Under the pieces are notes generated by a model. That model was not told where the DNA came from, did no database searches, and worked only from the letters and a program-made list of their open reading frames with translations. DNA of 21,775 nucleotides from Armatimonadota bacterium. Lineage in GTDB: Bacteria > Armatimonadota > Zipacnadia > Zipacnadales > UBA5352. Below, piece by piece: positions 1 to 21,775 of this stretch; the stretch's first letter is position 1; every line of letters begins with the position of its first letter. The position numbers and the translations under genes were made by a program. The DNA lies in the NCBI GenBank assembly GCA_034722055.1, contig JAYENL010000273.1:1-21775 (forward strand), given 5' to 3'.

Positions 1-57
1 TTTGACCTGTGGCGGCGTGAACCGCGGGCCGGGTTTGGTGCTGTCGGCGGGCATCAT
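1..57 (-). CDS. 5' start of a gene running off the left edge (MMPADSTKPGPRFTPPQVK...), possibly a transposase
   Basis: AGGAGG at 67-62 (minus), tandem ATGs at 57 and 54, and an open frame to the window edge. Only 19 codons are visible. Confidence 0.5.
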   Translation of the reverse strand, partial: MMPADSTKPGPRFTPPQVK

Positions 58-164
58 CTGACCTCCTCGGGAGACCGAAAGGCTCCGATGATCGCTCACC
101 AACAGGTGCGCCACGACCTGACTGAGAACCTTCCCGCCAAGCCGAAAAAGGCGCATAACTTAGG
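1..164 (-). mobile_element. Probable terminal segment of an insertion sequence (family unassigned) inserted into the DUF1559-like gene
   Basis: The host gene begins abruptly at 165/166 (SCLSNMKQIGLA) where REKARQ and the prepilin N-terminus are expected. On the minus strand the foreign DNA begins CCTAAGTTATGCGCC at 164 and leads to an AGGAGG RBS and an ORF running off the window. No transposase motif, second end or target duplication is visible. Confidence 0.55.
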
Positions 165-165
165 A

Positions 166-719
166 AGCTGCCTGTCCAACATGAAGCAGATCGGGCTGGC
201 TGTGAAGATGTACGTCTCCGACTACGATGAGACCTATCCGATGCTGTGGTATGCTCACATGGAGAGCGGGATGTACGAGCAGTACGGCTTCAACTTCCGC
301 GAGCTGCTGCTGCCCTACATCAAGAACGATGAGCTCTGGCGGTGTCCCAGCCGGAGGCCCACCTTTGCTGACTGCCACTGGACCGGCTACGACTGGGGGA
401 GGGGGAGCAGGTCCTGGCTGGGCAGGCTGCACGGAGGCAGCTACGCCATGAACGCCGGCCGCTACGGCCGGCCGGCAGCCGCTCCGGGGGCGTCTCCGGC
501 GCACTGGAGTCGGAGATGCAGGACATCGCCGGCACGGTCTTCGTCATCGAGGCCGACTGCATGATGATGAACCCGGGCTTCACCTGGCGTCCCGACCCCT
601 TCAACTGCGACCACATGGAGTACCCGCACAACGACGGCTTCAACGCGACCTTCTGTGACGGCCACGCCAAGTGGCAGAAGAAGACGACCGTCGAGATGTT
701 CACGCTTGAGGCTGACTGA
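166..719 (+). pseudogene. Prepilin-type / DUF1559-like protein with C-terminal H-X9-DG motif, 5'-truncated and frameshifted
   Basis: The frame of ORF 88..564 gives SCLSNMKQIGLAVKMYVSDYDETYP...LLPYIKNDELWRCPS...GSYAMN. The frame of ORF 516..719 gives ...HNDGFNATFCDGHAKW. The frame switch lies in the GCCG-rich tract at about 454-480. The FTLIELLVV N-terminus is missing. Confidence 0.85.
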
Positions 720-748
720 GCGTCGTGACGTCCCGGAGGTCTGAAAGC

Positions 749-793
749 CAGCAGGCCGGCGCCGAGGCGCACTTGGTCGGTGCCGGCCTGCTG
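749..793 (+). terminator. Long inverted repeat after the DUF1559-like gene (terminator or REP-like)
   Basis: CAGCAGGCCGGCGCCGA (749-765) pairs with TCGGTGCCGGCCTGCTG (777-793), with one G-U pair. The U tail is poor. Confidence 0.5.
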
Positions 794-910
794 TGTGCTG
801 CCGCTGTCAGCCGGGACGCCGCCGGGCACGCCGTGTCCGGCCTGCGTTCTGAGCCGCAGGGAGGCCGTAGCTGCGGTCGTGCGCTTGATGTCGTGGTGCG
901 TTGCCCTCGC

Positions 911-945
911 TTGCGGCGTGCGGCTTGTGGCCTGTAGCTGCCGTT
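911..945. repeat. Degenerate heptamer tandem element, copy 1
   Basis: TTGCGGC GTGCGGC TTGTGGC CTGTAGC followed by TGCCGTT. The same layout occurs at 3163-3205 and 6569-6604. Confidence 0.65.
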
Positions 946-949
946 ACGC

Positions 950-978
950 TTGACGCTGGCCGGAGGCTCCGGTATACT
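950..978 (+). promoter_or_regulatory. Sigma70-type promoter of the YjbH-like gene
   Basis: TTGACG (950-955), 17 nt spacer, TATACT (973-978). Confidence 0.75.
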
Positions 979-1033
979 GCCGTCAGCTTCGCGAGACAGC
1001 CGTCGCAGGGAGCCGACTCTGGAGGTGTTGTGC

Positions 1034-1768
1034 GTGCGCGCTCATCGGGTTGGAGCAGCGGTTGCAGTACTGCTTGTTCTGTGCGCCGGGCTGAGCTGGG
1101 GTCAGGTGTGGGACATAGGAGAGCTCTGGGACGCCGAGGACGTTCGCCAGACGCCTATCACGGGCTGGTTCGGGACCTCCGGCCTGGTTGTGGTGCCCAC
1201 CGCGGAGGTGCTGGAGTACCAGGACATGCAGGTGCATTTCACGGCGGTTGACGACGAGGATCTCGATTGGCAGTACGTGTGGGGCGCCAATACGTGCATA
1301 CTGCCCGGCCTGGAGGCCGGCGTGACCATGCTCGATGACGCCTACACGCCTGCAGAGGTGGACAGCGAGCTGGTCTTCCAGGCGAAGTACCAGCTCGACC
1401 TGCAGGAGTTCCTGGAGCTCAGCGAGGACTTCCCCACGGTGGCCATCGGCGGCCGCGACCTGGCGGACGATGTCAACCGCGCCGTCTACGTGACCTTCAC
1501 CAAGGACCTGACGGCCACTCGCGAGCCGGAGTCCGCCGTGCGGCTCACGGTGGGCCTGGGGGAGACGGAGATCGGGGACGCCCCGCTCGACGGGCTCTTC
1601 GCGGGCGTTGACATGACACCATTTGACTTCGCCCGGCTGCAGCTCGAGCACGATGGCGAGAACTTCAACGCCGCTCTCCGCTACTGGTGGAGTGAGTGGG
1701 CCATCACCGGGATCGGTGTCGTCGATGGCCAGCCCGGCGTCACCGTAGTGGTCAGCTCGCAGTTCTGA
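1034..1768 (+). CDS. YjbH-domain-like secreted / outer-membrane beta-barrel protein
   Basis: GGAGG at 1021-1025, then GTG at 1034. Signal peptide (VGAAVAVLLVLCAGLSWG), GTSGLVVVPTAEVL motif, PTVAIGGRDL, alternating beta-strand pattern and C-terminal Phe. Confidence 0.65.
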   Translation: MRAHRVGAAVAVLLVLCAGLSWGQVWDIGELWDAEDVRQTPITGWFGTSGLVVVPTAEVLEYQDMQVHFTAVDDEDLDWQYVWGANTCILPGLEAGVTMLDDAYTPAEVDSELVFQAKYQLDLQEFLELSEDFPTVAIGGRDLADDVNRAVYVTFTKDLTATREPESAVRLTVGLGETEIGDAPLDGLFAGVDMTPFDFARLQLEHDGENFNAALRYWWSEWAITGIGVVDGQPGVTVVVSSQF

Positions 1769-1789
1769 GCCCAACACGCAGTAACGATG

Positions 1790-1816
1790 GCGCCCCGCCC
1801 GGCCCGGGCGGGGCGC
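1790..1816. terminator. Hairpin between the convergent YjbH-like gene and argD, probably a bidirectional terminator
   Basis: GCGCCCCGCCCG (1790-1801) and CGGGCGGGGCGC (1805-1816) form a perfect inverted repeat, followed by TTTG on the plus strand. Confidence 0.7.
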
Positions 1817-1836
1817 TTTGCATTGCGCTGGTGGCT

Positions 1837-3033
1837 TCAGTCCGGTGCTGCCAGCGCGTCGGCGATGATCTCCACGGCCCGCTCGCACTGCTCCGCAGTG
1901 ACGATCAGCGGCGGAGCGATGCGCACCACCTCAGGCGCCACGGCGTTGAGGACCAGCCCCCGCGTGAAGCATTCGTGCACCACGCCGCGGGCCCTCTCCT
2001 CCGACAGCGCCACGCCCAGCAGCAGCCCCTTGCCGCGCACGTGATCCACCATCGGCGAGCTCTCCGCCAGCGCGGCGAGGCGCTCGGTGAGCAGCTCTCC
2101 CATGCGCGCGGCGTTCTCGACCAGGCCTTCGTCCTCGATGATGGCAATCGTCTCCAGCGCCGCCGCGCAGGCCAGGTGATTGCCGCCGAAGGTGGAGGCG
2201 TGGTCGCCCGGCTCGAAGCTGGTCGCCACCTCGCCCTTCGCCAGGCAGGCGCCGATGGGGAAGCCCCCGCCCAGCGACTTCGCCAGCGTCATGATGTCGG
2301 GCTGGATGCCGGAGTGCTCGTATGCGAACCACGCGCCGGTACGGCCCATGCCCGTCTGCACCTCGTCGAGGATCAGCAGGATGCCCCGCTCGTCGCACAG
2401 CCGCCGCACATCGCCGAGGTAGCGCTCCGCCGGCACGTTGATGCCGCCCTCGCCCTGGATCGGCTCCAGCATCACCGCGCAGACGGTGTCATCGACCGCC
2501 TCCTCCAGGGCCTCGATGCTCCCGAACTCCACGTAGCGGAATCCCGACGGCAGCGGCGCGAAGGGCTTCTGGTACTTGGGCTGTCCGGTGGCGGTGACCG
2601 TCACGAGCGTGCGGCCGTGGAAGGACCTCTGTGCAGTGACGATGGTGCGCTGTCGGGGCGCCAGGTTCTGCCCCGCCCACTTGCGGGCCAGCTTGATGGC
2701 AGCCTCGTTCGCCTCCGCGCCGGAGTTGCAGAGGAAGCTGCGCTGCGCGAAGGAGATCTCCGCCAGCTTCTCGGCCAGCCGCGCCTGGGGGCCGATGACG
2801 AAGAGGTTCGAGGTGTGCATGATGCGCCCGGCCTGCTCGCAGATGGCGCTGACGAGCCTGGAGTGGCCGTGGCCCACCCCGCAGACGGCGATGCCGGCCA
2901 GGAAGTCCAGGTACTCCCTGCCGTCGGCGTCGATGAGCGTGGCGCCGTCGCCGTCAACGAAGGCCACCGGCGGCGGGGCGTAGGTGGGCATGAGGTACTG
3001 CTTCGCCAGCGCGGCCATCTCCTCATTGGTCAT
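1837..3033 (-). CDS. argD: Acetylornithine aminotransferase (class III PLP-dependent)
   Basis: YLDFLAGIAV, NSGAEANEAAIKLAR, SFHGRT, LEPIQGEGG, DEVQTGMGRTG, TLAKSLGGG (PLP Lys) and HASTFGGN. Located in the arg cluster. Confidence 0.95.
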   Translation of the reverse strand: MTNEEMAALAKQYLMPTYAPPPVAFVDGDGATLIDADGREYLDFLAGIAVCGVGHGHSRLVSAICEQAGRIMHTSNLFVIGPQARLAEKLAEISFAQRSFLCNSGAEANEAAIKLARKWAGQNLAPRQRTIVTAQRSFHGRTLVTVTATGQPKYQKPFAPLPSGFRYVEFGSIEALEEAVDDTVCAVMLEPIQGEGGINVPAERYLGDVRRLCDERGILLILDEVQTGMGRTGAWFAYEHSGIQPDIMTLAKSLGGGFPIGACLAKGEVATSFEPGDHASTFGGNHLACAAALETIAIIEDEGLVENAARMGELLTERLAALAESSPMVDHVRGKGLLLGVALSEERARGVVHECFTRGLVLNAVAPEVVRIAPPLIVTAEQCERAVEIIADALAAPD

Positions 3034-3147
3034 GGCGATTCCCCTTCGCGTGTATCTGTGCAGCGGTCCTGTGGCATGCGGGTGGGACGGTCCCCGTTGT
3101 CGTCCGTGCCGTAGGGTGAAGACAGTCAGTCGCAGCCGCTATGCATT

Positions 3148-3205
3148 GTCGTTGCCGTACCAGCCGTTGCTTGCAGCTTGCCGCTGGTAGCTTGTCGCTG
3201 CCGTT
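3148..3205. repeat. Degenerate heptamer tandem element, copy 2 (argB-argD spacer)
   Basis: GTCGTTGCCGTA (3148-3159), GCCGTTGC, then TTGCAGC TTGCCGC TGGTAGC TTGTCGC TGCCGTT. Confidence 0.65.
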
Positions 3206-3207
3206 CC

Positions 3208-4086
3208 TCATTCCCCCCGCACCATCGTCCCTATGCCGGCCTCGGAGAACAGCTCGATGAGCAACGAGTGCGGCCGCGAGCCGTCGATCATATGGGCCCG
3301 CTGCACCCCGCCCTCCACCGCCTCGACGCAGCTCTGCAGCTTCGGGATCATCCCCGAGCTCACCGCCTCCGACTCCAGCATTCCTCGGGCCTGAGAGAGC
3401 GTCAGCTCGCTGATGAGCGTGGACGGATCATCCCTGTCGCGCAGCAGCCCCGGCACGTCGCTGAGCGTCACCAGCTTCTGCGCGCCCAGCTCCACCGCCA
3501 GCGCGGCGGCCGCGTGGTCGGCGTTGATGTTCAGCGGCTCTCCGGTCTCCGACATGCCGATGGGCGAGAGGACCACAATATGTCCGGCGTCGATGAGATC
3601 GTGGATCAGCTCCGGGTGGATGTCCGTGACCTCCCCCACGTGGCCCAGGTCGGCGCCGTTCGGCCCCTTCATGCGGCGGGCGGCCAGCGTGCGGCCGTCC
3701 CGGCCGGAGATGGCCACGGCAGAGACGCCGGCCGCCTGGATGTGCGCCGCGATGTCCTGGCCGACGCTGCCCACCAGCACCATCTCGGCGATCTCCATAG
3801 TGGCATCGTCGGTCACGCGCAGGCCCTCCACGAACCTCGGCTCCAGCCCCAGGCGGTCCATCATCGCCGAGATCTTCCTCCCGCCCCCGTGCACCACCAC
3901 CGGCCGCATCCCCACGTAGTGCAGCAGCGCCAGGTCGGTGCATACGCTGCGCTTGAGGTCCTCGTCCACCATCGCCGCGCCGCCGTACTTCACCACGATC
4001 GTGGCGCCGCGGAACTGCCGGATGTAAGGCAGGGCCTCGATCAGCACCTCGGCCCGCATGGCAACGTCGTTGCTGTGCTCGTCCAT
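3208..4086 (-). CDS. argB: Acetylglutamate kinase
   Basis: LIEALPYIRQFRG, VVKYGG, VVHGGG, GLRVTD, NINADH and GMIPK. The N-terminal helix and C-terminal ELFS..GIGTM resemble the arginine-sensitive type. Confidence 0.97.
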   Translation of the reverse strand: MDEHSNDVAMRAEVLIEALPYIRQFRGATIVVKYGGAAMVDEDLKRSVCTDLALLHYVGMRPVVVHGGGRKISAMMDRLGLEPRFVEGLRVTDDATMEIAEMVLVGSVGQDIAAHIQAAGVSAVAISGRDGRTLAARRMKGPNGADLGHVGEVTDIHPELIHDLIDAGHIVVLSPIGMSETGEPLNINADHAAAALAVELGAQKLVTLSDVPGLLRDRDDPSTLISELTLSQARGMLESEAVSSGMIPKLQSCVEAVEGGVQRAHMIDGSRPHSLLIELFSEAGIGTMVRGE

Positions 4087-4099
4087 CTCCGCTATGCCC

Positions 4100-5308
4100 T
4101 CACTTTGCGTTGAGCTCCACGTACTGCGGCGTCATGTCACAGGTCCAGCACACCGCCGTCTCCCTGCCGAGTCTGAGATCGATGTCAATCTGGACCTCGT
4201 CGGCGGACATCACAGCGGCGGCGGCGTCCTCGTCGTAGTCCACCGGCCCTCCGGCCTCAAAGGCCAGCACCCCGCCGATGGCGATGGCGCAGCGGGCCGG
4301 ATCGACCTCGACGCCCGATGCCCCCACCGCCGCGGCGATGCGGCCCCAGTTGAAGTCCTCGCCGAAGATGCAGGTCTTCACCAGGTTCGAGCGCGTGACA
4401 GCCCGGCCGACCGCGCGCGCCTCCTGCCAGCTCTCGGCGCCGGTGACGCGCACCTGCACGAACTTGCTGGCGCCCTCGCCGTCGCGGGCGATCTTCTTCG
4501 CCAGGTCCCGGGTGACGTAGTCCAGCGCCGCTGCGAAGTCCCGGAAGGGCGTGCTCTCGGGGTCGCTGATCGCCTCGTTGCCGGCCTGGCCGTTCGCCAG
4601 CGCGATGACCGTGTCATTGGTGCTCATGTCCCCGTCCACGGCGATGCAGTTGAAGGAGCGCTCGACCGCCTCCCGCAGCGCTCCCTGCAGCACCGGCGCC
4701 TCGATGGCCGCGTCGGTGCAGATGAAGCACAGCATGGTGGCCATGTTCGGGCAGATCATCCCCGCGCCCTTGGCGATGGCGCCGATGCCCACGCGTCGGC
4801 CACCAATCTCCAGCTCCACCGAGCACTCCTTGGGCACCGTGTCGGTGGTCATGATGGCCCTGGCGGCATCCCGCGCGCTGTCGCGGGAGAGGCCGACGCA
4901 CAGGTCGGGGATGGCGGCCTCGATCGCCTCCATGGGAAGCTGCGCGCCGATCCGCCCGGTGGAGCAGACCAGCGTCTCATCCACCGGGACCTGCGTCTCC
5001 CGCGCCGCCAGCTCCACCATTCGTTCGGCGTTCTCCATCCCTCGCACGCCGGTGGCGGCGTTGGCATTGCCGGAGTTGGCGATGACGGTCCGTGCGGAGC
5101 CGTCCGCGACGTGGCGCTCGGTGACGTAGGTCGGGGCCGCCCGGAAGCGATTGGTGGTGATGGTGGCCGCGGCGCTGGCCGGGGCGCGGGAGTGCAGCAG
5201 CATCATGTCCAGCCCCTGGGGCTTGATCCCCGCGGCCGCCGCTGCAGCCACGAAGCCGTCCGCCACCAGCAGACCGCCCTCGATGACGTCGAATGCCGTC
5301 TCTGCCAT
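4100..5308 (-). CDS. argJ: Glutamate N-acetyltransferase / ornithine acetyltransferase
   Basis: NSGNANA, STGRIG, IMTTD, KGAGMICPNMATML (autoproteolysis Thr), DGDMSTND, DGEGASK and NWGR. Start placed at MAETAF (5308). Confidence 0.97.
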   Translation of the reverse strand: MAETAFDVIEGGLLVADGFVAAAAAAGIKPQGLDMMLLHSRAPASAAATITTNRFRAAPTYVTERHVADGSARTVIANSGNANAATGVRGMENAERMVELAARETQVPVDETLVCSTGRIGAQLPMEAIEAAIPDLCVGLSRDSARDAARAIMTTDTVPKECSVELEIGGRRVGIGAIAKGAGMICPNMATMLCFICTDAAIEAPVLQGALREAVERSFNCIAVDGDMSTNDTVIALANGQAGNEAISDPESTPFRDFAAALDYVTRDLAKKIARDGEGASKFVQVRVTGAESWQEARAVGRAVTRSNLVKTCIFGEDFNWGRIAAAVGASGVEVDPARCAIAIGGVLAFEAGGPVDYDEDAAAAVMSADEVQIDIDLRLGRETAVCWTCDMTPQYVELNAK

Positions 5309-5381
5309 CCCTATCCCTCGCTTCGCGCTGCGCGTCTTCTCGCGCCACACACGGGTCTGCGCTGCCCAGTCCCGTTCGCCG

Positions 5382-6413
5382 CTACGGCCAGATGGCGTAC
5401 CGGCTCAGCGCCGCCGTCTCGTCCACGCCGAGCATCAGGTTCATACACTGCACCGCCGCACCCGACAGCCCCTTCACGAGGTTGTCGATGGCCGAGACCG
5501 CGATCAGGCGGCCGGCGTCGGCGTCCACCGCCAGCCCGATGTCGCAGAAGTTCGAGCCGCTCACGTGCTTGGTGGCCGGGACGCTGCCTGCCGGCAGCAC
5601 CCGCACGAAGGGCTCGCCGGCGTAGAACTCACGGTAGAGCTCCACCGCCTCTTCGAGCGTGATCTCTCGCGTCAGCGTCCCGTAGCACGTGCTCAGAATC
5701 CCGCGGTTCATGGGGATCAAGTGCGGGGTGAAGGTCACCGTCACCGGCTCGCCCAGCGCGGACAGCTCCTGCACCATCTCCGGTCCGTGCCGATGCTGCG
5801 CGATCTTGTAGGCGGCCACGGACTCATTGCACTCCGGGTAGTGGGTGGTCAGCGACAGCGGCGTTCGACCCGCCCCGGAGACGCCGGATTTGGCGTCCAC
5901 GATCACGTCGGGCTCGATGAGGCCATTCACCGCCGCCGGCGCCAGCGCCAGGATGGCTCCGGTGGGGTAGCAGCCCGGCACGGCCGTGAGCTGCGCGGCG
6001 GCGATCTCCTCGCGGTGCAGCTCCGGCAGCCCGTAGACCGCCCGCTCCAGCAGCTCCGGGCGGGGGTGGGCCTCGTAGTACTGCTCGTAGACCGCGGCGG
6101 ACTTCAGCCGGTAGTCGGCCGAGAAGTCCACCACCTGCTTGCCCATCTCCAGCGCCTCGGCCACCAGCTCCGCGCCCACGGCGTGGGGGAGGGCGAAGAA
6201 CATCAGGTCCGCCTCTCCGGCGGCCGCCACGTCCGTCTCCCCGATCTCCATGTCGATGGCGCCGGCCAGGTGCGGGTAGAACTCCGCCAGCCGCTGCCCC
6301 ACCGTGGTGTGCCCGCCGAGGTAGACGATCTCCACCTCCGGGTGCTCCAGCAGGATGCGCACCAGCTCCACGCCCCCGTAGCCGGTTGCCCCGAAGACAG
6401 CGACCTTCGTCAC
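5382..6413 (-). CDS. argC: N-acetyl-gamma-glutamyl-phosphate reductase
   Basis: GATGYGG, ALPH, DFSADYRL, YGLPEL, PGCYPT (catalytic Cys), SGVSGAGR and DNLVKG. GTG start. Confidence 0.97.
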   Translation of the reverse strand: MTKVAVFGATGYGGVELVRILLEHPEVEIVYLGGHTTVGQRLAEFYPHLAGAIDMEIGETDVAAAGEADLMFFALPHAVGAELVAEALEMGKQVVDFSADYRLKSAAVYEQYYEAHPRPELLERAVYGLPELHREEIAAAQLTAVPGCYPTGAILALAPAAVNGLIEPDVIVDAKSGVSGAGRTPLSLTTHYPECNESVAAYKIAQHRHGPEMVQELSALGEPVTVTFTPHLIPMNRGILSTCYGTLTREITLEEAVELYREFYAGEPFVRVLPAGSVPATKHVSGSNFCDIGLAVDADAGRLIAVSAIDNLVKGLSGAAVQCMNLMLGVDETAALSRYAIWP

Positions 6414-6460
6414 GCCGATGCACTCCCTCTATCTGCCCTGTCGGTAGGATGCCGGCCGCG

Positions 6461-6509
6461 GCTGCCCGCGTTATCGCCTGGAATGGCGGGCAGCGTCGCC
6501 CGCCTGTAC
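6461..6509. repeat. REP-like overlapping hairpins in the argC 5' region
   Basis: GCTGCCCGC (6461-6469) pairs with GCGGGCAGC (6486-6494). Alternatively GGCGGGC (6485-6491) pairs with GCCCGCC (6498-6504), which is followed by TGTAC. Confidence 0.45.
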
Positions 6510-6562
6510 GGCGACTCCTCGAAGAGCGCGGGGCTTCGTCTCCGCCCCGCCGTGCAGCCGTC

Positions 6563-6604
6563 GTCGTTGCCGTAGCTTGTAGCTCGCAGCTCGTAGCTGC
6601 CGTC
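6563..6604. repeat. Degenerate heptamer tandem element, copy 3
   Basis: GTCGTTGCCGTA (6563-6574, identical to 3148-3159), then TTGTAGC TCGCAGC TCGTAGC TGCCGTC. Confidence 0.65.
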
Positions 6605-6615
6605 GCTGATGTACG

Positions 6616-6642
6616 AAAAAAGCCGCCCCATCGTCGGGCGGC
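6616..6642 (-). terminator. Intrinsic terminator inside the arg operon leader (attenuator)
   Basis: Minus strand GCCGCCC-GACGATG-GGGCGGC-TTTTTT: a 7-bp GC stem plus six U, lying between the promoter and argC in the sense orientation. Confidence 0.85.
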
Positions 6643-6683
6643 ACGGAAAATGCCTCGGTATGGTTGGCACAACCCGTTGTGGC

Positions 6684-6740
6684 CTACCGCCTGGCGCGCA
6701 GGCGTGCGGCGGACCACAACTGGACGGCGCTCGAATGCAT
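6684..6740 (-). CDS. Putative arg operon leader peptide MHSSAVQLWSAARLRARR
   Basis: ATG at 6740 preceded by GGGG, TAG at 6686-6684. Arg codons CGC, CGC, AGG and CGG at positions 13, 15, 17 and 18. The ORF overlaps alternative hairpins and stops 41 nt before the terminator stem. Confidence 0.65.
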   Translation of the reverse strand: MHSSAVQLWSAARLRARR

Positions 6741-6782
6741 CACGTAGCCCCGTGAACCGGTCTCTGTGGCAAGCGCGTCGCC

Positions 6783-6811
6783 AATATACCATATCGCCTC
6801 TAGGCGGTCAA
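6783..6811 (-). promoter_or_regulatory. Sigma70-type promoter of the arg operon
   Basis: Minus strand TTGACC (6811-6806), 17 nt spacer, TATATT (6788-6783), with an extended -10 TG. Confidence 0.75.
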
Positions 6812-6848
6812 GCACGGCTGCGGGGCTCGCAGAGAAGTCACGCGTGAT

Positions 6849-6878
6849 TTGACACCACTCGGAGCGGCTGCGTATAAT
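6849..6878 (+). promoter_or_regulatory. Consensus sigma70 promoter of the SH3-NlpC/P60 gene
   Basis: TTGACA (6849-6854), 18 nt spacer, TATAAT (6873-6878). Confidence 0.8.
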
Positions 6879-6931
6879 CAGCGGTTGGAGCCATACTTCC
6901 CCGACCGGGTGGAGCAAACGGGATCGCAACT

Positions 6932-9055
6932 ATGAAGTCAGCGCGGTTCTGCAGCATCCTGACCGTCATCGCGGTACTATGTGCTCCCGTGGCACATGCG
7001 GGGAAGGTCTACCCCGCGTGGGTGATCCCCCAGTCCCTGAACGTCCGATCCGGCCCCGGCACCGACCGCGACCGCATCGGCTCCCTCACCAGGGGCACCA
7101 AGGTCCACGTCACCGCCTTCGCCAACAACTGGTGCTGGGCGAAGCTCCCCGACGGCCGGTGGGGATGGGTCGCGGAGTGGCTGCTGCAGTTCTCCGCCGA
7201 CAAGGGGCGCAAGCTGGCCGCGGAGGCCGGGGCGGGGGCCTCGTCCACCTCGTCGCAGAGCCCTCCGGCGTGGATTGAGCCCGAGGTCGTCAACGTCCGC
7301 TCCGGCCCCGGCACGCACTACAACAAGCGCGGCCAACTCCGCCGCGGCGATAAGGTCTACATCATCAAGTCCGAGCGAGGCTGGCGCAAGTGCCGCACCC
7401 CGGGCGGCTACGGGTGGATCCGCGAGGACCTGCTGGAGCGCGATGTCGAGCGCGGGCGGCAGCTCGCACGCAGCGCCGGTAGCTCCCACACCACGCCCTC
7501 CAGCGATCTGACGTCCAAGGGCTACGTGGACGGCGACGGCGTGCGCCTGCGCTCCGGGCCCGGCACCAGCTACGGCATCAAGGCCTCGCTCGCGAAGGGC
7601 CAGACGCTCTACGTGACCGAGCACCGCGGCGAGTGGTATCGAGCCCAGGTGCATCATGGACAGGACGGCTGGATACACGAGTCGCTGGTGAAGTTCGAGG
7701 GCCAGTCAGCCGCATCATCGTCCTCATCATCCTCGTCCACCACCAAGGGCTACGTGAATGGCAGTCGGGTGCACCTGCGGGCCGGACCCAGCCTCAATGA
7801 GCGCATCAAGGCCAAGGTCGTGCGAGGCCAGACGCTGTACGTCACTGAGCGCGACGGCGACTGGTACCACGCCCGCGTCCACGGCGGCGATGAGGGCTGG
7901 ATACATGCCTCTCTGGTGAAGCTGGCGGGCGAGTCCGACGAGGCTTCGGGCGTCGCCAAGGCCTGGGTGGCCGGCAGCCGCGTGCATCTGCGCGCCGGCC
8001 CCGGCACCGAGGAGCGCATCAAGGCCCTTGTGGTGGAGGGCCAGACGCTCTACGTCACCGAGACCCGTGGCGACTGGGCGCACGTTCGCGTCCACGGCGG
8101 GGAGGAGGGGTGGATACATGCCTCCCTGGTGAAGTACGCCGGCGAGGAGCCGCCCTCGCAGCCCGCACCCAGCCACACGGGTGAGGACCTGACGGCCTGG
8201 ATCGGCGAGGACGTGGTGAACGTTCGCTACGGCCCCGGCACCGATCATGGCGTCAAGTTCAAGCTCAGCCGCGGCGAGCAGGTCACCGTCGTGGAGCAGA
8301 ACGGCCACTGGTGCAAGGTCAAGGATGCTGACGGGAGCGCGGGCTGGGTAGCGGGCTGGGTGATGAACTTCAAGGGCCCGGACGAGGACCCCACCGCCAC
8401 GGAGGGCTCCCAGGACGTGCCGGTGCGCACCGCCTGGGTGGCGCGCCCGGAGGTGAACGTGCGCTCCGGCCCCGGTACCGACCACGAGGAGGTCGGTGAG
8501 GCCACCCTGGGCACAGAGGTCATCATCCTCGACCGCGAGGGCGACTGGTACAAGGTGGCGCTGGACAACGGCACGACCGGGTACATGGCGAGCTGGCTGC
8601 TGGACACGCGCGCCCAGCGGCGCGTCCGCCAGGGCCTGGAGGGCCGCGCCGGGCCGGCATACTCCGGCACGACGGGCGGGTCGCGGCTGGGCCGGGCCTT
8701 CGTGGACACCGCCATGCAGTACCTTGGCTCCTCCTACGTGCGGGGCGGCTCCAGTCCGTCCGGGTTCGACTGCTCAGGGTTCGTCAGCTTCGTGCTGCGC
8801 CAGCACGGCGTGCGCGTGTCGCGCTCGTCGCGCACGCTCTTCCACGAGGGCACGCCCATCTCGCGCAGCCAGCTTCAGCCCGGCGACGTGGTCTTCTTCC
8901 GCAACACCTATCGCAGCGGCATCTCACACGTGGGCCTGTACATGGGCGGGAATCAGTTCATCCACGCCTCCAACAGGCGCGGCGGGGTGAAGATCAGCTC
9001 CCTGGACTCCGCCTACTACGCGCCGCGCTACGCCGGCGCCCGCCGCATGCGGTAG
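6932..9055 (+). CDS. Secreted peptidoglycan endopeptidase: seven SH3b domains plus a C-terminal NlpC/P60 (C40) domain
   Basis: Signal peptide ending AHA. Seven repeats of (N/R/H)(V/L)R.GP....GW/GY. Catalytic domain Y.RGGSSPSGFDCSGFV, PGDVVFF, HVGLYMG and FIHAS. Confidence 0.93.
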   Translation: MKSARFCSILTVIAVLCAPVAHAGKVYPAWVIPQSLNVRSGPGTDRDRIGSLTRGTKVHVTAFANNWCWAKLPDGRWGWVAEWLLQFSADKGRKLAAEAGAGASSTSSQSPPAWIEPEVVNVRSGPGTHYNKRGQLRRGDKVYIIKSERGWRKCRTPGGYGWIREDLLERDVERGRQLARSAGSSHTTPSSDLTSKGYVDGDGVRLRSGPGTSYGIKASLAKGQTLYVTEHRGEWYRAQVHHGQDGWIHESLVKFEGQSAASSSSSSSSTTKGYVNGSRVHLRAGPSLNERIKAKVVRGQTLYVTERDGDWYHARVHGGDEGWIHASLVKLAGESDEASGVAKAWVAGSRVHLRAGPGTEERIKALVVEGQTLYVTETRGDWAHVRVHGGEEGWIHASLVKYAGEEPPSQPAPSHTGEDLTAWIGEDVVNVRYGPGTDHGVKFKLSRGEQVTVVEQNGHWCKVKDADGSAGWVAGWVMNFKGPDEDPTATEGSQDVPVRTAWVARPEVNVRSGPGTDHEEVGEATLGTEVIILDREGDWYKVALDNGTTGYMASWLLDTRAQRRVRQGLEGRAGPAYSGTTGGSRLGRAFVDTAMQYLGSSYVRGGSSPSGFDCSGFVSFVLRQHGVRVSRSSRTLFHEGTPISRSQLQPGDVVFFRNTYRSGISHVGLYMGGNQFIHASNRRGGVKISSLDSAYYAPRYAGARRMR

Positions 9056-9083
9056 CGTCGCCCATCCCACTCGCCACCGGAGC

Positions 9084-9959
9084 GTGTCATCCCGCATGAG
9101 CCTTCGACGCGCCGCACTCGCCGCGCTGGCCCTTATGGCCGTGATCGTCACCGTGGCCGGGTGCGGCTCCGAGTCTGAGCGGGCGCCCGCCATCCCCGAG
9201 GATGAGATCGCTGCGCGGGCCGACCAGCAGCCAGCCGACGAGCCCCCCGCGGGCGAGGAGGCGCCGGAGATCGAGGAGCCGGCTGAGGAGGCCGCGGGGG
9301 AGGATCTGACGGCGGGGGAGCCCGGGCCGATGGAGAGGGCCGACGAGGGCCCCGGATTCTGGGCGAGGATGGGCGGCTGGCTGAAGGTCGCGGGCATCGT
9401 GCTTGGCAAGCTCCTTTTTGTGCTGGTTCTCCCCGTCGCCATCGCCGGGACGCTGGTGGGCCTGCCGGGCGGCGTCCTGGTGCTGGCCGACGTAGTCGTC
9501 TACTCCGCCTTCCAGGGCTGGCAGGTACCGCCGTGGTGGGTGCTGCTAGTCCTGGCGCTGATCGCCGCCGTGGCGGAGCTGGCCGAGAATGCGCTCTCCT
9601 ACCTGGGCGTGAAGCAGTCGGGGGGCACCAACGCCACCGGCGTGTGGACGCTGGTGGGCGGGCTGCTCGGCGCGGTGCTGGGGGGCGGGATCGCGCCCAT
9701 ACTGGGAACCATCGGCCTGCTGGGCGGCCCGGTGGGCTCGGTGATCCTCGCCATCGTCCCGCCCATCGGGCTGGGCATGGTCGGCGGCTTCCTGGGCGGG
9801 TACCTCTTCGAGCTGTATCGCGGCAGGGAGCCGGAGGAGGCCCGCAGGGCCGGCTGGGCTGCGCTGTTCGGTCGCCTCGCTGGCTCATTCACCAAGGCCA
9901 TGCTGGTGGCGGTGATGGCCGCCATCGTCCTCATCAGCACCTGGGGGACCCTGTTCTGA
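9084..9959 (+). CDS. DUF456-like integral membrane protein with an N-terminal lipoprotein-type signal and acidic linker
   Basis: RRAALAALALMAVIVTVAG-C lipobox, E/P/A-rich linker, then Gly-rich transmembrane helices (GLPGGVLV, LGVKQSGG, GGLLGAVLG, GGFLGGYLFEL). The start is 9084 or 9096. Confidence 0.7.
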   Translation: MSSRMSLRRAALAALALMAVIVTVAGCGSESERAPAIPEDEIAARADQQPADEPPAGEEAPEIEEPAEEAAGEDLTAGEPGPMERADEGPGFWARMGGWLKVAGIVLGKLLFVLVLPVAIAGTLVGLPGGVLVLADVVVYSAFQGWQVPPWWVLLVLALIAAVAELAENALSYLGVKQSGGTNATGVWTLVGGLLGAVLGGGIAPILGTIGLLGGPVGSVILAIVPPIGLGMVGGFLGGYLFELYRGREPEEARRAGWAALFGRLAGSFTKAMLVAVMAAIVLISTWGTLF

Positions 9960-10068
9960 CGCACCTCTGAGGCGGCCGGTGTGCCGTCGGCCTTCCCCCA
10001 AAGGTTTTCCGCCGCGCTCCGTCGAAGCCTCGCCGCGACGTCGCAGCGCACTGGCAGCGAGGCGATCC

Positions 10069-11220
10069 ATGCACCTCACCGAGATCAAGTACCAGGACGC
10101 GGCCACCAGGAGCTACCTCGGCAGCCCCAGCATCCTCCGCCTCCCCGATGAGGCTCCCCACGGTGGGGACATGGTGGTCACGCACGACTACTTCGGTCCG
10201 GGCTGCCCGCTCAACCATGAGAGAGAGGAGCACCTTACCAGCGTCTATCGCTCCTCCGACGACGGCCGCACGTGGACGAATGTCACGCACGTCGCGAACG
10301 CCTTCTGGAGCAACCTCTTCTGGCATCGCGGCGCGCTGTATCTGCTGGGGTGCTCGCAGCAGTACGGCTCCATAGTCATCCGCCGCTCCCAGGACGGTGG
10401 CGACACGTGGACGCACCCCGGCGACGGCGCCTCCGGCCTGCTGGTGCAGGGCGGCCCCCGGCGTGAGCCTCCGAACTTCCACTGCGCACCGATGCCCGTG
10501 CTGGAGCACGAGGGGCGGCTGTATCGGGCCTTCGAGAACTGCGACCCCTGCGTGTGGGGTAGCGGCTTCCGATCGCTGGTCATCTCCGCGGATGCCGAGG
10601 CGGACCTGCTCAGCGCGGAGTCCTGGACGGTGAGCAACCACCTGGCCTTCGACCCGGCGTGGGTGCCGGAGCAGTGGGGGAAGTTGGACCGGCCGGGCTG
10701 GCTGGAGGGAAACGTGGTGGTGGCGCCCGACGGCCGGCTGCTGAACGTGCTGCGCTTCAACTCCATCCCGGTGGTGGACAAGGCCGCAGTCGTCGAGGTG
10801 CACGATGATGGCCGCCGCGTGACCTTCCATCCGGATGAGGGCCTCATCGACCTGCCGGGGGGCATGACCAAGTTCGTCATCCGCCGCGATCCGCGGACCG
10901 GCCTGTATGTGACGCTGAGCAACAGCAACACCGACCCATCGTCGCCGAACCAGCGGAACGTCCTGTCGCTGCACGTTTCGGAGGACCTCCGCGAGTGGGG
11001 GCGCCTCCGGACGCTGCTGCGCGACGATCTGGCGCACTCCTGGGAGGACTCGGTGCGTCTGACGGGCTTTCAGTATCCGGACTGGCACTTCGATGGCGAG
11101 GACATCATCGCGGCGGTGCGCACGGCCTACCGGGGCGCCCACAACTTCCATGATGCCAACCGCATCACGTTCCACCGCATCTCGGACTGGCGGCGGCATG
11201 CGTGTCGGGCTGGAAGCTGA
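10069..11220 (+). CDS. BNR/Asp-box beta-propeller protein (sialidase-fold family)
   Basis: Asp-boxes SSDDGRTW, SQDGGDTW and SEDLREW; also YLGSPSI, WLEGN and GFQYPDW. Start reset to ATG 10069 after GAGG. No signal peptide. Confidence 0.8.
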   Translation: MHLTEIKYQDAATRSYLGSPSILRLPDEAPHGGDMVVTHDYFGPGCPLNHEREEHLTSVYRSSDDGRTWTNVTHVANAFWSNLFWHRGALYLLGCSQQYGSIVIRRSQDGGDTWTHPGDGASGLLVQGGPRREPPNFHCAPMPVLEHEGRLYRAFENCDPCVWGSGFRSLVISADAEADLLSAESWTVSNHLAFDPAWVPEQWGKLDRPGWLEGNVVVAPDGRLLNVLRFNSIPVVDKAAVVEVHDDGRRVTFHPDEGLIDLPGGMTKFVIRRDPRTGLYVTLSNSNTDPSSPNQRNVLSLHVSEDLREWGRLRTLLRDDLAHSWEDSVRLTGFQYPDWHFDGEDIIAAVRTAYRGAHNFHDANRITFHRISDWRRHACRAGS

Positions 11221-11243
11221 GAGCGCGCTGCAGCGCGCTCTCA
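11218..11243. repeat. Perfect 26-bp palindrome beginning at the stop codon of the Asp-box gene
   Basis: TGAGAGCGCGCTGCAGCGCGCTCTCA equals its own reverse complement. Confidence 0.8.
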
Positions 11244-11305
11244 CCTGGGCCTGACAGATGCGTCAGCGGAGGCCGACGTCCGCGAATGCTCCGGGCTGCG
11301 GCTCT

Positions 11306-11332
11306 ATCCTGTGCATCCTGCCCATCCTGTTC
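11306..11332. repeat. Three 9-bp tandem repeats (ATCCTGnnC)
   Basis: ATCCTGTGC ATCCTGCCC ATCCTGTTC, followed by degenerate GTYTGYC heptamers. Confidence 0.7.
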
Positions 11333-11399
11333 GTTTGTCGTCTGCCGTCCAGCCGTTGCCGCGGACACATCGGCCAATCTTCAAAGGGAGGCACCAGAG

Positions 11400-12479
11400 A
11401 TGATCCAGATCGACGAGCCGTTCCACGGCGCGGTGCTCGGCCACCGCCACGGCGTTCAGGACGAGTCCGGGCTGACGATTGAGGTGAGGGGCCGGGCGCC
11501 GGTGGACAAGCCGGTGAGGGTCAACGGCGCAGAGGCCCAGCGCGCCGGCGACCGCTTCACCGCCGAGCTCACCCTCACCGAGCGCGAGCAGGACATCACG
11601 GCCGTCTGCGACGAGGGCCTCGGCCGCATGGAGCACACGGTGCGCGTCGTCTGGGACCGCAACTCACGGCCGCGCTATCGCTTCAGCATCGACGACAACA
11701 GCTTCTGGCTGAGGGACGTGGCCCGGGAGGGCTACGACTCCCTGTTCGACTGCTTCTACCTGGCGATCCTCAGGGACCTGAACGAGAAGTACGGCGCGAA
11801 GTTCACGCTCAACATCTACTGCGAGGCCGATGACGGCTGGCAGATCACGGACTTCCCGGAGCGCTACCGCGGCGAGTTCGAGGACAACGCCCACTGGATG
11901 GTGCTGGCCTTCCACGCCTGGTCCGACAAGCCCGACCGGCCGTACCAGTTCACGCCCCCGCAGAAGGTCATCGAGGACCTGGAGGCGGTGAACGAGCAGA
12001 TCGTGCGCTTCGCCGGGGAGCGGACGCTGGCGCCGCCGACTGTCATCCACTGGGGCTTCGTGGTCCCGGAGGCCCTGCCGCTGCTGTATGAGCATGGCGT
12101 GCGCGTGCTGTCGGGCAGCGGCCGCATGGCGTCGTGGGGGCGGGACGTGAACTACTGGCTGGAGCCGGCGCGCTCGGAGTGGCTGGCGCGCAATGAGGCC
12201 CTCAAGGACTTCGACAGCGGCATCGTCTTCTCGAAGGGCGACATCACCTGCAACAACGTGCCGAAGCAGGAGATCGTCCCGCACCTCGAGCGGGTCGCCA
12301 GCGATCCCCGCCAGGCGGAGATCATGGACCTGTTCACCCACGAGCAGTACTTCTGGCCCTTCTATCGCCGCTACATCCCGGATCACGGTGAGCGGCTCGA
12401 TGAGGCCATCCGGTGGGTCACGGAGCACGGCTACGAGCCGGTCTTCTTCCACGAGGGCTTCCTGGGCATCGAGCCGTAG
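11400..12479 (+). CDS. Hypothetical protein: Ig-like N-terminal module plus a possible polysaccharide-deacetylase-type barrel
   Basis: GGGAGG RBS and ATG at 11400. The N-terminus is beta-rich (VRGRAP..VRVNG...FTAELTL). FSIDD, LAFHA, IHW and LFTHEQY resemble NodB/CE4-superfamily motifs. Confidence 0.55.
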   Translation: MIQIDEPFHGAVLGHRHGVQDESGLTIEVRGRAPVDKPVRVNGAEAQRAGDRFTAELTLTEREQDITAVCDEGLGRMEHTVRVVWDRNSRPRYRFSIDDNSFWLRDVAREGYDSLFDCFYLAILRDLNEKYGAKFTLNIYCEADDGWQITDFPERYRGEFEDNAHWMVLAFHAWSDKPDRPYQFTPPQKVIEDLEAVNEQIVRFAGERTLAPPTVIHWGFVVPEALPLLYEHGVRVLSGSGRMASWGRDVNYWLEPARSEWLARNEALKDFDSGIVFSKGDITCNNVPKQEIVPHLERVASDPRQAEIMDLFTHEQYFWPFYRRYIPDHGERLDEAIRWVTEHGYEPVFFHEGFLGIEP

Positions 12480-12700
12480 CCGTCCGCCTATAGCTGCGCA
12501 TCCTCTCACGCCCGGGGATTGTTGCACGCTCGTAACATGCTCAAGCTAAGCTCTATGGAGCACAGGCGCGCGAGGGAACGTGGCCCAACTGCCGGCCCCT
12601 GCCAGGGGCCAGGAGCCGTCGGAATTGACATTCGCTTCAATAATCGAGGAGTAAGAGGCGTTTTCGGCGGGTATAATCGAGAACAAATTGGGTCAAGGCC

Positions 12701-12730
12701 TTGCATTGCACCCGGGCGTTATGCTATACT
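12701..12730 (+). promoter_or_regulatory. Putative promoter of the tadE-like gene
   Basis: TTGCAT (12701-12706), 18 nt spacer, TATACT (12725-12730), with an extended -10 TG. Confidence 0.55.
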
Positions 12731-12772
12731 TTCGACGCTGGATCTTGAGCTAAAGGAGAGGGCGGGGCAAGA

Positions 12773-13264
12773 ATGACTGCGAGGGGTAGCCGGAACAAGC
12801 GAGTGCGCCGCGGCCTCCGTCGGGGAGCAGCGACGGTAGAGATGGCGCTGGTGGCGCCACTGCTGATGTTCCTGCTGTTCTCAATCATTGAGTTCGGCTT
12901 CCTGGTCAAGAACCGGGCGGAGCTGGGACAGGCGGCGCGCGAGGGTGCGCGCCTGGGCGCGGTGGGCTCGACACCGACCCACATCACGTCCGGTGTCCAC
13001 AGCTCCTGCACGACCATTGTGCAGGATCGCCTGACCACCAGCTATCAGTTCCGCGCCTGGGACGAGGACGCCCAGACGTGGGGCTCCTGGCAGACGCTCA
13101 GCGAGGTGGCCGGCGAGAACAACGCCGAGAACGGTGACCAGATACAGATCCAGCTCACCTACAATCACCAGCTTCTGGTTCCGGGACTGATGGGCCCGGT
13201 CCTCAATGCCGACGAAAACGGGTACATATCCCTCCAGGCGACCAGTGTGATGATGCGCGAGTAG
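12773..13264 (+). CDS. tadE: TadE/TadG-like pseudopilin (Flp pilus assembly)
   Basis: RRG|AATVEMALVAPLLMFLLFSIIEFG prepilin site with Glu+5, AAREGAR motif and C-terminal MRE. Confidence 0.88.
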   Translation: MTARGSRNKRVRRGLRRGAATVEMALVAPLLMFLLFSIIEFGFLVKNRAELGQAAREGARLGAVGSTPTHITSGVHSSCTTIVQDRLTTSYQFRAWDEDAQTWGSWQTLSEVAGENNAENGDQIQIQLTYNHQLLVPGLMGPVLNADENGYISLQATSVMMRE

Positions 13265-13292
13265 GAATCCGTGCGTGTGCAGCGAGTGCGAG

Positions 13293-13318
13293 GCGGGGCG
13301 CCCATTTGGGCGCCCCGC
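13293..13318 (+). terminator. GC hairpin downstream of tadE
   Basis: GCGGGGCGCCCA-TT-TGGGCGCCCCGC. No U tract follows. Confidence 0.45.
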
Positions 13319-13447
13319 TCCGCGTATCGGTGCTGCCAGCCCGAAGTCAGGACGCAGGCGAGGATTATCCCCGCCGGGGGCGAAGAGACACCGCAGCACG
13401 GCGCGCGAGATCACGCTATCACAGGGTGTACAGAAGGAGCAGTGGAG

Positions 13448-14239
13448 ATGAGCCAGGGGATCAGATATTCCGTTTTCAGCAAGCCGTGGAAGGAGATGCC
13501 CCTTCAGGATCTGGCCCGCCACATCGCGGAGCTTGGCTTCACCGGCGTGGAGTTCCCGGTCCGCCCCGGCTTTCAGGTGGAGCCGGAGGGCGTGAGCGAT
13601 GGACTGCCGAAGGCAGCGCGCATCTTCGCCGACCACGGAGTGGCCATCGAGAGCGTGGCAGGGCCCACCGACGAGACCACCATCGCTGCCTGCGCCGAGG
13701 CCGGCGTGCCCATCATCCGCATCTGCCTGCCCATCGGCGAGGACGGCTACCTGGCCTCCGAGCAGCGTTACAGGCGCCAGTTCGAGGAGCTTGTGCCGGT
13801 GCTGGACCGCTATGGCGTGGCTGTGGGCATTCAGAATCACTGCAGTAACCAGGTGGGGAGCGCGGTGGGCGTGATGAACATCATCGCCGACTTCTCGCCA
13901 GATCACTTCTGCGCGGTCTGGGATCCGGCCCACAACGCCCTGGCCGGCGAGATCCCGGAGCAGGCCATCGACATCTTCTGGTCGCACCTGCGCATGGTTA
14001 ACCTCAAGAACCCCATGTGGATGCGCGAGAACGGCCCCGAGGCGGCAGTTGCGCAGTGGCGGATGTACTGGACCAGCGGCAGGCAGGGCATTGCCTCGTG
14101 GCCCAAGGTCGTTGGGGTCCTGCAGGAGCGCGGCTGGGAGGGCCCGGTCTGCCTGACCGCTGAGTACAGCGACAAGGAGTCCGTGGACCGGCTTATCGCA
14201 GACGACCTGGCCTTCGCGAAGCTTCTGTTCGGGGGCTGA
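13448..14239 (+). CDS. Sugar phosphate isomerase/epimerase family (xylose-isomerase-like TIM barrel)
   Basis: SVFSKPW, LGFTGVEFPVRPG, GIQNH, WDPAH, VNLKN and G..GPVCLTAEY. Start reset to ATG 13448. Confidence 0.85.
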   Translation: MSQGIRYSVFSKPWKEMPLQDLARHIAELGFTGVEFPVRPGFQVEPEGVSDGLPKAARIFADHGVAIESVAGPTDETTIAACAEAGVPIIRICLPIGEDGYLASEQRYRRQFEELVPVLDRYGVAVGIQNHCSNQVGSAVGVMNIIADFSPDHFCAVWDPAHNALAGEIPEQAIDIFWSHLRMVNLKNPMWMRENGPEAAVAQWRMYWTSGRQGIASWPKVVGVLQERGWEGPVCLTAEYSDKESVDRLIADDLAFAKLLFGG

Positions 14240-14266
14240 CGGCATGGCGGGCGTGGAGGGAACACC

Positions 14267-14674
14267 GTGGAGCAGACCCTGATCATCATCAAGCCGGACG
14301 CGGTACAGCGGGCATTGGCGGGCGAGGTGCTCTCGCGCTTCGAGCGTGCCGGCTTCGAGATCGTGCACATGCGCTTCCACCGCCTCTCCGAGGCGGAGGC
14401 CCGGCGCTTCTATGCCGAGCATGAGAGCAAGCCGCACTTCGCGCGTCTGATCGCCTACATGACCTCAGGCCCGTCCTGCTTCGTGCATATGGCGCGGGAG
14501 GATGCCATAGGGCGGGCGCGGATGCTGGTGGGGCCCACCGACCCTGCGGAGGCACCACCGGGAAGCGTCCGCGGGGACCTGGGCCTGGACCTGCCGCGCA
14601 ACTCCGTACATGCCGCCGACTCCGCGGAGTCGGCAGCGCGGGAGCTGCGACTCATCTTCGGGCACGCAGACTGA
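14267..14674 (+). CDS. ndk: Nucleoside-diphosphate kinase
   Basis: EQTLIIIKPDAV, FYAEH..KPHF, MTSGP, GPTDP..APPGSVRGD and NSVHAADS (phospho-His). GGAGG RBS and GTG start. Confidence 0.95.
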   Translation: MEQTLIIIKPDAVQRALAGEVLSRFERAGFEIVHMRFHRLSEAEARRFYAEHESKPHFARLIAYMTSGPSCFVHMAREDAIGRARMLVGPTDPAEAPPGSVRGDLGLDLPRNSVHAADSAESAARELRLIFGHAD

Positions 14675-14741
14675 GATAGCCTCCTGAGGCGCTGTGCGAA
14701 CCTGGATCGTCCCCCCGAGGGCCGAACGGCCTCCGCCCCGC

Positions 14742-14915
14742 TCAGCCGGCCCCTCGGAGCTGGTTCGCTGCCTGCTGCGCCGTGCCCTGGACAGTGGTTC
14801 CGAGGGTCCGCCAGGCGATGAAGGCGCCGATAGCGACGAGGGTGATAAGCAGGGCGTACTCAACGCTGGAAAGGCCGTCCTCATCGCGGGCGAGGTCAGC
14901 GAGGTCCTGCCACAT
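14742..14915 (-). CDS. flp: Flp/Fap family type IVb pilin
   Basis: MWQDLADLARDEDG|LSSVEYALLITLVAIGAFIAW..LG: Flp motif G-x4-EY plus a hydrophobic helix, 57 aa, GGAG RBS. Confidence 0.9.
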   Translation of the reverse strand: MWQDLADLARDEDGLSSVEYALLITLVAIGAFIAWRTLGTTVQGTAQQAANQLRGAG

Positions 14916-15027
14916 GGTGCTCCACTCCATCCGCGCTGGGCCCTGCAACGGCACCACCAAACTCCCCGCCGTGGGGCCGGGGCCCACTGCTGCGACGTAG
15001 TAGTGTGATCTGCGCGTACCCCATCAG

Positions 15028-15056
15028 AGTATAGCACACGCCAGGCCGTCCGTAAA
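15028..15056 (-). promoter_or_regulatory. Sigma70-type promoter of flp
   Basis: Minus strand TTTACG (15056-15051), 17 nt spacer, TATACT (15033-15028), with an extended -10 TG. Confidence 0.65.
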
Positions 15057-15190
15057 GATCATCGATCATTCCGCGGCTGCAAACTGGTAGTGTCGGCCGA
15101 ACGCGCGGGCGCCCGCGCCCCAGTACTGAAGTGGGTTGCGGCGGCCCCAGAGATACGCGTGAGGCTGGCTTCCAGCCGAACATCGCCCGG

Positions 15191-15380
15191 AGGCGCTTCC
15201 GCGCCTGTTCCCACAGCGACAGCCCCGCCCGCAGGCGCTTCTGCGCCTCTTCCCGCGGCCGGACCCCTCGCAAAGAGCGCGGGCGCGTCTTGCCGCGACC
15301 ACAGAATGGGAGGTGTCCCATCCTGGGAAGCCGGTGCCCACCGGCCCTCTTCACCCTGGGAAGCCGGCGCCCTCGCCGGC
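15191..15380. repeat. Cluster of REP-like paired hairpin repeats
   Basis: AGGCGCTTC(C/T)GCGCCT(G/C)TTCCC at 15191-15212 and 15233-15254. CCTGGGAAGCCGG(T/C)GCCC at 15322-15339 and 15355-15372, each followed shortly by CCGGC. Confidence 0.7.
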
Positions 15381-15681
15381 TTGTGGCGCGCAGCGCCACT
15401 GTCATTCGACCGGGCCCGTGAAGGGGCCGACGAATGCGGGCCTCTCGGCCCGCGTCGGGCGTGGGCACGCCCGACCTCCGTACGGCACGGCGACGACAGC
15501 AGGCCTGGCGGCCTGTCCCAGGCGGCCGCGCCCGGGCGAGCGCTTCAGTCCTCTCCACGTCGGGCTCGTGTCCGCCATGGGCTCGCGGAAGGGAATCGCT
15601 GCCCGAGCGGGGAACTGTCGGCGTGGCTTCCGGCCCGGATCCGTATGCCGCCAGCCGACCTCGCATGGGAGGAGAGAGACC

Positions 15682-18381
15682 ATGCCTGATCGCGACGCGC
15701 ACCGCTGCTCGGACGAGGAGTTCGAGGAGTGGGCCTCACATGTCATGGACCCCGTGGAGCGCATCGTCTACAGCGGCTCGTCCCTCCGCGCTGTCGCCAT
15801 GCCCATGGGCGGTCTCGGCGCCGGCAGCGTCGCTCTGGCCGGCGACGGGACGCTGCGCCAGTGGCAGGTCTTGAACCAGGTCAACCACACCGCCTTCCTG
15901 CCGGGGACCTTCTTCGCGGTGCGGGCACAGGCGGCAGGCGCTGGGGAGGCGCCCGTGTCCCGACTGCTGCAGACGGACTGCTTCTACGACGATGACTTCG
16001 AGCCGGCCGAGAGCACCAGCGACCACGTCATCCCTGACGAGGCCAGGCGGCTGGCCGGCATGCTGCCCTGCGTCAGCGACATCGAGTACGTGGGCGAGTA
16101 TCCCATCGCACGGTTGCGTTACGTGGATGACGACCTCCTCGTTGAGGTGCGCCTGGAGGCCTTCACGCCGCTGATCCCGCTGAACTCAAAGGACTCTGGG
16201 CTGCCCTGCGCTGTCTTCGTATTTGAGGTGGAGAACACGTCCGACGCGCGGATGGAGGTCGCTCTGCTGGGGTCACTGCAGAACGCGGTGGGCTACGACG
16301 CCGGCAGCGGGATCGCCGGCACGCGGTGTCCCTGCTACGGCGGCAACGTCAACGAGGCGCTGGTCCGGGAGGGACGAACGGCGGTCGAGATGACCAACGC
16401 GCGCCTGCCCGCCGATCATCCCGGCCAGGGCTCGATGGCGCTGGCCGCGCTCTCAGAGGGCTGCTCGGTCACCGAGCGGTGGAACGATCCCCGCGCGCTG
16501 TGGGAGGCCTTCGTGAACAATGGGCGCCTGCTGCCGGCCGCACCTGCCGGCGAGAGCCGCGACGGGAGCACCTTCAACGCCGCCGTGGCGGCGCACATGT
16601 TCCTCGCACCGGGCGAGACCGGCCGCCAGGTCTTCGTCATCGCCTGGCACTTCCCCAACCATCACGTGAACTGGAACCAGTCGGGCTTCGGTATCACCGA
16701 CACCAAGAGCCGGTTCTGGCTGGGGAACATGTACGCCAACTGGTTCGACTGCGCCATGGACGTGGTGGACTACGTCCAGGAGCACCAGGATCGGCTGGCG
16801 GAGCGGACGCGCCTGTACCGCGACACGCTGTATAACACCACGCTGCCCTACTGGTTCATCGACCGCGTCTCCTCGCAGGCGGCCACGCTGCGGACCCAGA
16901 CCTGCCTGTGGAACGAGGATGGCAACTTCCACGGCTTCGAGGGCGCCCGCGGCGCCGTCCACGGCATCTGGGGCCTCGCCGAGGGATGCTGCCCTCTCAA
17001 CTGCACCCACGTGTGGAACTACGAGATGACGCTCTCGCGGCTCTTCCCCGACCTGGAGCGCACCATGCGCCGGACGGACCTGAAGGTGCAGCTCACCGAC
17101 GAGGGGGGCGTCATCTTCCGCACCGTGCTGCCGCTCTACCTTCCCCGCTGGCAGGCGGATGACGACAGCGGGCGGACCAACATCGCCTGCGACGGGCACT
17201 GGGGGACCATCCTCAAGGTCTGCCGGGAATGGCAGCAGTCGGGCTCGGACGAGTTCCTCGACGAGATGTGGCCGGAGGTGGTGCGGGCGGTGGAGTACGG
17301 CTTCGAGCGGTGGGACGATGACGCCGACGGGGTCCTCGACGGCCCGCAGTGGAACACCTACGACCTCTACTTCTACGGGCACAACACCTACTGCTCGCTG
17401 CTGTACCTGGCGGCGCTGCTGGCCGTCGAGGAGATGGCAACCTGGCGCGGCGAGACGGAGCTGGCCGAGCAGTGCCGCCGGCGCTTCGAAAGCGGCGGCG
17501 GCAGGATCGATGAGGAGCTGTTCAACGGGGAGTACTACGAGCAGCACCTTGACGAGAGCATCGAGGGCGCCGACCGCCGGCAGTACGGGCGGGGCTGCCT
17601 GTCCGACCAGCTCTTCGGACAGTGGTGGGCGCACAGCCTGGACCTGGGCTATCTGCTGGACCCGCAGAGGGTGCGGGCGGCGCTTCAGTCGGTCTACCGC
17701 TACAACTTCCAGCACGACTTCGTCGATTACCACCAGCAGCCGCGCGTCTTCGTCTCGGACTGGGACAAGGGCCTGCTGACCACCACCTGGCCGCACGGGG
17801 GGCGCCAGGAGGTGCCGATGCTCTACTGCGATGAGGTCTGGACGGGCATCGAGTTCCAGGTCGCCAGCCACATGCTCTTCGAGGGCCTCACGAAGGAGGC
17901 CATGCACATCATCAGGGCCGCCTACGAGCGCCACGATGGGCGCTGGCGAAGCCCCTGGAACGAGATCGAGTGCGGCGACCACTACGCGCGGCCGATGAGC
18001 TCGTGGTGGATGCTGGAGGCCGCCGGCGGGCGGGCCTGGCACGGGCCGAAGGGCCTGCTGGCCTTCGATCCGCGGGTGAGGCCCGGTGACTTCCGCAGCT
18101 TCTTCATCACCGGCGAGGGCTGGGGGAGCTTCGCCCAGCAGCGTGAAGAGCGCTCGCAGCGGGACACCATCTCCCTGGCATGGGGCAAGCTGGCCCTGCG
18201 GACGCTGCGTCTGGGGCTGCCCGAGGGCGTGGAGGGCGAGCCGGAAGTCTCGGTCCACCTCGGCGGCGCGGAGACGCAGGCCGAGACGTGGATCCAGGAC
18301 GGCCGGCTGTTCGTGCACTGGGGGGACGGACTGGAGCTGGCCGCCGAAGGCGGCGACCTGTCGGTGCGCATTGCGTGGTGA
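15682..18381 (+). CDS. Glycoside hydrolase family 116 (GBA2-like beta-glucosidase / glucosylceramidase)
   Basis: GGAGGAG RBS and ATG at 15682. AMPMGGLGAGSV..DG.LRQWQ, GEYPIA, GFEG, CTHVWNY, NTYD, CLSDQLFGQW, EVWTGIE and ECGDHYARPMSSW. No signal peptide. Confidence 0.9.
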   Translation: MPDRDAHRCSDEEFEEWASHVMDPVERIVYSGSSLRAVAMPMGGLGAGSVALAGDGTLRQWQVLNQVNHTAFLPGTFFAVRAQAAGAGEAPVSRLLQTDCFYDDDFEPAESTSDHVIPDEARRLAGMLPCVSDIEYVGEYPIARLRYVDDDLLVEVRLEAFTPLIPLNSKDSGLPCAVFVFEVENTSDARMEVALLGSLQNAVGYDAGSGIAGTRCPCYGGNVNEALVREGRTAVEMTNARLPADHPGQGSMALAALSEGCSVTERWNDPRALWEAFVNNGRLLPAAPAGESRDGSTFNAAVAAHMFLAPGETGRQVFVIAWHFPNHHVNWNQSGFGITDTKSRFWLGNMYANWFDCAMDVVDYVQEHQDRLAERTRLYRDTLYNTTLPYWFIDRVSSQAATLRTQTCLWNEDGNFHGFEGARGAVHGIWGLAEGCCPLNCTHVWNYEMTLSRLFPDLERTMRRTDLKVQLTDEGGVIFRTVLPLYLPRWQADDDSGRTNIACDGHWGTILKVCREWQQSGSDEFLDEMWPEVVRAVEYGFERWDDDADGVLDGPQWNTYDLYFYGHNTYCSLLYLAALLAVEEMATWRGETELAEQCRRRFESGGGRIDEELFNGEYYEQHLDESIEGADRRQYGRGCLSDQLFGQWWAHSLDLGYLLDPQRVRAALQSVYRYNFQHDFVDYHQQPRVFVSDWDKGLLTTTWPHGGRQEVPMLYCDEVWTGIEFQVASHMLFEGLTKEAMHIIRAAYERHDGRWRSPWNEIECGDHYARPMSSWWMLEAAGGRAWHGPKGLLAFDPRVRPGDFRSFFITGEGWGSFAQQREERSQRDTISLAWGKLALRTLRLGLPEGVEGEPEVSVHLGGAETQAETWIQDGRLFVHWGDGLELAAEGGDLSVRIAW

Positions 18382-18387
18382 TGCCGC

Positions 18388-18954
18388 GTGGCTGACGAGG
18401 CGTCGGAGAATGCGGTCACCTGGGAGGCGGCGGACCGCGGCGCGAGCTGCACCATGGGCTGCTTCGCTACGCTGCTGCTGCTCATTGGCCTGGGCGCCCT
18501 GCTGTGGTTTTTCGCCGGCGGCGCCTGGAAGCTGATCGTGTCGGGGGTGAGCCTGGCGGCCGGCGTGGGGCTGCTGCTGTTCATGCGCTCGCCGATGCGC
18601 GGGCGGTGGGAGATTACCATCGATCCCGAGCCCGAGGTGGTGCGCATCTACGGGCGCCGGCGGGGCGTGGTGGACGAGCGGGAGATCCCCTTCGACCAGA
18701 TCGAGGCCATCGAGCTGCGGGAGATCACCCGCGACGTGACCATCGGCGAGAACGTGCCCTACCAGCTTCCCGTTTTCCGCCTCGTGGACGGCGAGGAGGT
18801 GGCGCTGGATGAGCGGATGTCCATTCGCGACCCGGACCGCGCCGAGGAGACTCTCGCGCGGATGCGGAAGCTGGTGCACGGTGCCGGTAACAAACACGGC
18901 ACCGGAGGCGAAGAAGCCAGCGACACTCCCGGACACGACGGGGCAAGCGGCTAA
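18388..18954 (+). CDS. Hypothetical membrane protein (two TM helices plus a soluble beta-rich domain)
   Basis: GTG start 6 nt after the GH116 stop. Two hydrophobic segments, then ITID.....VRI....EIPFDQIEAIEL, which resembles a bacterial PH-like domain. Confidence 0.7.
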   Translation: MADEASENAVTWEAADRGASCTMGCFATLLLLIGLGALLWFFAGGAWKLIVSGVSLAAGVGLLLFMRSPMRGRWEITIDPEPEVVRIYGRRRGVVDEREIPFDQIEAIELREITRDVTIGENVPYQLPVFRLVDGEEVALDERMSIRDPDRAEETLARMRKLVHGAGNKHGTGGEEASDTPGHDGASG

Positions 18955-19072
18955 GGCGACCGGGAAGCCTCAGCACAGAGCGCCGGGAGCCTTGCAGTGT
19001 ACGGCGGGGGAGCTCAAAACACAGTCGAAGCGCGTGATGGATTCGGGGTAACGTACTCAGGAGGTGGCGGAC

Positions 19073-21568
19073 ATGACGCGGTCTCTCACCATCGGTGTGC
19101 TCATCGTCGCCGTGCTCACCATGATGTGCACTGCCGCGGAGGCAGGGCTCTTCGACGACATCAAGGACAAGCTGCCGGGCGCAGACGACGTCAAGGACAA
19201 GCTGAAGCTGAGGATTCCCGACCTGGGGCGGATACTTGATGAGGGGCCCGCGATAGCCACCAGCTTTGATGATGCCGTTACCGGCGTGCCCTTCCTCGAC
19301 GACCTCGACCCGACGGTGACGGCACCGATGACGCAGCTTCCCCCTACCGGCGACGGCGCCTTCATCGTGGCCCTGCCGGGGATGTACGAGCTGGAGGCGC
19401 GCTCGTTCTGTCTCCACGCGGGCACCTACGGTCCCGGCCAGGGAGAGGGCTATCTCTACGCCCCACTCAAGGGCAACCTGGCGGGCGTCATCCAGAGCGT
19501 CCTGGATCGCTACATGGCCCACCCGGAGATCGAGCAGCGGAAGGTGCAGTCCCTCATCTGGGGCATCCAGGCCAAGACCAAGATCTCGGAGATGCCGGGA
19601 GAGCTGCGGGAGGTCGCTGAGGTTCTGCTGACCGAGCGTGAGATCCGCCGCCTCAACGGCGGCGCACTGGGGATGGTGCCTGAGGAGCTGTTCGACCAGG
19701 CCTTCGTGGACGTGCCGGAGGAGGTCCGGATGGTCCTGGAGGCGGAGGCGCGGCTGCGCAACCGTCTCTCGCGCGACGTGTATGACTTCGATGCCCTGGA
19801 GGAGGTGGCCGTGCTCAGCGGGGAGCCGCCCGCCGAGGAGGGCGGGCCGGTGGTGCCGCTGGGGCGCTGGTCATTCCATCCGGACGGCTTCTTCGTGCGC
19901 TACTTCCCGCACGGGTACTCCCGGACGACGGTTCAGCTCTACGATCCGGAGCCATTTGACGTCATCGCGGACGAGCTGGGCAGAATCACCAGGATCGCGA
20001 ACCCATACGGCTACGCCATCGAGGCGGAGTACGGCGATGCGCGGATGGAGCTGCCGGGCGATGACGGCGTGCATGCCTGCGCGCTGACCGCCCTGCGCCT
20101 GGTGTCACCTGACGGCGAGGCCCTGGCCCTGGACGTGCCGCCGGAGGCCGTCACACTGGTGGGGCTGCCGTCCGGGGATGGACGTCCCGCCGGCGCGGCC
20201 GGGGAGCTTTACGACCTGGCGGAGGAGACCCTTCAGCAGGTGCGAGAGCTCGCGAGTCACGTGGAGGGGGCGTCGCCCGACTCCGCGCTGGCGAGCAATG
20301 TGATCGACCTGACGCACTTTACGAACGCCCTGGAGGCCGTCGTCGGCGAGGCCGACTCGCAGATGCCAGCCCTGCGACAGTGGCTCAACATGACCAGACG
20401 GGCGTCGGCGTCGGAGCTTTTCCTGATGCTCAAGGGGGTGGAGCCGGGCGAGACGATGCAGACGAGGTCAAGGCGGACCGGCACGAGCGTGCGCCTCGCA
20501 TGTCTGTCGCTGTCGGGCGCGCTGTGGGCGGCGCCCCAGGCCGGCACCCGGACGCCCATCGCCGGAGAGCGCCTCGCGTACCGCCCCGGGGAGATGCAGC
20601 CGTTGAGGCCCAAGCCCTACCCCTACTACCCCTCCGGCGGCGCCGGCACGCCGGCGAACCGGGACAGCCAGCGGCTCGGTCAGTCCGGCGCCTCGCACCG
20701 AGAGCTGCCAGACTTCAAGCCTGATGCCGGCGACGATGACGACGACAGCACACCCTCCGGCGGCCAGGGCAAGGACGCCTTCAACAAGGCCCAGAAGGCC
20801 CTCGATTGGTTCGACACGGCGCAGACCGCCATCGGCATCGTCACCGACCCGGTGGGGACGGCAGTGGAGACTGTGGGCTTCGGCATCCGCGATCAGATGT
20901 TCAGCGGCCTCTTCGACTTCTGGTTCAGCTCCGCCAAGAACATCTCTCAGCAGCTCGGCGGCGATCCCCCGCGCAGTGACTTCACGGAGATCGCCACGCC
21001 GGAGCCCATCGGGGTGCCGGAGCTGGCCGTCGAGGACGCGCTGTCGGCCGAGCACGCCGCGGCGCTGAATGACCTGGCGGAGACCATGGCCCACCAGCTC
21101 TCGCTGCTGCGGGCGGCCCAGATCTGCCGGGACCGCCTCGGTGGCGCACTGGCCGCCGGCCAGGACGAGTGGGCGATGCGCCAGGCTGCGGCGCTGACCG
21201 ACTACAAGCGCCAGATCGGCCACACCTGGATCCAGATCTCCACGGACCTGCGGCAGGTCCTGCAGGCGGTGCGCGCGCTCGGCATCCGCGACATGATCAT
21301 CACGCCGGAGGCGGCGGCCGCCTACCAGCAGCGCCTGCGCGCGGAGGGTTTCAATGACGCTGAGCTGGCTGCGGCGGAGGTACTCGGCCTCAGCGACGCG
21401 GAGCTGCAGGAGATGCTGCAGGCGAGGCTGGCGGCGGACCCGGATGAGATGGCGGGCAGCATTATGGCGCACACGGAGGAGCTGGCGACGGCGCTCCGCA
21501 CGCTTGGCGCAAGCTGGGCGACGCTCCCCAGCGACCGGGCAGGGTGGGTGGTTGAGGAGGCGCCCTGA
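19073..21568 (+). CDS. Large secreted hypothetical protein with thioester-domain-like motifs
   Basis: AGGAGG at 19059-19064 and ATG at 19073. Signal peptide ending AEA. Motifs SFCLHAG, KVQSLIW, PANRDSQRL and DPP.SDF, with a helical C-terminus. Confidence 0.8.
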   Translation: MTRSLTIGVLIVAVLTMMCTAAEAGLFDDIKDKLPGADDVKDKLKLRIPDLGRILDEGPAIATSFDDAVTGVPFLDDLDPTVTAPMTQLPPTGDGAFIVALPGMYELEARSFCLHAGTYGPGQGEGYLYAPLKGNLAGVIQSVLDRYMAHPEIEQRKVQSLIWGIQAKTKISEMPGELREVAEVLLTEREIRRLNGGALGMVPEELFDQAFVDVPEEVRMVLEAEARLRNRLSRDVYDFDALEEVAVLSGEPPAEEGGPVVPLGRWSFHPDGFFVRYFPHGYSRTTVQLYDPEPFDVIADELGRITRIANPYGYAIEAEYGDARMELPGDDGVHACALTALRLVSPDGEALALDVPPEAVTLVGLPSGDGRPAGAAGELYDLAEETLQQVRELASHVEGASPDSALASNVIDLTHFTNALEAVVGEADSQMPALRQWLNMTRRASASELFLMLKGVEPGETMQTRSRRTGTSVRLACLSLSGALWAAPQAGTRTPIAGERLAYRPGEMQPLRPKPYPYYPSGGAGTPANRDSQRLGQSGASHRELPDFKPDAGDDDDDSTPSGGQGKDAFNKAQKALDWFDTAQTAIGIVTDPVGTAVETVGFGIRDQMFSGLFDFWFSSAKNISQQLGGDPPRSDFTEIATPEPIGVPELAVEDALSAEHAAALNDLAETMAHQLSLLRAAQICRDRLGGALAAGQDEWAMRQAAALTDYKRQIGHTWIQISTDLRQVLQAVRALGIRDMIITPEAAAAYQQRLRAEGFNDAELAAAEVLGLSDAELQEMLQARLAADPDEMAGSIMAHTEELATALRTLGASWATLPSDRAGWVVEEAP

Positions 21569-21775
21569 GCGCGGAGGGCAGAGAGGGCTCGTGCGCGGAA
21601 CCGCCTTGAATCGTAGCGGTCGGGGGGACGGGAACGACCGGCGGCGTAGGCACGGCGCCGCTCCGTACGACAGGGCGATGGCCCCGCGCATGGATTCTGC
21701 ATCAAACCGTGGCGGAGGCTTCCAGCTGCGGTCGTTTGCCGTTGGAGGGGCCCCACGAGCGCCGAAGGCGCGAGG

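Follow-up and report, generated by a model that had tools for sequence, protein, structure and literature searches.

Arginine codons before a terminator: a candidate leader-peptide attenuator upstream of argCJBD in an order of Armatimonadota without detectable ArgR

In the 21,775-nt stretch of Armatimonadota DNA analyzed here (the window), the arginine biosynthesis operon argCJBD is preceded on the minus strand by a promoter, a short open reading frame (ORF) ending in arginine codons and an intrinsic terminator. The same arrangement recurs in relatives upstream of argC or, in some cases, argG. We consider it likely, with a probability of roughly 80%, that this leader is a ribosome-dependent transcription attenuator that reads the level of charged Arg-tRNA. 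Its assignment as an arginine-codon leader-peptide transcription attenuator, first made in a preliminary description of the window, is well supported by the comparative evidence. Judged from the sequence, the leader appears to combine the testable features of a classical attenuator, a firm antiterminator excepted. From these features we infer that the leader is translated, that the ribosome stalls on uncharged Arg-tRNA with antitermination as the result, and that transcription terminates upon ribosome release.

Read along the minus strand, the leader begins with a sigma70-type promoter (TTGACC-17-TATATT with TG before the -10 box; 6783..6811) that would start transcription near 6777. Two promoter-like sites occur within 6000-7500, compared to 0.1 +/- 0.3 in shuffled sequences, and TTGAC as well as the T, A and T of the -10 box are unchanged in 25/25 aligned leaders. 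A weak Shine-Dalgarno (SD)-like GGGG (6748..6751; GGAG in most family members) is located 7 nt upstream of the ATG of the leader ORF, which comprises 18 codons and a TAG stop (MHSSAVQLWSAARLRARR; 6684..6740). Arginine is encoded at codons 13, 15, 17 and 18, and the ORF ends in AGG CGG TAG. The control codons R15-A16-R17-R18 (CGC GCC AGG CGG; 6687..6698) can also form a hairpin of 3-4 bp with a 3-nt loop. Further upstream in the ORF lies the 5' strand of a protector hairpin (segment 1, 6711..6726; family consensus CGACC.N.TGTGGCC). Its partner, segment 2 (6670..6684), consists of GGCCACAAC followed by GGGTTG, and the 3' part of this segment is also the outer strand of a proposed antiterminator. 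The inner antiterminator strand, AGGCAT (6650..6655), has GTGCC at 6644-6640 as its partner. The intrinsic terminator (6616..6642) is formed by a 7-bp stem, GCCGCCC/GGGCGGC (6642-6622), and six T extending to 6616. Promoter, 18-codon ORF and terminator, about 200 nt upstream of argC, are thus positioned as given in the preliminary description. The same is true for its segments 1, 2 and 3, and its 1:2 helix is present in the predicted fold, where the start of the ORF (6740-6733) additionally pairs with 6657-6650.

The genes that follow on the minus strand each score above the NCBIfam cut-off: argC (N-acetyl-gamma-glutamyl-phosphate reductase, 5382..6413; TIGR01850, 429.7 bits, cut-off 233.6), argJ (ornithine acetyltransferase, 4100..5350; TIGR00120, 438 bits, cut-off 298), argB (acetylglutamate kinase, 3208..4086; TIGR00761, 251 bits, cut-off 151) and argD (acetylornithine transaminase, 1837..3033; TIGR00707, 502 bits, cut-off 410). 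Between terminator and argC, the minus strand carries short imperfect repeats of the GCAGCTAC/GAGCTAC/CGACG type (6605-6560). In relatives (L002, L005, L010) this spacer has other heptamer-like repeats, and its length ranges from about 30 to more than 200 nt across loci. On the plus strand, a perfect TTGACA-18-TATAAT promoter (6849-6878), divergent from the arg promoter, precedes the gene for a 707-aa multi-SH3/NlpC-P60 protein (6932-9055), an arrangement also visible in the family's loci.

Arginine codons are common by chance in GC-rich DNA, a caveat raised from the outset and justified: in this genome, with a G+C content of 68% and a genome-wide Arg share of 8.3%, four of them are little proof alone. 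The window leader as a whole also folds no better than shuffled sequences (z -0.62). The window alone is a weak case, which is lifted above chance by conservation: promoter, short ORF and the same terminator are found upstream of argC in 25/30 related loci (30 of 40 matches were compared). All five loci without the element belong to one family (f4), in which 2/17 genomes carry it. A covariance model of the leader core gave matches in 44/79 genomes of the class, and every match with E<1e-4 falls within the window's order; among 151 genomes of the phylum, two weak matches occurred outside it (E 0.002 and 0.009). At loci outside the model-building set the element is present in 21, one of which (L204, before argC) was missed by the model. 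A weak class-level match (L199) with a terminator and neither ORF nor arg gene was discarded as false, and L203, a fragment of 59 nt where a contig ends, was too short to count. The named carriers are Armatimonadota (Ca. Zipacnadia, a class of this phylum); their records are filed under Armatimonadota, Armatimonadia, Ca. Zipacnadia, candidate division WS1 or simply bacterium.

Two leader copies in relatives precede argG instead of argC, with NCBIfam support for L193. In the genome of the window no second copy was found (the next covariance-model match has E 0.015), and neither of its two argG-like genes above cut-off (G000:C279, G000:C130) has such a leader. In one related genome (G008) there are two argC loci (L015/L191); the leader at one is of the type found in the genome's own family and that at the other of the type found in family f6, due to either transfer or bin contamination (6%). 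In a further leader (L201), which is possibly decayed, a palindrome is inserted into the spacer and the ORF reaches its late stop after 28 codons.

The association with arginine genes was also recovered by a pattern of arginine codons plus terminator for which neither ATG, stop nor gene was required. This pattern gave 72 matches among GTDB genomes. The 33 with a short ORF, which overlap the 46 leaders compared below, all precede argC (31) or argG (2); the remaining 39, from unrelated taxa, have neither short ORF nor arg gene. Among 50 metagenome matches, 19 showed an ORF and an arg gene, three an ORF at a contig end and one argC with its upstream region missing, and 27 had neither. Conversely, an ORF with an arginine-rich tail followed by a terminator was found in 0/48 regions upstream of other argC genes in the phylum and in 1/77 from other bacteria (3/80 were too short). 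These control scans covered about 550 nt upstream and would miss leaders placed before an earlier operon gene. The strict ORF-plus-terminator rule recovers 29/46 leaders; 15 of the 17 failures are owing to the T tract of the terminator.

The short ORF bears the signature of a coding sequence. In all 46 leaders, which come from related genomes and are not independent trials, an ATG-initiated ORF is present in the frame of R-x-R-R, while the other two frames yielded a closed ORF at the same spot in 1/92 cases. At least three arginines are located near the stop in 46/46 leaders. Starting at the first conserved Arg, arginine makes up 145/242 residues (60%) up to the stop, compared to 26/609 (4.3%) in the part preceding that Arg. 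The first codon of the motif, R1, is CGC in 40, CGT in three, CGA in two and GGC in one of the 46 leaders; for R3 the counts are CGC 29, CGT 7, CGG 4, AGG 3, CGA 2 and TGC 1. Taken together, changes at R1 and R3 are synonymous in 21 cases and non-synonymous in two, and both leaders that lost one conserved arginine carry another one adjoining the stop. R2 is AGG in 46/46, a count partly built in as the leaders were anchored on this codon; the column is also invariant in the 25-row alignment. AGG accounts for 8% of the arginine codons in this genome. The residue x is nearly always Ala or Val, and no Lys was seen at the three conserved arginine positions among the 46 leaders. As the sensor, the preliminary description had favored the first arginine at codon 13; an arginine is present there in just 1/46 leaders, so the conserved sensor is R15-x-R17-R18 instead.

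The stop follows 2-5 codons after AGG in 45/46 leaders and lies 39-44 nt from the terminator arm in 37/46 (41 nt in 21). From AGG to the terminator the distance is 47-59 nt (83 in one leader), and the stop spacing holds across families with AGG at 50, 53 or 59 nt. Counted from the first ATG, the peptides are 13-29 aa long, and outside R-x-R-R their sequence is not conserved across families; the motif D-Q-L-W-P of the window's family coincides with the protector strand. An SD-like motif was found in 25/46 leaders, an ATG at most 10 nt from the -10 box (leaderless-like) in 10/46, and neither in 11/46. The leader ATG follows the -10 box by 7-9 nt in L020-L022, L024, L025, L028, L029, L174, L177 and L191. 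By these start signals, translation of the peptide appears to be leaderless in two families and at a second locus with argC in one f1 genome, and SD-led in others.

A second leader in the same genome provides a comparison for the arginine codons. It is located at about 36590-36790 on the minus strand of G000:C242 (L455, L456; relatives L457-L471), upstream of a paralogue of the ribose-phosphate diphosphokinase gene prs. It consists of a promoter, an ORF of 21-28 codons rich in His and Tyr with a P-R-R-R-like end, and a CGCCGCGG terminator. Of 26 loci, 17 were examined: the leader is present at 16/16 that belong to the family and absent from the one that does not. The CCGCGGCG / P-R-R-R codons of its ORF are complementary to the terminator arm, and changes in its arginine codons are non-synonymous in 7/7 cases, as expected for RNA pairing; these codons therefore look structural. 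The arg leader, with its 21:2 ratio in favor of synonymous changes, differs in this respect, which argues that its arginine codons are kept as arginine. The presence of the prs leader argues that the lineage uses leader-peptide attenuators, and control of PRPP supply by His/Tyr would be unusual. Further promoter-plus-terminator leaders occur at G000:C186 near 7113, C316 near 22004 and C211 near 1691, in front of genes that, by their N-termini, we take to be valS, purA and rpsL. Among the matches listed, a permissive search of the genome for further attenuators yielded mostly noise.

In the window's family, segment 1 pairs with GGCCACA..GGTCG just past the stop, by which the arginine codons come to lie in a 30-nt loop. 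In this protector, 82% of cells are paired and 3/14 pairs show a double change, a degree of covariation not above column shuffles (56/500 reach it). Aligning argC upstream regions, proposed earlier as a check, bore out a conserved ORF with terminal arginine codons but no protector covariation above such shuffles. Different sequences fill the protector role in the other families. The real ORF pairs with the RNA past the stop better than shuffled ORFs in 42/46 leaders and frees the terminator arm more in 34/46. Across 25 leaders, the hairpin of the R15-x-R17-R18 codons is paired in 93% of cells with no double change, and the terminator stem in 97.7% with one double change.

With the ORF masked, the consensus fold is a two-part antiterminator, in which GUYG.GC pairs with GC.CGAC and GGCAU with RUGCC and which covers the 5' arm of the terminator. 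Its helices are 93% paired with no double change. The AGGCAT strand is paired in 100% of cells in 15 family members and in 93% in 25 leaders, and GGCA is found in the spacer of 43/46. The window adopts this fold at -11.8 kcal/mol when the ORF is masked; its arm binding is below the shuffle mean (2.5 vs 4.9), and real spacers bind the terminator arm better than shuffled spacers in 28/46 leaders only (mean z 0.29). This consensus antiterminator is located further downstream than GGCGGTAGG, the strand originally assigned to that role. As GGCGGTAGG comprises the last arginine codons and the stop, it would be buried within a ribosome stalled at any conserved arginine, given the footprint size that we assume. 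In the 2:3 helix proposed along with it, one pair (a wobble base) is broken in 11/15 family members, while its four GGCG:CGCC pairs are invariant; the helix was set aside after this count.

In equilibrium folding the terminator prevails in almost all of the states listed once its 3' arm has been made, so that the switch must be kinetic. We modeled the ribosome as a mask with a chosen footprint that extends 9 or 13 nt beyond the A site. Under these assumed footprints, the mean binding of the terminator arm was 4.9 kcal/mol both when the ribosome stood at AGG and when it stood at the stop, and 2.8-3.4 after release. Release lowered it from 4.9 to 2.8 kcal/mol, with a drop of more than 0.5 in 32/46 leaders and the reverse in 8. 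Between the stalled and the at-stop position, no difference emerged with the +9 nt footprint (15 leaders up, 19 down) and a slight one with +13 nt (25 up, 17 down). The folding model hence suggests that the switch may separate a stalled from a released ribosome, not a stalled one from one at the stop. Constrained folding for each ribosome position, as recommended in the preliminary description, distinguished the first two states but gave the same mean arm binding for stalled and at-stop ribosomes. The accompanying idea that a ribosome at the stop masks segment 2 and causes termination found no support in this model, as the at-stop ribosome did not free the terminator arm. Despite the equal folds, the fixed spacing between stop and terminator indicates that the position of the stop matters.

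A mechanism consistent with these observations would operate as follows. The leader ORF would be translated behind RNA polymerase. When charged Arg-tRNA is scarce, the ribosome would wait at the last arginine codons, which the protector hairpin holds in its 30-nt loop. Pairing between the ORF and the RNA past the stop would then be prevented, GGYYG and GGCAU would bind the 5' arm of the terminator, and the operon would be transcribed. With ample arginine, the ribosome would finish and leave, ORF and post-stop RNA would form one long hairpin, the terminator arm would be freed, and transcription would end near 6616. Being rare, the AGG codon probably makes the response sharper.

An attenuator reading charged Arg-tRNA has to be weighed against an arrest peptide, in which the nascent chain stalls the ribosome at or near the stop on free arginine, ornithine or citrulline, like SpeFL, TnaC or the fungal arginine attenuator peptide, and sets termination in place of hungry codons. 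The position of R-x-R-R directly before the stop would fit, as would the same fold for stalled and at-stop ribosomes, and AGG CGG is also found in Salmonella orf34/speFL in the accessible text of PMC6386406. We regard an arrest peptide as improbable because conservation over the length of the tunnel is absent, R-x-R-R alone being common to families whose peptides differ in length, and because D-Q-L-W-P falls on the protector strand. Moreover, stalling should mean ON here, so a stall induced by the product would switch a biosynthetic operon in the wrong direction. It is quite improbable that the arginine codons are a by-product of G+C-rich structure, with a riboswitch or a protein-bound attenuator acting and the ORF incidental. 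The base composition of the genome, the small conserved hairpin formed by the codons, the ability of GGCG to pair with the terminator arm, and the P-R-R-R of the same family's prs leader, which can arise via structure, agree with a constraint at the RNA level; the invariant AGG and the near-constant Ala/Val codon are weak sides of the coding argument that fit it too. The almost exclusively synonymous change at R1 and R3, the compensating arginine gains, the single frame and the fixed stop spacing speak against it, and the conserved structure is too small for an aptamer and has no Rfam match.

The R-A-R of the window fits the Arg-x-Arg type of motif tied to antibiotic-induced stalling in the accessible part of PMC8632094, and the leader might accordingly be a general sensor of translation stress or macrolides that reports slowed ribosomes, not arginine. 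This is very improbable, since the element precedes argC or argG only, wherever the downstream gene could be read, and since Lys never replaced the three arginines in the leaders compared. A premature terminator without regulation, or a small-RNA gene, that merely lowers operon expression would be in line with the dominance of the terminator at equilibrium among the states listed and with the weak antiterminator; such an explanation is barely credible, as it leaves the conserved arginine-coding frame, the fixed stop spacing and the argG copies unexplained.

For control by ArgR or a T-box, as opposed to a leader peptide, arginine synthesis is the pathway usually cited. The search for a genome-encoded ArgR, another suggested check, was carried out and agrees with the attenuator: PF01316 gave no match in the genome of the window, which is 93% complete, and TIGR01529 was found in 0/67 genomes of the order. 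In the phylum, 4/201 genomes have ArgR-like matches, all below cut-off and in one other family; the attenuator is confined to one order. No Rfam family, leader families included, and no T-box matched the window at cut-off. Eight sub-threshold matches, with no T-box among them, were treated as chance, including RcsR1 (16 bits vs 60), which we take to be the rhizobial trp attenuator RNA. For the tRNA set of this genome, six Arg anticodon types are predicted; ACG occurs alongside GCG, and CCT is represented by two genes.

We lean towards the wider proposition that this order, in which ArgR was not detected, controls argCJBD, and in some members argG, by a leader attenuator that switches on ribosome residence versus release at a terminal R-x-AGG-R, is kept across changes between SD-led and leaderless translation, and represents an alternative to ArgR missing from the searched literature. 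Among the entries listed for that literature, and in the accessible parts of PMC2965389 and PMC7815308, we found no description of a leader-peptide attenuator for arginine synthesis; earlier predictions could be contained in supplements (PMC2965389, PMC8632094) or in attenuation surveys available by subscription. If true, the proposition would fill the arginine gap among attenuators, explain how the pathway is regulated in an order without detectable ArgR, and extend leader-peptide attenuation to Armatimonadota. It would also provide a compact part of about 170 nt of RNA.

Classical attenuators (trpL, hisL, thrL, leuL, ilvL, pheL) combine a promoter, an ORF with codons for the end product, a protector, a competing antiterminator, an intrinsic terminator and a biosynthetic operon. 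The arg leader shares the promoter, the end-product-codon ORF, an ORF-overlapping protector, the intrinsic terminator and the biosynthetic operon, with a putative antiterminator. It differs in that arginine would be sensed, the control codons are the last sense codons and the antiterminator comes in two short pieces; the folding model points to release instead of at-stop masking, and some families apparently lack an SD. The same pathway is governed by ArgR in E. coli (accessible text of PMC6345581), and arginine T-boxes are known elsewhere, with no arg RNA element in Actinobacteria according to the available part of PMC1262725. In contrast to these ArgR/AhrC and T-box systems, the order of the window yielded no ArgR and the window no T-box match. 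Upstream ORF candidates were reported for cysS, hflX and aroF, along with a carA motif (accessible part of PMC8632094), and Pseudomonas carA is attenuated by pyrimidines (accessible part of PMC4997734). The short ORF of the arg leader with its consecutive AGG CGG resembles orf34 (speFL) of Salmonella and E. coli, which is likewise short, lies upstream, carries the rare codons AGG CGG in succession and senses arginine by ribosome stalling. According to the same available text (PMC6386406), speFL differs in controlling ornithine decarboxylase via Rho, RNA decay and translation and in having 34 codons, a conserved peptide core and no intrinsic-terminator switch. In Staphylococcus aureus, the leader peptide rbfL detects a shortage of arginine by means of rare AGA/AGG codons and, under limitation, blocks a biofilm regulator's ribosome binding site (accessible part of PMC13009471); its output is OFF and translational, whereas that of the arg leader is predicted to be ON, transcriptional and biosynthetic. 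speFL and rbfL are the published arginine-codon leaders that we found, and both control other genes by other means.
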